Of a stretch of 64,000 nt of DNA, positions 1 to 64,000 are shown piece after piece. The position numbers were made by a program, and so were the translations under genes. Under the pieces are notes generated by a model that searched no databases, had not been told where the DNA came from, and saw nothing but the letters and a program-made list of their open reading frames with translations. Source of the stretch: Candidatus Thorarchaeota archaeon (lineage in GTDB: Archaea > Asgardarchaeota > Thorarchaeia > Thorarchaeales > Thorarchaeaceae). Within the stretch, counting starts at the first letter, position 1; each line of letters begins with the position of its first letter. Where the stretch lies: the NCBI GenBank assembly GCA_011364985.1, contig RDOC01000006.1, forward strand, positions 1-64,000. Reading direction: 5' to 3'.

Positions 1-2290
1 TCTTGTATCGCTTTCCAAGCCGTGAAAGGACACTAGGCACTATGCGGCGCAATTCGTCAGGAGCACCAGGATTCATGAACTGCTTTGCAATATCAATGAC
101 TTCTTCACGTTCGATTTCGGCAAGTCCATTGAGGTATCCCCGCTGCACAATGTGCTGCCAGCTGGGTTGTGCTGTCGTGATGCCCTCACTCAGTATTTCA
201 AAGGCCTCGTCGTGCTGAGTTTTTCCGATGGATATTGCTGCTGCAGATGCTACGAAGTAGCTCTCCTTGTCCTCAAGTAGGCTCTTCAAGGCCTCGAAGG
301 CCCGATTGTTCTTGTAGAACTGTCCAAGAGCCCGTGCAACGGCCGTTCTTGCCTTTGTATTGGCCAGACTCAATCCCTTCAAGAGATAGTCCAAAGCTGA
401 CTCTGTCTTCAGAGAGCCCAATGCCTTAGCAATCTCAGCTTGAACACCCCAGAACTCCTCACTCAAAAGAGCATTTCCAAGTGCGGCAAGCCCCTTTGGA
501 GAGATCTTCTTCGATAGAGCGTGAGCGGACTTCAACCGCTGAATCACATTTTCACCATGGTGAAGCTGTTCTATCCACATTGCCTCGGGCTTCTCGATTT
601 CGGAATCCATCAGGACAGCATAGTCAGGGTCGATAATGACTTGTTTCGGCTTCTTGCTTATAGGATAGTAGAAGGAGTGTATGCGCTCGGTCACATTAAC
701 TGTGTACCTAGTTCGTACATCTTTGTCATCAACTAGCTCAACAGTAAGAGGAAAACGAAACACCTCAGGAGTCATTCCATCATCATACTTCTGAGTCTGT
801 TCAATCTTCACTAAGACATGACCTAGCTTATCGTCGTGTGATACCTTGATCTTACACTCAGGATAACCTGCCTTGTACAGCCACTGCTCGAAAAACCATC
901 CGTAGTCTTCGCCAGTCATCTCAGTGAAAAGGGCCTCTAAATCATGCGTATAGACAGACTTGAAGGAATAGCGTCGAAGCCACTCTCCAAGGATTTCCCA
1001 CCATTTGTCTTCACCTACGAGATGCTTAAGCATGTAATATCTCCAGGCGCCTCCGGGATAGAGGTGCCTATCGAAGACATCACCTCCTCGTTCCCACTCA
1101 TTCTTAACAATTGGCCGGCGGTAGTTTCTCTTGTCCTCGTCAAAGTAAGACTGCTGTTTATCATACTGCTCATAGAGATATTCATCAAATCCCTTGTCAT
1201 AGCGCTTCCATTCATTTTGCATCTGAGTAGCCCACCCCTCATTGAGCCATCCATGGCTCCATGTACGGCAGGTCACTAGATCTCCTCCCCACATGTGGGC
1301 AAGCTCATGAGAGACAAGTCCATCTGAATCGAAATCAAGATGTGCCTTCTCATCATGGAGCGTGGCATCAGTCTGTGTGGTCGCACTGACATTCTCCATT
1401 CCGCCAAAGATGAAATTCGCCGCAGTGACTTGGGCATACTTCGCCCAAGGGTATTCGACACCCAGTTTCTCTACGAAGAACTTGATCATCACTGGAGTCT
1501 TCCCAAAGGATCTGTAGACCGTATCTTTGTCCCACTTCTTGTGGGCATAGTAGCTCACCTCCAATTCATCCAAGTTCTCCTTGTATTCAACATACTCAGA
1601 CACTGCAACGGTGATGATGTAGGCTGGCATCGGTTCTTCATTCAGCCAATGGAAAGTTTCAGTCCCATCACCATTTTCAGTTCTGGCCTTCAAAGATCCA
1701 CAGCCCATTGCATAGTATCCCTTTGGAACTGTTACGATAGTTTCCACCGGGAATTTGTGACTTGGGTTATCATAAATGGGAACGACGTATCTTGCGTAGT
1801 CATCCTGCAACTGCGTCCACGCACTGATTTCTACATCTGGGAACTCAGGAGTAGGCTTGGTAAAGTACAGCCCTGCCCTTGGCTTGTCAATGGTGTAGGC
1901 GATTTCCAACTCCGTTGTGTCGCCTCTCTTCAGGGGTTCGATAAGATGGATGATAATGGCCTCATCTTCTGATCTATTCTCCCAGATGAGCTTCTTCTTT
2001 TGGCTATCAAGGACTTCCTTGATGTCTAGCTCTACAGAATGAAGTAGAACATCGCTCAAATCAGATGTAACGGACTTGATTCTAATCTTTGCAACTGCTT
2101 CAACTCTTTCATCTTGCAGATGCATTTTCCAATCCATCAGCAGATGCTCAATGTCATAATTTCGAGATGGAGCCCATTGAGGCTTCGCCGTGGGAAAGGT
2201 GAAGTCCTCTCGGTCTGCCATTAGAACGCTTTCGGCCTCATGAATACCAGTTCGCATCAGGCTCTCAAGATAGTCATGGAAATCAGTCAA
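1..2290 (-). CDS. pepN: M1-family aminopeptidase N (3'-truncated by window edge; not in ORF track)
   Basis: Manual translation from TTG at 2290 (MTDFHDYLESLMRTG...) contains GGMENVS and HELAHMWGGDLVTCRTWSHGWLNEG (GxMEN plus HExxH-x18-E). Confidence 0.9.
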   Translation of the reverse strand, partial: MTDFHDYLESLMRTGIHEAESVLMADREDFTFPTAKPQWAPSRNYDIEHLLMDWKMHLQDERVEAVAKIRIKSVTSDLSDVLLHSVELDIKEVLDSQKKKLIWENRSEDEAIIIHLIEPLKRGDTTELEIAYTIDKPRAGLYFTKPTPEFPDVEISAWTQLQDDYARYVVPIYDNPSHKFPVETIVTVPKGYYAMGCGSLKARTENGDGTETFHWLNEEPMPAYIITVAVSEYVEYKENLDELEVSYYAHKKWDKDTVYRSFGKTPVMIKFFVEKLGVEYPWAKYAQVTAANFIFGGMENVSATTQTDATLHDEKAHLDFDSDGLVSHELAHMWGGDLVTCRTWSHGWLNEGWATQMQNEWKRYDKGFDEYLYEQYDKQQSYFDEDKRNYRRPIVKNEWERGGDVFDRHLYPGGAWRYYMLKHLVGEDKWWEILGEWLRRYSFKSVYTHDLEALFTEMTGEDYGWFFEQWLYKAGYPECKIKVSHDDKLGHVLVKIEQTQKYDDGMTPEVFRFPLTVELVDDKDVRTRYTVNVTERIHSFYYPISKKPKQVIIDPDYAVLMDSEIEKPEAMWIEQLHHGENVIQRLKSAHALSKKISPKGLAALGNALLSEEFWGVQAEIAKALGSLKTESALDYLLKGLSLANTKARTAVARALGQFYKNNRAFEALKSLLEDKESYFVASAAAISIGKTQHDEAFEILSEGITTAQPSWQHIVQRGYLNGLAEIEREEVIDIAKQFMNPGAPDELRRIVPSVLSRLGKRYK

Positions 2291-2429
2291 CGATTAGCTT
2301 CCTCTACTTCATTTGTTATCTCAGCATTTGTGTGCTAGACACCTCTCATTGGAATTCAACCACATTAATAATCTTAGGAAAGACGCTTTGAGGAGAACAA
2401 ATAGCAAGGCATACTGCGCCCATCTCTTT

Positions 2430-2930
2430 TCACATTCTTCTCAATGTCGAGAGTTCGGTTGCATAGTCGCGTATTCGTATAACGGAGTTCTCAAGAAATT
2501 GATTCCTCCTTCTAGGAACAATCTGGAATAGTGTTCCAAACACTATCCATAAGGCGGCCATTCCTGAGACAGCTTCGCCCTCGAAGAATCTAGGAGTTAT
2601 CACGAAGTATGACAGCATTCCAAACAGTATTCCAGAGATGAATGTGGAGTAGTATTTCTCCCGCCATGTTGCCAACTTGAAACCATAATACGGAATCCAG
2701 TCCAAGAGTATCTCAACAACGACTACTGTGATTCCGGCTCTTATCGTGAATAGCCATACTTCCATGGCATCTTCAAGCAGGCGATTTCCATACAGGACAT
2801 TCCCGCCATACAGATAGAAAGGGAGAGTTGCCAAGAACATCAGGAAGGCATGGAGTCCTTCTCTTACGATGGTTCTACCAGTCATCATGATCAAAGCGCC
2901 AACCTTAAGACAAATGATACGCAAATACAC
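2430..2930 (-). CDS. hypothetical membrane protein
   Basis: 166-aa ORF with about 4 hydrophobic segments, co-oriented with neighbours. Confidence 0.6.
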   Translation of the reverse strand: MYLRIICLKVGALIMMTGRTIVREGLHAFLMFLATLPFYLYGGNVLYGNRLLEDAMEVWLFTIRAGITVVVVEILLDWIPYYGFKLATWREKYYSTFISGILFGMLSYFVITPRFFEGEAVSGMAALWIVFGTLFQIVPRRRNQFLENSVIRIRDYATELSTLRRM

Positions 2931-2987
2931 GTTTTCATTGAGCGAGGGATGTACTCAGGCTATGGATTTGGCTTGTAATTCTGGCGA

Positions 2988-3476
2988 TTACATCTCATCC
3001 AGATGTTTCCAAACAGAGTCCCACCAGTCTTGGAATGGCCCATCAGGCACTATCGAGATATCAGTGTGGATATCTATCTGAACAGGCATATCATTCTTCA
3101 CCTCTTCGATGTCTATCTCGACTAGTGCGTATCGCTCATCAGGCGGCCACGGATTCAGGACCACACGTGCCCGTCCACGAACGCTTACAGCAATGTTGGG
3201 AGTTGAGATCAAAGCAACCATTACTCGTGGGTCTCTGAGGCAGTTTGCCAGTGTATTGTGGTACCGATGAACCAAGAATCGGAGAAGTTTCGGATTAACT
3301 GCTCGTAGACTTCCAAATGGAGCGGTCCTTGGAGAACCATCTTCGTCAACGGTTGCTACAACGGAACTTGGGTTCAGCTTGCCACCGCTCTTCGTCCAAG
3401 TACTAAAGATGTCTGGAGGCAATTCTTCTAGTCGGCGCCAGCGTTTCTCTTGTGCAGACGGGCTCCCATTGCTCAC
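2988..3476 (-). CDS. pyridoxamine 5'-phosphate oxidase-like (split-barrel flavin-binding) protein
   Basis: VATVDEDGSPRTAPF...NCLRDPRV...VSVRGRARV motifs; GTG start at 3476 preferred over the track start at 3638. Confidence 0.75.
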   Translation of the reverse strand: MSNGSPSAQEKRWRRLEELPPDIFSTWTKSGGKLNPSSVVATVDEDGSPRTAPFGSLRAVNPKLLRFLVHRYHNTLANCLRDPRVMVALISTPNIAVSVRGRARVVLNPWPPDERYALVEIDIEEVKNDMPVQIDIHTDISIVPDGPFQDWWDSVWKHLDEM

Positions 3477-3649
3477 TTCAAAAACCCCCAATGGCTTGAG
3501 TTCTAATGTACAAACCCCAATAAGGCCATTTCTGCAAATCGGTTTCAAAAGCTTGTCTGATCTGAATCTCCAAGAGAGAAGTATTGAAAGCCATAAGACG
3601 GCATCTCCAATTCCAATCTTGTCAAAGCTGCTTCTCACGAGGAGAAACC

Positions 3650-4984
3650 TTAGCTAACACGCCTAACGTAGGCTTCAATATCGAATTTCCGCTCCAACCC
3701 TCTAGCATTCATGTAGCGCACCTTACCAAACACTGGTCGTTCTCTCCATGCACGGTCATGCTTTCCGAAGCACCAAGCTACGCCAGTGTAGCCATTTGGA
3801 TCCCGACCGTCTAGCTCATACTTGTTGTTAAGATACAGAGCGATGCGGTATGCTTCCGAAGGACTTTCACTCCACTCTAGAATCTTCTTTCCCCAGTACA
3901 TTCGCATATACCCATGCATCTTTCCTGTCTTAGTCATCTCGATCTGAGCTGCATTCCAGTAGGTGTCGTGAGTTTCTCCGAACTCGAACTCTTCCTGCGA
4001 GTAGAGGTACTCACGTTTGTCGGAGGTATGTCGGCAAAGGGTTGTTTTTGCCCAATCAGGAAGACATTCGATGGAGTCGTATTGTGAATTGTAGTATACG
4101 AAGTTCATGCTAAGCTCTCGTCGTACAATGAGCTCCTCAAGATATGGTTCAGCTCCCTCGCTAGCTGTTTCTGTGACTCTGAGTGCAATCTCCAAGGGAG
4201 AGATTTGACCAAAATGGAGGTAAGGACTCATCCATGAAAGATAGTCATCTGATGGGTCATTTCGGAATGTATCAAAATGGTCCAGCTTCTTGGAAATGAA
4301 CTTGGAGAGATGTTCCCTTGCATTTCTTGTGCCTCCCTTGAGCCAGTCAACTCCTTTTACAGACCCGTCAATTGAAAGACTGTTTACCACTTTCTTTGGA
4401 TCCTCGATATTAAGTGAAGTGACTTCCGTGTCATACGCAGCAAGAGTACTCTGAACAAGGGGCTGCAGGTATCTATCTAGTTCTTGATGAATCTTGGGAC
4501 GGAATGTCCCAGCGGAGTATTCCTCCTTGGGAGAAGCAACTTCAACTGGAACGATAACATTTGATTCCACCTGAATCACTGGACACTGGACTGAAGCGGC
4601 TACGTGAGATCGCCAGAATCGTTGGAGACGTTGGTAGCCTCGGTCCACAATTAAGAGGCTGCAGTCTTTTGCCAGCTCGATTGCTCCAGATTGTGGATTT
4701 TCTTGACGGACTACAAAAGGAATATTCCTCTCGATAAGACTGACTTCTACATCAACAAGACCTTCCAAGAGAAACAAGTAGCTCCGTTCGTTGGCTTCGG
4801 GATACTCATCAGTTAACCCGAAGTACACAACTAGAGGCAGTTCGTATCTGTTTGCCATCTGAATAGCATATTCAAGGGCATGGTTATTGTCCGTTCGCTG
4901 AGATGCCTGCATCCAATATAGGACATAATCCCCACCTTGAATTGAATTGGGATTTAATTGCTGTATCCGCTCCTCGTGAATCAT
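3650..4984 (-). CDS. phr: class II CPD photolyase
   Basis: VLYWMQASQR, SPYLHFGQIS, GKMHGYMRMYWGKKILEW, YELDGRDPNGY and GKVRYMN are class II photolyase signatures. Confidence 0.95.
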   Translation of the reverse strand: MIHEERIQQLNPNSIQGGDYVLYWMQASQRTDNNHALEYAIQMANRYELPLVVYFGLTDEYPEANERSYLFLLEGLVDVEVSLIERNIPFVVRQENPQSGAIELAKDCSLLIVDRGYQRLQRFWRSHVAASVQCPVIQVESNVIVPVEVASPKEEYSAGTFRPKIHQELDRYLQPLVQSTLAAYDTEVTSLNIEDPKKVVNSLSIDGSVKGVDWLKGGTRNAREHLSKFISKKLDHFDTFRNDPSDDYLSWMSPYLHFGQISPLEIALRVTETASEGAEPYLEELIVRRELSMNFVYYNSQYDSIECLPDWAKTTLCRHTSDKREYLYSQEEFEFGETHDTYWNAAQIEMTKTGKMHGYMRMYWGKKILEWSESPSEAYRIALYLNNKYELDGRDPNGYTGVAWCFGKHDRAWRERPVFGKVRYMNARGLERKFDIEAYVRRVS

Positions 4985-5199
4985 GTTACTGAATTATGAA
5001 ACGAACAGCTATTAGAATGGTGCTAGGCTAAGTCGTGCTCAAGTCAACCAACAGAAAGAAGCATGTCTTCCTCTTCAATTCCTCTCATGAAAGTAATACT
5101 ATTACATATACTTTTAACAATACAAGAGTGTTGAATATGAAATTACATATATAATGAGGCAGTTCTTTTGGATCCGAATCCATACGAAGGAATAATACA

Positions 5200-5562
5200 G
5201 TGGACAAGATTGCTATGAATAGCTTACCACCCGAAAAGGAATTTGACATGGAACGAATCAAGACCGAGCTGGTTGGCAGATTTGCAACAGAAGATTTTGG
5301 CCTGAAGAAGAGAGAAGTTTCCGTCATGTGCAGACTGAATGCAAAAACTGTGGCAATAATGGACGCGCTCGTCGAGCTTGAAATCTTCAAAAGCAAGTCT
5401 GAAGCGATTGCCACTTTTCTTCAACAAGTCATTGCTGAACGAGAAGAAATGTTTGAGGAAATCCTAGCTCAAGCAAAGGCAATTGCCTCAAAGAGAGAAG
5501 CGGCCAAACATCTTGCATTCCAAGCAGTAATGTCCAGTGGGAAGAAAGAGAAAAAGGAATGA
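5200..5562 (+). CDS. ribbon-helix-helix (CopG-like) domain protein
   Basis: VSVMCRL...MDALVELEIFKSKSEAIA strand-helix-helix pattern followed by a coiled coil. Confidence 0.6.
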   Translation: MDKIAMNSLPPEKEFDMERIKTELVGRFATEDFGLKKREVSVMCRLNAKTVAIMDALVELEIFKSKSEAIATFLQQVIAEREEMFEEILAQAKAIASKREAAKHLAFQAVMSSGKKEKKE

Positions 5563-5565
5563 CTT

Positions 5566-6108
5566 CTACATATTCAGCTTCAACGCGAAATCTCGCCTTA
5601 GTTTGTCCAGCTTGGGACTGATGATATACCGACAATAACCTTGATTTCGATTGTTGCAGTAGTAGTTTTGGTGATAGTCTTCGGCAGGGTAGAACTCCGT
5701 AAATGGCACAACTTCAGTGACGATGGGATTCCTCCACTTACCGCTTGCGTCAAGTCTTGCCTTAACATCTTCGGCAACTTCTCTCTGCTTGTCATCATGA
5801 TAGAGAATTATTGATCGATACTGCGGGCCAACATCATTGCCCTGACGATTCTTTGTTGTAGGGTCATGTGTGCCAAAAAAGACCTCAAGAATCTCCTCAT
5901 ACGAGATTACTTCTGGATTATACTCAATCTGAACAACTTCGGCATGTCCAGTAGTACCTGTCGTTACCTGCTTGTAGGTTGGATTCTCAACATGACCTCC
6001 GGCATATCCAGAAACAACCGAAAGCACGCCTTTGATTTCTTGATAGACTGCCTCAAAGCACCAGAAGCAGCCGCCTCCGAGAGTAGCAATTTCCATATTA
6101 TCACCCAC
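5566..6108 (-). CDS. msrA: peptide-methionine (S)-S-oxide reductase
   Basis: GGCFWC, TGHAEVV, HDPT, QYRS and AEDYHQNY motifs. Confidence 0.97.
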   Translation of the reverse strand: MGDNMEIATLGGGCFWCFEAVYQEIKGVLSVVSGYAGGHVENPTYKQVTTGTTGHAEVVQIEYNPEVISYEEILEVFFGTHDPTTKNRQGNDVGPQYRSIILYHDDKQREVAEDVKARLDASGKWRNPIVTEVVPFTEFYPAEDYHQNYYCNNRNQGYCRYIISPKLDKLRRDFALKLNM

Positions 6109-6188
6109 GTTTTTGTCTCAATTAGCAGATAGAAAGAGGAAATGAAGGACAGCAGCGATTCTGCTACTGCCTCCTATAGGAGAGCCAA

Positions 6189-7001
6189 TCACTCACTTAA
6201 TTTGAGCTTATAGTACTCCGCATATCCTGTCTTTCTAAGAAGTGGATAAAGAAGCAGTAAAAGCGCAACAACCACCACAGCTCCAGCAGCTGCAAAGAAG
6301 ATAATAGGAACTGCAGAGTTCGCACTTGCAATGCCATATGATGCCCATATCACAACAAGTGCAAAGCCAAAGTCATGACATAGGACAATCATCAAGATAG
6401 TAATCAGCAGCGCTATGACAATCACCGCAGCCGTCCAAAACTGCTGGACATCCAGAGGAATACTAGGTATTAGCAGATTGAGAACAGATGCTGTGCTGGC
6501 AATTGTGGCAAGTGAAATCCATCCAAGATAGACACTCACAGGAAGGTGAACGCCTAGCTTCTCGCTTCGCGGCACTTCCCTGATTCCTATGCCAAGACGG
6601 ACATATTTCAAGAGCAAAACAATTAGGAGACCCGCTATCAATAGCTCTGTGACAATGAATAAGCCGGAATTTCCATAGGAATAATGGAAAATGAAGATCC
6701 AGAATATGTTAATCAGGCAGCCAATCACGTAGAGAGGACCAATCTGCTTTAGGTAGTCCTTGTCACGTTCACTAATACGGAACTGATAGAAAGCGAATGT
6801 TATCAGTAGCACGTAAATCACAAACCAGATTGAAAACACAAATCCTGGTGGTGTGAACAGATTAGGATAGGAATCTGAAATCTCATAGGTAAACCTACCA
6901 TTTATTGGCAATGCATTGGCAAGGATATTTACCAGAATCATTGCAAGGATGGCAACTAGATTCAGCCATTGCATAACAGAACGATTGTTATTGGAACTCA
7001 T
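6189..7001 (-). CDS. TspO/MBR-like tryptophan-rich membrane protein
   Basis: SDSYPNLFTPPGFVFSIW, NIFWIFIF and VYLGWISLAT motifs; multi-TM. Confidence 0.7.
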   Translation of the reverse strand: MSSNNNRSVMQWLNLVAILAMILVNILANALPINGRFTYEISDSYPNLFTPPGFVFSIWFVIYVLLITFAFYQFRISERDKDYLKQIGPLYVIGCLINIFWIFIFHYSYGNSGLFIVTELLIAGLLIVLLLKYVRLGIGIREVPRSEKLGVHLPVSVYLGWISLATIASTASVLNLLIPSIPLDVQQFWTAAVIVIALLITILMIVLCHDFGFALVVIWASYGIASANSAVPIIFFAAAGAVVVVALLLLLYPLLRKTGYAEYYKLKLSE

Positions 7002-7155
7002 CTATAACCCTCAATGATTCTTTTCCCCTTTGCTTTATAAAATTAACTATATTGAATTTTCGGGCCTGCAATCTGCAAGAAAATTCTCCTATATTCCAAA
7101 ACTGTAAAATGCAAGAGTACCCATAGTACAAGGGGAGATTAAGGAGGTAGTAGGT

Positions 7156-8568
7156 TTGAGCCGGATAGAAGAAGATGCGAGAAGGCTATGTGAGTTCGGT
7201 CTCACACCTTACGAAGCAAGAGTCTATCTTACTGCAGTAAAGCTTGGCACAGCTTCAGCGGGCAGAATATCGAAGATCGCCTCAATTCGACGTGAAGAGG
7301 TTTATAGAACCCTTCCAAAATTGGAGAAGGCAGGACTGATTGATCGAGTTCTTGGACGACCAGTCAAGGTCAGGGCAATTCCACTTGAAGAGGGACTTTC
7401 AATGCTCATTAGAAGAAAAGAGGAGGAATCAAAAAAGGAGTTGGACCGGCTTAAAGTAAAGAAAGAAGAACTCATCATCAATTTCAATTCTGTTTCGGCT
7501 CCAGAAGTCGAAGAGCGAGAGTCGCACTTCACACTCCTAGCTGAAAGGGAAGCAGTGACTGCGAGAGTCAATTCCCTGATACAAAGCAGTGAATCTGATA
7601 TTGATGTGGTGGCCTCAAGTGACGATATCATTCGTTTTGTGATGAAATACTCTAATGCTCTTTGTGAGTCTGCTGACAGAGATGTAAGAATTCGACTAAT
7701 CACCGAGTGCCCCGATGACGAGAAGAAAGTTCCTGATGCTTTGTCGAAGCATGTACCGAATAACTCCTTTGTTCTAAGATATGTTGAACAAATCCGAAGT
7801 CGCTATATTCTATTTGATGGAAGCGAAGTGATGATAACTACGTCTGCAGAAGGAACGATGACCGAGAGCAAATACCTTTGGACAGATGAGACCAGCATGG
7901 TAGGTCTGATCAATCGTGATTTTGAGGAATTGCTCGGTGAATCCTTGGACTGGAAGGAGTTCAAGCTCTCTTCTTCTCAGAAGATGAATCGCATCATCAA
8001 TCGATTGAAACCAAGAGACCATGCAATTCTGGTCTATGACTCGACTGAGGCCAAAAGAAGGACTCTCTTTTACTATATTGAACAGGGTCTCCGAAGAGGA
8101 GAAGCAGCCAAGTATGTATGCGCAGAGGAAACGCCTGAGGAGGTACGACAATCAATGGTTGACTTTGGCATTGACGTTCCAAGATACGAGGAAACAGGTG
8201 CACTCTCCATTCTGGACTACAGCGAGCTCTACATCCGAAATGGCAAATTCAGTATTGTGGACGTGATGAACTCATGGGAGAAATACTATCAAGAGGCAAT
8301 TGATAATGGATTTGCTGGATTGAGAGTGACTGGGGAGATGAACTGCTTCATAGAGCACGCGCTGGTAGATGAGCTGGTCGAATACGAGAAGGCACTTCAT
8401 ACGATTCTTGATATTCCCATAATTGCTATCTGTGCATACAACTCCAACTCCTTGGCCAATTTGGACAACCCAATTGATATCTATTCTGAACTCGTGAAGG
8501 CTCATGGCAAAGTCCTTTTTGCAGGAAAGGATAACGTGGTTGGCAAAATAGAGATTCGAGCCGCCTAG
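7156..8568 (+). CDS. TrmB-family transcription regulator with C-terminal MEDS sensory domain
   Basis: N-terminal FGLTPYEARVY...LEKAGLI (TrmB HTH); C-terminal DHAILVY...GLRVTGEM...ICAYN (MEDS). Confidence 0.85.
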   Translation: MSRIEEDARRLCEFGLTPYEARVYLTAVKLGTASAGRISKIASIRREEVYRTLPKLEKAGLIDRVLGRPVKVRAIPLEEGLSMLIRRKEEESKKELDRLKVKKEELIINFNSVSAPEVEERESHFTLLAEREAVTARVNSLIQSSESDIDVVASSDDIIRFVMKYSNALCESADRDVRIRLITECPDDEKKVPDALSKHVPNNSFVLRYVEQIRSRYILFDGSEVMITTSAEGTMTESKYLWTDETSMVGLINRDFEELLGESLDWKEFKLSSSQKMNRIINRLKPRDHAILVYDSTEAKRRTLFYYIEQGLRRGEAAKYVCAEETPEEVRQSMVDFGIDVPRYEETGALSILDYSELYIRNGKFSIVDVMNSWEKYYQEAIDNGFAGLRVTGEMNCFIEHALVDELVEYEKALHTILDIPIIAICAYNSNSLANLDNPIDIYSELVKAHGKVLFAGKDNVVGKIEIRAA

Positions 8569-8586
8569 AGAAACAACTGGAGCAAG

Positions 8587-8862
8587 CTAGGCAGGCAAAT
8601 ATATCCACTGACGCATGTCGTCCAAGCAAGGAATACGTTTGATCATCTTCTTTCTCAGAAGTTTCCTAAGCGCATATCTGACCGTTCGAGGTGCAAAGGA
8701 GATCTCTTCCATGAGTTGTTTAGGGGTGGCACCTCTTTTCCCATGTTTTCGAAGGAGATCCAGAACGATTGACTGGCTTTTTGTCAGCCTTATCTCATTC
8801 TCTCCTGTGAAATGTCCAATAACTGTCAATTCTAAACATCTTCTAATTAAATAGAATCGCAA
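8587..8862 (-). CDS. small winged-HTH DNA-binding protein
   Basis: APRTVRYALRKL...PCLDDMRQ; paralog of 33402..33707; true start may be slightly downstream. Confidence 0.8.
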   Translation of the reverse strand: MRFYLIRRCLELTVIGHFTGENEIRLTKSQSIVLDLLRKHGKRGATPKQLMEEISFAPRTVRYALRKLLRKKMIKRIPCLDDMRQWIYLPA

Positions 8863-8880
8863 AAATCAACTTAAGTATGC

Positions 8881-8902
8881 GTTACTGTGACCACACAGTA
8901 AC
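8881..8902. promoter_or_regulatory. perfect inverted repeat GTTACTGTG-N4-CACAGTAAC, putative operator
   Basis: 9-bp arms in the divergent intergenic region just upstream of the wHTH gene. Confidence 0.55.
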
Positions 8903-9072
8903 ACTTCTTGTTCGATGAGTAGTCAACCAAATGTAAGAAGATGAGTAACAGAGCCAAACAATCCCTGCCTAGCGAGTAGGTGAATAAAAACCTCAGTATG
9001 TACTAAGATATAATTCAATTATCTATGCTGAATGCTGGACATCAAGGTATGTTTGAGAAAACATTTGCCTGA

Positions 9073-9804
9073 TTGGCTGTTATTGATGAGAAAGGTATCA
9101 TGAGATGCGAGGAATGTAATCGCAAAGGACGCTCTTCCAAGGGGAAGAAGGTTCATTTCTGCAGTCTATGTGGGGAACTCAGGTGTGAGGACCATACAGT
9201 TTGGGTTCCAGCTCATCTCATAGATAAGTTGGTCAAGTCATCTGGCCTTCTCATGACAAAACCCATCGATGGGTGGTATGCTTTTTGTACCCGTTCTCCA
9301 CATATCCCACAGGGTGTATCAATTTGGTTTGGAAGGCAGAAAAAGAGGGGTAGAGTTGTCGAAAACATTCTCCCTTCTGAGAAGACTAAGGGTCTTGAGC
9401 AATTCGCCATGTGGGAAACAGGCAGAGTTGAGGAAGGCTTTGAAAATCACTTCAATGTAAAGGACTATGAGATCTCATGTGCAATCTTCCCTGTAATGCG
9501 TTTGATACTACATATATTCACGAATGAAGACCAGAACTCTAGACTTGCGCTTCTTATTCATTCTCTCGTCTTCAAATCAGTAGCTGCAACAAAGCCATTA
9601 CTATTTCCTGTTGAATACGAGGACCTTATCAGCGAACTTGGAGAGTCACCTACTCTTGATGCTACACTTCGCTTCGTATGTTCCAGATGTGGGGTAGTCG
9701 TTTGTATGAATAGGCAAGCACCTTTCTTTGATAGAGCTCGCTTTGGTCACCTCGCGAGAAGACCTGAGACAATAATCCCTATTGATATAGCATCTTCAAA
9801 GTAG
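9073..9804 (+). CDS. hypothetical Cys-rich (zinc-finger) protein
   Basis: CEEC...CSLCGELRCEDH at the N-terminus and CSRCGVVVC near the C-terminus. Confidence 0.65.
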   Translation: MAVIDEKGIMRCEECNRKGRSSKGKKVHFCSLCGELRCEDHTVWVPAHLIDKLVKSSGLLMTKPIDGWYAFCTRSPHIPQGVSIWFGRQKKRGRVVENILPSEKTKGLEQFAMWETGRVEEGFENHFNVKDYEISCAIFPVMRLILHIFTNEDQNSRLALLIHSLVFKSVAATKPLLFPVEYEDLISELGESPTLDATLRFVCSRCGVVVCMNRQAPFFDRARFGHLARRPETIIPIDIASSK

Positions 9805-9904
9805 AAACAGTTGCAAGGGCACACTCACTAACGTGATCGGCCCTCAGATGCTAATGTGGACTGCTACTCATTGGCCTTGAAAGACAGCTTTCGAGCTGAA
9901 ATAG

Positions 9905-10855
9905 CTAGTCTTTCCAGTCGAAGTTATCCAGTTCACTAATCCAAGTTCGGCCATGATAACTTCCAAGGGCACCGAGTACAAGTGTAATCAATAGCACTAC
10001 CGCCAAGTTCTGAGTTGCTTCAAATGCGCCCGCAAAGAACCAAAGCCAGAGACTCATTACTACAAACCAAGCAACAGCTATCCCTGTACCCGTCCATTGA
10101 TGAGTAGAACCACTTGGAATCTCTGATGAAACAGCTGCCATGATTAGAAGGAACGCAATTAGCGTCGAAATGAGCAGGACAGCTCCATTCTGATACGGCG
10201 TGTAGGGGGATGCATGGAACCAGAGCCAAAGCGTTAGAAAGCCCAACCATCCATAGAGAATGGTAATCGCCATGCCAACTCTGTGTTTACTTGGTTTCCA
10301 ACCACTCTCTGGAGCAATAGTAAGCCAAGAACCACCCAGAATCGCCGAAAGAACTACAAACGACAGAACCAGAATGGCATAACCCTGATAGAGTGGAATT
10401 CCAAAGTTCCTATAGAACGGAAGCCATAGAACGATGAAAGTCACCCAGCCTATGCCTAGTATGCTTGATAAACGCACACGCCATTCAGGAGGGCCCCACA
10501 TAACAGCATTTGTCATCCCTAACAGGATAAATAGGGAGGCAAGTATGATTCCCACATTCTCAAACAAAGTATATTCGATGGCAAAAAGGAAAAGCCAAAC
10601 AATAACAAACCCTATCCATGCAATAGCCAAGATTGCAGAGACCATTCCCTTCTGCTTCATGGCCCTTGGACTGTCGGCTCTATGCTCCCAACCCTCCATT
10701 CTCTGCTCAAATTCCTCAAGCTTCGTGGGCGTCTCTTCATCTTCGGGCAGGGCTTCATGACCCGATTCCTCATCATAAGCGGCATCTTTTGTGTCTGATT
10801 CCTCATCTTCGGGGGCATTGTCTGTACCCATCTCATCATCTTCAGGTCGTGTCAA
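9905..10855 (-). CDS. membrane protein with acidic N-terminus and four internal hairpin repeats
   Basis: Four copies of W-x-x-F/V-x-x-x-WL...[QE][NG]; about 8 TM segments. Confidence 0.75.
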   Translation of the reverse strand: MTRPEDDEMGTDNAPEDEESDTKDAAYDEESGHEALPEDEETPTKLEEFEQRMEGWEHRADSPRAMKQKGMVSAILAIAWIGFVIVWLFLFAIEYTLFENVGIILASLFILLGMTNAVMWGPPEWRVRLSSILGIGWVTFIVLWLPFYRNFGIPLYQGYAILVLSFVVLSAILGGSWLTIAPESGWKPSKHRVGMAITILYGWLGFLTLWLWFHASPYTPYQNGAVLLISTLIAFLLIMAAVSSEIPSGSTHQWTGTGIAVAWFVVMSLWLWFFAGAFEATQNLAVVLLITLVLGALGSYHGRTWISELDNFDWKD

Positions 10856-11025
10856 TTTGCTTTACTCCATCCGGTCAGAACCATCATTAGTGCAATAGTA
10901 CAGGACATCAGCGAATTGAAATCTCTTTCACAAGGTTACTTAAATTCCTTGCTAACAAAATGACCGCAAGACAAGTCTTAAGATAGCTTTCCATTCCGCA
11001 GATCTCAATCCAGAGGTGTCTTGCT

Positions 11026-11307
11026 TTGGCTTATTGTGTCTTAGTTCATGGTCCTTGCCGTGGTAATCTGTGCGACTTTTGGGCTAGAGTACGGATGAGA
11101 AAAGAAACAGTTGATTCCATTGCGCAAGATATTCTTCAATACATCAACAGTCATGACGGAAGGGGGGAAACTAGCATTCAGGACCTACTAAGTGACTACT
11201 GGAAGAAATTTGGCATAAGGAGTCGAAGTCTATTGTACGTGGAAGAACCCGGCCTGTGTGAAAAGATGTCCGAAATTGAACAACAAACTCTTTCTCAGCT
11301 TACCTAA
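11026..11307 (+). CDS. hypothetical protein
   Basis: 93-aa ORF with GAGGTG SD-like element upstream, filling the gap between convergent genes. Confidence 0.55.
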   Translation: MAYCVLVHGPCRGNLCDFWARVRMRKETVDSIAQDILQYINSHDGRGETSIQDLLSDYWKKFGIRSRSLLYVEEPGLCEKMSEIEQQTLSQLT

Positions 11308-12949
11308 ATGATTCAGGAATAGCAATCATGTTATCTCTGTTCAAAAGCCATTTTGGATCTAGGGCTTTCTTTACGGCCTGTATTTGGGCAATGCCTTCTT
11401 TGCCGTACATGACAAATAGGAAATCCTTCTTTAGCTTTCCAATGCCATGTTCTGCAGCCACAGAACCGCCCAGTTCGACAGCTTTCTTCGCAAAGGTCAT
11501 GTAATTGTCCATTCCCTGTTTAACCTCCTCATTATTGCGAGGCAGCATATTCACATGGAGATGATTGTCACCGATATGACCAAAAATCACATACTCCATG
11601 CCCTGTGCATCAAGCGTTTCGCGATAGAACTTGAGGTATTCTCTGAGAGCCTCGTCTGGTACGGCCATGTCTGTACCAATCTTGTGTACGTCGTGGTACT
11701 GTGCCTTGCGTTGCGCAATGAGTCCGTTAACGGTTTCGGGAACGAAATGACGGACGGTCTTCATCTTCTGGAGTTCTGCTCGATCCATTCCAGCCCAGCT
11801 GGATTCGGAGGAGCTGTTGTATTTGTTCAACACAGTCTCCAGACCCATGACCTTTTCTTCCATTGTTTCATCAGTATAATCGAACTCAAAGAATACGATT
11901 GCCTCTGTGTCATTGGACAGAGCAGGAACGGTTATCCCAGATGATGCGGCCTTCTCTTTTATCATCTCCAGAGCATTTGGTCCAAAGTATTCTAGAAAGT
12001 CCATCTGTACTGGGGAGTCAGCAGACCGAATATCATAAACAAAACCAATCGCATCATCTTCGCTCTTAAAGAATGCCATGACAGTCATGATATTCCTAGG
12101 GAGTTGCTCCAGACCAAGCTCAACCTCAGTAATAACACCGAGAATTCCTTCAGAACCGATGAATAGATCAATCAAGTCCATATCTGACCCACAAAAGAGA
12201 CCAGCAGCGTTCTTCGTCTTTGGCATAGAGTAGGTAGGAATAGCCAATTCCAAAATGTTGCCATCGCTCAGGACAATCTCGAATTTGCCATCTTTAGCAA
12301 AGAATCGCCCTCGTTCAATGTCAAGGATATCTCCATTCATAAGAACGACTTCTATTCTGTAAACCCAATTACGGACTGCTCCATACTTGAATGTCTTGGC
12401 GCCAGATGCATTGCAAGCAACGATACCGCCCAGCCAAGCACTTGTTTCGGTAGGGTCAACAGGGAATGAGAAATCATCGACCTCTGCGCGAAATCTCTCC
12501 AGTGCCTTCTGCTGTTCTGACGTTCCCTTTCCTTGGAGTTGATTAATATCCTTGGTCATGACAGCTTTTACCAAGTCCTCAAGAAGAACTCCAGACTGTG
12601 CGGCAATGGAATAGTGGCCACTCTTCTCATGGTAGTTTATGTAGAGAAGATCTGTCATTTTCTCAAGATTCAATGCAGTTCCTCCCAAGGGTACTGAGCC
12701 GCCAGTGAGGCCTGTGCGGCCGCCTTGAATGGTGACCGGTGTTCCTGCATCGGATGCTTCTTTGAGAATAGCCGCAACTTGGTCGGTGGTTTCGGGAAAC
12801 ACAAGCTTTTCAGCAGTCCCATCAAAAGAATGACTCTCATCATCCAGATAGAGAGCATAGGTATCGTTGATGACGTCTTGGTCAGATACTACTTTCATGT
12901 TTCCAATATCTGCGGGATTCGGTGCTCTTGCTTCGATACGAGGGGTCAT
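11300..12949 (-). CDS. FAD-binding oxidoreductase (GlcD/D-lactate dehydrogenase family)
   Basis: GGRTGLTGGSVP, FIGSEGILGVIT, FGHIGDNHLHVN and AEHGIGK motifs. Confidence 0.9.
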   Translation of the reverse strand: MTPRIEARAPNPADIGNMKVVSDQDVINDTYALYLDDESHSFDGTAEKLVFPETTDQVAAILKEASDAGTPVTIQGGRTGLTGGSVPLGGTALNLEKMTDLLYINYHEKSGHYSIAAQSGVLLEDLVKAVMTKDINQLQGKGTSEQQKALERFRAEVDDFSFPVDPTETSAWLGGIVACNASGAKTFKYGAVRNWVYRIEVVLMNGDILDIERGRFFAKDGKFEIVLSDGNILELAIPTYSMPKTKNAAGLFCGSDMDLIDLFIGSEGILGVITEVELGLEQLPRNIMTVMAFFKSEDDAIGFVYDIRSADSPVQMDFLEYFGPNALEMIKEKAASSGITVPALSNDTEAIVFFEFDYTDETMEEKVMGLETVLNKYNSSSESSWAGMDRAELQKMKTVRHFVPETVNGLIAQRKAQYHDVHKIGTDMAVPDEALREYLKFYRETLDAQGMEYVIFGHIGDNHLHVNMLPRNNEEVKQGMDNYMTFAKKAVELGGSVAAEHGIGKLKKDFLFVMYGKEGIAQIQAVKKALDPKWLLNRDNMIAIPESFR

Positions 12950-13045
12950 TCATCTTTGCCTCTTGGGTGTATTAGGCATAAGAGAGGGGGAGGTTTATAT
13001 CAAAGATTTGGTATGTTCGCTGGATCAAGGACCGATGATTGTTAA

Positions 13046-13351
13046 TTGGACAAACTTGGGCATCATGGCGAAGAAATCCGTTCACCTACGGCAGTAGCCC
13101 TAGTTGGAATGCGCATGATATTCCGTGCAGCATTCACATCAGGATGTTCGATGATCTCTCGATGGAAGCGGCCAAAGAGTCGATTCACTTCAGAGTGGGA
13201 TATCCACGATGGTTACCGAGTGTTCTGAGACAGTGGATGTGTTCCTGAGACTCTCAACGTCGGATGGTCCTAGTGCATACATCCAGTCTCCGAGCAGCCT
13301 ATGATATATAGAACATGGTCATAGTTCAAGTAGATGTCTAACTTTGTCCCA
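13046..13351 (-). mobile_element. internally deleted, degenerate IS607-family element (TnpA N-terminus joined to TnpB C-terminus)
   Basis: From ATG 13322: MTMFYIS*AARRLDVCTRTIRR*ESQEHIHCLRTLGNHR, a frameshift, then ISHSEVNRLFG...HPDVNAARNIMRI. Imperfect inverted ends at 13046-13063 and 13334-13351 (14/18). Confidence 0.75.
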
Positions 13352-13498
13352 TTTCTATACAGCTATCACCAAATCTTCCAACGTCAGTTCTGAATCGACA
13401 CAATCGAAGACATTCTACGGCAGATTAATGAGTCGGACAGCAGTGCCCTACAAACGCCTTGGTTTGTTAGGCCAAAATAAAAGGGTGCGAAACAGAGG

Positions 13499-14896
13499 AT
13501 GAGGCGACCGGGAGATGAAGTCTTTGCGGCGATTGTTGTTACAATAATGGCAATTGTTGCCCTAGTTCTCACAGCTGTATTTCGAGAATTAGGGATAGCA
13601 GTCCTCATTGTGTTCATTGGAACCTATGCTCTCATAAGTACAGAAAGGATAAACAGAACGGCAATGTCACTCCTCGGATTGGCAATTGCTGGCATTGTCA
13701 TCTGGGCTGGCTTTGTCATTGGCCTTTCAGGTGGAGCCGAGTTCGAAGACCTGATAACACACATTGAATGGACAACAATCATTTTCGTCATTGCTATGAG
13801 TGTGATTGTTTCTGTTGCTGCTTCTTCGGGGCTATTTCAGTATATTGCGCTACGGATAGCAGCTCCATCGGGAGGCAACCACAAAAGGCTATTCACGACT
13901 TTCCTAGTTTTTGTGGCCGGAATAAGCTTGTTTTTCGACACCGTTTCAACAATGCTAATAATCGCTCCACTCACCATAGAGATTTGTAAGGCACTTGAAA
14001 TCGATTTCAAGCCATTCTTGGTATCAGAAGCGATAGTCTCCAACTTCGCATCTATCCCATCTATTGTAGGAGCTGTGCCGAATCTTGTTATTGCAGGGGT
14101 CACAAAACTCGATGTGGGTTTTCTATTCATTACATTCATGCCACTCATGATAATCCTCTTCTTAATCAGCTGGAGAATTCTATTGAAGTGGTACGACGCT
14201 TCACTCTCGGGAAAGACGGATGAATATAGAGCTGATGCAGTGCTCAGCATAGACCCCACGACACTAATCAAGAATCGATGGGACTTCAATGTTTCAGTGG
14301 TTGCTATTGTTCTTCTTGTGGTGGGTTTTGCCTTTGGTCCAGCCTTCGGAGTTGTACCACCAATGGTAGCTCTCTTGGTGGCTTCGTTTATGCTTCTTCT
14401 AGCTCATGAGAAAGCGAATGAGTTTCTCAACCGGGTCGGATGGCCAACCGTCTTCTTTCTTGTAGGGCTATTTGGATTAGTTGTTGCATTGGAGCTAACA
14501 GGGTTAATAGATGCACTTGGCACTCTCATTGGCGATATAGTAGGTGATAATGCTGTATTTGCCACTGTCTTCCTTGTTTGGATTCCTGCAATGCTGTCTG
14601 CATTCTTGGACAACCTACCGGTTTCAGCAGTTCTCGCACCCATCGCACTGAACCTCATGGAACTAGGTGTCAGTCCAGTCTTGCCATTGGCTCTTGTGTT
14701 TGCAGTGAACATTGGGGGGTATATCTTCACTCCACTTGGATCTCCAGCCAACATGGTGGCAATTGGCCTATCTGAAGCTGAACATGATCCGATACCCTTC
14801 ATGGATTTTGTAAAAATCGGCACAATTCTCGGAATGGTCCATTTGATGATCGGCAGCGGCTATCTGCTCTTCATTATGTTTATTATGGGCATGTGA
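13499..14896 (+). CDS. ArsB/NhaD/SLC13 (ion transporter superfamily) permease
   Basis: ERINRT, SAFLDNLP and FTPLGSPANMV motifs; multi-TM. Confidence 0.85.
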   Translation: MRRPGDEVFAAIVVTIMAIVALVLTAVFRELGIAVLIVFIGTYALISTERINRTAMSLLGLAIAGIVIWAGFVIGLSGGAEFEDLITHIEWTTIIFVIAMSVIVSVAASSGLFQYIALRIAAPSGGNHKRLFTTFLVFVAGISLFFDTVSTMLIIAPLTIEICKALEIDFKPFLVSEAIVSNFASIPSIVGAVPNLVIAGVTKLDVGFLFITFMPLMIILFLISWRILLKWYDASLSGKTDEYRADAVLSIDPTTLIKNRWDFNVSVVAIVLLVVGFAFGPAFGVVPPMVALLVASFMLLLAHEKANEFLNRVGWPTVFFLVGLFGLVVALELTGLIDALGTLIGDIVGDNAVFATVFLVWIPAMLSAFLDNLPVSAVLAPIALNLMELGVSPVLPLALVFAVNIGGYIFTPLGSPANMVAIGLSEAEHDPIPFMDFVKIGTILGMVHLMIGSGYLLFIMFIMGM

Positions 14897-15018
14897 GGCA
14901 TTGAAGCGTCTGTTTGACGGGAATGATAGGAAGCAGGTTAAATAGACCCTTGCATGTCTCTAATACGTGTCGGTCTACGAAGTCAGAGTAGGAACCGATT
15001 TGTCGTAGTAAACAAAAG

Positions 15019-16320
15019 TTGGTAATGAAAATCATGCAAGTACAGCTGGACCCTATTGCAGGGATTGTTCTCCTAGTCTTTGTTGGCACATACTTAGCAA
15101 TATCCTCCGAGAAAGTCAATAGAACAGCGACGGCGCTTCTTGGCATGGGAGTGGTTGGGATTGTGCTCTGGACAGCAGGAACTGATTTCCAGATGGTCGT
15201 AGAACACATCGAGTGGAATACTGTGCTCTTCGTAACAAGCATGATGATTATTGTGACTATTGCTGCTTCTTCAGGAATGTTTCAATACATGGCTATTGAA
15301 CTAACCCGCCCGACTCAAGGAGACACGAGGCGTCTGTTCGTCTACCTGTTGGCATTTGTATTTGTCATCTCGCTCTTCTTTGACACGACTTCTACAATTC
15401 TGGTCATGGCACCAGTCACCATTGAACTCTGCAAAGCCCTAGAGATTGATTTCCGCCCGTTTCTAATAGCTGAAGCGATTACATGCAATTTCGCATCAAT
15501 ACCTTCCATTGTAGGTGCAGTACCAAATCTCGTAATCGCAGATGAGGCACAGATTTCCCCAGGATTATTGTTCGAGAGTCTAATGCCGCTATCGATTATT
15601 CTCTTTATTATATCAATACCAGTCTTTCTGAAGGTTTTCGAAGAGAAACTTGTCCGATCTGAGGACCATCTCATATCTGAGATGATGTTGATTGACCCCC
15701 AGTACATGATCAGATCTCGTAGAGACTTCTATCTCTCTCTGATTGCGATGTCCATGTTAGTACTCGGTTTCATGATAGGCCCCAGCGCAGGATTTGAAGC
15801 CTCGATGATAGCAATCACAGTTGCTGCCGGTCTTCTATTGCTATGTCGGGAACGGGTCGATGAGATACTTAAACGCGTAAACTGGGGCACAGTCTTTTTC
15901 CTTATAGGCCTCTTTGGACTAGTGGCTGCTCTAAGAATCACTCACATTGTTGAAGCACTGGGATTTATTATAGGTGGGCTGATTCAAGACAATGAGATGA
16001 TTGGGATTATATTCATGACATGGGTTCCTGCTATCCTTTCAGCTGTAATTGATAATATTCCAATCTCGGCTGTCCTTGCACCTATTGCCACACAATTCTC
16101 CACTATGCCACTTCTTCCGATAGCGCTTCTCTTTGCTGTGAATACGGGTGGTTTCCTTTTGCCAATTGGAGCCCCGGCCAACATACTAGCAATAGCCTTT
16201 GCTGAAAAGGAGCACCAGCCAATTAGTCTACTCGACTTCGCAAAGATTGCCACACCGATGGCGATTCTTATGCTAGGCGTCGGAACGGGATGGCTTTTGC
16301 TCCTAAGCATTTTTGTCTAG
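15019..16320 (+). CDS. ArsB/NhaD/SLC13 permease, tandem paralog
   Basis: EKVNRT, SAVIDNIP and LPIGAPANI; shares NFASIPSIVGAVPNLVIA with the upstream gene. Confidence 0.85.
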   Translation: MVMKIMQVQLDPIAGIVLLVFVGTYLAISSEKVNRTATALLGMGVVGIVLWTAGTDFQMVVEHIEWNTVLFVTSMMIIVTIAASSGMFQYMAIELTRPTQGDTRRLFVYLLAFVFVISLFFDTTSTILVMAPVTIELCKALEIDFRPFLIAEAITCNFASIPSIVGAVPNLVIADEAQISPGLLFESLMPLSIILFIISIPVFLKVFEEKLVRSEDHLISEMMLIDPQYMIRSRRDFYLSLIAMSMLVLGFMIGPSAGFEASMIAITVAAGLLLLCRERVDEILKRVNWGTVFFLIGLFGLVAALRITHIVEALGFIIGGLIQDNEMIGIIFMTWVPAILSAVIDNIPISAVLAPIATQFSTMPLLPIALLFAVNTGGFLLPIGAPANILAIAFAEKEHQPISLLDFAKIATPMAILMLGVGTGWLLLLSIFV

Positions 16321-16526
16321 GATTGAGACGGCGCCCTACACACGTCAATTAGTCGGGAAGACAAATTCAACGGAAGCAGGATGCTAAAGCATGCTTACTC
16401 CCGAAACCTATTAGCTGTTTTGCAACGACAGAAGTGCTTTTACAAAATACCCATTCTTATTAGACAGATGCTGATGGTGGCATATGATACCGATTTCCAT
16501 AGTCGCTTGGTAGTGGTGAAGCCTGT

Positions 16527-17042
16527 ATGCCGAAACGATCTCGATGTCCGTATTGTGACCGTTTGTTCAACAGAGACATATTGGATGAACACATACGAAA
16601 GTGTAAGAAACAGTCACACACCACCTCTTCGGACGCCAGAATTTTGAAACGAAGGATTTTGATTGTAGACGGGAACAATGTTGCATATCACCTTGCCCCC
16701 AGAGGCAAGCCCAGAGTCGCGAATTTACTGCTTGCCTATCGGAGCCTTCTGAGTTCGGGCTTCAAACCCTTGATTGTGGTATCTTCCGCCTTGGCGCATA
16801 AGATAGACAGGCCAGATAGTTTGCGAGAGTTGATAGACAGAGGCATGGTTGTTGAGGCTCCCAGAGGAACAAATGATGACCTCACAATTATTGAGAGAGC
16901 TAGAGAGAAGGACGCGAACATTGTCAGCAATGATAGATTCCTAGACTGGACCGAGAGATACCCTTGGATAGTTTCTAGATTGAAAAGATACAGAATGACA
17001 CCAACAGGATTGATTCTAGTCAGAACCCATCAAAAGCGTTAA
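16527..17042 (+). CDS. C2HC zinc finger plus NYN/PIN (Zc3h12a-like) ribonuclease
   Basis: CPYC-x11-H-x3-C finger; IVDGNNVAY, DDLTII and IVSNDRF catalytic motifs. Confidence 0.8.
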   Translation: MPKRSRCPYCDRLFNRDILDEHIRKCKKQSHTTSSDARILKRRILIVDGNNVAYHLAPRGKPRVANLLLAYRSLLSSGFKPLIVVSSALAHKIDRPDSLRELIDRGMVVEAPRGTNDDLTIIERAREKDANIVSNDRFLDWTERYPWIVSRLKRYRMTPTGLILVRTHQKR

Positions 17043-17094
17043 AATCGTTCAACGAATGGCGCTTTGAAGTGTTAAACGAGGATGGTGACAGAAG

Positions 17095-18873
17095 ATGCGC
17101 ATAAACGAACTCAGACAGATTTACCTTAGGTTCTTCAAGGAGCGAGAACATAAAACCATCCGTTCATCATCTCTTCTACCTGAGCACGATGCAACAGCTC
17201 TATTCACCATGGCAGGAATGCACCCGCTCATGCCATTTCTTCTTGGACAGCCACATCCGCAAGGTACCAGGCTTGTAAACGTACAGAAATGCATCCGAAT
17301 GACCGATATTGATGAAGTGGGAGACACGACACATCTTACATTCTTTGAAATGCTTGGCAATTGGAGCTTGGGAGACTATTGGAAGAAGGAGGCCATCACT
17401 TGGAGTTTCGAGTTTCTGACTTCGCCCGAATGGCTTGGGTTCAACAAGGAGAAGTTGTTTGTTACTGTTTTTGAGGGTGATGATGATGCCCCCAAAGACA
17501 CAGAAGCAATTGAGATTTGGAAAAGCGTGGGCATTCCAGAGAAACAAATCTATCCGCTCCCTAAGAGCGAGAATTGGTGGGGACCGCCGGGCGTTGTAGG
17601 CCCATGTGGTCCCTGCTCTGAAATGTTCATTGAAACCGATGATATTCCTAAATGCAGCCCTAAGTGTAGGCCGGGTTGTCATTGTGGACATTTCGTTGAG
17701 GTCTGGAATGATGTTTTCATGGAGTATAATCGGAAGGATGATGGTTCGTACGAGAAACTCAAGAGAAGGAATATTGACACTGGTATGGGAGTCGAACGAA
17801 CAGCAGCGATGCTGCAAGGAGTATCAACGGTTTATGAAACAGAAGCGTTTGTCCCCATGATTAATCGCATCAAGGATTTGGCTAGGAAGGACGAGCTGAT
17901 TGCGGAAGAGATGAGACTTGCTAGGATAATTGCAGATCATGTGAAGGCTGCCGTAATGATAATGGCCGACGATGCCCAAATTGCACCCTCTAATGTTGAG
18001 CACGGGTATATTGCACGAAGATTAATCAGAAAAGCCATTCTTTGCGCGGACAATTTGGGAATTGGCAAGGGGTTTCTGCAAAATCTGGCAGAGATTGTTA
18101 TCGATATGTACGAAGATATCTATGATGAGGTCAGGAGGAATTGTCAGTTCGTCATAGATAATCTCAGGGCAGAGGACACCAAGTTCAGAAACACACTGAA
18201 AAAGGCTCTTCGGAGGTTTGATCGCATCCTCAATGAAACGGGCACAATAACCGGCTCTGATGCCTTTCTTCTCTTTACAAGCTTTGGATTGCCACTTGAG
18301 ATGACAAGAGAACTTGCCCAAGAGAAAGGAATTTGGATAGACATTGATGAGTTCAGAAGACAATTCGAAGAGCACAGAGAGATGTCAAGGACTGCAACTG
18401 AAGGGAAGTTCAAGGGAGGCTTAGCTGACTATAGCGAAGAAATAACTAGGATGCATACAGCTACTCATCTTTTACAGGCTGCTTTGCGAAAGGTCCTTGG
18501 TGATGGAGTGCACCAGATGGGCAGTAATATAACGAAAGAACGCCTAAGATTCGATTTCTCCTTCTCTCGTAAAATGACTCCAGAGGAAATCGCAGAAGTT
18601 GAGAAGCTTGTAAACGAAGTGATTCAGCAGGACCTTCCAGTCGAACGTAGTTTCATGAGTTATGATGAAGCGATTGGTAAGGGCGCTCTGGCATTCTTCA
18701 AAGAGACGTATGGCGAGGAGGTCTCCGTCTATTCAGTTGGCGACTTTAGCATGGAACTCTGTGGAGGACCGCATGTTGAACGAACAGGAGTTCTACGAGG
18801 TTTCAAGATAACGAAGCAGAGGAAGATAGGAGCCAATGTAGTACGGGTACGTGCGATAATTTGCAATGCATGA
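17095..18873 (+). CDS. alaS: alanine--tRNA ligase (short form without C-Ala)
   Basis: LFTMAGM, QKCIR, TFFEMLGNWS and IDTGMGVER; editing motifs HTATH and ELCGGPH. Confidence 0.96.
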   Translation: MRINELRQIYLRFFKEREHKTIRSSSLLPEHDATALFTMAGMHPLMPFLLGQPHPQGTRLVNVQKCIRMTDIDEVGDTTHLTFFEMLGNWSLGDYWKKEAITWSFEFLTSPEWLGFNKEKLFVTVFEGDDDAPKDTEAIEIWKSVGIPEKQIYPLPKSENWWGPPGVVGPCGPCSEMFIETDDIPKCSPKCRPGCHCGHFVEVWNDVFMEYNRKDDGSYEKLKRRNIDTGMGVERTAAMLQGVSTVYETEAFVPMINRIKDLARKDELIAEEMRLARIIADHVKAAVMIMADDAQIAPSNVEHGYIARRLIRKAILCADNLGIGKGFLQNLAEIVIDMYEDIYDEVRRNCQFVIDNLRAEDTKFRNTLKKALRRFDRILNETGTITGSDAFLLFTSFGLPLEMTRELAQEKGIWIDIDEFRRQFEEHREMSRTATEGKFKGGLADYSEEITRMHTATHLLQAALRKVLGDGVHQMGSNITKERLRFDFSFSRKMTPEEIAEVEKLVNEVIQQDLPVERSFMSYDEAIGKGALAFFKETYGEEVSVYSVGDFSMELCGGPHVERTGVLRGFKITKQRKIGANVVRVRAIICNA

Positions 18874-18932
18874 TGCTAAACGTAAGGTCTATTTGTTTGA
18901 CTGCAGATGCTATCAATAGGTGCGGTAAATAG

Positions 18933-19367
18933 ATGCAGAGAAGGACAGGACCCAAGGTAGCAGCAGGGAAATGCGCAGTGCTATGTTTTTTCACGATATG
19001 GATTGGAACAGTTCTTGGCTTTGGTGTATTTGCCATTCCTTCAATGCCCTTCCCGTTCTCCCTGATTCCAATTGGCATGGCAATCTTTGGTTTCATACTT
19101 TGTATTGGAGTTCTGACGAGTAGTTCTAGAACGGCTGAACCTGTTGGTGTGGGTTCCGGATATTCTATAAGTACCACAGGCGATGCGATGTATGCGGATA
19201 GAAGAAGATCATATTCTCCCCGAAGAAAAGTGGTGTTTCAGGTACCTCCTATGTGTCCTTCCTGTGGCGCTCCACTTAGTACCGAAAGCGTTGAATGGGT
19301 TGGACCCCTAGAATGTCAATGCCCGTATTGCTTCGCAACTGTGGAGGCAGAAGAGAGAGAACTATGA
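18933..19367 (+). CDS. two-TM protein with C-terminal zinc ribbon
   Basis: Two hydrophobic helices, then CPSCG...CPYC. Confidence 0.7.
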   Translation: MQRRTGPKVAAGKCAVLCFFTIWIGTVLGFGVFAIPSMPFPFSLIPIGMAIFGFILCIGVLTSSSRTAEPVGVGSGYSISTTGDAMYADRRRSYSPRRKVVFQVPPMCPSCGAPLSTESVEWVGPLECQCPYCFATVEAEEREL

Positions 19368-19383
19368 AAAATCGAGGTGAGCT

Positions 19384-20049
19384 GTGTTGGGTACATTTTC
19401 CCGAATATTCGGTCTAGGAGATAAGAAACTGCAAGGACAAGCAGATGAACTCCTACTAGACCTGAGTAAGGCTCTGCAATCAGCTAGTGCCAAGTTGAAC
19501 GTGTGTGCAGAAGATTGGTGCGAAGGAAAGCAAGAGCATCTCAATGAGTTAGAAGAGGAGATCATTACTCTGGAGAGGGAGGCGGACAGAATTAAAGACG
19601 AGCTCTTCGAGAAGATATTCTCAAAGCGGGCATATCTCCCACAGCAAACGCAGGAAAGGCATCAGCTTGTGGTGCACACGGACAGCGTCATCGACGCTGT
19701 TGAAGAAGCTGTCCGAGTGATGCTTGTTGGGCGCAAGTACAAACCACCCTCGAAAATCCATAAGATTGCAGAAAAATGCTGGATTTGTACTGACCATCTG
19801 CAAGACGCCATCAAGTATCTCTTTGAGGATTTTGGAAAGGCCATCGAATGTACAATAAAGATAGACAGAGTGAGAGAAGAGGCTAGGGACATACAATTCG
19901 AATTGTTGGACGACCTTTTCAACAAAGAGAAATGGAGTCCGAAAGAGGTGACACTCTTTCGTGCAATCTCCGAAAGAATTCTCAAGGTGGCAATAATGTC
20001 TGAACAGACTGCTGATTTCATCAGGACCCTTGCCGTAAAATACTCATAG
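19384..20049 (+). CDS. DUF47 / PhoU-like phosphate transport regulator
   Basis: LEREADRIK...DSVIDAVE helical duplication; directly upstream of PiT. Confidence 0.85.
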   Translation: MLGTFSRIFGLGDKKLQGQADELLLDLSKALQSASAKLNVCAEDWCEGKQEHLNELEEEIITLEREADRIKDELFEKIFSKRAYLPQQTQERHQLVVHTDSVIDAVEEAVRVMLVGRKYKPPSKIHKIAEKCWICTDHLQDAIKYLFEDFGKAIECTIKIDRVREEARDIQFELLDDLFNKEKWSPKEVTLFRAISERILKVAIMSEQTADFIRTLAVKYS

Positions 20050-20061
20050 CCAGAGGAGCCG

Positions 20062-21096
20062 ATGGAATTGGAGCCCTTGCTTCTAGGCGCCTTGCTCGTC
20101 ATCAGTTTTCTTGTTGCTTTTGCAATTGGAAGTAATGATGAAGCCATGGCGCCGGCAGTCGGAGCAAATGTGTTCACAGTCAGAACTGCAGTACTCATTG
20201 GAGGATTCATCACCATAGTCGGAGCCGTTTCCTTGGGTAGCAATGTTTCAGAGAAAGTAGGGTCTGACTTGGTAGGGGGAAAGACTGTATCAACAGAGAT
20301 GGTCTTTTCTGTTCTTATATCGATAGCAATATGGCTGATTATAGCCTCATCAACTAAAGGGCTTCCAATTAGTACAACTCAGTGCATTGTTGGTTCGATT
20401 ATAGGGGTTGCTGGTTTTGCTCCTTTTGTAGGATATGATGGATGGGGCATGGAGGCAATCGACTGGTTTGTTGTTCTAGAGGTCTTTGCTGGATGGATTA
20501 TCTCCCCAATTATCGGGTTCCTGATTGCCGCAGCCGTGTTCGCAGTCGTGAGAAGACTTCAGAAACGGGCCCAAGGTTTTACTGCTCTTGAGAGGCAAGA
20601 GCAAATTGCAGCATACGGGCTTGCGGTCTTTCTTATAATAACCTCCTTAAGTAGGGGTGGTAATGACGTTGCCAATGCAATTGCACCGGTTATTGTGCTG
20701 CCAGAGTTTCTAGGAACTACTCAATTGGGGCCATTTGTTTTCTCGGCCACATTGATCCCGCTTCTTGTTGGCGGTTGCGGAATGGCTTTGGGCCTTATTG
20801 TCATCGGTCGAAAAGTAATCAAGACTCTTGCAACAGAAGTTGTTTCTCTCTCTCCATCTTCGGCACTCTCAGCAACCATCTCAGTTGCTGTGATTCTGCT
20901 TCTTGGAACACTTATTGGGTTACCACTTAGTGGGACTCATCTGCTTGTTGCGGCTCTTATTGCGGTAGGATGGGTTGCTGATACTCCTGTCCAGATGCAA
21001 CAAGTGAAAGAGATACTGATATCTTGGATCGTCACTGTTCCAGTATCGGCCATTTTGGGAGTGGCGGTTCTCTGGATGATCGCACCTATCTTCTAA
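20062..21096 (+). CDS. inorganic phosphate transporter (PiT family)
   Basis: GSND, GLPISTTQ, GGNDVANA and GLPLSGTH PiT signatures. Confidence 0.92.
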   Translation: MELEPLLLGALLVISFLVAFAIGSNDEAMAPAVGANVFTVRTAVLIGGFITIVGAVSLGSNVSEKVGSDLVGGKTVSTEMVFSVLISIAIWLIIASSTKGLPISTTQCIVGSIIGVAGFAPFVGYDGWGMEAIDWFVVLEVFAGWIISPIIGFLIAAAVFAVVRRLQKRAQGFTALERQEQIAAYGLAVFLIITSLSRGGNDVANAIAPVIVLPEFLGTTQLGPFVFSATLIPLLVGGCGMALGLIVIGRKVIKTLATEVVSLSPSSALSATISVAVILLLGTLIGLPLSGTHLLVAALIAVGWVADTPVQMQQVKEILISWIVTVPVSAILGVAVLWMIAPIF

Positions 21097-21922
21097 GCCT
21101 CTTCTTGATTCTTTCGTGTCTGACGATGGGAATCCTATGGATGAGTAAGAAGTCCTTCGCTTGAGAGCCAAGTGCTCTAGCCTCATCTTCGGAGAGATGG
21201 ACTCTCCTCTTTGATCTGGGAGTTTCTCTTCTAGTTGCCTCGATTATTGCCAAATCTGAACCGCAAACTAGATTCTCGACGGCTTTGCATGAACGTGTGT
21301 CACCTGTATATGCAAGAAGAGTCTTGCCAACTCTTACTGTATAACCTACGGCAGGCATCAATATCTCGTTCTCTTCATCTATATTCTCCATTCCAAAATG
21401 TTCTACTTGATGAGCCTTCACCTTGAAGGAAGCTGTGCCGAAAACGGCCCCATCAAGCATTTCATGGAATTCAATTGAATATGGCAGTGTTTCGCTGTAG
21501 ATTTTCCTGAAGTGGGTAATGACGGTGATTGCTTCAATACAGCCTTTCGGAAGCAGGATATGCAAAGGGCGACTTCTTTTCATCATTCTTAGGAATCCGA
21601 GAAGGGTATGAAGGCCACCCATATGGTCAAAATGGCCGTGGGAAATCGCAAGAAGGTCAATGGCTTCAATGAAGCTTCTCTCACCTTTGGAGAGAAGGTC
21701 TCTTGTGGCGCCGTCTCCCACATCTAACAACATGATTCTTTCAGTTGCCTTTGAAATGACAACTATTATAGTGCTCACTCCTGCAGCGCTATAAGGAATA
21801 TGAACTGTCACTTCCTCATTCTCCCACTGGAAAGGACCTGTAATTGCACTCAGCTTTTTCACCATCTGAAAGGAATGAATCGAGACCTTGAGGGATGAAA
21901 CGATTTCACCCCTCAATTGCAC
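21086..21922 (-). CDS. MBL-fold metallohydrolase (RNase Z-like)
   Basis: LLDVGDG, SHGHFDH, YTGDT and IEAT motifs. Confidence 0.85.
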   Translation of the reverse strand: MQLRGEIVSSLKVSIHSFQMVKKLSAITGPFQWENEEVTVHIPYSAAGVSTIIVVISKATERIMLLDVGDGATRDLLSKGERSFIEAIDLLAISHGHFDHMGGLHTLLGFLRMMKRSRPLHILLPKGCIEAITVITHFRKIYSETLPYSIEFHEMLDGAVFGTASFKVKAHQVEHFGMENIDEENEILMPAVGYTVRVGKTLLAYTGDTRSCKAVENLVCGSDLAIIEATRRETPRSKRRVHLSEDEARALGSQAKDFLLIHRIPIVRHERIKKRLRR

Positions 21923-21928
21923 TTGAAG

Positions 21929-23032
21929 TTAGTCGTAACCCATTGCAGGTACTCGAGCCAAGAGGTTCATGAGATACCCTATTAGGACAGACACTACTAG
22001 ACCCGCAGTGGCAAAGAGAAGAACATCAACCCAAGTCGGAACAGCTCCACTCATGAGCTGAACAATGCTCCAGTAGACACTAGAAAGGGTGAGTCCGGAG
22101 AAAGCGACTTTCTTTAATGGGACCTTCACACTCTTGGTCTGAAAGGCACCAATCTTTGTCATCGCAGCTGCAAGTGTACCACCATCATCGCGTTTCAGCT
22201 TCAGCGCCCTTGATAGCTTGCCTACGGGCACCTTGCTCTTCGGCTTGACGATGTCCATGGCTTTTGGAGCTCTCTTAGCTATGTCTTCGGATACACCTTC
22301 TCTCATTACCATGTTCACAAGTTCATCTTTGCCAATTTTCTCGCCAGACCTCTTTGACTTCCGTCTGAGAACAACTGCAGAAGGGAATATATCCGTGCCT
22401 TGTTTCATCTTCCTTGCTGCTAGAATACCCCGTTGGAACTCGTCCAGAGCCAACAGGAGGGAGAAGATGGCCATGACAGCAAACCCGACCGTAATCAGTC
22501 CATTCACAGACATCAAAGCAGCCGCACCTTGGGGTCCTATCTGTAGCACAAAATGGTCTGATACTGTGTCATTTACTGTGGGGGTGGACAGAAGCGAATA
22601 TGTGAAAGTGAATCTACCCGTGATTGTGCCTGACAGGAAATCTAAGCCACTTGAGCCGAAAAGTTCAGAAAGTGGAATTGTCCCGTTTAGAAGATTTGCA
22701 CAGTGTCCTGATGGAAGGGAAATCTCCAGGGGAAACGGATTGTTCACAAAAGGAACGCCCATGTATTCCATTGTAAATAGCCCCGAATGAATGGTGAGAT
22801 TCTTGCCTGTTTGAATATCCAAAGTAATAGGCAAGTCCTCCGAAAGGTTGACTGGAATTGGACTTGATATATCCGAATCAGCTGCGGAAACTCCATCAAC
22901 TTCAAGGAGAAACGCCAATTCATTATTGCCGCTCCATCCGGTTGGTTGGGCAGCAGTGGGCTGCACAGCAGATGAGCATAGAAGAATAGCAACCAGTACG
23001 AGAAGCGCCAGGTCTGACAGTGTCGTTCGCAA
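21929..23032 (-). CDS. secreted/membrane hypothetical protein
   Basis: Signal peptide, extracellular domain, TM, basic cytosolic domain, two C-terminal TMs. Confidence 0.7.
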   Translation of the reverse strand: MRTTLSDLALLVLVAILLCSSAVQPTAAQPTGWSGNNELAFLLEVDGVSAADSDISSPIPVNLSEDLPITLDIQTGKNLTIHSGLFTMEYMGVPFVNNPFPLEISLPSGHCANLLNGTIPLSELFGSSGLDFLSGTITGRFTFTYSLLSTPTVNDTVSDHFVLQIGPQGAAALMSVNGLITVGFAVMAIFSLLLALDEFQRGILAARKMKQGTDIFPSAVVLRRKSKRSGEKIGKDELVNMVMREGVSEDIAKRAPKAMDIVKPKSKVPVGKLSRALKLKRDDGGTLAAAMTKIGAFQTKSVKVPLKKVAFSGLTLSSVYWSIVQLMSGAVPTWVDVLLFATAGLVVSVLIGYLMNLLARVPAMGYD

Positions 23033-23123
23033 TTCTTGGAGACCTCATTAATCTGAATACCCCTCTTGGATAGTGGATTCTCTCTTTTATGATATCTGGT
23101 GCTTTTATACTATTGAGAGATAT

Positions 23124-23501
23124 TTACGAGTCCTCTTTATCAAGTCCAAGAGCCTCATTGAGTTGTTTATCGAATTCTTTGTCTGCTTCTTCTGGATCGA
23201 AGACAACCTTAGGTCTTGAAATAGGCTGATCTGGCAGCTCCCAATTTGATGCCAAACCCAGCCCAAAACCAGCCCCTGTAGAAAGAATACTCAGTACTGC
23301 TTCAAAAGTGCCAACATCTATGATTGATCCTAGTGCAAGAATAATGATGGTACCTCCAAGCAAAGTGAAAGATAGTCCAATTAGGGCTCGATCACGAAGG
23401 GTCAGCCGCTTAGCTCCACCTATGGCATAGCCAACTATAAATCCGATCAACAAGCCGGGTGCACCGAATAAGAATCGGTCATAGGGAGTAAATGGCTGCA
23501 A
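23124..23501 (-). CDS. small membrane protein
   Basis: Three Gly-rich TM segments and an acidic tail. Confidence 0.7.
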   Translation of the reverse strand: MQPFTPYDRFLFGAPGLLIGFIVGYAIGGAKRLTLRDRALIGLSFTLLGGTIIILALGSIIDVGTFEAVLSILSTGAGFGLGLASNWELPDQPISRPKVVFDPEEADKEFDKQLNEALGLDKEDS

Positions 23502-23610
23502 CTGACTCTACCTCTTTGTGGTATATTCATGGTACTCTCAGAGCATAGATAATCCTTGCCATCTTCCTCTGTCAAAACAGTTTTACCATTGAAGATTGTA
23601 GAGATCCCTT

Positions 23611-24180
23611 GTGAGCAAAATGGGCGAAGAAACGAACATGATATTGCATGAGATTGTGAAACGTCGGAGTGGACGTGCGTTCTCTCAAAAGCCAATATCT
23701 GACGAGATGCTTGGTTCTATTCTTCAAGCAGGAAGAAGAGCACCATCTTGCGCAAACACTCAGGCTTGGAACTTCATTGTTCTGAAATCACCAGATGTAC
23801 TCGAAAAGGCTCATGAAGCATTGTCAAGAGGAAATGCATGGGGAAAACGGGCCCCAATTATGGTCATTGTCGCAGCAAAGGAAAATGCGGGATGCGGGGC
23901 ACATGGACTGCCGTATTTCATGATGGATATTGGCCTAGCCACAGAGAACATACTCCTTCAGTCAGTTCATCTTGGACTTATGGCGCACCCAACGGCAGGA
24001 TGGGATGAAGAGAGACTCAAGGAAATCACGGGAATTCCTGAGGAGTATCGAATTGGCACTGTCATATTCATCGGGTACGAAGACGATCTTGACAAGCTAG
24101 ATGAGAGAACCAAAGAAAAGGAGAAGATGGGCTTCTCTAGGAAGCCACTATCTGAGATTGTCCACTTGGATAAGTGGTAG
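23611..24180 (+). CDS. nitroreductase family protein
   Basis: RRSGRAF, APSCANTQAWNF and ENILLQ...GL motifs. Confidence 0.92.
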   Translation: MSKMGEETNMILHEIVKRRSGRAFSQKPISDEMLGSILQAGRRAPSCANTQAWNFIVLKSPDVLEKAHEALSRGNAWGKRAPIMVIVAAKENAGCGAHGLPYFMMDIGLATENILLQSVHLGLMAHPTAGWDEERLKEITGIPEEYRIGTVIFIGYEDDLDKLDERTKEKEKMGFSRKPLSEIVHLDKW

Positions 24181-24181
24181 A

Positions 24182-24349
24182 TCACGGCTTGTATTCCATC
24201 ACGTGCCCACAATGTGATGGCAGGCTCTGGTGTCCACAAGCAGCACCCATCCAACACACCAGTTGATCACCCTCTTGATGCATTTCGCGGCCGCAGTGAA
24301 CAGGTACTGTGACTTCTTCTCCACATTTAACACATACTAGTTTGGCCAT
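24182..24349 (-). CDS. 55-aa Cys/His-rich metal-binding microprotein (not in ORF track)
   Basis: MAKLVCVKCGEEVTVPVHCGREMHQEGDQLVCWMGAACGHQSLPSHCGHVMEYKP; duplicated LVC...CG...PxHCGxxM unit. Confidence 0.8.
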   Translation of the reverse strand: MAKLVCVKCGEEVTVPVHCGREMHQEGDQLVCWMGAACGHQSLPSHCGHVMEYKP

Positions 24350-24420
24350 TATGATATCCTCTTGTGAATTCTTGGCTTAACAATAGTGAAATTATCGGCT
24401 ATAAACCTTTACTTCTGACA

Positions 24421-25686
24421 TCAAGAACCAATAGGGTGGTACTTCCTTGAGTCCTCGCTGAATACTTTCTCGGATGTTTTGTTAGCTCCTGGCGTGTCGA
24501 GTTCAATATCTCGTCTTTGTCCTTTATCCAGAGAAAGAATCTCTCTAAAAACCTCATTCTGGATTATAAGCCGCTGTACTTCATTACTTCCAGTCCAAAT
24601 TGTAGCTAATCTTGCATCGCGGTATAACCGCTCAATAGGATACACATCTGTGTAACCAATTCCACCCAGAATCTGCATTGCTTCATGAACCGCCTGAAAG
24701 CCGGCTTCGGTGGCAAAAACCTTCGCTTGAGATACCTCTTTTCGGCACCAAGCCCCTGTATCGGCGACCTTAGCAGCACGATAAACAAGCCCTCTTGCAG
24801 CATCTAGTTGGGTCATGCAGTCGGCTACCTTGAAACTAATAGCTTCGAACCTCCGTATCTGGCGCCCAAATGCCTCACGCTTGTCAGCATATCGAGCAGC
24901 AATCTCCAGAGCAATTTGACCCATGCCAATGGGCCCTGCAGCTGAAGTCAATCGTTCAGGAACCATCATTGCATTAAACACAGCGTTCCCATCGTTAAGA
25001 TCACCCACAAGGCGATCCTTCGAGACTTCTGTGTTTCTCATTACTATGCGTGCTGCGCCCATTCCTCTGCAGCCCATGAGCTCATACTCTTCTTCTACTT
25101 TGACACCGTCGTCCCTTTCCACAATGAAAGCGCTGAGTGATTTGTGGGGAGCTGCCTGAAAATCCGTCTTAGCATATACAAGAAAATAGTCAGCCCCAAC
25201 GCCGCCTGCTACGAACCGCTTCTCACCATTAAGGATGAAGTCGTCATCCTGCTCAACTGCTGTTGTGTTCGTGCCGAAGAAGTCAGAACCCCCTCTTGGC
25301 TCTGACAGACCCTCTCCACAGATCATTTTACCCTTCAGTGTAGGCAGCAAGTACTTCTTCTTCTGTTCAGCCGAACCGAATCTGTTGATTCCTTCACCGA
25401 TTATGCTAGGCAGGGAATAGGCACATCCCAACGCAATTCCCAATACGCCCATTTCTTCAACGGCAAGCATTTCAGAAACCCAGCCAAGATTTCTTCCACC
25501 AAATTCCTTAGGAAATCGAAGGCCCAGAAGTTTGGCCTTCCCTGCGGCTCGAATGAATTCGTATGGATATTCCTTTTCGCGTGAGTCCATTGCAATTATC
25601 AGACTACTGTCAACTTTGTCCCGAACAAAAGCGCGTACCTCCTCGCGAAGATTAATCTCATTCTTGGTAAGTAGCACATCAAACAA
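24421..25686 (-). CDS. acyl-CoA dehydrogenase
   Basis: LSEPRGGSD, LNGEKRF and QILGGIGY...ERLYRDAR...GSNEVQR motifs. Confidence 0.95.
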   Translation of the reverse strand: MFDVLLTKNEINLREEVRAFVRDKVDSSLIIAMDSREKEYPYEFIRAAGKAKLLGLRFPKEFGGRNLGWVSEMLAVEEMGVLGIALGCAYSLPSIIGEGINRFGSAEQKKKYLLPTLKGKMICGEGLSEPRGGSDFFGTNTTAVEQDDDFILNGEKRFVAGGVGADYFLVYAKTDFQAAPHKSLSAFIVERDDGVKVEEEYELMGCRGMGAARIVMRNTEVSKDRLVGDLNDGNAVFNAMMVPERLTSAAGPIGMGQIALEIAARYADKREAFGRQIRRFEAISFKVADCMTQLDAARGLVYRAAKVADTGAWCRKEVSQAKVFATEAGFQAVHEAMQILGGIGYTDVYPIERLYRDARLATIWTGSNEVQRLIIQNEVFREILSLDKGQRRDIELDTPGANKTSEKVFSEDSRKYHPIGS

Positions 25687-25709
25687 TGTTCAGACCTCTA
25701 TTGAAATTC

Positions 25710-26051
25710 CTATACATCGCCCAATAAAGAATCTAAGGTTTCTTGAGAACCATCCTGACGGTGGACATGTATGGCCTCAACTGGACAAACAATCTCGCAG
25801 AGCAAACAAATGATGCATTCATTCTCATTTAATGGGTCAACAACCTGCACACCCTGGGGTGTCTTCCACGGCACAAAGACATCTGTAGGACATGCGCTAA
25901 TGCACTTCATGCATCCGATGCAGGATTCGATAAGAACCCCAACAGCCATTCCATGAATCTCATCTTTGCCTGTTTCACTTCGCCATACTGAATGGCCTTC
26001 ATGCTTTGAAACGATTCTCCAGTCATTTCTGAAATTATTATCAATTGGCAC
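25710..26051 (-). CDS. 2x[4Fe-4S] ferredoxin
   Basis: CIGCMKCISACP and CIICLLCEIVCP. Confidence 0.92.
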   Translation of the reverse strand: MPIDNNFRNDWRIVSKHEGHSVWRSETGKDEIHGMAVGVLIESCIGCMKCISACPTDVFVPWKTPQGVQVVDPLNENECIICLLCEIVCPVEAIHVHRQDGSQETLDSLLGDV

Positions 26052-26101
26052 ATCATAAGAGCTACAGGAGATTCTATTGAGTGTATTTCTGAAGCTAGAT
26101 G

Positions 26102-26989
26102 CTAGTGTCCTTCCGCGTCATTAAGGAGGTAGTTCAGTATACTTCGCCAGATAGTTCCATCATCACGCCATTTATTCTCGAAATTGTTGATGTTAATCCA
26201 TTCTTGAAGCGCATCCTTAGCAGAGCTTGGGAAAGAATCACTAGACACATCCTCAATATATCCCAATTTGAAAAGAGCATTCTGAATCATCCACCCTATG
26301 TCGCCATCAATGGTGAGCAGCTGACTCGGATCCTCGCGGGATAGAAGTGTCATATCATAAAGACGAAATACTCGTTCGAGTTCATCGATTGGAGCTGGAT
26401 GGTCATCGACTCTGACGTCAACATACCGATCATTTCTTCCTTCATATCCACCCTTCTTCCGAACAACCAAAATGGCGGCCGATTGCATTCCTCTTCTATC
26501 TCCACCAGCTGCCTGACCTGCCTTTAAGGCAGCAAAAAGTCGGGCTACTAAATCGCCCTGCGTGAATTCGTATGCGCTCACCATGTCAGCAATAACAGAT
26601 TCACCAGCAAGAATATTGCCTTGACAGATGTAGCCCTTTCCAGCAATATGGCCGGCCCAATCCATGCATAGGTCTCCGGTATGAGCTGCCACTCGGCCAG
26701 ATGAGTCAACTATTCCAACTTGTCGATGCTCAGCCATCTCGTCAGCCTCCAACAGCGATTTTAGAACCTCTGGTGCAGACATCCCCTTTTCTAAAAGATC
26801 CAGACCAACTGGACCATATGATGCATTGGCCCAAGCCTGCGTGGCCACAGCACCGATTTCTGCTCGAGCCCAAGGAACAATTGAACCTACTGCTGGAAAC
26901 TTCGATTGAACTATGATTCCTAGATCGCCGTTCTCAGGGTCACGAGCCACCACTGAAAAGGTGGATAGGATTGGGAAAATCACTGGCAA
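26102..26989 (-). CDS. DUF1028 (Ntn-hydrolase-like) protein
   Basis: TFSVVARD, GAVATQA, QGNILAG, GGDRRG and VRVDDH motifs. Confidence 0.88.
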   Translation of the reverse strand: MPVIFPILSTFSVVARDPENGDLGIIVQSKFPAVGSIVPWARAEIGAVATQAWANASYGPVGLDLLEKGMSAPEVLKSLLEADEMAEHRQVGIVDSSGRVAAHTGDLCMDWAGHIAGKGYICQGNILAGESVIADMVSAYEFTQGDLVARLFAALKAGQAAGGDRRGMQSAAILVVRKKGGYEGRNDRYVDVRVDDHPAPIDELERVFRLYDMTLLSREDPSQLLTIDGDIGWMIQNALFKLGYIEDVSSDSFPSSAKDALQEWININNFENKWRDDGTIWRSILNYLLNDAEGH

Positions 26990-27080
26990 GTCACCTTTTC
27001 TTTCACCTTGATGAATGATGATTCAGTAGTTTGCTATTGCTGTATGATTTCAAAGCAAGTCTTAAGTGAATTGAAGGCCC

Positions 27081-27608
27081 GTGTTGAATTTGTCGTATAA
27101 CTTCGGAGAGCCTTCATTGATGTCGGACGTCTATGTATGGTATACAACTGCAACTGGGCTTGAGAAAAGCTTGAAGACGAATCCTGAAGAAACGAGCATA
27201 AACTTGGACCTGCATGACATTATGTCAATAGACCTTCAACCAGTTATATGGTGCTCAAAATTGGAAGAACTAAGTTTGAGAAGTAACCAGCTCAAAGAGA
27301 TTGATTTATCCTCTCTAAGCAAATGCAAAGAACTCAAGGCTCTAAGACTCAATAACAATCTACTGCAATCTTTGAACCTGGCGCCTCTGGAAAGCTGTGC
27401 CAAGCTCCAGGAAATCACACTGAATCATAACCAGATCCGTCACTTGGATATCTCGCCACTTTTTCACTGCAACAATCTCGTTGAAATGAAATTGGATGAA
27501 CGTACTTCATTGTTGGCAGATCTTACTCTAAAGTCGGTAGGAAGCTGGCCCGACGTACTGGTCGAGAGATTCCACAGAATACTCTGGAAAATCCCTGAGG
27601 AAACATGA
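27081..27608 (+). CDS. leucine-rich repeat protein
   Basis: Repeated LxxLxLxxNxL units of 22 aa. Confidence 0.88.
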   Translation: MLNLSYNFGEPSLMSDVYVWYTTATGLEKSLKTNPEETSINLDLHDIMSIDLQPVIWCSKLEELSLRSNQLKEIDLSSLSKCKELKALRLNNNLLQSLNLAPLESCAKLQEITLNHNQIRHLDISPLFHCNNLVEMKLDERTSLLADLTLKSVGSWPDVLVERFHRILWKIPEET

Positions 27609-27689
27609 TTGTCCAGAAATAGAAACAAGATGGGCTTGATTCCTCCGGGTCCGGTTGTGTGTCCAAGAGTTACTGGGGATCCGATTATT

Positions 27690-28640
27690 CTATTGTTTTG
27701 ACCTAATACCTATGATAACAAGTGCCACAATGCTTAGGCCCCCAGCTAGAAACAGAAGTTGGTCATAATCTATGCTCAAATCATCCCATATTGAGACGGC
27801 CGAAGATCCAGAAATTCCAAGTGTGGGGTCATAGTCAAGGTTCCCCTCAAAATGTGCAAAGGTCAAATAGATGGCACTATATTCCTCATCACACGTATCT
27901 TGCCCATATGAGCCCTTGACCTGGACCTGATGCGTTCCATTTGTAGCAAAGGCATTTTGAGTGTATTCCATATATGCGTGACCAAATGTGAACCTGTTTT
28001 CAGAGTGGATTACCTCAGAAGGCTGCTCAGTATCATCATTCTGTTCATGAGCACTCTGTGCGACATTAAATTGAAAGACCAAGACCGAGATGTCTTCTGC
28101 CCAATTCCACCCAGACAAATAAAGGTCGAACTTGAACTGCTGTGGTGTTGCCAGATAGAAGTGCACACGAATCTGAATCTCAAAGGCATCGGAAGCGGAT
28201 TCCGTGGCTGGTGTGGATGGCGGACCCTGAAAAGTAAAAGTTTCGGTATTTGTGAAATTGAAATGCACCGCCGTAATGATATCATTCTGATGCTCTTCAT
28301 AGAAACCACTGAATTCCCAGTTTGGGGAATGAAGTGCAAAGGATTGCCCGATGATGTGATCCTCATTTGCCGAAAAGACCGTATCACTGTTAGAGTCATT
28401 TGCCTCAAATATCCTCACGAACTGCACGTGATAGTCATCTCCAGGTGCTGTGAGATTCCACCACTGGAAATGAGGCACTTGATTGATTGCACTCACTCTG
28501 ATTCCTATCTCGTCGTTGGTGAGAACCACAACCCCATTCGCAAATTGATACTGAATTCCACTCCATTGAGCAGAAACGGCAGGCAGTGTTGCCAGAGCTA
28601 TCACTAGTGATATTGCGAAGAGAAGATGTAGTTTACTCAC
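27690..28640 (-). CDS. secreted, C-terminally anchored protein (paralog A)
   Basis: Signal peptide, FEANDSNSD, KFDLYLSGWNW, YDPTLG, then a TM and basic tail. Confidence 0.8.
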   Translation of the reverse strand: MSKLHLLFAISLVIALATLPAVSAQWSGIQYQFANGVVVLTNDEIGIRVSAINQVPHFQWWNLTAPGDDYHVQFVRIFEANDSNSDTVFSANEDHIIGQSFALHSPNWEFSGFYEEHQNDIITAVHFNFTNTETFTFQGPPSTPATESASDAFEIQIRVHFYLATPQQFKFDLYLSGWNWAEDISVLVFQFNVAQSAHEQNDDTEQPSEVIHSENRFTFGHAYMEYTQNAFATNGTHQVQVKGSYGQDTCDEEYSAIYLTFAHFEGNLDYDPTLGISGSSAVSIWDDLSIDYDQLLFLAGGLSIVALVIIGIRSKQ

Positions 28641-28669
28641 GTATGGTCATCCGTAATAGGATAAATCAA

Positions 28670-28728
28670 ATAGGTATATAATAGTTCTATTCGATATCTA
28701 CGGAAATATTACTTCGATGAACCTCGAA
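28670..28728 (-). promoter_or_regulatory. conserved promoter/operator block of paralog A (phased TCGA plus TTATATA)
   Basis: 46/59 nt identical to 32280-32338. Confidence 0.7.
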
Positions 28729-28744
28729 TTCATTACTCAATTAA

Positions 28745-29575
28745 TCATAAGGGAATTGAAGAGTTCAGCAGAGCAAGAAGCAACAGATTTGCGTTAGTAA
28801 CGAGAAGTGTGACAATTGCAGCACGTGAAAACCTAACAGCTCTAGCACGCGAAACAGCCGTAGTGAGAATGTAAGTACTCCATGCAATTACAAAGGTCAG
28901 AAGAATCGTCAGAGGCCAGCCACTAATAAGCGTAATCTGTGGAAGGAAGTACCACATTAGTTCCAGAAGGACATGCGGAAAGAAAGCGATTGGGATTGTT
29001 GCAAATAGCCCTAGAGAGAAGCCTGCCTTCTTGAGAATCGGATATGAAAGTATCTCAACAATAAAATAGGTTGTAATCCAAGCTCCAAAGGCAGCCAATA
29101 TAGTGATGCCAGCATTGAACGTACCCTCCAAGAAAAACAGAAAGATGGGAACTAGTCCAACTTCTGATGCCAAATATCCATAGAGACCGAGGAATAATAC
29201 TATCTCAAAGAAGAATCTCCACGGATCGTTTTGGATACGTTGTATAATTGGACGCAGAGAGAGAAGATTCTGAACCAGAGGAATGCCTTTGTTGGGGCGT
29301 TCCTGATCTTTGGAAAGCCATGCAAGAATATCCTCGCTTTGAAGGATGATTTCGTAAGCAGCTTGACCCAACTCGGTTAAGGAATATAGTTTCTTTCCAG
29401 GACGAGCTATAAGAGGATCATCTGATTTCGATAGGATATCTAGATGGAAGTAGAGCGTACCTGGTTCGAGGCCAAGTTCAGTCAAATCGGTATAGGAAAC
29501 AGCTCCCTGATTTCCAATCATGTGAATAATCTGCCTTCTGATCTTGTGTGACACTGCATTGAGCACTTTATCCAT
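28745..29575 (-). CDS. membrane-bound wHTH (ArsR-like) regulator
   Basis: AVSHKIRRQII...GTLYFHL...YSLTELG followed by about 5-6 TMs; ATG 29575 preferred because the track start overlaps the divergent gene. Confidence 0.75.
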   Translation of the reverse strand: MDKVLNAVSHKIRRQIIHMIGNQGAVSYTDLTELGLEPGTLYFHLDILSKSDDPLIARPGKKLYSLTELGQAAYEIILQSEDILAWLSKDQERPNKGIPLVQNLLSLRPIIQRIQNDPWRFFFEIVLFLGLYGYLASEVGLVPIFLFFLEGTFNAGITILAAFGAWITTYFIVEILSYPILKKAGFSLGLFATIPIAFFPHVLLELMWYFLPQITLISGWPLTILLTFVIAWSTYILTTAVSRARAVRFSRAAIVTLLVTNANLLLLALLNSSIPL

Positions 29576-29619
29576 CACAGCATCGTTGTCCAGCAGATTT
29601 AGCCCCCTTGTGTCCGGTT

Positions 29620-29646
29620 TGTATATTAGGCTGAGTCTAATATAAA
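29620..29646. promoter_or_regulatory. imperfect palindrome TGTATATTAGGC-TGA-GTCTAATATAAA in divergent promoter
   Basis: 10/12 arm match, located between the wHTH-TM gene and paralog B. Confidence 0.5.
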
Positions 29647-29679
29647 CACTTATCCGTCTCCATTCTACTGCCGAAAATA

Positions 29680-30597
29680 ATGATGCGACGTCGAAGAGAG
29701 CCAACTGTTCTTGCTGTTCTAATGCTTATGTTGTCAGTGCAGGGTGCTAGTGGTACTCCAGACGGCATTGAGTATTCTCTTGGTCCCCAGGGCTTCGAGG
29801 TCACAGCGGGTGTATTCGCACTTAGTCTGACAGATGAAACTGGGCCGCACTATAATTTCTATGACAGAGTCGAGAATGAAACCGAACATCATGTGATGCT
29901 TCTCAGAGCTTTTGAGTATGTAGATGATAATCAGGATGGATTGTACAATGCTGAGAACGATTCCGTGGTCAATCCTTCAATTAGCTTTCAAACAGCAAGT
30001 TGGAGCTTTGGAGGATTTCTGACACAGGAAGACGAAGGGGTTGCTGTGGGACTTCAGTTCAACCTGAGTAGTGTTGGGGGATTTGCTCCACACCAGACTG
30101 AGCTAAGAGTGGTACTTCAGAATCAGATCCAAATACATAATCAAAACGCATTGAGATTTGGCTTTGTCGTAGATGGGTGGAATTGGGCAAGAGAGGATAC
30201 CAATCTAGCAATTGTCATGGCCTTAGGTACAGGAGACCGAGGACAGCAGATGCGAAGGCCAGAGATTACTCATCAGCCCAAGAACATCACTTTTGAAAAT
30301 GGATTCTTCGCATTTGATTCACCAGTGTTCTATGGTCAGAATCAGGCAGAATTGAATGTCAGCTTGGGAGGCGCAGTATCTCAGGGAGAAGGAGAACAGA
30401 TTCTGCTTTGTGTTCCCTACTTCGGAAATAATGTGCTTGTATGTGATACCTTGATTGGATTAGTCCAGGCATCGAGCATTCCAAGTACCACTCAGACAAC
30501 CACAACCCTGCTTGGTACAGACAGGCTGCTTCTGGTATCAGTAGGGGTTTCTGTGGTGATTGTAGTTGTTGCCCTATTGCAAAGAAAAGAAGAATGA
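29680..30597 (+). CDS. secreted, C-terminally anchored protein (paralog B)
   Basis: FEYVDDNQDG, W-x-F-x-G-F and DGWNW shared with paralogs A and C; Thr-rich linker and TM. Confidence 0.8.
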   Translation: MMRRRREPTVLAVLMLMLSVQGASGTPDGIEYSLGPQGFEVTAGVFALSLTDETGPHYNFYDRVENETEHHVMLLRAFEYVDDNQDGLYNAENDSVVNPSISFQTASWSFGGFLTQEDEGVAVGLQFNLSSVGGFAPHQTELRVVLQNQIQIHNQNALRFGFVVDGWNWAREDTNLAIVMALGTGDRGQQMRRPEITHQPKNITFENGFFAFDSPVFYGQNQAELNVSLGGAVSQGEGEQILLCVPYFGNNVLVCDTLIGLVQASSIPSTTQTTTTLLGTDRLLLVSVGVSVVIVVVALLQRKEE

Positions 30598-30605
30598 AAC
30601 TGGAA

Positions 30606-31346
30606 CTACTTCGTACCACGGCCGGCTCGGACTACCATGTTTCGGTCCCTCGAACTCAGAAAAGATGAATACTCGTAGTCTGAGAAGAACTCCAGGGAAG
30701 TAAAACCAGTTGCTGCAAGAGTTTCCTGAAGTAGCTTCTCGCTGAAGTGCTGTACCCTTTGTGTGAAAATGTCTGTCAACCAGTAGTTGCCCTTCTTGAG
30801 AAAGGAGGAAGCAACAAGCATGCTATAGTTGGCCTCAGGTTTATGTTGGAAGAATCTGGTGAAGAGTACTACATTTCCTTGGGGTAGCATCTCGCCCTTA
30901 ATTGGGAAGTATCTAAAGCCATGGGACAGAATCTCTTCGAAGTTTAGAAGCTGAAGTATGAAGTATCCTTCCTTTTTGAGGAGTCTACTGACCGATGTAA
31001 ACACATTCTTCAAGTCGTTCGTATCTGGAAGCAGAGCCAGAGAATTCCCAAGACAGATGATCAAGTCAAAACCCGGATCTGCAAGAGCCTCAAGATGACG
31101 CATATCGCCAACAATAAACTCAGGCGAACGCCGTTGTCTTGACGCGATCTTCTTCGCTTGACGAATCATTCCTTCACTCGAATCAAAGCCGATCACGTCA
31201 TGGCCTCTTGCCGAAAGATAGGTTGAATGACGACCGCTTCCACAAGCCATATCAAGAACCCGACCTTTCACTGGCAGAAAAGACGAAATGAAGGGGATCT
31301 CCCGGGCAAGTCTCCCTTCCCAGTCTATTGAGTTGTCGTAGGCCAA
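30606..31346 (-). CDS. class I SAM-dependent methyltransferase
   Basis: VLDMACGSGRH, GDMR and FDLIICLGNSL motifs. Confidence 0.9.
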   Translation of the reverse strand: MAYDNSIDWEGRLAREIPFISSFLPVKGRVLDMACGSGRHSTYLSARGHDVIGFDSSEGMIRQAKKIASRQRRSPEFIVGDMRHLEALADPGFDLIICLGNSLALLPDTNDLKNVFTSVSRLLKKEGYFILQLLNFEEILSHGFRYFPIKGEMLPQGNVVLFTRFFQHKPEANYSMLVASSFLKKGNYWLTDIFTQRVQHFSEKLLQETLAATGFTSLEFFSDYEYSSFLSSRDRNMVVRAGRGTK

Positions 31347-31380
31347 TGCAATTTCGTCGAGAAACAGGGCAATTCAGCCT

Positions 31381-32190
31381 CTAAGTCCTTGGTGCGTTCA
31401 ATTCCTCAGGCAAGAAAAGCACACGACCTTCCATTCCACCCGCAACATTGATGGTCGCACCTGATACGTGACCTGAGAGCTGGTCAGACGATAGGTAGAG
31501 GATTGTATTTGCTATGTCTGAAGGCTGCGCAACCTTTCTCAATGGAACTGTTTGAAGAATCCGTTTCATCATATCAGTGTCATTCAATGCGCCTTCAGCC
31601 ATTGGTGTACGAGTCCAACCAGGATTCACAAGATTTACGCGACCCTTTCTAGCCACATGGACTATCTCATTTTTCAAGCTCATTAAGAGACCGTGCATAC
31701 CGGCCTTTGAGGCTGAATAGTCACAATACCAAGCCTCTCCAAAGTATCCAGCCGTCGAGCCAATTAGAATTAGAGATGCATTATCACCACTTTTTTCTTC
31801 AAGATTAAGAAAGAAGTACTTGGCAGAAAGAAATGCGCCAGTAAGATTAACAGAGATTGTTTCTTGCCATTGGTCAAGCCCTAGGTCTTGTATCGCCTTT
31901 CCTTCATGATGCGCAATTCCAGCATTGGCCACGAGAATATCAACACGCCCAAAGCGTTCCACGGCGCTATGGAACAGAGCACTAACTTGTGATTCATCAC
32001 AGATGTCTACTCTGATAACAGCTAGCTGTTCACCCCAAGACGATTCGAGTTCCGTAAGTTGTTTCTTGGAAGTGCAGTATGTAGCACTGACTCTAGCACC
32101 TTCTTGTAAGAAAGCTCTAGTACACTCGAAACCGATTCCTCCAGAAGCTCCAGTAATCAAAACATGCCTGCCTCTTATACCCATGTCCAT
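31381..32190 (-). CDS. short-chain dehydrogenase/reductase
   Basis: TGASGGIG, ANAG and YSASK motifs. Confidence 0.93.
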   Translation of the reverse strand: MDMGIRGRHVLITGASGGIGFECTRAFLQEGARVSATYCTSKKQLTELESSWGEQLAVIRVDICDESQVSALFHSAVERFGRVDILVANAGIAHHEGKAIQDLGLDQWQETISVNLTGAFLSAKYFFLNLEEKSGDNASLILIGSTAGYFGEAWYCDYSASKAGMHGLLMSLKNEIVHVARKGRVNLVNPGWTRTPMAEGALNDTDMMKRILQTVPLRKVAQPSDIANTILYLSSDQLSGHVSGATINVAGGMEGRVLFLPEELNAPRT

Positions 32191-32279
32191 CAGCGTTATC
32201 CTCCGATTTCGTTAATGCCCCCATCGTGTAGTCCGCCCTTTCAAGGCTTTTGAATGAGGACCGAGGCTCTCGAAACTAC

Positions 32280-32338
32280 TTCGAGAAGACTCGAAATTAT
32301 ATTTCCATAGACATCGAATGGAATGATTATATACATAT
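32280..32338 (+). promoter_or_regulatory. conserved promoter/operator block of paralog C
   Basis: 46/59 nt identical to the reverse complement of 28670-28728; TTATATA about 35 nt before the ATG. Confidence 0.7.
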
Positions 32339-32364
32339 CTTAGAGAACATAATGTGGTGATTCG

Positions 32365-33327
32365 ATGATCACAACCCGAACTAAACTGATGTTTTCAATG
32401 GTCTTAGTGGCCCTTCTGACTTCTGTGCCATTTGTGGCTGCTCAAGAAGGAGGTATTCAGTATCAGCACGCCAATAGTGTTGTCACGGTTACAACTGATG
32501 CCATAGGTGTCAAAGTCACTGCTTTCAACCAAGTGCCCCATTTCACAATATGGGATGAGAATGATACAACTCCTGGGACGGACTATCATGTGACCTTCAT
32601 CAACCTATTCGAAGCTAATGACACAGATGGAGATGGAGTCTATGACCCTGAAGTCGATCACAGATACGGTGATCCTTTCACACTGCCTACAAGCGACTGG
32701 TCCTTCAGTGGCTTTCAGGAGGAGTATGATGGGGACGATGTAATTGCTGTGCATTTCAACTTCACTAATGAAGACACATTCACCCCAACACCGACAGCCC
32801 CATACATGCTTGCAGATGCACCCAGCACCATGGATCTAGAGATCGAGATTCGTGTGCACATTAATGCAACATACATAGACAGGATGAAGTTTGACCTTGC
32901 TCTGGACGGATGGGAATGGATGTATGAGGGCTCAATCTTGGTATTCCAGTTTGCTATTTCAGATAGTGAACACGGTGCAAATCAAGGCACTGGTGCGCCC
33001 ACTGATTTTGCAGAAGATGAATCAGGCTACAAGTTCACTTTTGGTGAGGCTTGGATGGAATGTGCCAACTTCGCGTATGCAGAGAATGGTACACATCAGA
33101 GCCAGGTTCAGGTTAAGGCATCTCACGGCTCTGGTGGGCAGGGCTCTATCGGCAATGCGGTTTATATAGCATTCGAGTACTTCGGCAACAATTCGTTGGA
33201 CTATGACCCAACATTGGGCATTTTGTCCGAGGAAGTACTACCCATACCCACTGAAACCCTATTGATAGTAGGTGGTGCAGTAATCGTCCTAGTTGTCATA
33301 GCCATTGTACTTAAGATGCGGAAATAA
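32365..33327 (+). CDS. secreted, C-terminally anchored protein (paralog C)
   Basis: GIQYQ, NQVPHF, FEANDTDGDG and YDPTLG shared with paralog A. Confidence 0.82.
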   Translation: MITTRTKLMFSMVLVALLTSVPFVAAQEGGIQYQHANSVVTVTTDAIGVKVTAFNQVPHFTIWDENDTTPGTDYHVTFINLFEANDTDGDGVYDPEVDHRYGDPFTLPTSDWSFSGFQEEYDGDDVIAVHFNFTNEDTFTPTPTAPYMLADAPSTMDLEIEIRVHINATYIDRMKFDLALDGWEWMYEGSILVFQFAISDSEHGANQGTGAPTDFAEDESGYKFTFGEAWMECANFAYAENGTHQSQVQVKASHGSGGQGSIGNAVYIAFEYFGNNSLDYDPTLGILSEEVLPIPTETLLIVGGAVIVLVVIAIVLKMRK

Positions 33328-33355
33328 CCGAACAACTCTATAGCCTAACACAAAA

Positions 33356-33403
33356 ACGTCCTGCCGAACAATGAGGGGCTTGACAGGACGTCGATCTTTT
33401 TTT
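33356..33403 (+). terminator. hairpin plus T-tract between convergent genes
   Basis: ACGTCCTG...CAGGACGT followed by a T run. Confidence 0.5.
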
Positions 33404-33707
33404 AAGCGCTATTTCCCAAAAGAATCAGATTCAGCTGAGAAGCCATCAATGAATCGTGACCATGTATGTTGATAATCTCTCGGGCTTTCTCTAGATTCGG
33501 AGCATAGAGACACTGACGCATGTCTTGTAGATTAGGTATCTTTACTATGAGCTTCTGTTGCAGCAGCCGACGCAGAGCATAAGTCACCGTTCGTTCAGGC
33601 ACCTTAGATTGCCTGCTAATCTCCTTAGGAGCAAGGGGTCCTGCTCGCGCAATACTCCGAAGCACTGCGAAAAGACTGTGGGGCAATCCTTTTTCCAGCA
33701 TCATCAC
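33402..33707 (-). CDS. small winged-HTH regulator
   Basis: PERTVTYALRRL...PNLQDMRQ; paralog of 8587..8862. Confidence 0.8.
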   Translation of the reverse strand: MMMLEKGLPHSLFAVLRSIARAGPLAPKEISRQSKVPERTVTYALRRLLQQKLIVKIPNLQDMRQCLYAPNLEKAREIINIHGHDSLMASQLNLILLGNSA

Positions 33708-35206
33708 CTCGTCCGACGAATGACTACAACCACCATAATGACAAACAAGCTCGCACTACCGACAACCAGCAATATCGTAGGATATAAGGCACTTCCAGAA
33801 AGAACTTGCCGGAGTGCAGCTGCAAATGAGTCCCATGAGTCAGCTATAACTTCGAGATGATCCCCAATTATTGTCACATTATCCAAGTAGGGAGCTATCG
33901 CAGTTTCCAGATCGCATTGTATGTTGTATTCTTCTGAAAGACCAATGATTGTGTCCCAAACAAGGGAGCCTCCCAACTCGCTGGGGTTAGTACATATTAG
34001 AGTTGTATTATTACTGAGTGCTGCCAAGTGGGGAAGCGCTTCCGTACCAATAGAGATTGCATTTGTCAAATCAAAGCTAGGAAATAAACCAGGCAATTCC
34101 TGAAGTGCCGTTCGAAAGGAGAGATACTGCAGTGTGCAGGTGAACTCGGTCATATACCCGAGGTGCCAAATCGCTGCTACTCGGCTTTGATGATTGTCAA
34201 ATTCATCTAACAAAAGCGAAAGGCCTTGAAGATTAAGATCAAGGCTCAAAGCACGGAATGCATCCGCACCGAATATCAGGAAGAATAGGTCTTCCTGCGA
34301 TGGTGCGTATGAAGTTCTATTCCCTTCAAGACGGTCGCAAATGAAATCAATCAGTCTAGATTGTATATCTGAAACCGGATTGGATTCAGGTCGAACTAGG
34401 ACTGTCAAATAACCCAAGGCACTCCATGCAATGCTTAGATTTGTATAGCTGACCTCATAGTACCAGCGACCATCAGATGGATAGCCGAAGTATTCTCCGA
34501 AAGAGCCAACTCCAGGATCTACAATCCAAGCAGTTTGTGATGTGTCGTTATAGCCAACAACCACTACAGAATGCCCAGCACCTGACAGGTCGAAGGTGAC
34601 GCCCAGTTCGCGAACGATGTCATAGTCCTTTGGTGGAAGGTAGTAAAGATCAGTTGCAATTACTAGAGGATACCCTTCGTCAATAGAGTTCCGCATCAGG
34701 TTCAACGCTTCGTTTGGACCGTCGAAGGCCGTATAATCCAGACCCCATATTCCCATTGCCTGAGCGTAGAGTTCTGCAAAATCAGAGTGTCTGTCAATGT
34801 ACAGTGAGTAATTCAGCCCATAGATTTCACTAATGAAATCGAGGGGGACCATCTGCCTATACCCTGCTCCTGGGAGAATGGTCATGACATCTTCATACCT
34901 TACATATGCAGCAGAGAACCCGATTCCTGAAATGGCAAACAACTCATGTAGGTTCATATCTACTCCAGCAGAACGAAGCGCCATTGTTGATGAAGCCCAA
35001 TGACAGAATCCACTGATCTCTTGCCATTGATATTTTATCTCAGATACATGTCCATATCCTTCAGTTGCAGTAGAACGTGGACTCTCAATCGCTACATTCT
35101 GAGGAGAGTAACTTGGTTGAGGGATTTGACTCAGAAGAAACAATAGTGCTGTAGCGACCATCATCATCTTGTGATTCTCAGTGATTCTCAGCACGGTTAC
35201 CTCCAT
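33704..35206 (-). CDS. membrane-anchored papain-fold (C39/BtrH-like) protein
   Basis: Signal peptide; Q-x-x-x-x-x-C (QEISGFCHWAS), GHSVVVVGY and IVDP; C-terminal TM. Confidence 0.7.
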   Translation of the reverse strand: MEVTVLRITENHKMMMVATALLFLLSQIPQPSYSPQNVAIESPRSTATEGYGHVSEIKYQWQEISGFCHWASSTMALRSAGVDMNLHELFAISGIGFSAAYVRYEDVMTILPGAGYRQMVPLDFISEIYGLNYSLYIDRHSDFAELYAQAMGIWGLDYTAFDGPNEALNLMRNSIDEGYPLVIATDLYYLPPKDYDIVRELGVTFDLSGAGHSVVVVGYNDTSQTAWIVDPGVGSFGEYFGYPSDGRWYYEVSYTNLSIAWSALGYLTVLVRPESNPVSDIQSRLIDFICDRLEGNRTSYAPSQEDLFFLIFGADAFRALSLDLNLQGLSLLLDEFDNHQSRVAAIWHLGYMTEFTCTLQYLSFRTALQELPGLFPSFDLTNAISIGTEALPHLAALSNNTTLICTNPSELGGSLVWDTIIGLSEEYNIQCDLETAIAPYLDNVTIIGDHLEVIADSWDSFAAALRQVLSGSALYPTILLVVGSASLFVIMVVVVIRRTR

Positions 35207-35973
35207 GACAGCAGAGAAGTTCGATCAATCTTACCTCCAATGATCTGCAGATAGGCATCCTCCAAATCATCAACTCCAGTTGAGGTGACAATTTCAGCAG
35301 GTGAGCCCACTACCACTAGAGCCCCATCGTTGATTATCCCGACAATGTCACAGACGTCCTCTGCGAAGGAGGTCTGGTGTGTACAGATGAAGAAGGTAGT
35401 TTCCATCTCTTCGGCCAGTGCGTGAATCAGGTCTTTGACAAGTGCACCGGCACTGGGATCAAGCCTTGAGGTGGGTTCGTCCAAAAAGACCACGCGTGGC
35501 TCATGAAGCAAAGCGGAAGCCACAAGGACCTTTTGCTTCATTCCACTGGAGTAGGTCTCCAATAGGTCATCTTGTCGTCCCTCCAATCCGAGCAGTGAGA
35601 GAAGCCTATCAATTCTCTTGTGAAGGACTTCACCCTTGAGGCTGTTCAACGTACCAATGAATTCGAGAAACTCTGTCGCTGATAGCTTGGAATAAAGACC
35701 AGGAGACTCCGGAAGAAGTCCCGTTGACTTTCGCACATCACTAGCTTGAGACAAGATATCCATGCCCAGAACTTCAGCAGTACCTGAGGTAGGCTTCATC
35801 AGTCCTGAGAGCATGCGAACTGTCGTTGTCTTGCCTGCTCCATTGGGGCCCAAGAAGCCAAATCGGCTGCCTGAGGCCACTTCCAAGTCCACGTTTCTCA
35901 CGGCATGAACTGGACCAAAGGTCTTGCTTAGCAAATGGGTCTTAATGGAGATACCATTGTTTCGAGATGTCAC
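35197..35973 (-). CDS. ABC-2-type exporter ATPase
   Basis: GPNGAGKTT, YSSGMKQK and FLDEPT motifs. Confidence 0.95.
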   Translation of the reverse strand: MTSRNNGISIKTHLLSKTFGPVHAVRNVDLEVASGSRFGFLGPNGAGKTTTVRMLSGLMKPTSGTAEVLGMDILSQASDVRKSTGLLPESPGLYSKLSATEFLEFIGTLNSLKGEVLHKRIDRLLSLLGLEGRQDDLLETYSSGMKQKVLVASALLHEPRVVFLDEPTSRLDPSAGALVKDLIHALAEEMETTFFICTHQTSFAEDVCDIVGIINDGALVVVGSPAEIVTSTGVDDLEDAYLQIIGGKIDRTSLLSWR

Positions 35974-35978
35974 TTTAG

Positions 35979-37715
35979 CTACACCTCCACCTTACCGAGG
36001 CTTCGAATGCCAAGAGTCATCATTGCTAAGCCAACAAACAGCAATGTGCTGGGGCCTACAATGGTTATCATGAACCACAAACCATCGACATGGAGCACAC
36101 TCTCGATTACCGCAAGGACATCAATACCAAGACCAAGGGTCAAGAAAAGGTCAAGGAATAGTGGCCCTAGCAGAGTGAACTCCGTCAACAGCATCGATGT
36201 CATTAGAACAGTCTGATGCGCAGGCGACTTGGTATCCTCATAGTCTGGGTTCTGAGCGGTTGCACCCATGGCGATCATGACGGCACCACAGACAACTATG
36301 TAAGCAGAGATGAAGATCTGTGCCGCGAGTAATGGTGGCAGAGCGAACATTATGATCATCGCGATCGTAGGAGCACCACTAAGTGGAACCGCCATTAGGA
36401 ATCCAGTGGCCAACCGAGCTCTCATGAATCGAGAAGCTCCTTTTGGAGCAGACCGAATTATCCAAAGCTGGTCTTTGCTCTCCAAGAAGCCAGTACCAGC
36501 AAATGGAAAGACACCAACTATTCCTATCATTATGCTAATCATTGGTAGGATCTCATCGACTACGAATATTTCGCCTTCTATGATGCTCATTTGACGGATG
36601 ATGATTGGCAGAATAATCGCCAATACAACTCCGTAGAAGATCTTTGATAGGTTCTGGGCCTTTCTTCCGAAGTCCTTCAGACTCACAATAGTGAGAGCTC
36701 CAAATGGACCCTTAGCCACCCTGCGAATGCCTCTGAGAATGATATTGTCACGACCGACAGTGGTGACAGATTCGGTCCGCGCTCCCGCACCTATTGTGAA
36801 TATTCTGTCAGCGGCAGCAATAGCAATGGGAACCCATAGAAAACCAAATGTGACTGTCAATATGGCGCTCTGAATAATATCAAATTTGAGTATAGATGCG
36901 AAACCTATAATCTGCCCTCCAGTTAGTCCAATCCCGTTGAAGGTTATGGCAATCCAACTAACCAGATCAGCTGGCCAAGTAAAGGGCATGATAAGAAAAG
37001 CATCCATGCCAAGTAGCTCTGACAACTGCGGCATGAAAAACATCAGTCCATACATTGGAATGATCACTACCAAAGCAATCACAAAGGAAAGGGCCTTTGC
37101 AATGTCATTGCCTCGTGAAGAGTCTCCAAGTCTGGCCTGAATAATAGAAGTTAGGAAATTTGCAAGCCATAGAGTAGAAATAACCATGAAGGCCAAGCTT
37201 GCATAAACAAGCATCTGACCCAATAATGGAACTTCGAATGCCGCCATAAAGGGAGATATCAAAACAGGAGCAACCAGAATCACGATAAGGCCATACAAGG
37301 GCATTTTACCCAGAAAGGTACCAGCCAAGATGTCCTTTGTTTTTACATCGTTGGAGAGATATATCTCCCACTGGCCAATCTTGATCTCCTGTAGACTATA
37401 AGACAGGGGGTATAGCAAAAGGAGTGCCCATAGAAAGAGAATGACCGTTCTCATTAAACCTGGGAACATAACCATTAGTAGGGTTCGCATCACATCCATT
37501 GGCATTATAATCTCAAGAATGCCAACAATTATCATTGGGGCCAGATATGAAGCCCACACTGTTGCAAGCGTGTAGAGCAACACAGTTCCAATAGCCCGAT
37601 GCTTTCTGAAACCTGAAGTCATAACATAGAACTCTGCTTTAGCTATATGATACCAAGAACCTGTCATCACTTCACCTCCAAGCAAGGAGTGCCTCGCGGT
37701 CGACCTTTCCACCAA
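35979..37715 (-). CDS. ABC exporter permease (about 12-14 TM)
   Basis: Large multi-TM ORF overlapping or adjacent to two ATPase genes. Confidence 0.8.
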   Translation of the reverse strand: MVERSTARHSLLGGEVMTGSWYHIAKAEFYVMTSGFRKHRAIGTVLLYTLATVWASYLAPMIIVGILEIIMPMDVMRTLLMVMFPGLMRTVILFLWALLLLYPLSYSLQEIKIGQWEIYLSNDVKTKDILAGTFLGKMPLYGLIVILVAPVLISPFMAAFEVPLLGQMLVYASLAFMVISTLWLANFLTSIIQARLGDSSRGNDIAKALSFVIALVVIIPMYGLMFFMPQLSELLGMDAFLIMPFTWPADLVSWIAITFNGIGLTGGQIIGFASILKFDIIQSAILTVTFGFLWVPIAIAAADRIFTIGAGARTESVTTVGRDNIILRGIRRVAKGPFGALTIVSLKDFGRKAQNLSKIFYGVVLAIILPIIIRQMSIIEGEIFVVDEILPMISIMIGIVGVFPFAGTGFLESKDQLWIIRSAPKGASRFMRARLATGFLMAVPLSGAPTIAMIIMFALPPLLAAQIFISAYIVVCGAVMIAMGATAQNPDYEDTKSPAHQTVLMTSMLLTEFTLLGPLFLDLFLTLGLGIDVLAVIESVLHVDGLWFMITIVGPSTLLFVGLAMMTLGIRSLGKVEV

Positions 37716-38448
37716 CGATTCTCAAGTAGGCGTCTTCTAGGTCTCCGGCACCAGCTGAGTCAACAATTTCTTGAGGTGAACCACGAGCGACTACCCCACC
37801 CTGATTCAGAATGCCTATGACATCACACACATCTTCAGCAAATCCTGTCATGTGTGTACAAATGAAGAAGGTCGTGTCTGTTTCCTCGGAGAGGACGAGA
37901 ATCAAGTCCTTCACGACGGCACTGGCACTCGGATCAAGCCTTGATGTAGGTTCATCAAGGAACACGAGCTTGGGATTGTGTAGAAGAGTTGAGGCAACTA
38001 GAACCTTCTGTTTCATTCCAGAGGAGTAGGACTCTAATAGGTCATCCTGTCGTCCTTCGAGCCCAAGCACACCAAGTAAACTGTCTATACGTCTATGAAG
38101 TTTTTCATCACTCTGACCATTGAGAGCTCCTATGAACTCCAGGAATTCAACAGCAGAGAGCTTTGAGTAAAGGCCGGGTGTTTCAGGAAGTAAGCCTGTG
38201 ATCGCCTTGATCGAGTCACGGTCTCTGCTGACATCAATGCCACAGACTTCAGCATAACCACTTGTCTGCCGCAATAGACCTGATAGTATTCGAACTGTAG
38301 TCGTCTTGCCTGCACCGTTGGGGCCTAGAAATCCGAAACGATTTCCTGACAACACTTCCAAGTCTAGATTTCTGATGGCCTGAACTGGACCAAAGGCCTT
38401 GTTCAGCCGTTCTGTACGAATTGATACGCCATTTCTAGCCAAAGTCAT
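37672..38448 (-). CDS. ABC-2-type exporter ATPase (paralog)
   Basis: Same Walker and signature motifs; both ATPases are 258 aa. Confidence 0.95.
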   Translation of the reverse strand: MTLARNGVSIRTERLNKAFGPVQAIRNLDLEVLSGNRFGFLGPNGAGKTTTVRILSGLLRQTSGYAEVCGIDVSRDRDSIKAITGLLPETPGLYSKLSAVEFLEFIGALNGQSDEKLHRRIDSLLGVLGLEGRQDDLLESYSSGMKQKVLVASTLLHNPKLVFLDEPTSRLDPSASAVVKDLILVLSEETDTTFFICTHMTGFAEDVCDVIGILNQGGVVARGSPQEIVDSAGAGDLEDAYLRIVGGKVDREALLAWR

Positions 38449-38504
38449 TCACCAATTGTCTTCTGGACGCCCTAAGTTAATGCAAGGACATGTGTATAAT
38501 TTCT

Positions 38505-38560
38505 GGTAAACATTTACCGATAAAATCTTATATAATTTGCGTATGAAGTAAACATTAACC
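38505..38560. promoter_or_regulatory. two palindromic operator copies flanking a TATA element
   Basis: GGTAAACATTTACC (38505-38518) and AGTAAACATTAACC (38547-38560) around TTATATAA. Confidence 0.6.
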
Positions 38561-38833
38561 ACATTCTCTCGTCAGCCCTCTGATGACAATGAATTCAAGT
38601 TTCATGATTGTGTCTGTATAGCCTAAGTGAACAGGCTAGTCGACTAGTATCGTTCGTACATGAACCACACCAAGGCTATGAAAGATCATAAAGAGTCATC
38701 CCTGATGCTGGAGCATAACTAGTCTCCCTCTCTGGACCATCCACTCAATAGGAGAATATCAAGGTGGGATGCTCTACATCTGCTTATCTATCGCAACAAG
38801 GAATAGGAGCAAGGAGTTCGGCGAATAACTAGT

Positions 38834-39424
38834 CTATAGTAGGCTCAGCAATATCACCATAGCGAAAAGGACAATGATCAATCCGATGCAACAGAGCAAT
38901 CTGCATCCGCAGCTGGTGCCCTTGAAGAAGATACGATCAACCACGATGGCAGATGTCACTGCGTGGGCCCAATCCATATAGTCGCCGACTTCAACAAGAA
39001 ATCGGTCGCGAATGGCGAGAATCTTCTTGTTGAGTCTGAAAGCGAAGAGTCCGCTACTGCTAAATGCCTCAAATCCCCAAGCCAGCAAACCACCCTGAGC
39101 CTTGATCTCTTCATCTCTGTAGAATAGCTTGAAGTTCTTCCTCACGGCTATCCATGGCCTAGTTAGCTTGACAGTCTTGTTACCATCTCTGTCCAGAATC
39201 CAGAAGGTCTTATCGAAAAATCCACCCTTGGCTGTCAGAATTCTGTTCCCCTGCATATCCTCCAAGTTGACGGTGGACCTAAGGAAACTGAGCCAAGTCT
39301 GACGTGCGACGCCAACCTGTTGCCCGTTTGCTTCATCAAAAATCTCATAAACTGGTCTCATAGCCATTATTTTCTGTTGTACGATATAATTGTGATATCC
39401 TGATTTCTCTGGAGTAACGTCCAA
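38834..39424 (-). CDS. LURP-one/scramblase-like protein with C-terminal TM
   Basis: YIVQQKIMAMRPVYEIFDE...KKILAIRDRF beta-barrel pattern; Cys cluster and TM tail. Confidence 0.7.
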   Translation of the reverse strand: MDVTPEKSGYHNYIVQQKIMAMRPVYEIFDEANGQQVGVARQTWLSFLRSTVNLEDMQGNRILTAKGGFFDKTFWILDRDGNKTVKLTRPWIAVRKNFKLFYRDEEIKAQGGLLAWGFEAFSSSGLFAFRLNKKILAIRDRFLVEVGDYMDWAHAVTSAIVVDRIFFKGTSCGCRLLCCIGLIIVLFAMVILLSLL

Positions 39425-39494
39425 TTACTTACCCTCCACATAGTGGAATTGCAATCCTCCTAATAAGAGTTGGGCAGTTGTCGGAGTGAATGTG

Positions 39495-40133
39495 CTATTC
39501 CAGACCAGGTCCTTCTTCATCAACACCAAACCATCTGCCACATGCAGGACAGAGAGTGCCGTGGTGGGCATCCGTAGTAGAAAGATTTGCGAAGGTATGC
39601 CTGCCGCAATGAGGACAAGTCATATGTCGGTCATGGATAGATGCAAGTTCCTCGGTCCCCTTGCGTTCTTCTTCGAACTCGGCAGCAATATGCTTGCCAA
39701 GATATCCACTCACTAGTGACAGAATGATGAATGCGATTCCATAGAGTGCGATATCTGAAAGGAATGTCAGCGATATTGAAACTAGGACAATTAGAAGGAT
39801 CGGATCAACGACATAGGTCATGATCGCAAATGCTGCACCTTGGCCCGCAAAGCTTGTGCATGTTTGTCTAGGTTGTATATCCCATAATACAGCTGCGAGT
39901 ACGCTGTTCAAGGCTCCCAATATGGTGATGACGAGAATCGATAGCCCAAACATGATTACAATGAAACCTTCAAAGTCAACTGGGGATGAGATGAGCATTA
40001 CAATATCAAGTAGCCCAATGAATCCGACTGAAACAAGGGCGAATGGAAGTCCCTGAATGAAATATCGAGCAATCTCACTCTGGCGCTTGAATCCTTCCTG
40101 AGCATGATAGTAGTGCTTCCATTCCTCTTCCAA
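39495..40133 (-). CDS. membrane protein with C-terminal zinc ribbon
   Basis: Four to five TMs, then CPHCG...CPACG. Confidence 0.7.
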   Translation of the reverse strand: MEEEWKHYYHAQEGFKRQSEIARYFIQGLPFALVSVGFIGLLDIVMLISSPVDFEGFIVIMFGLSILVITILGALNSVLAAVLWDIQPRQTCTSFAGQGAAFAIMTYVVDPILLIVLVSISLTFLSDIALYGIAFIILSLVSGYLGKHIAAEFEEERKGTEELASIHDRHMTCPHCGRHTFANLSTTDAHHGTLCPACGRWFGVDEEGPGLE

Positions 40134-40221
40134 AGTTGAATCCTCCTATCATGAGATCCTCCAGTTATCCGTCTAAAAAGGTCTTCGAGTTCCTTGACAG
40201 GACCCTAGCAAAAAATACGTC

Positions 40222-40335
40222 ATGATGGTCGTCATTCTGGAGAACTATCAGAGAGAGGATGGCAGTGTTAAAATTCCAATGGCTCTACGCAAGTACCTGC
40301 CTTCCGGGATGAAGGAGATTGTGCCCAGAATCTAG
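40222..40335 (+). pseudogene. serS: orphan 3' fragment of seryl-tRNA synthetase
   Basis: MMVVILENYQREDGSVKIPMALRKYL matches the SerRS C-terminal ILENYQxxDGSVxIPxxLRxY motif; no upstream serS body. Confidence 0.8.
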
Positions 40336-40337
40336 AA

Positions 40338-41564
40338 TCACATACCTCCTTCGAGACTCATCTTTATTGCCTCATCAATGGAGCTCTGCAAAGCAGGTGG
40401 AAGATCTGGCACCTTGAGTTTGACAAAACCTCTGATGATAAGAGATGCTGCCTCTTCTTCATTAAGACCTCTGCTCATCAGATAGGTCAATTGGTCAGCT
40501 CCAACCTTACCCACCGTGGCTTCATGACTTAACTCAGCACCTTCAGCTTTGGCATGGAGCATTGGAATGGCGCGTATCGAAGCCTCATTGCTGATGAGTA
40601 GGCCATCACACTCAAGTCGTGCTTTTGTTTCACCTGACAACCCCACAAGATCACCTCTCGTAATGACTTCCGAGGCATCTGTCGCGATTGAACGTGAAAC
40701 CACTTTGCCATGGGTCCTAGGTGCCTCAAGGAAAAGCAGGCTTCCTATGTCATATGACGAACTCTGGCTACCATAGACAACTGAATAGTGGTCAGCCTTA
40801 GCGTTCATACCCACTAGGTGAACCTCAGGGTAGGTCTGAATGGATTTGACAGGACTGAGGATAGCATAACTCGATATGTGTGTACCCCCTTCTTCAACCA
40901 CAGTAGCCGACCGAGGTCGGACATCCATCATCTCACTCCAACGATGGACCATGGTGAAAGTCATCCGAGCCTTCTTCTTCACATAGAACTCCGAGATGCC
41001 AAGATGTAATGATTGTTCCACACCAGATGGGGTAGCACAACCTGTAATGATGTGAAGCTCAGAACCCTCTTCAGCAATCACAATGTTGTGAACGTTTTGA
41101 ACGGATTGATTCCTTTTCATTACCAGACAGCTTTGGACAGGCATCTGAATGCAAGCACCTGCCTTGGCCCGGATGAAATAGCCGTTGTAGTCAGTAATCT
41201 CGCTCCGAGCTGTGTACTTGTCTGTATCAACTGAAACAGCATTCCACAGATAGTCCTGTAACCAATCGTACTTTGACAGGGCTTCAGTGATGGGGAGAAT
41301 CTCAAGGCCTTCTTGCTTCAAGAGAACATCAGCAAAGATGCCCTCATTGTCAAATTGAAGGAAGGAACCAGATACTCCATCCTGAGAGGGATTAAAACCA
41401 ACATCCTTGACTAGGTCACGGTCACTCTCTGATATCTCGTCAAGTGACTCAATTTGGCCTGGGGCGGAGGAGTACGAATACTCCTCCAGATCCAAATCAG
41501 CTCCGTACTCAGCCTTCTTTTCCTTTGCCTTGATTGCACGTTTTCGAAGATCATCAGAATTCAT
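40338..41564 (-). CDS. sufB: SufB/SufD-family Fe-S scaffold (SmsB-like)
   Basis: DKYTA, GYFIRA, QNVHN, HLGISEFY, ECDGL and LSHEATVG motifs. Confidence 0.9.
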   Translation of the reverse strand: MNSDDLRKRAIKAKEKKAEYGADLDLEEYSYSSAPGQIESLDEISESDRDLVKDVGFNPSQDGVSGSFLQFDNEGIFADVLLKQEGLEILPITEALSKYDWLQDYLWNAVSVDTDKYTARSEITDYNGYFIRAKAGACIQMPVQSCLVMKRNQSVQNVHNIVIAEEGSELHIITGCATPSGVEQSLHLGISEFYVKKKARMTFTMVHRWSEMMDVRPRSATVVEEGGTHISSYAILSPVKSIQTYPEVHLVGMNAKADHYSVVYGSQSSSYDIGSLLFLEAPRTHGKVVSRSIATDASEVITRGDLVGLSGETKARLECDGLLISNEASIRAIPMLHAKAEGAELSHEATVGKVGADQLTYLMSRGLNEEEAASLIIRGFVKLKVPDLPPALQSSIDEAIKMSLEGGM

Positions 41565-41584
41565 TCATTCACATCCTCCAAGCG

Positions 41585-42355
41585 TTAGCGCATTACATCG
41601 GCCAGAAATCGATCATACCCTTTCTCTTCAAGAACTGGGATATCCCTCATATCTCCGGTGTAGGCAAGCCGTCCATTCTGCAGGATGTAAATACGGTCAA
41701 CTTCAAGATATTCCAGTACATATCGATGATGACTGATGATTACCAACGTTGTATCACCCTTTTCTCGAATTGCTTTCAATTCCTTGCCAACAATCCTAAG
41801 CGAATCGTAGTCTAGTCCACTATCAGGTTCATCAAGGAGCATAATTCGCGGACGCATTGAGAGGACTTGGAAGAGCTCGCTCCGTTTCGTTTCCCCACCA
41901 GAGAAGCCATCGTTAAGATCGCGTTTGGCAAGATTTCCTATACCCAGTCTATCAAAGTCCTCGTAAAGCTCGCTCTTGCATGAACAGCTCTCCCCCATGA
42001 AGTAATCGGATTCTGCTTTGCACTGGTAATCAGGACATATGCGGCAAATGAAATCAGCGAGTTTTACTCCAGAGATTATTGGAGGTGTCTGGAATGCATA
42101 TGCAATACCCAAACGAGCGCGTTCAGAGATCGACTTATCCAATATGGATTTGCCATCAAGGAGAATGTCGCCATCGACAACATCGTACTCAGGTAGACCC
42201 ATAATGGTCTTAGCCAGTGTTGATTTTCCAGACGCATTGGGACCTAATATGGCACTTACCTTACCGGATTCGAACTCGATTTCAACTCCGCTTAGAATCG
42301 GCAAGCCATTCACTTCAACTCGAAGGTCAGTTGTTTCAAGGATATTAGCACACAT
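41585..42355 (-). CDS. sufC: Fe-S assembly ATPase SufC (SmsC-like)
   Basis: GPNASGKSTL, FSGGETKRSE and LDEPDSGLD motifs. Confidence 0.92.
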   Translation of the reverse strand: MCANILETTDLRVEVNGLPILSGVEIEFESGKVSAILGPNASGKSTLAKTIMGLPEYDVVDGDILLDGKSILDKSISERARLGIAYAFQTPPIISGVKLADFICRICPDYQCKAESDYFMGESCSCKSELYEDFDRLGIGNLAKRDLNDGFSGGETKRSELFQVLSMRPRIMLLDEPDSGLDYDSLRIVGKELKAIREKGDTTLVIISHHRYVLEYLEVDRIYILQNGRLAYTGDMRDIPVLEEKGYDRFLADVMR

Positions 42356-42856
42356 CTTTACACCTGCCAGCAGTCATTCCATGCATTACTCTCGGTAACA
42401 ATTCCTTCTTTGTAAAGGATTTCGTTAGCACACTAAAATGACTGCAGCGGACACAGCACCATAGATATACTATGACCGGAGATTCCCCCTTAAGACGGAT
42501 GTAATCCTCACGTGTACGGTATCTGTTACTGGAAGACTGTGGACTCTGCTAATGCTGACTATGACGTTCTCAGCACAAGTGAAAGATGCTGCAAGAGCTT
42601 CGTTGAAACGGATAGAGATAAAGTGATTCAACTATTCGTGAAGAGGTACTATGGGAGAGGATAAGTAATCTCCTGTGTATTAACATTGGCCTGATGAAGA
42701 TAGACAGTCCATAGACTCCTAGCAGTCTTGGTTTCACAGACGGAAGCTTGTCGTTTTGAACAGCAATTACTAGTTTGGTGTCAAATATCAGTGACGATGA
42801 AGGCAAATAGTCGCCATGACCAACGCCATTATAAGGAAGATCATAGTATCAATCTT

Positions 42857-42870
42857 GGTAAAAGTTAACC
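42857..42870. promoter_or_regulatory. palindromic operator GGTAAAAGTTAACC
   Basis: Same motif as upstream of the ABC operon; lies about 11 nt upstream of TTTATA. Confidence 0.55.
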
Positions 42871-42932
42871 AAAACCCAACCTTTATAGCTGGGTTCGTAC
42901 GTAACTAAGGACTGTAAGACACGAGGACTACG

Positions 42933-43514
42933 ATGATGCTACTTTCAGTTCACGAAGCAGTTGTCTGGTGGGAATATCAACACGGAAAGCCCACTGGAGA
43001 GATTGCTAGTGAGTACGAAGACCCAAAGACAGCGCCACAATATGTGTTCAATCTCTTTGCTCAATCCGGAAAGCAGTCAGAGAGAGAAGGAGCAGAATCA
43101 ATTCAACTCAAAGATACCCAATATGTATCACGGGTGATCAATAGGGCGCGAAGCAAAATAGACAAGGCTCTCAGGAATCAGTCGAAGAGCCACAGACTTG
43201 ATGTCGAGAGTGTTCTTGAATCGAAAGGCTTACTCATTGGCTTTGATTACCAAGCTAACTCACAGGTATTCATAGTGTATACTATGAAGCTTGGTGTGGT
43301 GGTGTGGTATAAGCATGACTCCTATGCTGGGAAGCTGTGCCCGGAATGTCCCAAGTATGAGGAGTGTAGAGAAACCCTTGACACTGTCATGCAGGAGTAT
43401 GATATTGTGCTTCGGTCCGATGAGCAGGATCTTTTCATGACACAACAGTCAACTGCCATCTTCAACAAACTTGCAGCCAAAGAGGACCCCAGGTACAAGA
43501 GATCGGAGGGATAA
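42933..43514 (+). CDS. putative HTH regulator with Cys-rich metal site
   Basis: GKPTGEIA...TQYVSRVINRARSKI HTH-like segment; CPECPKYEEC. Confidence 0.65.
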   Translation: MMLLSVHEAVVWWEYQHGKPTGEIASEYEDPKTAPQYVFNLFAQSGKQSEREGAESIQLKDTQYVSRVINRARSKIDKALRNQSKSHRLDVESVLESKGLLIGFDYQANSQVFIVYTMKLGVVVWYKHDSYAGKLCPECPKYEECRETLDTVMQEYDIVLRSDEQDLFMTQQSTAIFNKLAAKEDPRYKRSEG

Positions 43515-43517
43515 TCA

Positions 43518-44300
43518 GTGCCAAAAGAAGTAATTGAAACAGTTATCAAACCCCCAATGGAAGATATTGCTAGTGGGAAGATATTCCGCCCTGACGTGCG
43601 ATTCAAGTACAAGATGTGGCTAAATATGGTCATGGGACCTTTAGCCCTGTACGTGTTTGCAATTGCTGGCTGGTTGGGAACAGCCTTCTTGGCCATCTTT
43701 TTCGAGTCCGCAGACCCCTTGGCCGGATTTGTACAGTACGCTGCAGACTGGCTGTGGCCGGTCACCTTCTGGTGGTGGGTCATCTTTCTAATCATCTGGA
43801 TCATCCCGGGTGCCATTCTTGTTCCAATTTACTTCAGATCCTTCTCTTACTCTGTGCTTTCGAAGAAGGGTGATGCTATGCCAGAGATCTTCACCCGAAA
43901 GGGAATCATCGATGTTACAGAACGACATGTACCATTCAGAACAATCACGAATATTTCCAGCCGCGCAGGGATTTTGGACAGACTGCTTGGGATAGGAAGT
44001 GTCGAGATTGAGACCGCAGGGACTTCAGTAAGAGGAACGGGCCAACCAGGGCCAGAGGAGAAGATCGAAGGCATTGTATTTTACGAGGAGCTTCGTGATT
44101 ATATCCTGCAGGAACTCAGGAAGTTTAGAGTCCCATACGTAACAGGCACCGAGGTGGTACATCGGGAGGAGAGTCCAATCCCATCCTTGGAGGGAAGTCT
44201 GGACGATGAGATTCTCTTGACCCTACGTCAAATCAGGGACAATATGGCACCACTACATGAGATTCTAAGATTACTAAAGGAGAAGGAGGAAGAAGAATGA
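43518..44300 (+). CDS. bPH_2 (YdbS-like) membrane protein 1
   Basis: Two TMs, then KGII...VPFRTITNI...GILDRLLGIGSVEIETAG. Confidence 0.85.
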   Translation: MPKEVIETVIKPPMEDIASGKIFRPDVRFKYKMWLNMVMGPLALYVFAIAGWLGTAFLAIFFESADPLAGFVQYAADWLWPVTFWWWVIFLIIWIIPGAILVPIYFRSFSYSVLSKKGDAMPEIFTRKGIIDVTERHVPFRTITNISSRAGILDRLLGIGSVEIETAGTSVRGTGQPGPEEKIEGIVFYEELRDYILQELRKFRVPYVTGTEVVHREESPIPSLEGSLDDEILLTLRQIRDNMAPLHEILRLLKEKEEEE

Positions 44301-45061
44301 CCAAGGAAATAGGAAATGGAAAAATCATCAGACCACCAATAGAGAAAATAGCAAGCGGAAGAGAGTTCAATCCGCATAGAAGAATGATATTCAAGGGGTG
44401 GACCGCATTTGGGCTTTTTTTCGCCTTTCTATGGACTGTTGGTTCTCTGTTTTGGACGGGCTTGTCCTACTTGATGTTTGTACTTGACGATGGCTGGGCA
44501 TTTGTGGTTTGGCTGGAGTACATCTGGTTCTGGTGGCCCTTGGGAACAATGTTCTACTGGGCAGTCATGCTTCCAGTATATGCTGTGATCATGATTGGCC
44601 TGTGGCTGTACGTCAAGAGGATAAGATACAGCTTGAGGTCTGAAAAGGGAGACCCAATGCCTGAGATCTTCGTTCGCAAGGGACTTCTGAATATTACTGA
44701 GAAACACGTCCCCTTCAGGACGATAACAAATCTAGCCTCCAGAGCAGGACCCCTAGACAGGTTGTTTGGTATTGGCAATGTGGAGATTCACACTGCCGGA
44801 TTCTCAGGTGGCACGCAGGCCGGTGGCAACACACCCGAGGAGCGGCTTGAGGGTTTGATCTTCTACGAGGAGCTCCGTGACTTCATCCTGCAGGAACTGC
44901 GAAGGTTCACGGGCACCTATGTGACGGGGACAGAGGTCTTAGCCCCTGCAGACATTGCTGAAAAGGTGAGCCCCAATCAAGCTGACAGCGAGATGCTAAT
45001 CACTCTTCGCCAGATTAGGGATGTACTCACAAAGCTGGAAAGGAAACTGGACAGGGAGTGA
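44297..45061 (+). CDS. bPH_2 membrane protein 2
   Basis: GPLDRLFGIGNVEIHTAG; ATGA overlap with the previous gene. Confidence 0.85.
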   Translation: MTKEIGNGKIIRPPIEKIASGREFNPHRRMIFKGWTAFGLFFAFLWTVGSLFWTGLSYLMFVLDDGWAFVVWLEYIWFWWPLGTMFYWAVMLPVYAVIMIGLWLYVKRIRYSLRSEKGDPMPEIFVRKGLLNITEKHVPFRTITNLASRAGPLDRLFGIGNVEIHTAGFSGGTQAGGNTPEERLEGLIFYEELRDFILQELRRFTGTYVTGTEVLAPADIAEKVSPNQADSEMLITLRQIRDVLTKLERKLDRE

Positions 45062-45798
45062 ATATGATGAATAGTGATGGAAAAGTGATAAAGCCGCCAT
45101 TAGAGGATGTACTCGCCGGAAGAACCTTTCGACCATCCAGAGCTTTCAGAAACAAGATGTGGTTCCTGGGAATATTCATTGCCATAGCCCTCTGGATGCT
45201 CATTCTTGGCACCTTTGCACTGACAGGATATCTGGTCTTTGTGGTAGTGGGTGTGGGCGGATGGTCATCCTTCTGGGCCTTCTATAATGGATGGTGGACC
45301 CTTCTCAATACGTGGTACTGGCTCATCACAGCAATCTGGCTTATTCCAGGAATCATCTGGGTCCCGATATATATCAATAGTATCGAATACTCGGTGATTG
45401 GCAAGTCCGGAGAGGCAATGCCAGAGATATACGTGAAGAAAGGAATCATCAACGTCACCAAGAAGCATGTACCAGTGCGAAACGTGACACATGTAAAATC
45501 TGTTGCAGGTCCCTTTGACCGTGCTTTCAAGATTGGAACGGTCGAGGTGGAAACTGCAGGGGCATCAGGAATCGAAACAGGAGGAGCTGCAGAAGAGCGA
45601 CTTGAGGGCATAGAGTTCTACGAGGAACTCCGCGATTTCATCATTAGAGAGATGCGACGGTTCAGAGGACCGTATGTTACAGGGACTGAGGTTCTTCAGC
45701 CAGAAGATGAAACAGTCATCAGAGTTGGTGGATCGATCGAGGAAGAAGTCCTCAGAGTACTGTACGAGATTCGTGAACTTCTAAGAGACCGCATCTAG
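45058..45798 (+). CDS. bPH_2 membrane protein 3
   Basis: GPFDRAFKIGTVEVETAG. Confidence 0.85.
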   Translation: MNMMNSDGKVIKPPLEDVLAGRTFRPSRAFRNKMWFLGIFIAIALWMLILGTFALTGYLVFVVVGVGGWSSFWAFYNGWWTLLNTWYWLITAIWLIPGIIWVPIYINSIEYSVIGKSGEAMPEIYVKKGIINVTKKHVPVRNVTHVKSVAGPFDRAFKIGTVEVETAGASGIETGGAAEERLEGIEFYEELRDFIIREMRRFRGPYVTGTEVLQPEDETVIRVGGSIEEEVLRVLYEIRELLRDRI

Positions 45799-45810
45799 AG
45801 TGAGAACAAG

Positions 45811-46557
45811 ATGGCCGAGGGGTCTGAACGAATCATCAAGCCGCCCGTAGAGGAATTTGAGGCTGGAAGAGTATTCAGGCCGCTCTCCACACTACGCCAC
45901 AAGAAATGGCTGAAGTCTATACTCACATCTGTTGCATTATACGCAGTCTTTCTCTTCTCCTTCTTCGGACCACCGTTAATCACTATTCTTGTTTTCGAGT
46001 TCATCCCGTTCAACCTCTTCTTTGTTAAGGAGGGCTGGTTCGTAGGGAGTCTGGTCTATTGGGGACTTACTCCATTCTGGCTCATCCCAGTTCTAATCTG
46101 GGCTCACTTCTATGTGAAAAACATAGAGTACTCTGTGGTTGGTTGGGAAGGGGATGCCATGCCAGAAATATACCAAAAGAAAGGCATTATCACCATTACC
46201 AAGAAGTTCGTCCCTTTCAAGAATATAACTCATGTAAAAAGTAGAGTTGGTGTCTTCGATCGTTTGTTTGGAATTGGTACCTTGAAGATTGAAACGGCAG
46301 GAAAGAGTGGAGGAATACAGCCCACCGGGATTCTTACCCTAATTCTCTCAAGGTTATTCAGTCAGAGCTCTGAGGAGAGTATAGAGGGAATAGCATTCTA
46401 TGAAGAACTCAAGCAGTTCATTCTAAAGGAACTACGATCCTTTGGAGATAGAGAGCTTAAACGAGGAACCGAAGGAAAAATATTCACAAGACAAACTCTA
46501 CGAGCATTCCAAGAGTTGCGAGATGTACTAAAAGAAAGCAAAGGTGGAAACCAATGA
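45811..46557 (+). CDS. bPH_2 membrane protein 4
   Basis: GVFDRLFGIGTLKIETAG. Confidence 0.85.
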   Translation: MAEGSERIIKPPVEEFEAGRVFRPLSTLRHKKWLKSILTSVALYAVFLFSFFGPPLITILVFEFIPFNLFFVKEGWFVGSLVYWGLTPFWLIPVLIWAHFYVKNIEYSVVGWEGDAMPEIYQKKGIITITKKFVPFKNITHVKSRVGVFDRLFGIGTLKIETAGKSGGIQPTGILTLILSRLFSQSSEESIEGIAFYEELKQFILKELRSFGDRELKRGTEGKIFTRQTLRAFQELRDVLKESKGGNQ

Positions 46558-46652
46558 GCGCTGGAAGACTGCTTGTGAATATCGTTATTCTGGCAATAGC
46601 ACTGATATTGTTCTTTGTTCTCCTGCTGAACTACTTGCACCTTCTAGGCTAG
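46554..46652 (+). CDS. 32-aa single-TM microprotein (not in ORF track)
   Basis: MSAGRLLVNIVILAIALILFFVLLLNYLHLLG; ATGA-coupled to bPH gene 4 with AGGTGG upstream. Confidence 0.6.
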   Translation: MSAGRLLVNIVILAIALILFFVLLLNYLHLLG

Positions 46653-46814
46653 TAGGAAAAGCTTGGGAACTTGTCCTCGTCTTGTCAGGATATGGACCAC
46701 ACTTGACTCAGTCCACGACTTCGATCTTTTCCTGATGCCAAACAAAACGAAAAACTAGTACACACCGCAGTTTGAGGGAATTCGTTTTCTCTCCTGCCCA
46801 ACCTAGGGCTCCAA

Positions 46815-47651
46815 TCAGAGGAAAACATTGTACTTGCTCAGCATTTGCGAGAATCTCTCCAAACTCTCATGGGCTCTTTCTCGCGGGCGAACCTCGAATA
46901 CATAGACTGCCTTTCTAGAAAGATTAGAAAGAAATCGAATGGCCGGTTCAAAATTAACTGTACCTTCTCCGACAACCTGATGCGAACCAGTCACCTCATC
47001 CTGATCATGAACATGAATGACGCTGATTGCATCCTTATGGCGACTGAACACATCTAAATCGCTTGCATTTGTTTCAGGGAAAAACATCTTCGGAATATCA
47101 AGACAGAGCTGCAGTCCACGTGGCACTAATTCATCAATGACCTCATGAACCAGAGATGTCCACAGATGATTCTCCAATACGATACTAACATCGGTCCCGC
47201 CAAACTCCATCAAATCCCACAAATTATCCCTAAGGGTATTCACATAGAAATCATGCCAGTGTTTCACAAATGTGCCTGACTTCTCTCCGGATAGTCTGAA
47301 GGAAGGAGGTCTTCCCGTGTGCACAACCACATTTGTTGGCCCAAAGCTGATATCTCGGGCGAACTGAATTATCTCTTTTAAATGCTGAATTATCGCGTTT
47401 CTTATCGAAGGATAAGCTGTGAATAGACTAATATCATCGCCAGGCGCATGCAGAGAAATCTCTACAGAGAGGTCCTTTGAAAACTCCTTAAGTTTCCTGC
47501 GGCTCGACTCTGAGAATTGATTTGGAAAGAATGTTGGTACGCTCAAATCAGGTACTATTACTGTCCAATCATTCCTGTAGGCATATTCTAGGGCGTCCTG
47601 AATGCTCTCATCGTATACAACATGATAGCCGCGTAGCGATGGATTTCTCAT
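46815..47651 (-). CDS. sugar phosphate isomerase/epimerase-like TIM-barrel protein
   Basis: SLHAP, VVHTG, LEN, CLDIP, IHVHD and HQVVGEG motifs. Confidence 0.85.
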   Translation of the reverse strand: MRNPSLRGYHVVYDESIQDALEYAYRNDWTVIVPDLSVPTFFPNQFSESSRRKLKEFSKDLSVEISLHAPGDDISLFTAYPSIRNAIIQHLKEIIQFARDISFGPTNVVVHTGRPPSFRLSGEKSGTFVKHWHDFYVNTLRDNLWDLMEFGGTDVSIVLENHLWTSLVHEVIDELVPRGLQLCLDIPKMFFPETNASDLDVFSRHKDAISVIHVHDQDEVTGSHQVVGEGTVNFEPAIRFLSNLSRKAVYVFEVRPRERAHESLERFSQMLSKYNVFL

Positions 47652-47716
47652 AATTATCAGTCATTCAGGGTTCCTTATGAGCGTACTCTAAGAAAAAGAG
47701 AAAACTGGTCCCCTCG

Positions 47717-49138
47717 TCATCGCTTGCGGAGGACCATCAAAATCACAATGATAAGTACAACTGCTCCCAAACTACCAATTAGGAGATAGCCAAGAGTGGG
47801 ATCAGGTAATGTCTGAGTTGTAGTTGTGGTGATGGTTGTCGACGTGGTTGTTGTGCTTGTCGAAGTTGTGGTTGTAGTTGTCGTTGTAGTAGTAGTGGTT
47901 GTGGTAGTAGTCGTGGTTGTAGTTGTCGGGGTTGTGAAGTCAGTTACGTTTATTGGATTTCCAAGTATGTAGCTTCTCATCATGGTGAAGATGTGAGTAT
48001 TGTCAATGGAGTAGCTTTCTGGCAAATCATTGAATGCATTGCCGTAAAGGAAGACAGGTACAGGCGTGGCTGTATGATCATTACTGGTCCAAGTCACGGT
48101 GACATTTTCAGCACGTTCTTCTCTCAGTGCACGATTATCAGCTTCAGTATTCGATTCAGACGGGAGTTCATCATTGAGGATATTACTGACCACGGTAAGA
48201 CCACCTGTTTCATGGTCAGATGTGACAATGAGAATTGTATCACTGTGCTCTTGCACGTACTGAAGAGAGATGTTAACTGCCTTATCGAAGGCAATTGTTT
48301 CAAGAGCAACGCCCACTTGATCGTTGTCATGGCCGGCCCAATCAATCTGGCCACCTTCAACCATGAGAAAGAAACCATCACTGTCCTGTGACAGAATCTG
48401 CAAGGATTTATTCGTCATCTCTTCCAGGGATGGTTCTGTGGAAAGAGGACGGAGCAATTCTTCAGTCATGTAGCTATCAGCAAATAGACCAAGAACCTTG
48501 CCACTCGTGACTGCGTCAAGCTCAGCTCGATTCCGAACAATGGTATATCCATTGGATTGCATTGTTGACTTCTGTGCCGAGCTCATCTGAGTATAGCCGC
48601 CACTAAGAACGATTTCTATGTCTTTCTCTTCGACTAGTTGGCGAGTGATTTCAGTATAATATCCTCGATCCTCGACATTTGCGTAAAATGCTGCTGGTGT
48701 TGCATGGTTGAATCTGGTTGTTGATATCAACCCTGTTGCCTTACCCATAGACTCAGCAATCTCTAAGATAGTTAGGAGGTCAGGATTTGTGGGCGTCATG
48801 CCAACCATACCGTTGTTTGTCTTATTGCCAGTAGCAATTGCAGTACCCGCCGCTGCAGAATCGGTGATTGCGGCGTCGGCACTGTAAGTAGTAGCAGACC
48901 AATTGTAAGAGAAAGTGTCCATCGTTAAGTTCTGACCAGGACCCACCTCGACCCATCTTGCCATCTTAATATGTTCGTAGCCCATTCCGTCACCAATCAT
49001 CAGGATAATGCTCACCCCAACACCCAGATCCATTTCTGGCTCATACGATGTAACGTTCAACACCGGGAGTGAAATAAGAATGGTCGAAAGAAGAAGCATT
49101 GCCATGACGTGCTTTCCAGTTATTCCTTGATGCGCCAT
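47717..49138 (-). CDS. phoA: membrane-anchored alkaline phosphatase
   Basis: IGDGMG, TDSAAAGTA, HATPAA, VEGGQIDWAGH and SDHETGG motifs; Thr-rich stalk and TM. Confidence 0.93.
   Translation of the reverse strand: MAHQGITGKHVMAMLLLSTILISLPVLNVTSYEPEMDLGVGVSIILMIGDGMGYEHIKMARWVEVGPGQNLTMDTFSYNWSATTYSADAAITDSAAAGTAIATGNKTNNGMVGMTPTNPDLLTILEIAESMGKATGLISTTRFNHATPAAFYANVEDRGYYTEITRQLVEEKDIEIVLSGGYTQMSSAQKSTMQSNGYTIVRNRAELDAVTSGKVLGLFADSYMTEELLRPLSTEPSLEEMTNKSLQILSQDSDGFFLMVEGGQIDWAGHDNDQVGVALETIAFDKAVNISLQYVQEHSDTILIVTSDHETGGLTVVSNILNDELPSESNTEADNRALREERAENVTVTWTSNDHTATPVPVFLYGNAFNDLPESYSIDNTHIFTMMRSYILGNPINVTDFTTPTTTTTTTTTTTTTTTTTTTTTSTSTTTTSTTITTTTTQTLPDPTLGYLLIGSLGAVVLIIVILMVLRKR
47812..47940 (-). 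repeat. low-complexity poly-Thr/Ser linker (ACN codon repeat)
   Basis: GTT/GTA/GTG triplet run on the + strand. Confidence 0.85.
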
Positions 49139-49265
49139 TATGAATCACTCGAATTCAATGCCAAAGGAATGCATAAAGAGGAGGATTCGTTGAAAACGGT
49201 TTTGGTAATGTCATAGGCACAAGTGAATCCCATGCGCATACATACGTGAAAAAATGTCGTCTGAG

Positions 49266-49958
49266 TCATTTTACCGCTTCATGAATAGCAACAACTCCCA
49301 AGGACAGGTGGGTCCAGCGAACTCTTGCAAAGCCTGATTCTAGAAGTGCATTCGCTAATGATATGGGAGAATGAAATTGGCGGATTGTTTGTGATAGATA
49401 GAAATATCCCGATTTGGAGCCGGATATGAGCCTTCCAATCGGTTTCACTGCAAGGAGCACATACACATGATAGAACCATCTAATAAGGCGATATTGAGGC
49501 TGGCTAGTTTCAACGTTGATGAATATCCCGCCAGGCTTTAAGACACGGCTGAACTCTCTAAAGAATTCAAATAGGCCGACTACCGTGGAGTTGAGGTTTC
49601 GTGTTGCGAATGTGACCATCACCAAATCGAATGTTTCGTCGGGAAATGGCAATGCACCAGATTCAGCCAGAAGAAGAGCAGGCTTCTTCAAATCAGATTT
49701 TCGTGCTGCCTCCTTGATCATAGGAAATGAAAAGTCAGCAGCCACAAGCAAGGTATCTTGATCAGCATGCTTTAGCAGTTGTAACGAGGTTTCACCAGTA
49801 CCAGTGCAGACCTCAAGCCATTTTTCGTTCCCTCTTCTCGCAGCGAACTGAACAGCTTTGCGCCTCCAATACATATCTAAACCGAAGGTCAAGATGTGAT
49901 TAATTGATTCATAAGTCGAGAATATTTGAGAGAAGATATTCATGACACTCTTACTCAT
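49266..49958 (-). CDS. ubiE: UbiE/MenG-family quinone C-methyltransferase
   Basis: INHILTFGLDMYWR, EVCTGTG, LPFPDETFD and RVLKPGG motifs. Confidence 0.8.
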   Translation of the reverse strand: MSKSVMNIFSQIFSTYESINHILTFGLDMYWRRKAVQFAARRGNEKWLEVCTGTGETSLQLLKHADQDTLLVAADFSFPMIKEAARKSDLKKPALLLAESGALPFPDETFDLVMVTFATRNLNSTVVGLFEFFREFSRVLKPGGIFINVETSQPQYRLIRWFYHVYVLLAVKPIGRLISGSKSGYFYLSQTIRQFHSPISLANALLESGFARVRWTHLSLGVVAIHEAVK

Positions 49959-50002
49959 GGCGACACCTGCAGTCAGCAGCTAGTTCTTCCGAGATAAGGG
50001 AT

Positions 50003-50976
50003 TCAAAGATAACACTGTCTATTAGAAACTCCCCATCCGAATGAGGCTTTGGGCACTCGGTATACTTCCTCTGATTTGTCACAAGTGTACAAATCCTTAC
50101 GGTCGATGGCAATACACTTCAACGGTCCAACCCCCAAATCAACGACTCCAGCAAAGGTCCAGTCAGCTTTGAAAATCGCTCTGATAGTACCATTATCAGA
50201 TGTAGAATACACAGCTTTGTCATTCACTGAGATGGAGTTCGCATTATCGGAATGGCCTTCAAGCACAGACATACATTCCCATGTCTTCTTCCATACTCTG
50301 ATCGTGGTTTCAAAGGAAGAAGAATGCGAAGAGCCGATATCACCCCACCAGACCTCTCCAGAGTCGGAATAGACGAATTCATCATCAATAGCGAGAGAAA
50401 ATACATCGACATTATGCCCCAAGAGCGTCGTAATTCTTTCGAAATCCGAATGTCTGTATATGCCAACATAATTGTCAATTCTGCCAACGTAGATATGGGC
50501 ATCATCACATACAATGGCTTGTACAATATGCTGTCTAGCAGGAAATGATTTTTACTTACTTCGATTGGAGATGCCCTAAACAAACACTATATCATCAGCG
50601 GAACCCGATATCAGTTTATCATTATGATGGTATAGTGAGAAAACTGAACCTGAATGCTCCTTCAGAATGAAGGATTTCTGGAAGCTGCTTCGATCTACAG
50701 CTGCAATGAAGGTTTCATCATAGGATCCTCCAACAAAGATGTGTTTTGGACCTAAAGCTATACTCAGAAGACTTTGAATGGAAATAGCGATTGTCCTTTG
50801 TTTCTCAAGCTCATCCTTTCTCCAAACAACCAGCTCACCTGCATCCACCACGGAACAAACTTATTCATTGGTCCAGAGCGACTGCATTAATTGTCGATTT
50901 CTGTTGCAGAAAAGAATCTCCTGTAGAATTGTGCAGTTGGCAGAAGAGCCTGCAGCTTATACCTGTTGTCACTCAT
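50003..50976 (-). pseudogene. frameshifted WD40-repeat gene
   Basis: Fragments in different frames: LKEHSGSVFSL...LISGSAD, GHNVDVFSLAID and LEGHSDNANSI; internal stops. Confidence 0.75.
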
Positions 50977-51009
50977 CGAAGAATAATAGGAACCTTATGG
51001 CCCACGATT

Positions 51010-51378
51010 TTAGCACTTGTTGCACTCGCCTATTTGAAACACAATTTCTTTGCATTCTTCAAGGATGTCACCAAAGAGCTGGTAGAAATAGCGCGCTGCA
51101 TCATCAAGCCCTTCTCGGCCAAGGTCAGTCAGACTGTACTCAATTTCTCGTCCATCTCTTGTACCCACAATTAGCCCTCTGTCCTTAAGTTCCTTGAGAG
51201 CAGGGTATATGGTACCTGGTGTGGGTTTTGTGCCTCGTCGTTCTGCAATCCTCTCTGCAATCTGCTGTCCATTGAGTGAATCCCTGCTAAGTTCCCAGAG
51301 AATTTGGAATGTAAGAAAGCCTCGCATATCACAACAGTCAGGTGGGCAGCACAAATCAGGCTCCGGCTCTTCACTCAT
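51010..51378 (-). CDS. PadR-family regulator with Cys-rich termini
   Basis: PGTIYPALKEL...YSLTDLG; N-terminal CCPPDCC; ATG 51378. Confidence 0.9.
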   Translation of the reverse strand: MSEEPEPDLCCPPDCCDMRGFLTFQILWELSRDSLNGQQIAERIAERRGTKPTPGTIYPALKELKDRGLIVGTRDGREIEYSLTDLGREGLDDAARYFYQLFGDILEECKEIVFQIGECNKC

Positions 51379-51385
51379 AAGAGAA

Positions 51386-51454
51386 TATAGGATACCCGAT
51401 AGATTTAAGTATATATGTAGGACGCCCAATACATAATTTATTGGACACCCGATA
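51386..51454. promoter_or_regulatory. three 16-bp operator repeats in the PadR/arsM divergent promoter
   Basis: TATAGGATACCCGATA (51386), TGTAGGACGCCCAATA (51416), TATTGGACACCCGATA (51439). Confidence 0.7.
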
Positions 51455-51467
51455 AGAGGCGAACGTA

Positions 51468-52289
51468 ATGACAGGAACGAAAAAAGTCAGCGAAATGTCA
51501 TCTGCTGAGATTAAGGAAGCAGTTAGAAAAAGCTATGAACGAGCTGCGCAATCCACAAGAGATGATTGCTGTTCAGCATCTGCTTCCGAAACCGAGAGGA
51601 ATCACGGCACCTCAAGCTGTTGTAATCCCGAATCTGCAGAACTGAATTCGAGAACAAATCATGTAGAGGAACTTGGATATGAAGTTGTAAAGATGCCAGA
51701 TTCTGGCACCGAGTCATTTACTGAATACGCAAATCCCGTCGCAATTGCAGATCTTAAGGAGGGAGAAGTGGTTCTCGATCTTGGAAGCGGTGCTGGACTC
51801 GATATGTTTCATGCTGCAAGGAAGGTCGGTAGCACTGGTCGAGTTGTTGGAGTCGATATGACACAGGCGATGATCGACAATGCTAGAGATGGAGCTGAGA
51901 AACTTGGTCTTGATAACGTAGAATTTCGCTTGGGGGATATCGAAGAGATTCCAGTGGAAGATGAGAGCATTGATGTGATAATAAGCAACTGCGTCATCAA
52001 TTTGGCTCCCAATAAAGCCAAAGTCTTCCAAGAGGCCTTTAGAGTTCTTCGACCAGGCGGAAGAATGATGGTTTCTGATATGATTCTGGAAACAGAACTG
52101 TCTGAGGATATACGTCAGGATATATCGTGCTATGCAGGATGCATCGCAGGTGCAATCTTAGAAGAGGAGTATCTCCAACACATAAGAAACGCAGGTTTTG
52201 TAGACGTGGAGATCGTTGATAAGGTGGCTTGGAAACAGGCTTTTAATACGAGAATTGTAGCATACAAACCGAAATCAGGAAACAACTAA
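51468..52289 (+). CDS. arsM: arsenite methyltransferase
   Basis: NP...VLDLGSGAGLD, GVDMT, SNCVINL and AGCIAGA motifs. Confidence 0.88.
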   Translation: MTGTKKVSEMSSAEIKEAVRKSYERAAQSTRDDCCSASASETERNHGTSSCCNPESAELNSRTNHVEELGYEVVKMPDSGTESFTEYANPVAIADLKEGEVVLDLGSGAGLDMFHAARKVGSTGRVVGVDMTQAMIDNARDGAEKLGLDNVEFRLGDIEEIPVEDESIDVIISNCVINLAPNKAKVFQEAFRVLRPGGRMMVSDMILETELSEDIRQDISCYAGCIAGAILEEEYLQHIRNAGFVDVEIVDKVAWKQAFNTRIVAYKPKSGNN

Positions 52290-52937
52290 GATGAAATCCC
52301 ATACTAAAATGATGACCTGTGTCAAACGCCATGTTTCGATGGAGACCGGCAAGATATGTGCAATAAGGCAGAGCATCAAGAGATCCACTAAGAACGATCC
52401 AACACCAATAAATCAAGAAATCTATGAGGAGAGAGATTGGATACTCTAGTAGCCATGTTCATCTCCTAGAAATGAACCTGAGAGCATCTGCACCAACTAA
52501 CAATCAAGACACACAATTACGTTTCTTAGGTTATTCTGGGGACTAATGAGTGTCAGATTGTGCAGACCAGACCACCTGACCCTTCGACTCGAAGAACGAA
52601 GGGCAGGTGGAATCATGTGACGCAGATCTCCAGTTCATGTTTGGTATCTCTATTTGCTTTAGTGTTCATCGTAATCATAACAACCTGTTGCATGAAGGAC
52701 TGTGGCTGCAAAGATCGTGGCGCTAACAGCGGATTTGGAGATGAAGGAGTTTCATGAGCTTTTAGGATCGTAAAGGTTTGTGGAACGTGTTCATTGGTAC
52801 TTGAACTGGTACCACTACTCATCTGGATACAACACCACTGGCATGGTAACTCCATTCTCTAGAGCTTGAATTGCTCTTATCTAAAGGCCGAATTCTGACG
52901 AGGTGTGACGGTGAGGTCGATCCAGATCCGCATGGGT

Positions 52938-53396
52938 TCATATGTGGTGCCTCGATAAGCTATCAACAGCTTCTTCATTCTCATCGGCCAATGCCTCGAG
53001 CGAATAAGCTGCCTCAACTAGAAACTCCACCTTAGCTGCCGCTTCCGAATAGAATTCATGCATTTTCCTCTCAAGGCCAATAGCTATTCTCAGGATGTAC
53101 TTTTCATCTGAATTGCTAGGAATAGATATGTTCAGAAGGTAGCTATCAGAATCTAATCCGACAATTGGCTCAAGAATCATCTCTGTTGTGTTTTCTCTAC
53201 GCACTTGTTCCAAGGTCTTTAGTCGTTGCCTTCCTCTTTGAACTAAGGCCTCAAACTGAGAGGGAAGCAAGGTGTTCACGACGATTTCACGGGCCGTTTC
53301 ATAGAAGGAGATTGTCAATTGTTCCAGCTCCATTGCAAATTTGAGAATTGCACCAAAGGTTCTCAGTTCCATATCTAACCACCAATAGACACTCAT
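52938..53396 (-). CDS. ferritin-like/rubrerythrin-like helical protein
   Basis: Duplicated AMELE...FYE / AIGLE...FYS motif. Confidence 0.7.
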   Translation of the reverse strand: MSVYWWLDMELRTFGAILKFAMELEQLTISFYETAREIVVNTLLPSQFEALVQRGRQRLKTLEQVRRENTTEMILEPIVGLDSDSYLLNISIPSNSDEKYILRIAIGLERKMHEFYSEAAAKVEFLVEAAYSLEALADENEEAVDSLSRHHI

Positions 53397-54866
53397 TTAG
53401 AACCAACGTGTAATGACAACTTTGTTCTCCGTGAAGAAATCAACTGCATCTTTTCCCTGTCCATGAAGGTCGCCCATAAAGGAGTCTTTCATTCCTGAAA
53501 ATGGGAAGGTAGCAATTGGTGCGGCAATTCCAATATTTATGCCAATGTTTCCGGCCCTCACGCGATACTGATACTCCCTAGCAACACTTCCACTTGAGGT
53601 GAAAACAGATGAGGCATTCCCATATCGATTGGCATGGATGATCTCAATTGCCTCATCAAGATCCTTCACATGTATGATTGGAATGACTGGGCCGAAGATC
53701 TCCTCCTGCGCAATGGCCATATCTGGTTTGACTTTGTCAAAAACAGTAGGTCCAACGAAGTAACCATTTTCATAGTCCTTGATTTTAATACCTCGCCCAT
53801 CCAGTAAAAGCTCTGCCCCCTCCTCAAGACCCTTCTCAATGTAGCTCAATACTCTGTCCATTCCTTGCTTAGAGGCGAGAGGGCCCATTTGGACTCCCTC
53901 TTCAAGTCCATATCCTACACTGACTGTCCTAGAAGCCTCAACAATCGCTTCTTTCAAGGGTTCATAGGCATCGCCAACAGCCAGCAGCACACCACCAGCT
54001 AGGCAGCGTTGTCCTGTGCACCCATAGAAAGATGTAATGAGTGCCGGAACCGTCCTCTCCAAGTCAGCATCGGGCATCACGGTGAGGAAGTTCTTGGCAC
54101 CTCCTTGAACCTGGGCTCGTTTACTATATTCACCTGCCTTCTTGTAAAGAAGCTTTCCAACGCGTGTTGATCCTACAAAAGACATGCCTATGGTATCAGG
54201 ACTTTCCAGAAATGCATTTACTACTTCTGCATCTCCGTGGACCATATTTAGAACACCCTTTGGAAGACCAACCTTGTCGATAATCTCGAATTGGCGCACT
54301 TGGCTCATCGGGACTTGTTCTGATGGCTTAACGATGTAGGTGTTTCCGGCGCCAACAGCAAAGGGCCAAAACCAAGTGGGGACCATGCCAGGGAAGTTGA
54401 ACGGTGCAACACAGAAGAACACTCCAAGTGGCTGTTTAATGACCATTTCATCAATGCCTGCTGCAATATCCTCTGTATTATAACCCATTTGCAGAGAGGG
54501 AATGCTTGTTGCACATTCAAGATTCTCTATTGTACGACGATATTCTCCACGGGATTCGTCAATGGCCTTACCTTGTTCCATCGTGAGGATTTTGCATAGT
54601 TCTTCATAATTGTCCTCAAAGGCATCTCTAATTCGATTGAGATACCGAATCCTTGTAAAAACAGGTGTTGTACGCCACCGCCTAAAGGCTGCTTTTGCAG
54701 CTTCAATGGCTTTGTTGGCCTCCTCCGCTGTGCTCATTGGAGTTTTAGCTATGACCTCACTGGTTGCAGGATTGATCACGTCACGTGTTTCCTTCGCTTT
54801 GGATTCTACCCAACGTCCATTAATGTAGTTCTTGACAACATCCACGGCCAAGGCGCTCACTTCCAT
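53397..54866 (-). CDS. mmsA: CoA-acylating (methyl)malonate-semialdehyde dehydrogenase
   Basis: PFNFP, KPSEQVP, FVGST, GAKNF, GQRCLA and EEIFGP motifs. Confidence 0.92.
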   Translation of the reverse strand: MEVSALAVDVVKNYINGRWVESKAKETRDVINPATSEVIAKTPMSTAEEANKAIEAAKAAFRRWRTTPVFTRIRYLNRIRDAFEDNYEELCKILTMEQGKAIDESRGEYRRTIENLECATSIPSLQMGYNTEDIAAGIDEMVIKQPLGVFFCVAPFNFPGMVPTWFWPFAVGAGNTYIVKPSEQVPMSQVRQFEIIDKVGLPKGVLNMVHGDAEVVNAFLESPDTIGMSFVGSTRVGKLLYKKAGEYSKRAQVQGGAKNFLTVMPDADLERTVPALITSFYGCTGQRCLAGGVLLAVGDAYEPLKEAIVEASRTVSVGYGLEEGVQMGPLASKQGMDRVLSYIEKGLEEGAELLLDGRGIKIKDYENGYFVGPTVFDKVKPDMAIAQEEIFGPVIPIIHVKDLDEAIEIIHANRYGNASSVFTSSGSVAREYQYRVRAGNIGINIGIAAPIATFPFSGMKDSFMGDLHGQGKDAVDFFTENKVVITRWF

Positions 54867-54917
54867 GTCGGAAAGTTGCTATCACCCTGTTGTCTATATG
54901 ATTCTTGTGCCCTAGCT

Positions 54918-56135
54918 TCAATCGAGATGAATGAACTCTACGGCATTATCTTCACAGACTACAGCACAAAGACCACAGCCATCACACTTGTCAGGATTGA
55001 CTATCGCAACCTTCTCTCGCATCTGAATTGCTGTGAACCCTCCATCGACACAGGCGGTTACGCATTTCTTGCAGCCAGTACAATTCTCCCTGATGATTCT
55101 CGCAGCAATGGGAGGCAACTTAGCTAAGGCGGCCCAACTTGTTATTTTGGGGAGAGCCTTTCCAACCATTGATTCAAGTGATTCATACCCCTTTCTATCC
55201 ATGAATTGAATCAAGCCCTCCGTGATGGGTTTGATAATACCAAATCCATGCCACATCACTGCGGTGCAGACCTGAAGAGTTCTAGCACCAACCATGATGT
55301 ACTCAATGGCGCTTTTCCAGTCCTCAATACCACCTATACCAGAGATCAGCATTTCGGGAAGTGCCTTGGCAATCTGGGACACAAAACGAAGGCCTACTGG
55401 TCTAATAGCAGGGCCGCAGAATCCTCCATAAGTACTGAGCTGTTCACTACGATTTCCTCCATACGCAATAGGAAGAGGGGTCGCTGTTTCAATATCAATT
55501 CCGACCAGTGATTCCAACGTGTTGATTGCAGAAATCGCATCAGCACCCCCCTTGGCTGCGGCTTTAGCAATCGGAACAATGTCCGTCACGTTCGGAGTCA
55601 GTTTCACCAGAATAGGAAGGTCAGTTCCCTTCTTGGCTGCACGTGTTACCATCTCCACGAGAGAGGGATCCTGTCCGATGAAGGCGCCCATATGTTCCTC
55701 TGGAGAGCCATGCGGGCACGAGACATTTATCTCGATTGCATCGACTCCGGTCCGAGACATTGTTTCAGCTAGTTCCGTCCAGCCTTCAGGTGAAGGACCA
55801 CTCATAATACTCGCGATTAGCACGAAGTCTTCAGGCGCCTCTTTCTTAATCTTGGGTAGCCAGTCTTTGGTCCATGTAGACAGGGGCGTCCTAGTAAGAA
55901 GCTCGATATTGTTCATTCCAATGGCTTTACCGTTCATTCGAAGCACACCTAAGCGTGTACGCGGATCAACGGTAGGTTCATGTGTGACAGTCTTCATCGT
56001 AGCCCCGCCCCAGCCAAGTCGAGCTGCTCTTAGAATATGACGAGCATCCATTGTTGGAGGCGCCGATGAGAGTATTAATGGATTCTTGAAAGAAATCCCC
56101 GCAAATTCTATCGCCAGACGGTTCTGTGTCAACAA
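54918..56135 (-). CDS. preA: dihydropyrimidine dehydrogenase PreA subunit
   Basis: NPLILSSAPPT, NNIEL, NVSCPHG, KLTPN and GPAIRP; two C-terminal CxxCxxCxxxC motifs. Confidence 0.92.
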   Translation of the reverse strand: MLTQNRLAIEFAGISFKNPLILSSAPPTMDARHILRAARLGWGGATMKTVTHEPTVDPRTRLGVLRMNGKAIGMNNIELLTRTPLSTWTKDWLPKIKKEAPEDFVLIASIMSGPSPEGWTELAETMSRTGVDAIEINVSCPHGSPEEHMGAFIGQDPSLVEMVTRAAKKGTDLPILVKLTPNVTDIVPIAKAAAKGGADAISAINTLESLVGIDIETATPLPIAYGGNRSEQLSTYGGFCGPAIRPVGLRFVSQIAKALPEMLISGIGGIEDWKSAIEYIMVGARTLQVCTAVMWHGFGIIKPITEGLIQFMDRKGYESLESMVGKALPKITSWAALAKLPPIAARIIRENCTGCKKCVTACVDGGFTAIQMREKVAIVNPDKCDGCGLCAVVCEDNAVEFIHLD

Positions 56136-56162
56136 TCCACTCTCCTCTAACCTAGAGTCATT

Positions 56163-57572
56163 ATGAAGGCCGCCCCTAAAGTCTTTAGGAAAGTGATTGT
56201 AACAGGATCAGTCTTAGAAAGAAGGATGATTTTGATGACTGACGAGCTTGTACCCAAAAGCCTTCGAAGGAAGTATACAGAGAAAGAAATCAGTGAGATT
56301 GAGAAAAGGTACATGGCACCTGCAGTCACTCACTACTACAGAGATCCTGTGTTATTTGTAGGAGGAGAAGGAGCTATTCTTGAGGATGTAAAAGGAAATC
56401 GATACATCGACCTCTTTGCAGGAATCTGTACGACAATCACAGGATATGGACATCCCAAGTATGTTTCCACGATAAAATGGCAAGCAGAGCGCCTAGTCTA
56501 TACAAGCTCGCTCTATGCCACAATCCCCTATGCAGTCCTAGTAGAGAAACTGGCAGAAATTGCACCAAAGGGACTTACACGTTCATTTATTGTGAACAGC
56601 GGCTCGGAGGCCAACGAAGCTGCACTCTTCATGTCCAAGAAGTTTACTAGGAATCCCTATGTTGTTGTTTGTCAGCGTGCCTATCATGGTCGTACCATGC
56701 TGACTAGAGAGATGTCAGCAGCCGGGTGGAGAACATGTCCAGAGGCGCATCCTCCTGGCGTTCGTTTTACTCCTTACGGCTACTGCTACAGGTGTCCCTT
56801 TGGAAAGGAATATCCTGACTGTGATATTGAGTGCGCACGCTATCTGCGCGAAGTCATTCGTACTCAAACCAATAATGCATTAGCTGCATTCATAGCCGAA
56901 CCGATTCAAGGTGTAGGAGGAATCATTAAGCCTCCCTCAGAGTACTTCAGAATAGTCCATGAAATCGTGAAGGAATATGGAGGTATCTATATCTCCGACG
57001 AGGTCCAGACGGGTTTTGGCAGAACAGGAAAGAAGTGGTGGGGAATCCAACACTCGAAGGTGGATCCTGACATAGTCACCATGGCAAAGGGTTTTGGCAG
57101 CGGGATCCCAATCGGTGGATTCATTGCACATCCAGATATCGCCGCTGATTATACTATGACGGATGCATTTGCAACCTTTGGAGGAAATCCGCTATCTTGT
57201 GCAGCTGCAGTGGCTGTAATCGAGATTGTGGAAGAGAGCAACTACCTAGAAAAAGCTGCCATTCTTGGAACCATGATGAAGCGTAAGTTGGAGGAACTTC
57301 AAGAAGACCATAGACTGATTGGAGATGTGCGAGGACAAGGAATGATGATTGGGCTAGAACTAGTCCGTGACAGAAACACCAAGGAACCGGCTACTCTAGA
57401 AATAGTGAAGATAATGGAAAGATGCAAAGACAAGGGTCTCCTTGTTGGCAAAGGCGGACTTGACAGCAATGTGATAAGGATACAGCCTCCGCTTGAACTC
57501 ACGGAGTCGCAGTTCGATGAATCCTGTACAATACTTGACGCTGCTCTTACTGAAGTTGAGAGAGAGCTTTGA
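56163..57572 (+). CDS. class III aminotransferase (beta-alanine aminotransferase, PydD/AGXT2-like)
   Basis: NSGSEANE, EPIQGVGG, DEVQTGFGRTG, MAKG and TFGGNP; cluster context. Confidence 0.85.
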   Translation: MKAAPKVFRKVIVTGSVLERRMILMTDELVPKSLRRKYTEKEISEIEKRYMAPAVTHYYRDPVLFVGGEGAILEDVKGNRYIDLFAGICTTITGYGHPKYVSTIKWQAERLVYTSSLYATIPYAVLVEKLAEIAPKGLTRSFIVNSGSEANEAALFMSKKFTRNPYVVVCQRAYHGRTMLTREMSAAGWRTCPEAHPPGVRFTPYGYCYRCPFGKEYPDCDIECARYLREVIRTQTNNALAAFIAEPIQGVGGIIKPPSEYFRIVHEIVKEYGGIYISDEVQTGFGRTGKKWWGIQHSKVDPDIVTMAKGFGSGIPIGGFIAHPDIAADYTMTDAFATFGGNPLSCAAAVAVIEIVEESNYLEKAAILGTMMKRKLEELQEDHRLIGDVRGQGMMIGLELVRDRNTKEPATLEIVKIMERCKDKGLLVGKGGLDSNVIRIQPPLELTESQFDESCTILDAALTEVEREL

Positions 57573-57581
57573 GATACGCCC

Positions 57582-58454
57582 TTAACCCTTCGTCAGGCTG
57601 TCATAGCTATCTGGCCTGCGGTCTCTGTAGAACTGCCATGTGTTGCGAACCTCACGAATCATATCGAGATCTATTTCGCCGACTACTAGCTCTTCCTCTT
57701 CACGCGAACCCTTTACAATGATTTGCCCTCTTGGGTCTGCAATGTAAGAACTACCGTAGAACATACCTATCTTCCAAGGTTCTTCCCCAACACGGTTAAT
57801 TGCCCCCATGAAGTATCCATTGGCAACTGCATGAGCGGGTTGTTCTAGACTCCATAGATGCTCAGATAGACCCGCAACAGTAGCTGATGGATTGAACACT
57901 ATTTCTGCACCATTCAATCCGAGGGCTCTTGCTCCTTCAGGGAAATGGCGGTCATAGCAGAGATACACTCCAACTTTCGCAATGGAAGTATCGAATATCG
58001 GATAGCCGAGATTGCCAGGTCTGAAATAGAACTTCTCCCAAAAACCAGGGTCCAAATGTGGGATATGCATCTTCCTGAATTTGCCCAGAAGACTTCCATC
58101 AGAATCAATTACAATGGCGGTGTTATAGTACACACCAACTGATCCTTCTTCATACATCGGAGCGACTAGAACAAAGTTGTTTTCCTTTGCTAGTTCACAC
58201 ATTCGATTGGATAGAGGCCCAGGAATTGGTTCTGCATACTTATACCAACGTCGATCTTGTTCAGCGCAGAAGTAAGGACCAAAGAATAGTTCCTGAAAAC
58301 AGAGAATTTGAACTCCCTGTCTTCCTGCGAGCTTCCCGAAATTCTCATGCTTCTGAATCATCTTCTCGATGTTTTCTTCGATCATCGAATCATCAGATAC
58401 TTCACCTTCCCATTTTGCCTGAACAAGGCCAACACGCACGTTTCGCATCTTCAT
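57582..58454 (-). CDS. beta-ureidopropionase (nitrilase family)
   Basis: FQELF, RKMHIP, FWEKFYF and CYDRHFPEG motifs. Confidence 0.87.
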   Translation of the reverse strand: MKMRNVRVGLVQAKWEGEVSDDSMIEENIEKMIQKHENFGKLAGRQGVQILCFQELFFGPYFCAEQDRRWYKYAEPIPGPLSNRMCELAKENNFVLVAPMYEEGSVGVYYNTAIVIDSDGSLLGKFRKMHIPHLDPGFWEKFYFRPGNLGYPIFDTSIAKVGVYLCYDRHFPEGARALGLNGAEIVFNPSATVAGLSEHLWSLEQPAHAVANGYFMGAINRVGEEPWKIGMFYGSSYIADPRGQIIVKGSREEEELVVGEIDLDMIREVRNTWQFYRDRRPDSYDSLTKG

Positions 58455-58521
58455 CGCTCCAGCTCGTAGGTCAAATCTCCATGTTATTGATACGCTTAAT
58501 AGGCATTTCCTAAAGCGATTT

Positions 58522-59949
58522 ATGGGATGCGGCCCAATGAATCAAGGAGGCGTTCCTATGATTGAATTTGATCTCATTGTGAGAAACGGGACTGTTGTCA
58601 CAGCTTCTGACAGCTATAAGGCAGATGTCGGTGTGAAAGATGAGAAAGTAGTTGCCATCTCACAGAACTTGGAAGCAGCCGCGGATACCAAGGTGATTGA
58701 TGCAAAGGGTATGTATGTATTCCCTGGGGGAATAGATGTTCATGTGCACTTCCAACTTCCATTCTCGGGAACTGTGTCTGCTGATGACTTTGAGAATGGA
58801 ACAAAGGCTGCAGCCTGCGGTGGCGTTACAACTGTACTTGACTTTGCCATTCAGACGAAAGGTCGTTCAATTATGGAGGCAATAGAAGCACGAAGAGCAG
58901 AGGCTGATTCCAAAGTCTGCGTTGACTATGGGCTGCATGCTGCCATTACTGACTGGAACGCCGATACGCAGGCAGAAATTGCCAAAATTATTGATTATGG
59001 AATTCCCTCGTTTAAAATGTTCATGATATACAAGAACGAAGGTTGGATGGCAGATGATGGTATGCTTTTCAATGCTCTTGAGATGACGGCCAAACTCGGT
59101 GGGCACATAGGAGTCCATGCGGAGAGTGTCGATGTTCTTAACATGCTGATTGAGCGTTACGCAGAGGAGAAGGAGAAATGGGGGGCATATGGACACACAC
59201 TATCGCGCCCCTGCTATACTGAGTCCGAGGCAATTATCCGAGCAATCCAGTGGGCTGAGGCCACTGGAGGCAAGCTATACATTGTACATATGTCGACAGG
59301 CGAGGGGGCAGATGCTGTTCATGCTGCAAAGCAGAGAGGCGTTCGGGTATTCGCAGAAACTTGCCCGCAGTATCTGTTACTTGACGACGAGGTCTTCAAA
59401 AGAGAGAACGGCCACCTATATGCCACGTGTCCACAAATTAAGAAACCACATGACAGTGAGCGACTTTGGAAAGGTCTTCAAAATGGAGATGTGCAGGTGT
59501 TGGCAACAGACACCTGTACATTTACAACGGAGCAGAAGGCTGCATGGAATGGAGACTTCAGGAAGATACCGTTCGGATTGCCCGGTGTTGAAACCATGAT
59601 ACCTCTCATGTACACTGAGGGGGTCGGAAAGCGCGGATTCTCAATCAATCAGCTTGTCACTCTCGTTAGCACGAACCCCGCCAAGTTGTTCGGTATGTAT
59701 CCTGATAAAGGAACCATTGCCATTGGAAGTGATGCAGATCTGCTAGTCTTTGACCCTAAAAGAGAAATCACAATTCATGCCAGGAATTTGCAGACAAATT
59801 GCGATTGGAGTCCATTTGAGGGATGGGAGCTGGTTGGATACCCCTCAATCACGATTTCAAGAGGGAAGATTGTTGCTAGGGAAGGCAAATTCGTTGGCGA
59901 AGTTGGCTATGGCACCTTCTTGAAGCGTCGGCCTTATGGAGAGATATGA
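58522..59949 (+). CDS. hydA: dihydropyrimidinase
   Basis: PGGIDVHVH, GGVTT, VHAE, ETCPQYL, NPAKLFG and GSDAD motifs. Confidence 0.94.
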   Translation: MGCGPMNQGGVPMIEFDLIVRNGTVVTASDSYKADVGVKDEKVVAISQNLEAAADTKVIDAKGMYVFPGGIDVHVHFQLPFSGTVSADDFENGTKAAACGGVTTVLDFAIQTKGRSIMEAIEARRAEADSKVCVDYGLHAAITDWNADTQAEIAKIIDYGIPSFKMFMIYKNEGWMADDGMLFNALEMTAKLGGHIGVHAESVDVLNMLIERYAEEKEKWGAYGHTLSRPCYTESEAIIRAIQWAEATGGKLYIVHMSTGEGADAVHAAKQRGVRVFAETCPQYLLLDDEVFKRENGHLYATCPQIKKPHDSERLWKGLQNGDVQVLATDTCTFTTEQKAAWNGDFRKIPFGLPGVETMIPLMYTEGVGKRGFSINQLVTLVSTNPAKLFGMYPDKGTIAIGSDADLLVFDPKREITIHARNLQTNCDWSPFEGWELVGYPSITISRGKIVAREGKFVGEVGYGTFLKRRPYGEI

Positions 59950-59978
59950 AAGAGCGGAATCACATTGTTAATCGGAAT

Positions 59979-60452
59979 CTAGTAGTACTCACCAATATCC
60001 TCGTTCCAAACATCAGGGTGGGACTTGATGAAATCCGTCATGATTTCGATGCATTTCCGGTCTTGCATAACATGGACTGTCACACCTCGACTCCTTACAT
60101 AGTCCTCTGGGCCTTTGAAAGTGCGGTTTTCTCCAACTACTACAACAGGGATTCTGTACAAAAGGATTGCACCACTGCACATGTCACAAGGAGAGTGTGT
60201 GGAGTAAAGCACCGATCTTCTGTAGTCTGCAGCTTTCAGTCTTCCTGCGTTCTCCAGAGCATCCATCTCAGCATGAAGGATGGCGCTTCCCTTCTGAATA
60301 CGTTGGTTATGGCCCTTGCCAACAATAGATCCGTCCAATACTAAGACCGAACCAATGGGAATCCCTCCTTCCGATAGCCCCGTTCTTGCTTCAACGATAG
60401 CCTCCGCCATGAACCGCTTCATGTCATGTTCTGTAGGTACCCTTGATTTCAC
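59979..60452 (-). CDS. cytosine deaminase (yeast Fcy1-like, Zn deaminase fold)
   Basis: EGGIPIGSVL, LHAEMDALENAGR, SPCDMC and WNEDIGE motifs. Confidence 0.88.
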   Translation of the reverse strand: MKSRVPTEHDMKRFMAEAIVEARTGLSEGGIPIGSVLVLDGSIVGKGHNQRIQKGSAILHAEMDALENAGRLKAADYRRSVLYSTHSPCDMCSGAILLYRIPVVVVGENRTFKGPEDYVRSRGVTVHVMQDRKCIEIMTDFIKSHPDVWNEDIGEYY

Positions 60453-60568
60453 TTCATGATCACTTCATCCATTGAACTGAACAGCTGGATATAGCCGTAC
60501 TGGAGAAGAGCAATCCGTGGTGAAATGGACTTGCATGAGCATAAATCGTAACAGAAGGACTGAATGCT

Positions 60569-60874
60569 ATGCACCTTACTCATGACTGCAGGAAAAAGCA
60601 GAGCACAGATTCAACACTGAAAAGGGCCAGTGAAAGGGCTGCTGAAGTACTTCAGTCAATCTGGAATGAGTTCGGAAGCATCAAGGTACTGGATAGTGAC
60701 CTCTGGTTATATGACGATTATATCCAATTCACTGTGAACGCAAGACATAGTGTAGATCCTGCTGTTGTCGAAGTGGAGGGAGTTGCCTTCAAAGAATGTC
60801 AGAAGAAAGAGTGTAGCTTTAGCACTCTGATATTCGAGATTAATGTTGAGGACTCTGAAACCCTCAGAGAGTAG
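60569..60874 (+). CDS. hypothetical protein
   Basis: 101-aa ORF with no recognisable motif. Confidence 0.5.
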   Translation: MHLTHDCRKKQSTDSTLKRASERAAEVLQSIWNEFGSIKVLDSDLWLYDDYIQFTVNARHSVDPAVVEVEGVAFKECQKKECSFSTLIFEINVEDSETLRE

Positions 60875-61311
60875 ACAGAATATATAGATCCCCCTTGTCT
60901 CGCTTCAATTCCCAATTGAGACCAGTAGCTGTTACTTGAAGGTACGCAATTTCTATGGCTCGATTTCCGTTGAATTCTGCACAGGAATGGTCTTAAGACC
61001 CATTCTTCGAGTCCTTCTTCGTTCTGTCATTCCGGATTGCTTTGCAGGAGCAGAAGATTCTCTCCAACGTCAAGCTCTCATTCATCGGCCTGAATCTTTA
61101 TCCATAATGATATAATATAGCATTCAGGAAGGCTATATGATGCCGAGACCATATTCGTTATACAAGAACTGAGAATGAGTGGCGTTCATTCGGAACATTG
61201 GTAGGTTTACTGCCATCACCCAAGAGCATATCTTCTCTCCACACCCAAGAGGCATCTGTGCTCTTGAGCAGGAAATACTGCCGATATACCATCCTTTGAA
61301 GTGTGTAGTCA

Positions 61312-61506
61312 ATGCCTGAAGCAAGAACAAATCCAACCGTCGAAAAGGTCCTTGAGCAAGTCAAGTCATTTCGTGGAAAACGAATGGAATTGGCTACTGA
61401 GCACCCAGATCTTCGTGCGATACGGTGCAATAGGGCGGCCAAGGAGTCACTTCGCGAACTTGAGCATGCAAGGATACTCAGTGAAGGTCATGTCGTCCGC
61501 TTGTAG
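61312..61506 (+). CDS. small hypothetical protein
   Basis: 64-aa helical-looking ORF. Confidence 0.4.
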   Translation: MPEARTNPTVEKVLEQVKSFRGKRMELATEHPDLRAIRCNRAAKESLRELEHARILSEGHVVRL

Positions 61507-61563
61507 GTGAAATCCTTGAGCAATTGTCAATGTCTCAAAACCAATTGGCGAGATATTCAGAAA

Positions 61564-62007
61564 TCAGATGATTGGGAATAAACCCGTTTCCTCCTTGTTA
61601 GAGCGGATAATGTCCCTTAGGAAGAATATGCCTGAGATGATGAGTATGTTCAGACCAGCAAAAACGAGCCCGTCAGGGATTAGTTGCAGGAGGGTCGGTC
61701 CGGGGTCAATAATATGAGATTCCGATGGATTCCAGAGATATGGGAGTACCAACCCGACGCACATCAGTAGAAACCCAACCACGAAGCTGGCAACAACCAT
61801 CCGTGTCATTTGTTCTTTCTGTTTGGGAATTTCTAGATAGAGTTTACTATCTGCTATTGGTCCTCCTGATTGCACCAGTAGTACGAGCAGAGAGTTGGGA
61901 CAAAAGAGCAGACTGAAGACAAAGATGCTATTCATTGCAGTTATTGCGCCCTTTTTGTGGGCAGGCTTGTACATAGGACCGTTCCTATTACTCGCTGCTG
62001 GACTCAT
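61564..62007 (-). CDS. small membrane protein (start possibly at 61809)
   Basis: Two clear TM segments in the C-terminal ~80 aa. Confidence 0.5.
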   Translation of the reverse strand: MSPAASNRNGPMYKPAHKKGAITAMNSIFVFSLLFCPNSLLVLLVQSGGPIADSKLYLEIPKQKEQMTRMVVASFVVGFLLMCVGLVLPYLWNPSESHIIDPGPTLLQLIPDGLVFAGLNILIISGIFFLRDIIRSNKEETGLFPII

Positions 62008-62123
62008 CCCATTAGCGAAATCATAGACAGTCGGAGAGATACCTTAGCCATCTGATACCACGAAACCGTTGCGAGAACACAGTCAAGGTATATTCATATT
62101 TAAAGAACCACCCGTAATTAGGA

Positions 62124-62203
62124 CCTCATGTGTAAACAGCCAGGCCCGTCGGCACAGCCGCGTCTTGCAGGCCCTGCCACAACTAGCTGTTTACACAAGG
62201 AGG
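62124..62203 (+). ncRNA. putative structured RNA leader (multibranch)
   Basis: TGTGTAAACAGCCAG / CTAGCTGTTTACACA (14/15) enclosing two GC hairpins; begins about 20-25 nt after TTTAAA. Confidence 0.55.
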
Positions 62204-62229
62204 CAACATCTGATCAGAAGTGAGAACAG

Positions 62230-62310
62230 ATGAGTAAGGGCAAAGGCAAGGCCAAGACAAAGGCCAAGACTGAAAAGGCCCCTGCTAAGGGCAAGGGCAA
62301 AAAGAAGTGA
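62230..62310 (+). CDS. 26-aa Lys-rich microprotein (not in ORF track)
   Basis: MSKGKGKAKTKAKTEKAPAKGKGKKK; own promoter-like and terminator-like elements. Confidence 0.65.
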   Translation: MSKGKGKAKTKAKTEKAPAKGKGKKK

Positions 62311-62359
62311 CCGACGGGTGTTCTGCACTCCAGGTTTAATCTTAGAACCGTGCAGCTGA

Positions 62360-62405
62360 GCGGGAAGTGAATCTTCCCGCCCACATTTATTTTTCTTTGG
62401 TTTCT
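62360..62405 (+). terminator. GC hairpin plus T-rich tract
   Basis: GCGGGAAG-TGAAT-CTTCCCGC followed by TTTATTTTTCTTT. Confidence 0.65.
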
Positions 62406-62735
62406 ACAGGACTTGTCCACTGCTCAAATTGTGAGCAAATGGTACCAGCAGACAAGGCGAAGAAATTCAATCGAAGTATGTCAGTTATTGAACTCCAGAT
62501 TGCCAGAGAGCTTAGAGAACAAGGAAGCTGCATTCAGGCACGTCGTGTGACTTCCTACTACTGCATTAGTTGTGCTGTTCACATGGGCAAGCTTCACGTT
62601 TGGGATTCCAGCCAAAGAAAGCCAATTTCCAAACGGTTACCGCCCACCGCAAAATGGAAGAATCGAAGGTATTCATTGGTCATCGGGTTAGTGACACTTT
62701 GTGCCTCTCGACGAGGATCACTACAAGAACACTGA
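62397..62735 (+). CDS. rps26e: ribosomal protein eS26 homologue, N-terminally truncated (possible pseudogene)
   Basis: VHCSNCEQMVPADKAKK...ARELREQG...YCISCAVH matches the eS26 Zn ligands; the basic N-terminal arm is absent. Confidence 0.75.
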   Translation: MVSTGLVHCSNCEQMVPADKAKKFNRSMSVIELQIARELREQGSCIQARRVTSYYCISCAVHMGKLHVWDSSQRKPISKRLPPTAKWKNRRYSLVIGLVTLCASRRGSLQEH

Positions 62736-62813
62736 CCAGCTGGAAGATTGAAACTGGGTAGATCCAGATGATTGACCACCGGTCTAGTTCATAGAACAAG
62801 AAATTCATGGGAA

Positions 62814-63188
62814 TCACTTGCAAAGCAGAAGAGCCAGAATGGCATAGAGCACAGTCGTCTTAGGTGCCTCTTCTCTCATGAATTGCCTCTCAGTACAAAT
62901 AATGTAGAGACTGAGTGGGAGAATAACAACTGCCCAGAGTGATACAGTATCAATGGGGAAAACAAGCCCTACTGTGGTATGCGGGCCAGTGATTGTGCTG
63001 CCAGTTTCATAGGATGTAGACCACAGTGCTGCAATCAGTGTATATCTTGTGTACCCTCCGTCAGGATAGTAAGAATATCGTGTAGTTTCCAGAGTGTGAG
63101 AAGCGAGTAGAGCAACAAGAAAGGGCAGCGCATGGATTTTCGATATGTGCTTGGATTTGTCGTTAGCATCAAAACGACTCGTGGGCAT
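62814..63188 (-). CDS. hypothetical membrane protein (possibly degenerate)
   Basis: Hydrophobic segments only. Confidence 0.4.
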   Translation of the reverse strand: MPTSRFDANDKSKHISKIHALPFLVALLASHTLETTRYSYYPDGGYTRYTLIAALWSTSYETGSTITGPHTTVGLVFPIDTVSLWAVVILPLSLYIICTERQFMREEAPKTTVLYAILALLLCK

Positions 63189-63306
63189 TTCATCAATTGA
63201 TTAATGGCAAGCGACATGCTGAGTAATGAAGCAATACGAATGAGGCTTCTTGCTCTACTAATGCTCAAATCATAACATTATAGTCAGAGCATGAGTAGCC
63301 AAGGTT

Positions 63307-63810
63307 ATGGACTCAAGAGTGGAGATGCCATCTGAAACAGGCTATGCAGTGAGAAGGGGAAATGTGACTGATGCTTTGCAAATATCCCTCTTGTACAAGC
63401 GAGTGTGGGATGAGTTTGAGAGTCTATTTCCAAAAAAACTGAAAGAATCTAGGCAGCCTTCTGAGGAGGAAATGAAGAGCTGGATGACCAAAGAAACCTA
63501 TTTCATTGCCGAGGTCGAAAGAGAGACAGTTGGAGTTGTTGGATGTCGAATATTGCATTCAGCATGTCAGTTGGTCCATATGGTTGTTGATAGACCTTGC
63601 CGAGGGAAGGGCATTGGCACCGCTTTAGCTAGGACTGCGATAGATTTCGCAAGAGAGAACAACTCCTTCAAGGTCTGGTTGGACACCATCCCAATCATGA
63701 AAGAGGCAAAAGCCCTCTATGAGAAGCTTGGCTTTGTGAAATGTGGGTATTTGAGAAGACACTTGTACGGACTTGATATTGAATTGTATGAACTCGTTCT
63801 TGTTTCTTAA
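63307..63810 (+). CDS. GNAT-family acetyltransferase
   Basis: VDRPCRGKGIGTAL (motif A) and AKALYEKLGF. Confidence 0.92.
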   Translation: MDSRVEMPSETGYAVRRGNVTDALQISLLYKRVWDEFESLFPKKLKESRQPSEEEMKSWMTKETYFIAEVERETVGVVGCRILHSACQLVHMVVDRPCRGKGIGTALARTAIDFARENNSFKVWLDTIPIMKEAKALYEKLGFVKCGYLRRHLYGLDIELYELVLVS

Positions 63811-63821
63811 TTACACTGTAA

Positions 63822-64000
63822 TCATTCTCTTCTAGCTAGAATGAATACCAATAGAACGCATGCTACGATACCACCCAGAAGAAGGACATAGCAGAGATCT
63901 CATGCTTCTTCGTAGCTAGGACTTGTCCAGTAGACAGCACCATCAGCATGCATGGTCATCTGAAAGTAGCAATAGAAGGGAACAGTTGTGTTTTCTCTTT
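63822..64000 (-). CDS. 3' end of an anchored surface protein gene, with in-frame TGA before the TM tail (partial)
   Basis: ...YWTSPSYEEA*DLCYVLLLGGIVACVLLVFILARRE*. Confidence 0.4.

Follow-up and report, generated by a model that had tools for sequence, protein, structure and literature searches.

[quoted passage not shown] Asgard versions of the protein consist of a basic N-terminal arm, with the motif KKRKS.GR.KG, joined to a zinc-ribbon core. Of the other Asgard eS26 copies inspected, at least 70 have the arm contiguous with the core, and the arm motif itself adjoins the core at 32 of the 32 other loci translated. Some Thorarchaeota carry two copies: two matches to the eS26 profile are present in about 18 of the 77 genomes of the family that have any match, and the second copy was confirmed to be full length in the two-match genomes apart from two copies cut by contig ends. 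In 13 further two-copy Thorarchaeota genomes, the arm of the second copy is contiguous with the core (save for the two at contig ends), the profile match starts at position 1-2, and neither an interrupted nor an arm-less second copy was found. With numbers such as these, ribosome heterogeneity based on eS26 paralogues may be a real theme in Thorarchaeota. Given the role of eS26 in the exit channel, alteration of the arm in a second eS26 could shift the ribosome's preference among mRNAs.

Can such a gene be interrupted? In the literature searched, the only well-documented type of archaeal mRNA intron is the BHB intron of the cbf5 pre-mRNA in Crenarchaeota, the splicing of which has been proven experimentally (PMC2738675). 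Three other Asgard genomes have genuine-looking BHB introns of 29 to 31 nt in rps26e, the gene for eS26. All are in phase and of the canonical class, with 31 nt in the genome labelled G149 and 29 nt in G202 and G208, and the last two differ by compensatory changes in the helix h'. These introns occur in the sole eS26 gene of their genomes, after the first CxxC knuckle (between VxR[D/S] and KAK), and have G-C or mixed central helices. They place arm and core in different frames, and cuts after the second bulge nucleotide bring the frame back.

The window analyzed here, a stretch of 64,000 nucleotides from a Thorarchaeota MAG (1.7 Mb in 22 contigs, 74% complete), contains a second eS26 gene that departs from this arrangement. 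At 62400-62735 on the plus strand is the zinc-ribbon core of a type-B paralogue that has no N-terminal arm. The query 62367-62735 matches PF01283 with 41.5 bits (cut-off, 27; E value, 2.1e-10) over positions 19 to 97 of the 108 in the profile, and a second search with PF01283 gave the same result for 62409-62642. The four cysteines of the zinc ribbon are kept (HCSNCEQ and YYCISCAVH), and the motifs VPADKAKKF, IARELR, and YYCISCAVH are unbroken. The basic arm, which should precede them, is not joined to the core, as the start of the match at position 19 also reflects. The frame of the core is open from 62346, with TTG at 62397 and ATG at 62439 as possible starts. An intact canonical eS26 gene lies on another contig (C17:102072-102350, 66 bits), making the paralogue redundant.

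An orthologous core occurs in the closest relative, the type-B eS26 P0002 (G016:C267, 94 amino acids), which has the same four cysteines, the motifs VPADKAKKF, IARELR, and YYC.SCAVH, and, as in the window, a GNAT gene downstream. The two cores are 68 to 72% identical in amino acids and 76.5% identical in nucleotides. Homology at the DNA level spans 62408-62698 and begins at about 62408, which corresponds to a point 53 nt into the G016 gene. To the left of this breakpoint, the window lacks the contiguous MAKKRKS.GRAKGG arm of G016, its TTG start, and its AGGTGA Shine-Dalgarno sequence. What the window has is a short Lys-rich ORF 86 to 92 nt upstream of the core, on the same strand but in a different frame.

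The core has also evolved rapidly. It has 12 to 16 unique amino acid changes versus 0 to 2 in G016 (relative rate, p from 0.007 to 3e-5), it departs from the family residue at 7 of the 31 columns conserved to 90% or more and at 4 of the 14 without any variation, and its branch dN, as derived from the codon comparison, is about 0.134 versus about 0.008. The ancestral stop codon, TAA in G016, has become TTA and is followed by a 32-codon, partly hydrophobic C-terminal read-through (62637-62732, plus strand). In being a redundant second copy with faster substitution at conserved sites, a lost start region, a lost stop codon, and lineage-specific rearrangements of its flank, the gene resembles decaying ribosomal-protein paralogues. 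It differs from them in two respects. Compared with the ancestral arm, the detached one is more basic, and the core is free of indels and internal stops, with some 21 amino acid changes over the 76 alignable codons. Omega is 0.14 over the whole path and, by our own estimate, about 0.27 on the window's branch. With the frame undamaged, these values are more easily reconciled with continued translation than with a long-dead pseudogene.

What, then, is the short ORF? Located at 62230-62310 on the plus strand, it comprises 26 codons delimited by stops on both sides, MSKGKGKAKTKAKTEKAPAKGKGKKK, of which 12 (46%) encode Lys, and it has no hydrophobic stretch. A weak Shine-Dalgarno-like GUGAG precedes its ATG. 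Among the genome's 11,957 ATG-initiated ORFs of 20 to 60 amino acids, it alone has at least 35% Lys, and the ten remaining Lys-rich 26-codon stretches all lie within ORFs of 149 to 667 amino acids. The first-pass annotation of this DNA had likened the peptide to histone tails and had suggested that it could bind chromatin or the ribosome. The histone comparison comes down to composition: neither a histone fold nor any other Pfam domain was found in the 26 residues at E values up to 1, and the similarity to real basic tails was no better than that of shuffles. The ribosomal suggestion was probably right, for a reason that the annotation did not give, namely, that the peptide adjoins an arm-less eS26. 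Since no other short ORF in the genome is so rich in Lys and the comparable stretches are inside long ORFs, its position next to the only arm-less eS26 is very unlikely to be a coincidence. Most likely, this mini-gene does not specify a free-standing histone-like peptide but is the basic arm from the N-terminus of a second eS26 that evolves fast. Most likely, too, the arm has been cut from the remainder of its gene by a stop codon and a hairpin-rich stretch of 92 bases, whether through gene damage or through an intron of the tRNA type.

That the short ORF descends from the arm, or replaces it, is suggested by its position and composition rather than by alignment. Compared with the eS26 arm at the protein level, 98.6% of shuffles score equally well or better, and at the DNA level the p value is 0.45. 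The idea that the ORF is an alignable descendant of the arm was rejected on these figures, and its likeness to real eS26 tails is one of composition only. A perfect 12-nt tandem duplication, AAGGCCAAGACA, at 62248-62270 on the plus strand (TRF, 1.9 copies, 100% matches), encodes KAKT-KAKT and indicates recent slippage in a low-complexity tract. The openness of the frame is itself barely informative, as the 78 nt contain only 5 T's, another frame is likewise open, and the centre is duplicated.

How might the arm have been parted from its core? The reading that we favor, at somewhat less than even confidence, is that of a broken gene in which the two pieces are not rejoined. The second (type B) eS26/rps26e gene would have been interrupted in this lineage, its arm portion becoming a Lys/Gly/Ala low-complexity tract that was widened by slippage and now ends in UGA. 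Between this tract and the zinc-ribbon core in the other frame would lie 92 nt of hairpin-rich, lineage-specific sequence, brought in when a rearrangement or insertion broke the 5' end of a paralogue under relaxed constraint, which also lost its stop. The stems and the T-tract of the region would then be by-products of inserted sequence and not a regulatory device. Consistent with this, relatives lack a counterpart of the left side of the break, which comprises the leader, the short ORF, the spacer, and an orphan ORF farther upstream. The short ORF, the leader with its stems, and the spacer have no homologues in 40 relatives, and the orphan, a membrane ORF, has no orthologue in 16 genomes of the genus. 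The 92-nt spacer was also compared with the sequence that precedes the G016 gene. The highest-scoring local alignment takes in the TATA region of G016 at a similar spacing, but with a p value of 0.39 the proposal that the spacer is the ancestral promoter or 5' untranslated region was rejected.

Not everything agrees with a broken gene. The core retains 76% identity and the arm region cannot be aligned, so no common rate of neutral decay accounts for both, and neutral decay does not predict an ORF richer in Lys than the ancestral arm. A canonical-class, in-phase BHB motif lies exactly at the stop, and rps26e genes of other Asgard archaea do contain BHB introns. If the pieces are indeed unspliced, the locus offers a clean snapshot of a ribosomal-protein paralogue under dismantling. 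It would also serve as a warning that "novel basic microproteins" beside truncated genes are often gene fragments.

The BHB motif just mentioned brings in a second explanation, which we consider possible but distinctly doubtful: the 92-nt segment that begins with the UGA stop and ends immediately upstream of the core (62308-62399, plus strand) could be an intron, removed by the tRNA-splicing endonuclease and a ligase. The candidate motif is aaa AAGA [AG/U] ga ... uu UCUU [UG/G] uuu, with bulges at 62306 (b1) and 62398 (b2), a 3-bp helix h (AAA/UUU), a 4-bp central helix H (AAGA/UCUU), and a 2-bp helix h' (GA/UU). It thus has the 4-bp central helix, the opposite 3-nt bulges, and the at least one flanking helix of two or more pairs by which a BHB was recognized. 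This topology and the position of the cuts were calibrated on the genome's own tRNA-Ser(CGA) intron, and the definition of the BHB in bioRxiv 10.64898/2026.10.13.758758 agrees with them. Cutting after the second bulge nucleotide would take out exactly the stop and join 62307 to 62400 in phase, with exon 1 ending in K26 and exon 2 beginning with GTT, so that K26 is followed by VSTGLVHC. The product would be an eS26 paralogue of 137 amino acids, MSKGKG...GKGKKK/VSTGLVHCSNCEQ..., with a new and longer basic arm, and would be neofunctionalizing. The intact frame of the core fits such an intron, as do the Lys-rich ORF at the exact place expected for an arm exon, the abundance of tRNA introns in the genome, a second in-phase register (62305/62394; L=89, h=3, h'=3), and the precedent set by G149, G202, and G208. 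Like those introns, the candidate belongs to rps26e of an Asgard archaeon, separates the frames of arm and core, and would restore them through a canonical-class BHB; with cbf5 it would share the endonuclease mechanism.

How convincing is the motif? In broad shuffles, a BHB with both flanking helices arises by chance in only 3.7% of trials. When the local composition is kept, an in-phase canonical BHB appears in 75 to 86% of shuffles and one with both flanking helices in 16 to 26%. With a single exception, the pairs are A-U or G-U and are formed by an A-run opposite a T-run; the pairing is weak, and this local composition largely accounts for the candidate. A register of similar quality, 62304/62395, is out of phase. 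Moreover, the interruption is common to no relative, all other second copies being contiguous, in contrast to the shared introns of G202 and G208 with their compensatory changes. Those of G149, G202, and G208 are shorter than the 92 nt seen here and follow the first CxxC knuckle, whereas the window's candidate precedes the first Cys and is a singleton in a fast-evolving second copy. The cbf5 intron, for its part, belongs to another gene and phylum. Excision would yield an arm and a core in phase, yet the putative first exon lacks the otherwise invariant KKRKS.GR.KG motif. The relaxed constraint and lost stop of the core also count against an intron, as does a T3-A-T5-C-T3 run inside it, which would be unusual (T5 occurs in none of the genome's tRNA introns listed). 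No eS26 protein of the spliced form was found in a collection of 5.8 billion proteins.

The fuller proposal, that a 92-nt BHB intron in a new position, ahead of the first zinc knuckle, joins a lineage-specific Lys-rich exon to a fast-evolving second eS26 to give a specialized exit-channel protein whose basic arm has been remodelled, we regard as unlikely. Were splicing to occur, Asgard rps26e would have one more mRNA intron, larger than the others and the first to be located in a paralogue. Archaeal mRNA splicing would then not be confined to short introns such as those of rps26e and cbf5 but would include a longer one that joins a newly evolved exon. Such a case would be a hint that introns of the tRNA type contribute to the building of new N-terminal exons in Asgard archaea, and it would bear on the origin of exon-intron gene structure in the archaeal relatives of eukaryotes. 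An alternative excision with GT...AG ends (62234-62409, giving MRLVHCSNC...) would also be in phase, and a pyrimidine tract is present. It was treated as chance, since it gives no account of the Lys-rich ORF and no spliceosome is known from Archaea.

Could the short ORF instead belong to a transcription unit of its own? The first-pass annotation described 62098-62405 as such, either a regulated mRNA or a dual-function RNA, and all the elements it listed are present in the sequence where it placed them. In this view, transcription would start from a promoter at 62099 and end at the downstream hairpins and T-tract, and the structured RNA would be translated into a free-standing Lys-rich microprotein with chromatin or the ribosome as its binding partner. 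The unit could be unrelated to eS26 or only functionally coupled with it, a case that includes a two-piece eS26 with arm and core produced as separate polypeptides. The unit does exist and is unusual, and its predicted structure is strong: the MFE of its 308 nt is -111.9 kcal/mol (z, -4.47; none of 100 shuffles as good), and that of the leader stem-loop (62124-62202, plus strand) is -39.3 kcal/mol (z, -3.68), both statistics resting on one single sequence. The leader stem pairs 62129-62143 with 62183-62197 (15 nt, 93% complementary) around small GC hairpins, is extended by CCUC (62124-27) and GAGG (62199-202), and is one of only two hairpin-type inverted repeats of at least 13 nt in the 64 kb. 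Also in keeping with an independent unit are the ATG after the GUGAG, the Lys content unique in the genome, the duplication in frame with the frame kept, and the order of hairpins and T-tract downstream. These are a CUGCAC (62323-28)/GUGCAG (62350-55) hairpin with an inner GGUUU/GAACC stem (62323-62355, plus strand), an 8-bp GC hairpin, GCGGGAAG-UGAAU-CUUCCCGC (62360-67/62373-80, plus strand), and the tract TTTATTTTTCTTT (62386-62398, plus strand), which is terminator-like or, alternatively, the 3' half of the BHB candidate.

The candidate TATA box, TTTAAA at 62099-62104 (plus strand), is 131 nt from the ATG, an atypical distance in a genome whose TATA-like hexamers peak 30 to 70 nt before starts. 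T5 tracts follow 8% of the genome's long ORFs, which is about background. With no such enrichment at gene ends, the reading of the hairpin and T-tract as a terminator was set aside as unproven. Alternative long-range pairings had been put forward between CCGACGGG (62311-18) and CCCGTCGG (62145-52) and between ACGGGTG-TTCT and AGAACCACCCGT (62104-15); by our estimate, a span of 300 nt should contain about 0.7 such 8-nt complements by chance, so the pairings carry no weight. The 5'-3' fold-back would also need 62100-62115, which is upstream of any transcript begun from the proposed TATA box. As mentioned, peptide and stems have no homologues in relatives, a finding that the annotation itself had named as counting against its proposal, and searches of metagenomes, phages, and Rfam added no comparative support for a regulated mRNA or dual-function RNA. 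The stem arms had three matches in the metagenome scan, all unrelated AT-rich hairpins, and a phage origin was rejected when the phage search gave only a 46-nt low-complexity match. Two other grounds on which the annotation would have given way came out negative. Rfam 15 yielded no family for the unit, the best being a chance mir-30 match (17 bits against a gathering score of 50.2; E value, 1.3), and a MITE or other repeat element was rejected because the leader is single copy, with no second copy in the genome. Further against independence are the uninformative open frame in T-poor sequence, the membership of all other Lys-rich stretches in long proteins, and the position beside the one eS26 without an arm, which under independence would be a coincidence of about 1e-4 by our estimate. 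We consider an independent unit improbable.

The annotation had also compared the architecture to that of type I toxin mRNAs. A type I toxin mRNA is defined by a small, hydrophobic, membrane-active peptide. The locus does have a short ORF within a highly structured RNA and a predicted 5'-3' pairing, but the hydrophobic peptide is missing, 12 of the 26 residues being Lys, and no antisense RNA is known at the locus. Taken as a whole, the annotation's interpretation finds partial support.

A last explanation, very improbable in our view, is that arm and core are united by recoding (a programmed frameshift, stop read-through, or bypass) or that they were brought together by a chimeric assembly. 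Their location on one strand in different frames would suit recoding, and a MAG with the completeness and contig number given above could harbor a chimera. The basic nascent peptide and the stop with which the arm ends bear a loose resemblance to T4 gene 60. The open frames do not overlap, however: the arm ends at the UGA at 62308, and the core frame is shut by TAA at 62337 and TAG at 62343, so that one shift of +1 or -1 cannot join them. Read-through of the TGA remains in the wrong frame, and an in-register AAG or AAA landing codon is absent between 62343 and 62412. Frameshifting, read-through, and a gene 60-type hop are excluded by these stops and the missing landing codon. A random join, in turn, would not set the only Lys-rich short ORF before an arm-less eS26.

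The minus strand opposite the short ORF carries two hydrophobic ORFs, at 62191-62328 and 62214-62420. CTT is the complement of AAG, and their hydrophobicity is an automatic consequence of the Lys codons on the plus strand.

The features that the first-pass annotation described in the 308-nt unit at 62098-62405 are real and unusual. All are there, including 8-nt and 11-nt long-range complements. On the plus strand, the sequence holds a TATA-like box, TTTAAA (62099-62104), a CUGCAC/GUGCAG hairpin (62323-55), an 8-bp GC hairpin (62360-80), and a T-tract (62386-98). A repeat scan returns a 15-nt, 93% complementary plus-strand inverted repeat extended by CCUC/GAGG (62129-43 with 62183-97), and ORF translation gives a 26-codon short ORF (sORF; 62230-62310, plus strand). 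The unit's predicted fold reaches -111.9 kcal/mol (z = -4.47, with dinucleotide shuffles as background), the leader stem-loop by itself scores z = -3.68, and just two hairpin-type inverted repeats of at least 13 nt occur across the 64-kb window. Among 11,957 ATG-ORFs of 20 to 60 aa in the 1.7-Mb genome, the sORF alone contains at least 35% Lys. The openness of its frame counts for less than the annotation suggested: the tract is T-poor, with a second frame likewise open, and a perfect 12-nt tandem duplication forms its middle.

Some of the roles suggested for these elements carry less weight. The long-range pairings have their complements, but by our estimate chance alone should supply a matching 8-mer inside 300 nt. 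The TATA-like box sits 131 nt 5' of the ATG, whereas the genome-wide peak of these hexamers falls between -70 and -30. The hairpins and T-tract are present, but T5 tracts are not enriched 3' of genes here, such runs following the stop codons of 8% of long ORFs; on sense strands they are mildly depleted (0.49 versus 0.80 per kb). The proposed likeness to type I toxin mRNAs fails because the peptide is hydrophilic. When checked, the locus matched no Rfam family and was not a repeat in its own genome, and a phage search ruled out phage origin. On the minus strand, ORFs of 45 and 68 aa (62191-62328 and 62214-62420) contain Leu/Phe-rich, transmembrane-like segments, an automatic consequence of CTT complementing the many AAG codons of the sORF; nothing indicates that they are genes.

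What lies downstream? The next same-strand ORF, open from 62346 with possible starts at TTG 62397 and ATG 62439, encodes ribosomal protein eS26 (PF01283 profile match, 41.5 bits; cut-off, 27). The match covers profile positions 19-97 only, so the basic N-terminal arm is missing; HMM score and zinc ribbon identify the protein as eS26, while the contiguous arm is absent. Since an intact canonical eS26 lies on another contig of this Thorarchaeota-type Asgard MAG (C17:102072-102350), the eS26 gene of the window must be an additional one. The gene nearest to it, in the same-genus genome G016 (contig C267), encodes a contiguous 94-aa protein, MAKKRKSAGRAKGGSGHKGPVQCSKCGR..., and no relative closer than 72% identity (nearest protein) occurs in the collections searched. 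In 32 of 32 other translated eS26 loci, the KKRKS.GR.KG arm is contiguous with the core, as it is in both copies of 13 further two-copy Thorarchaeota genomes, except for two second copies cut by contig ends. Two eS26-profile matches occur in about 18 of the 77 Thorarchaeota-family genomes with an eS26 match; second copies are full-length in all those inspected, the same contig-end exceptions aside, and the copies whose sequences were read fall into types A (LGKKRKSGGRSKG...VDPQL) and B (MAKKRKSSGRAKGG...VEPQI). Duplication of this exit-channel ribosomal protein is a standing one. In one same-family genome, the sole eS26 gene (G357:C7 25281-25557, minus strand) is put out of frame by one surplus G following ...VDPQ, through either sequencing error or genuine breakage.

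Just 86 nt 5' of the single arm-less eS26 in the genome, on the same strand, lies its single Lys-rich short ORF; the remaining 10 Lys-rich 26-codon stretches are all within ORFs of 149-667 aa. By our estimate, the chance of independent placement is about 1e-4, and the sORF is therefore read as the arm portion of the window eS26, through descent or replacement. Rather than a histone-like peptide gene standing on its own, it is probably the arm of an eS26 paralogue that has been interrupted. The reported histone-tail likeness proved compositional: against real eS26 arms the peptide shows no similarity beyond composition-matched shuffles, 98.6% of which equal or outscore it at the protein level (DNA p = 0.45). 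The locus is not a histone, having neither histone fold nor histone homology, and a free-standing histone-like microprotein is unlikely. The spacer between sORF and core and the leader likewise do not resemble the region upstream of the G016 gene (p 0.39-0.49). An independent unit, or a two-piece protein, would have to accommodate the coincidence of placement and is improbable. Recoding or an assembly artefact is more improbable still. A single frameshift cannot join arm and core, as there is no overlap between their open frames (UGA 62308; core-frame TAA 62337, TAG 62343), and a translational hop is rejected because the landing codon is absent.

Are the two pieces still joined? The paralogue may instead have been broken and its pieces never rejoined, leaving a gene recently inactivated or decaying. 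This is the likeliest of the readings, if short of probable, and several observations favor it. The canonical eS26 elsewhere provides redundancy, the invariant arm motif is gone, and the arrangement is common to no relative. The core has accelerated: against G016, dN = 0.142 and dS = 0.99 (omega = 0.14), with nonsynonymous change, as placed by outgroups, nearly all on the window branch (derived values of about 0.134 versus 0.008). Tajima-type counts of unique changes are 12-16 for the window and 0-2 for G016 (p = 0.007 to 3e-5). Among 31 columns with conservation of 90% or more, the window core departs from the consensus in 7, and among 14 invariant columns in 4, exceeding every other sequence in conserved-column deviations, even those at phylum distance. 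The ancestral stop has also been lost (TAA to TTA), adding 32 partly hydrophobic residues. Constraint on the window eS26 appears relaxed or altered. Even so, nothing marks it plainly as a long-dead gene: the 76 alignable core codons contain no indels or stops, the four Cys and main motifs are all kept, and we estimate a window-branch omega of about 0.27, far under 1.

In the window and in G016 alike, eS26 is followed by the same GNAT gene. Shared DNA homology is confined to 62408-62698 and 63258-63746 of the window, the left breakpoint falling 53 nt inside the G016 gene. To judge by comparison with relatives, the entire left flank appears lineage-specific, including an orphan 147-aa predicted membrane ORF (61564-62007, minus strand) for which 16 same-genus genomes yielded no homologue and all Pfam matches stayed below threshold; this flank, too, favors a broken gene. 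On the right (62698-63258), the eS26 copy is separated from GNAT by about 490 nt absent from G016. This second lineage-specific insertion contains an orphan 124-aa minus-strand ORF (62814-63188) with no Pfam match.

Alternatively, a tRNA-type (BHB) intron could join the sORF arm to the core, a somewhat less likely reading. In its favor, the core is intact, the arm grew more basic instead of decaying, an in-phase motif is located at the stop, and Asgard rps26e offers precedent. The geometry, that of a recent preprint (bioRxiv 10.64898/2026.10.13.758758), was calibrated on the genome's tRNA-Ser(CGA) intron, gacggt CTCG [AA|G] cc ... gg CGAG [GC|A] accgtt (bulges bracketed, cut at the bar). Many of the genome's tRNA genes (16 ARAGORN predictions) are intron-bearing, several at non-canonical positions (e.g., tRNA-Ser CGA, C22:17104-17204), so BHB splicing should be active in this organism. 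Exactly at the sORF stop codon is an in-phase, canonical-class motif, aaa AAGA [AG|U] ga ... uu UCUU [UG|G] uuu. With the predicted cut behind the second nucleotide of each bulge, 62308-62399 (92 nt) would be excised to give ...GKGKKK|VSTGLVHCSNCEQ.... By itself the motif is weak evidence. Its pairs are nearly all A-U or G-U, the A-rich sORF end facing the T-tract; an alternative in-phase register (L = 89) and an out-of-phase one of similar quality are also present. In-phase canonical motifs occur in 75-86% of local-composition shuffles, and with both flanking helices in 16-26%, or in 3.7% of a broad shuffle.

By analogy, the locus may work either as a fragmented paralogue or like mRNAs subject to BHB splicing, putatively those of rps26e and by experiment those of cbf5 (PMC2738675). 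It is an interrupted ribosomal-protein paralogue, on the reading favored here, and may bear an intron. If so, a longer mRNA intron would join a newly evolved exon in an Asgard archaeon, and this candidate is concrete and cheap to test. The protein concerned, eS26, controls which mRNAs are selected at the exit channel (PMC11698992).

The precedents first surfaced as weak eS26 profile matches. In three other Asgard genomes, rps26e is interrupted by in-phase, canonical-class BHB introns whose predicted excision yields perfect eS26, which raises the prior that an Asgard eS26 interruption is an intron. The intron in the G149 gene (C1, about 2278820-2279147, plus strand) is 31 nt, with a CGCG/CGCG central helix, gcct CGCG [AT|G] ... 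CGCG [AT|A] aggc, with an outer flanking helix of h = 4 and the junction VPRD|KAKRVT. Those in the G202 gene (C6 441732-442036) and the G208 gene (C264 271-602), both minus-strand, are 29 nt, TGCA [AG|A] gtg ... cac TGTA [AA|A], giving VAR|SKAKAV; their inner flanking helices (h') are 3 and 7, with compensatory G:C to A:U changes. The G149 site lies 4 nt from theirs, and the genome belongs to another family, which makes an independent gain probable. All three differ from the window candidate in size, position, helix strength, and conservation, and each lies in its genome's sole eS26 gene. A further match restricted to profile positions 30-98 (G285:C246:4507-4701) is probably intron-bearing as well.
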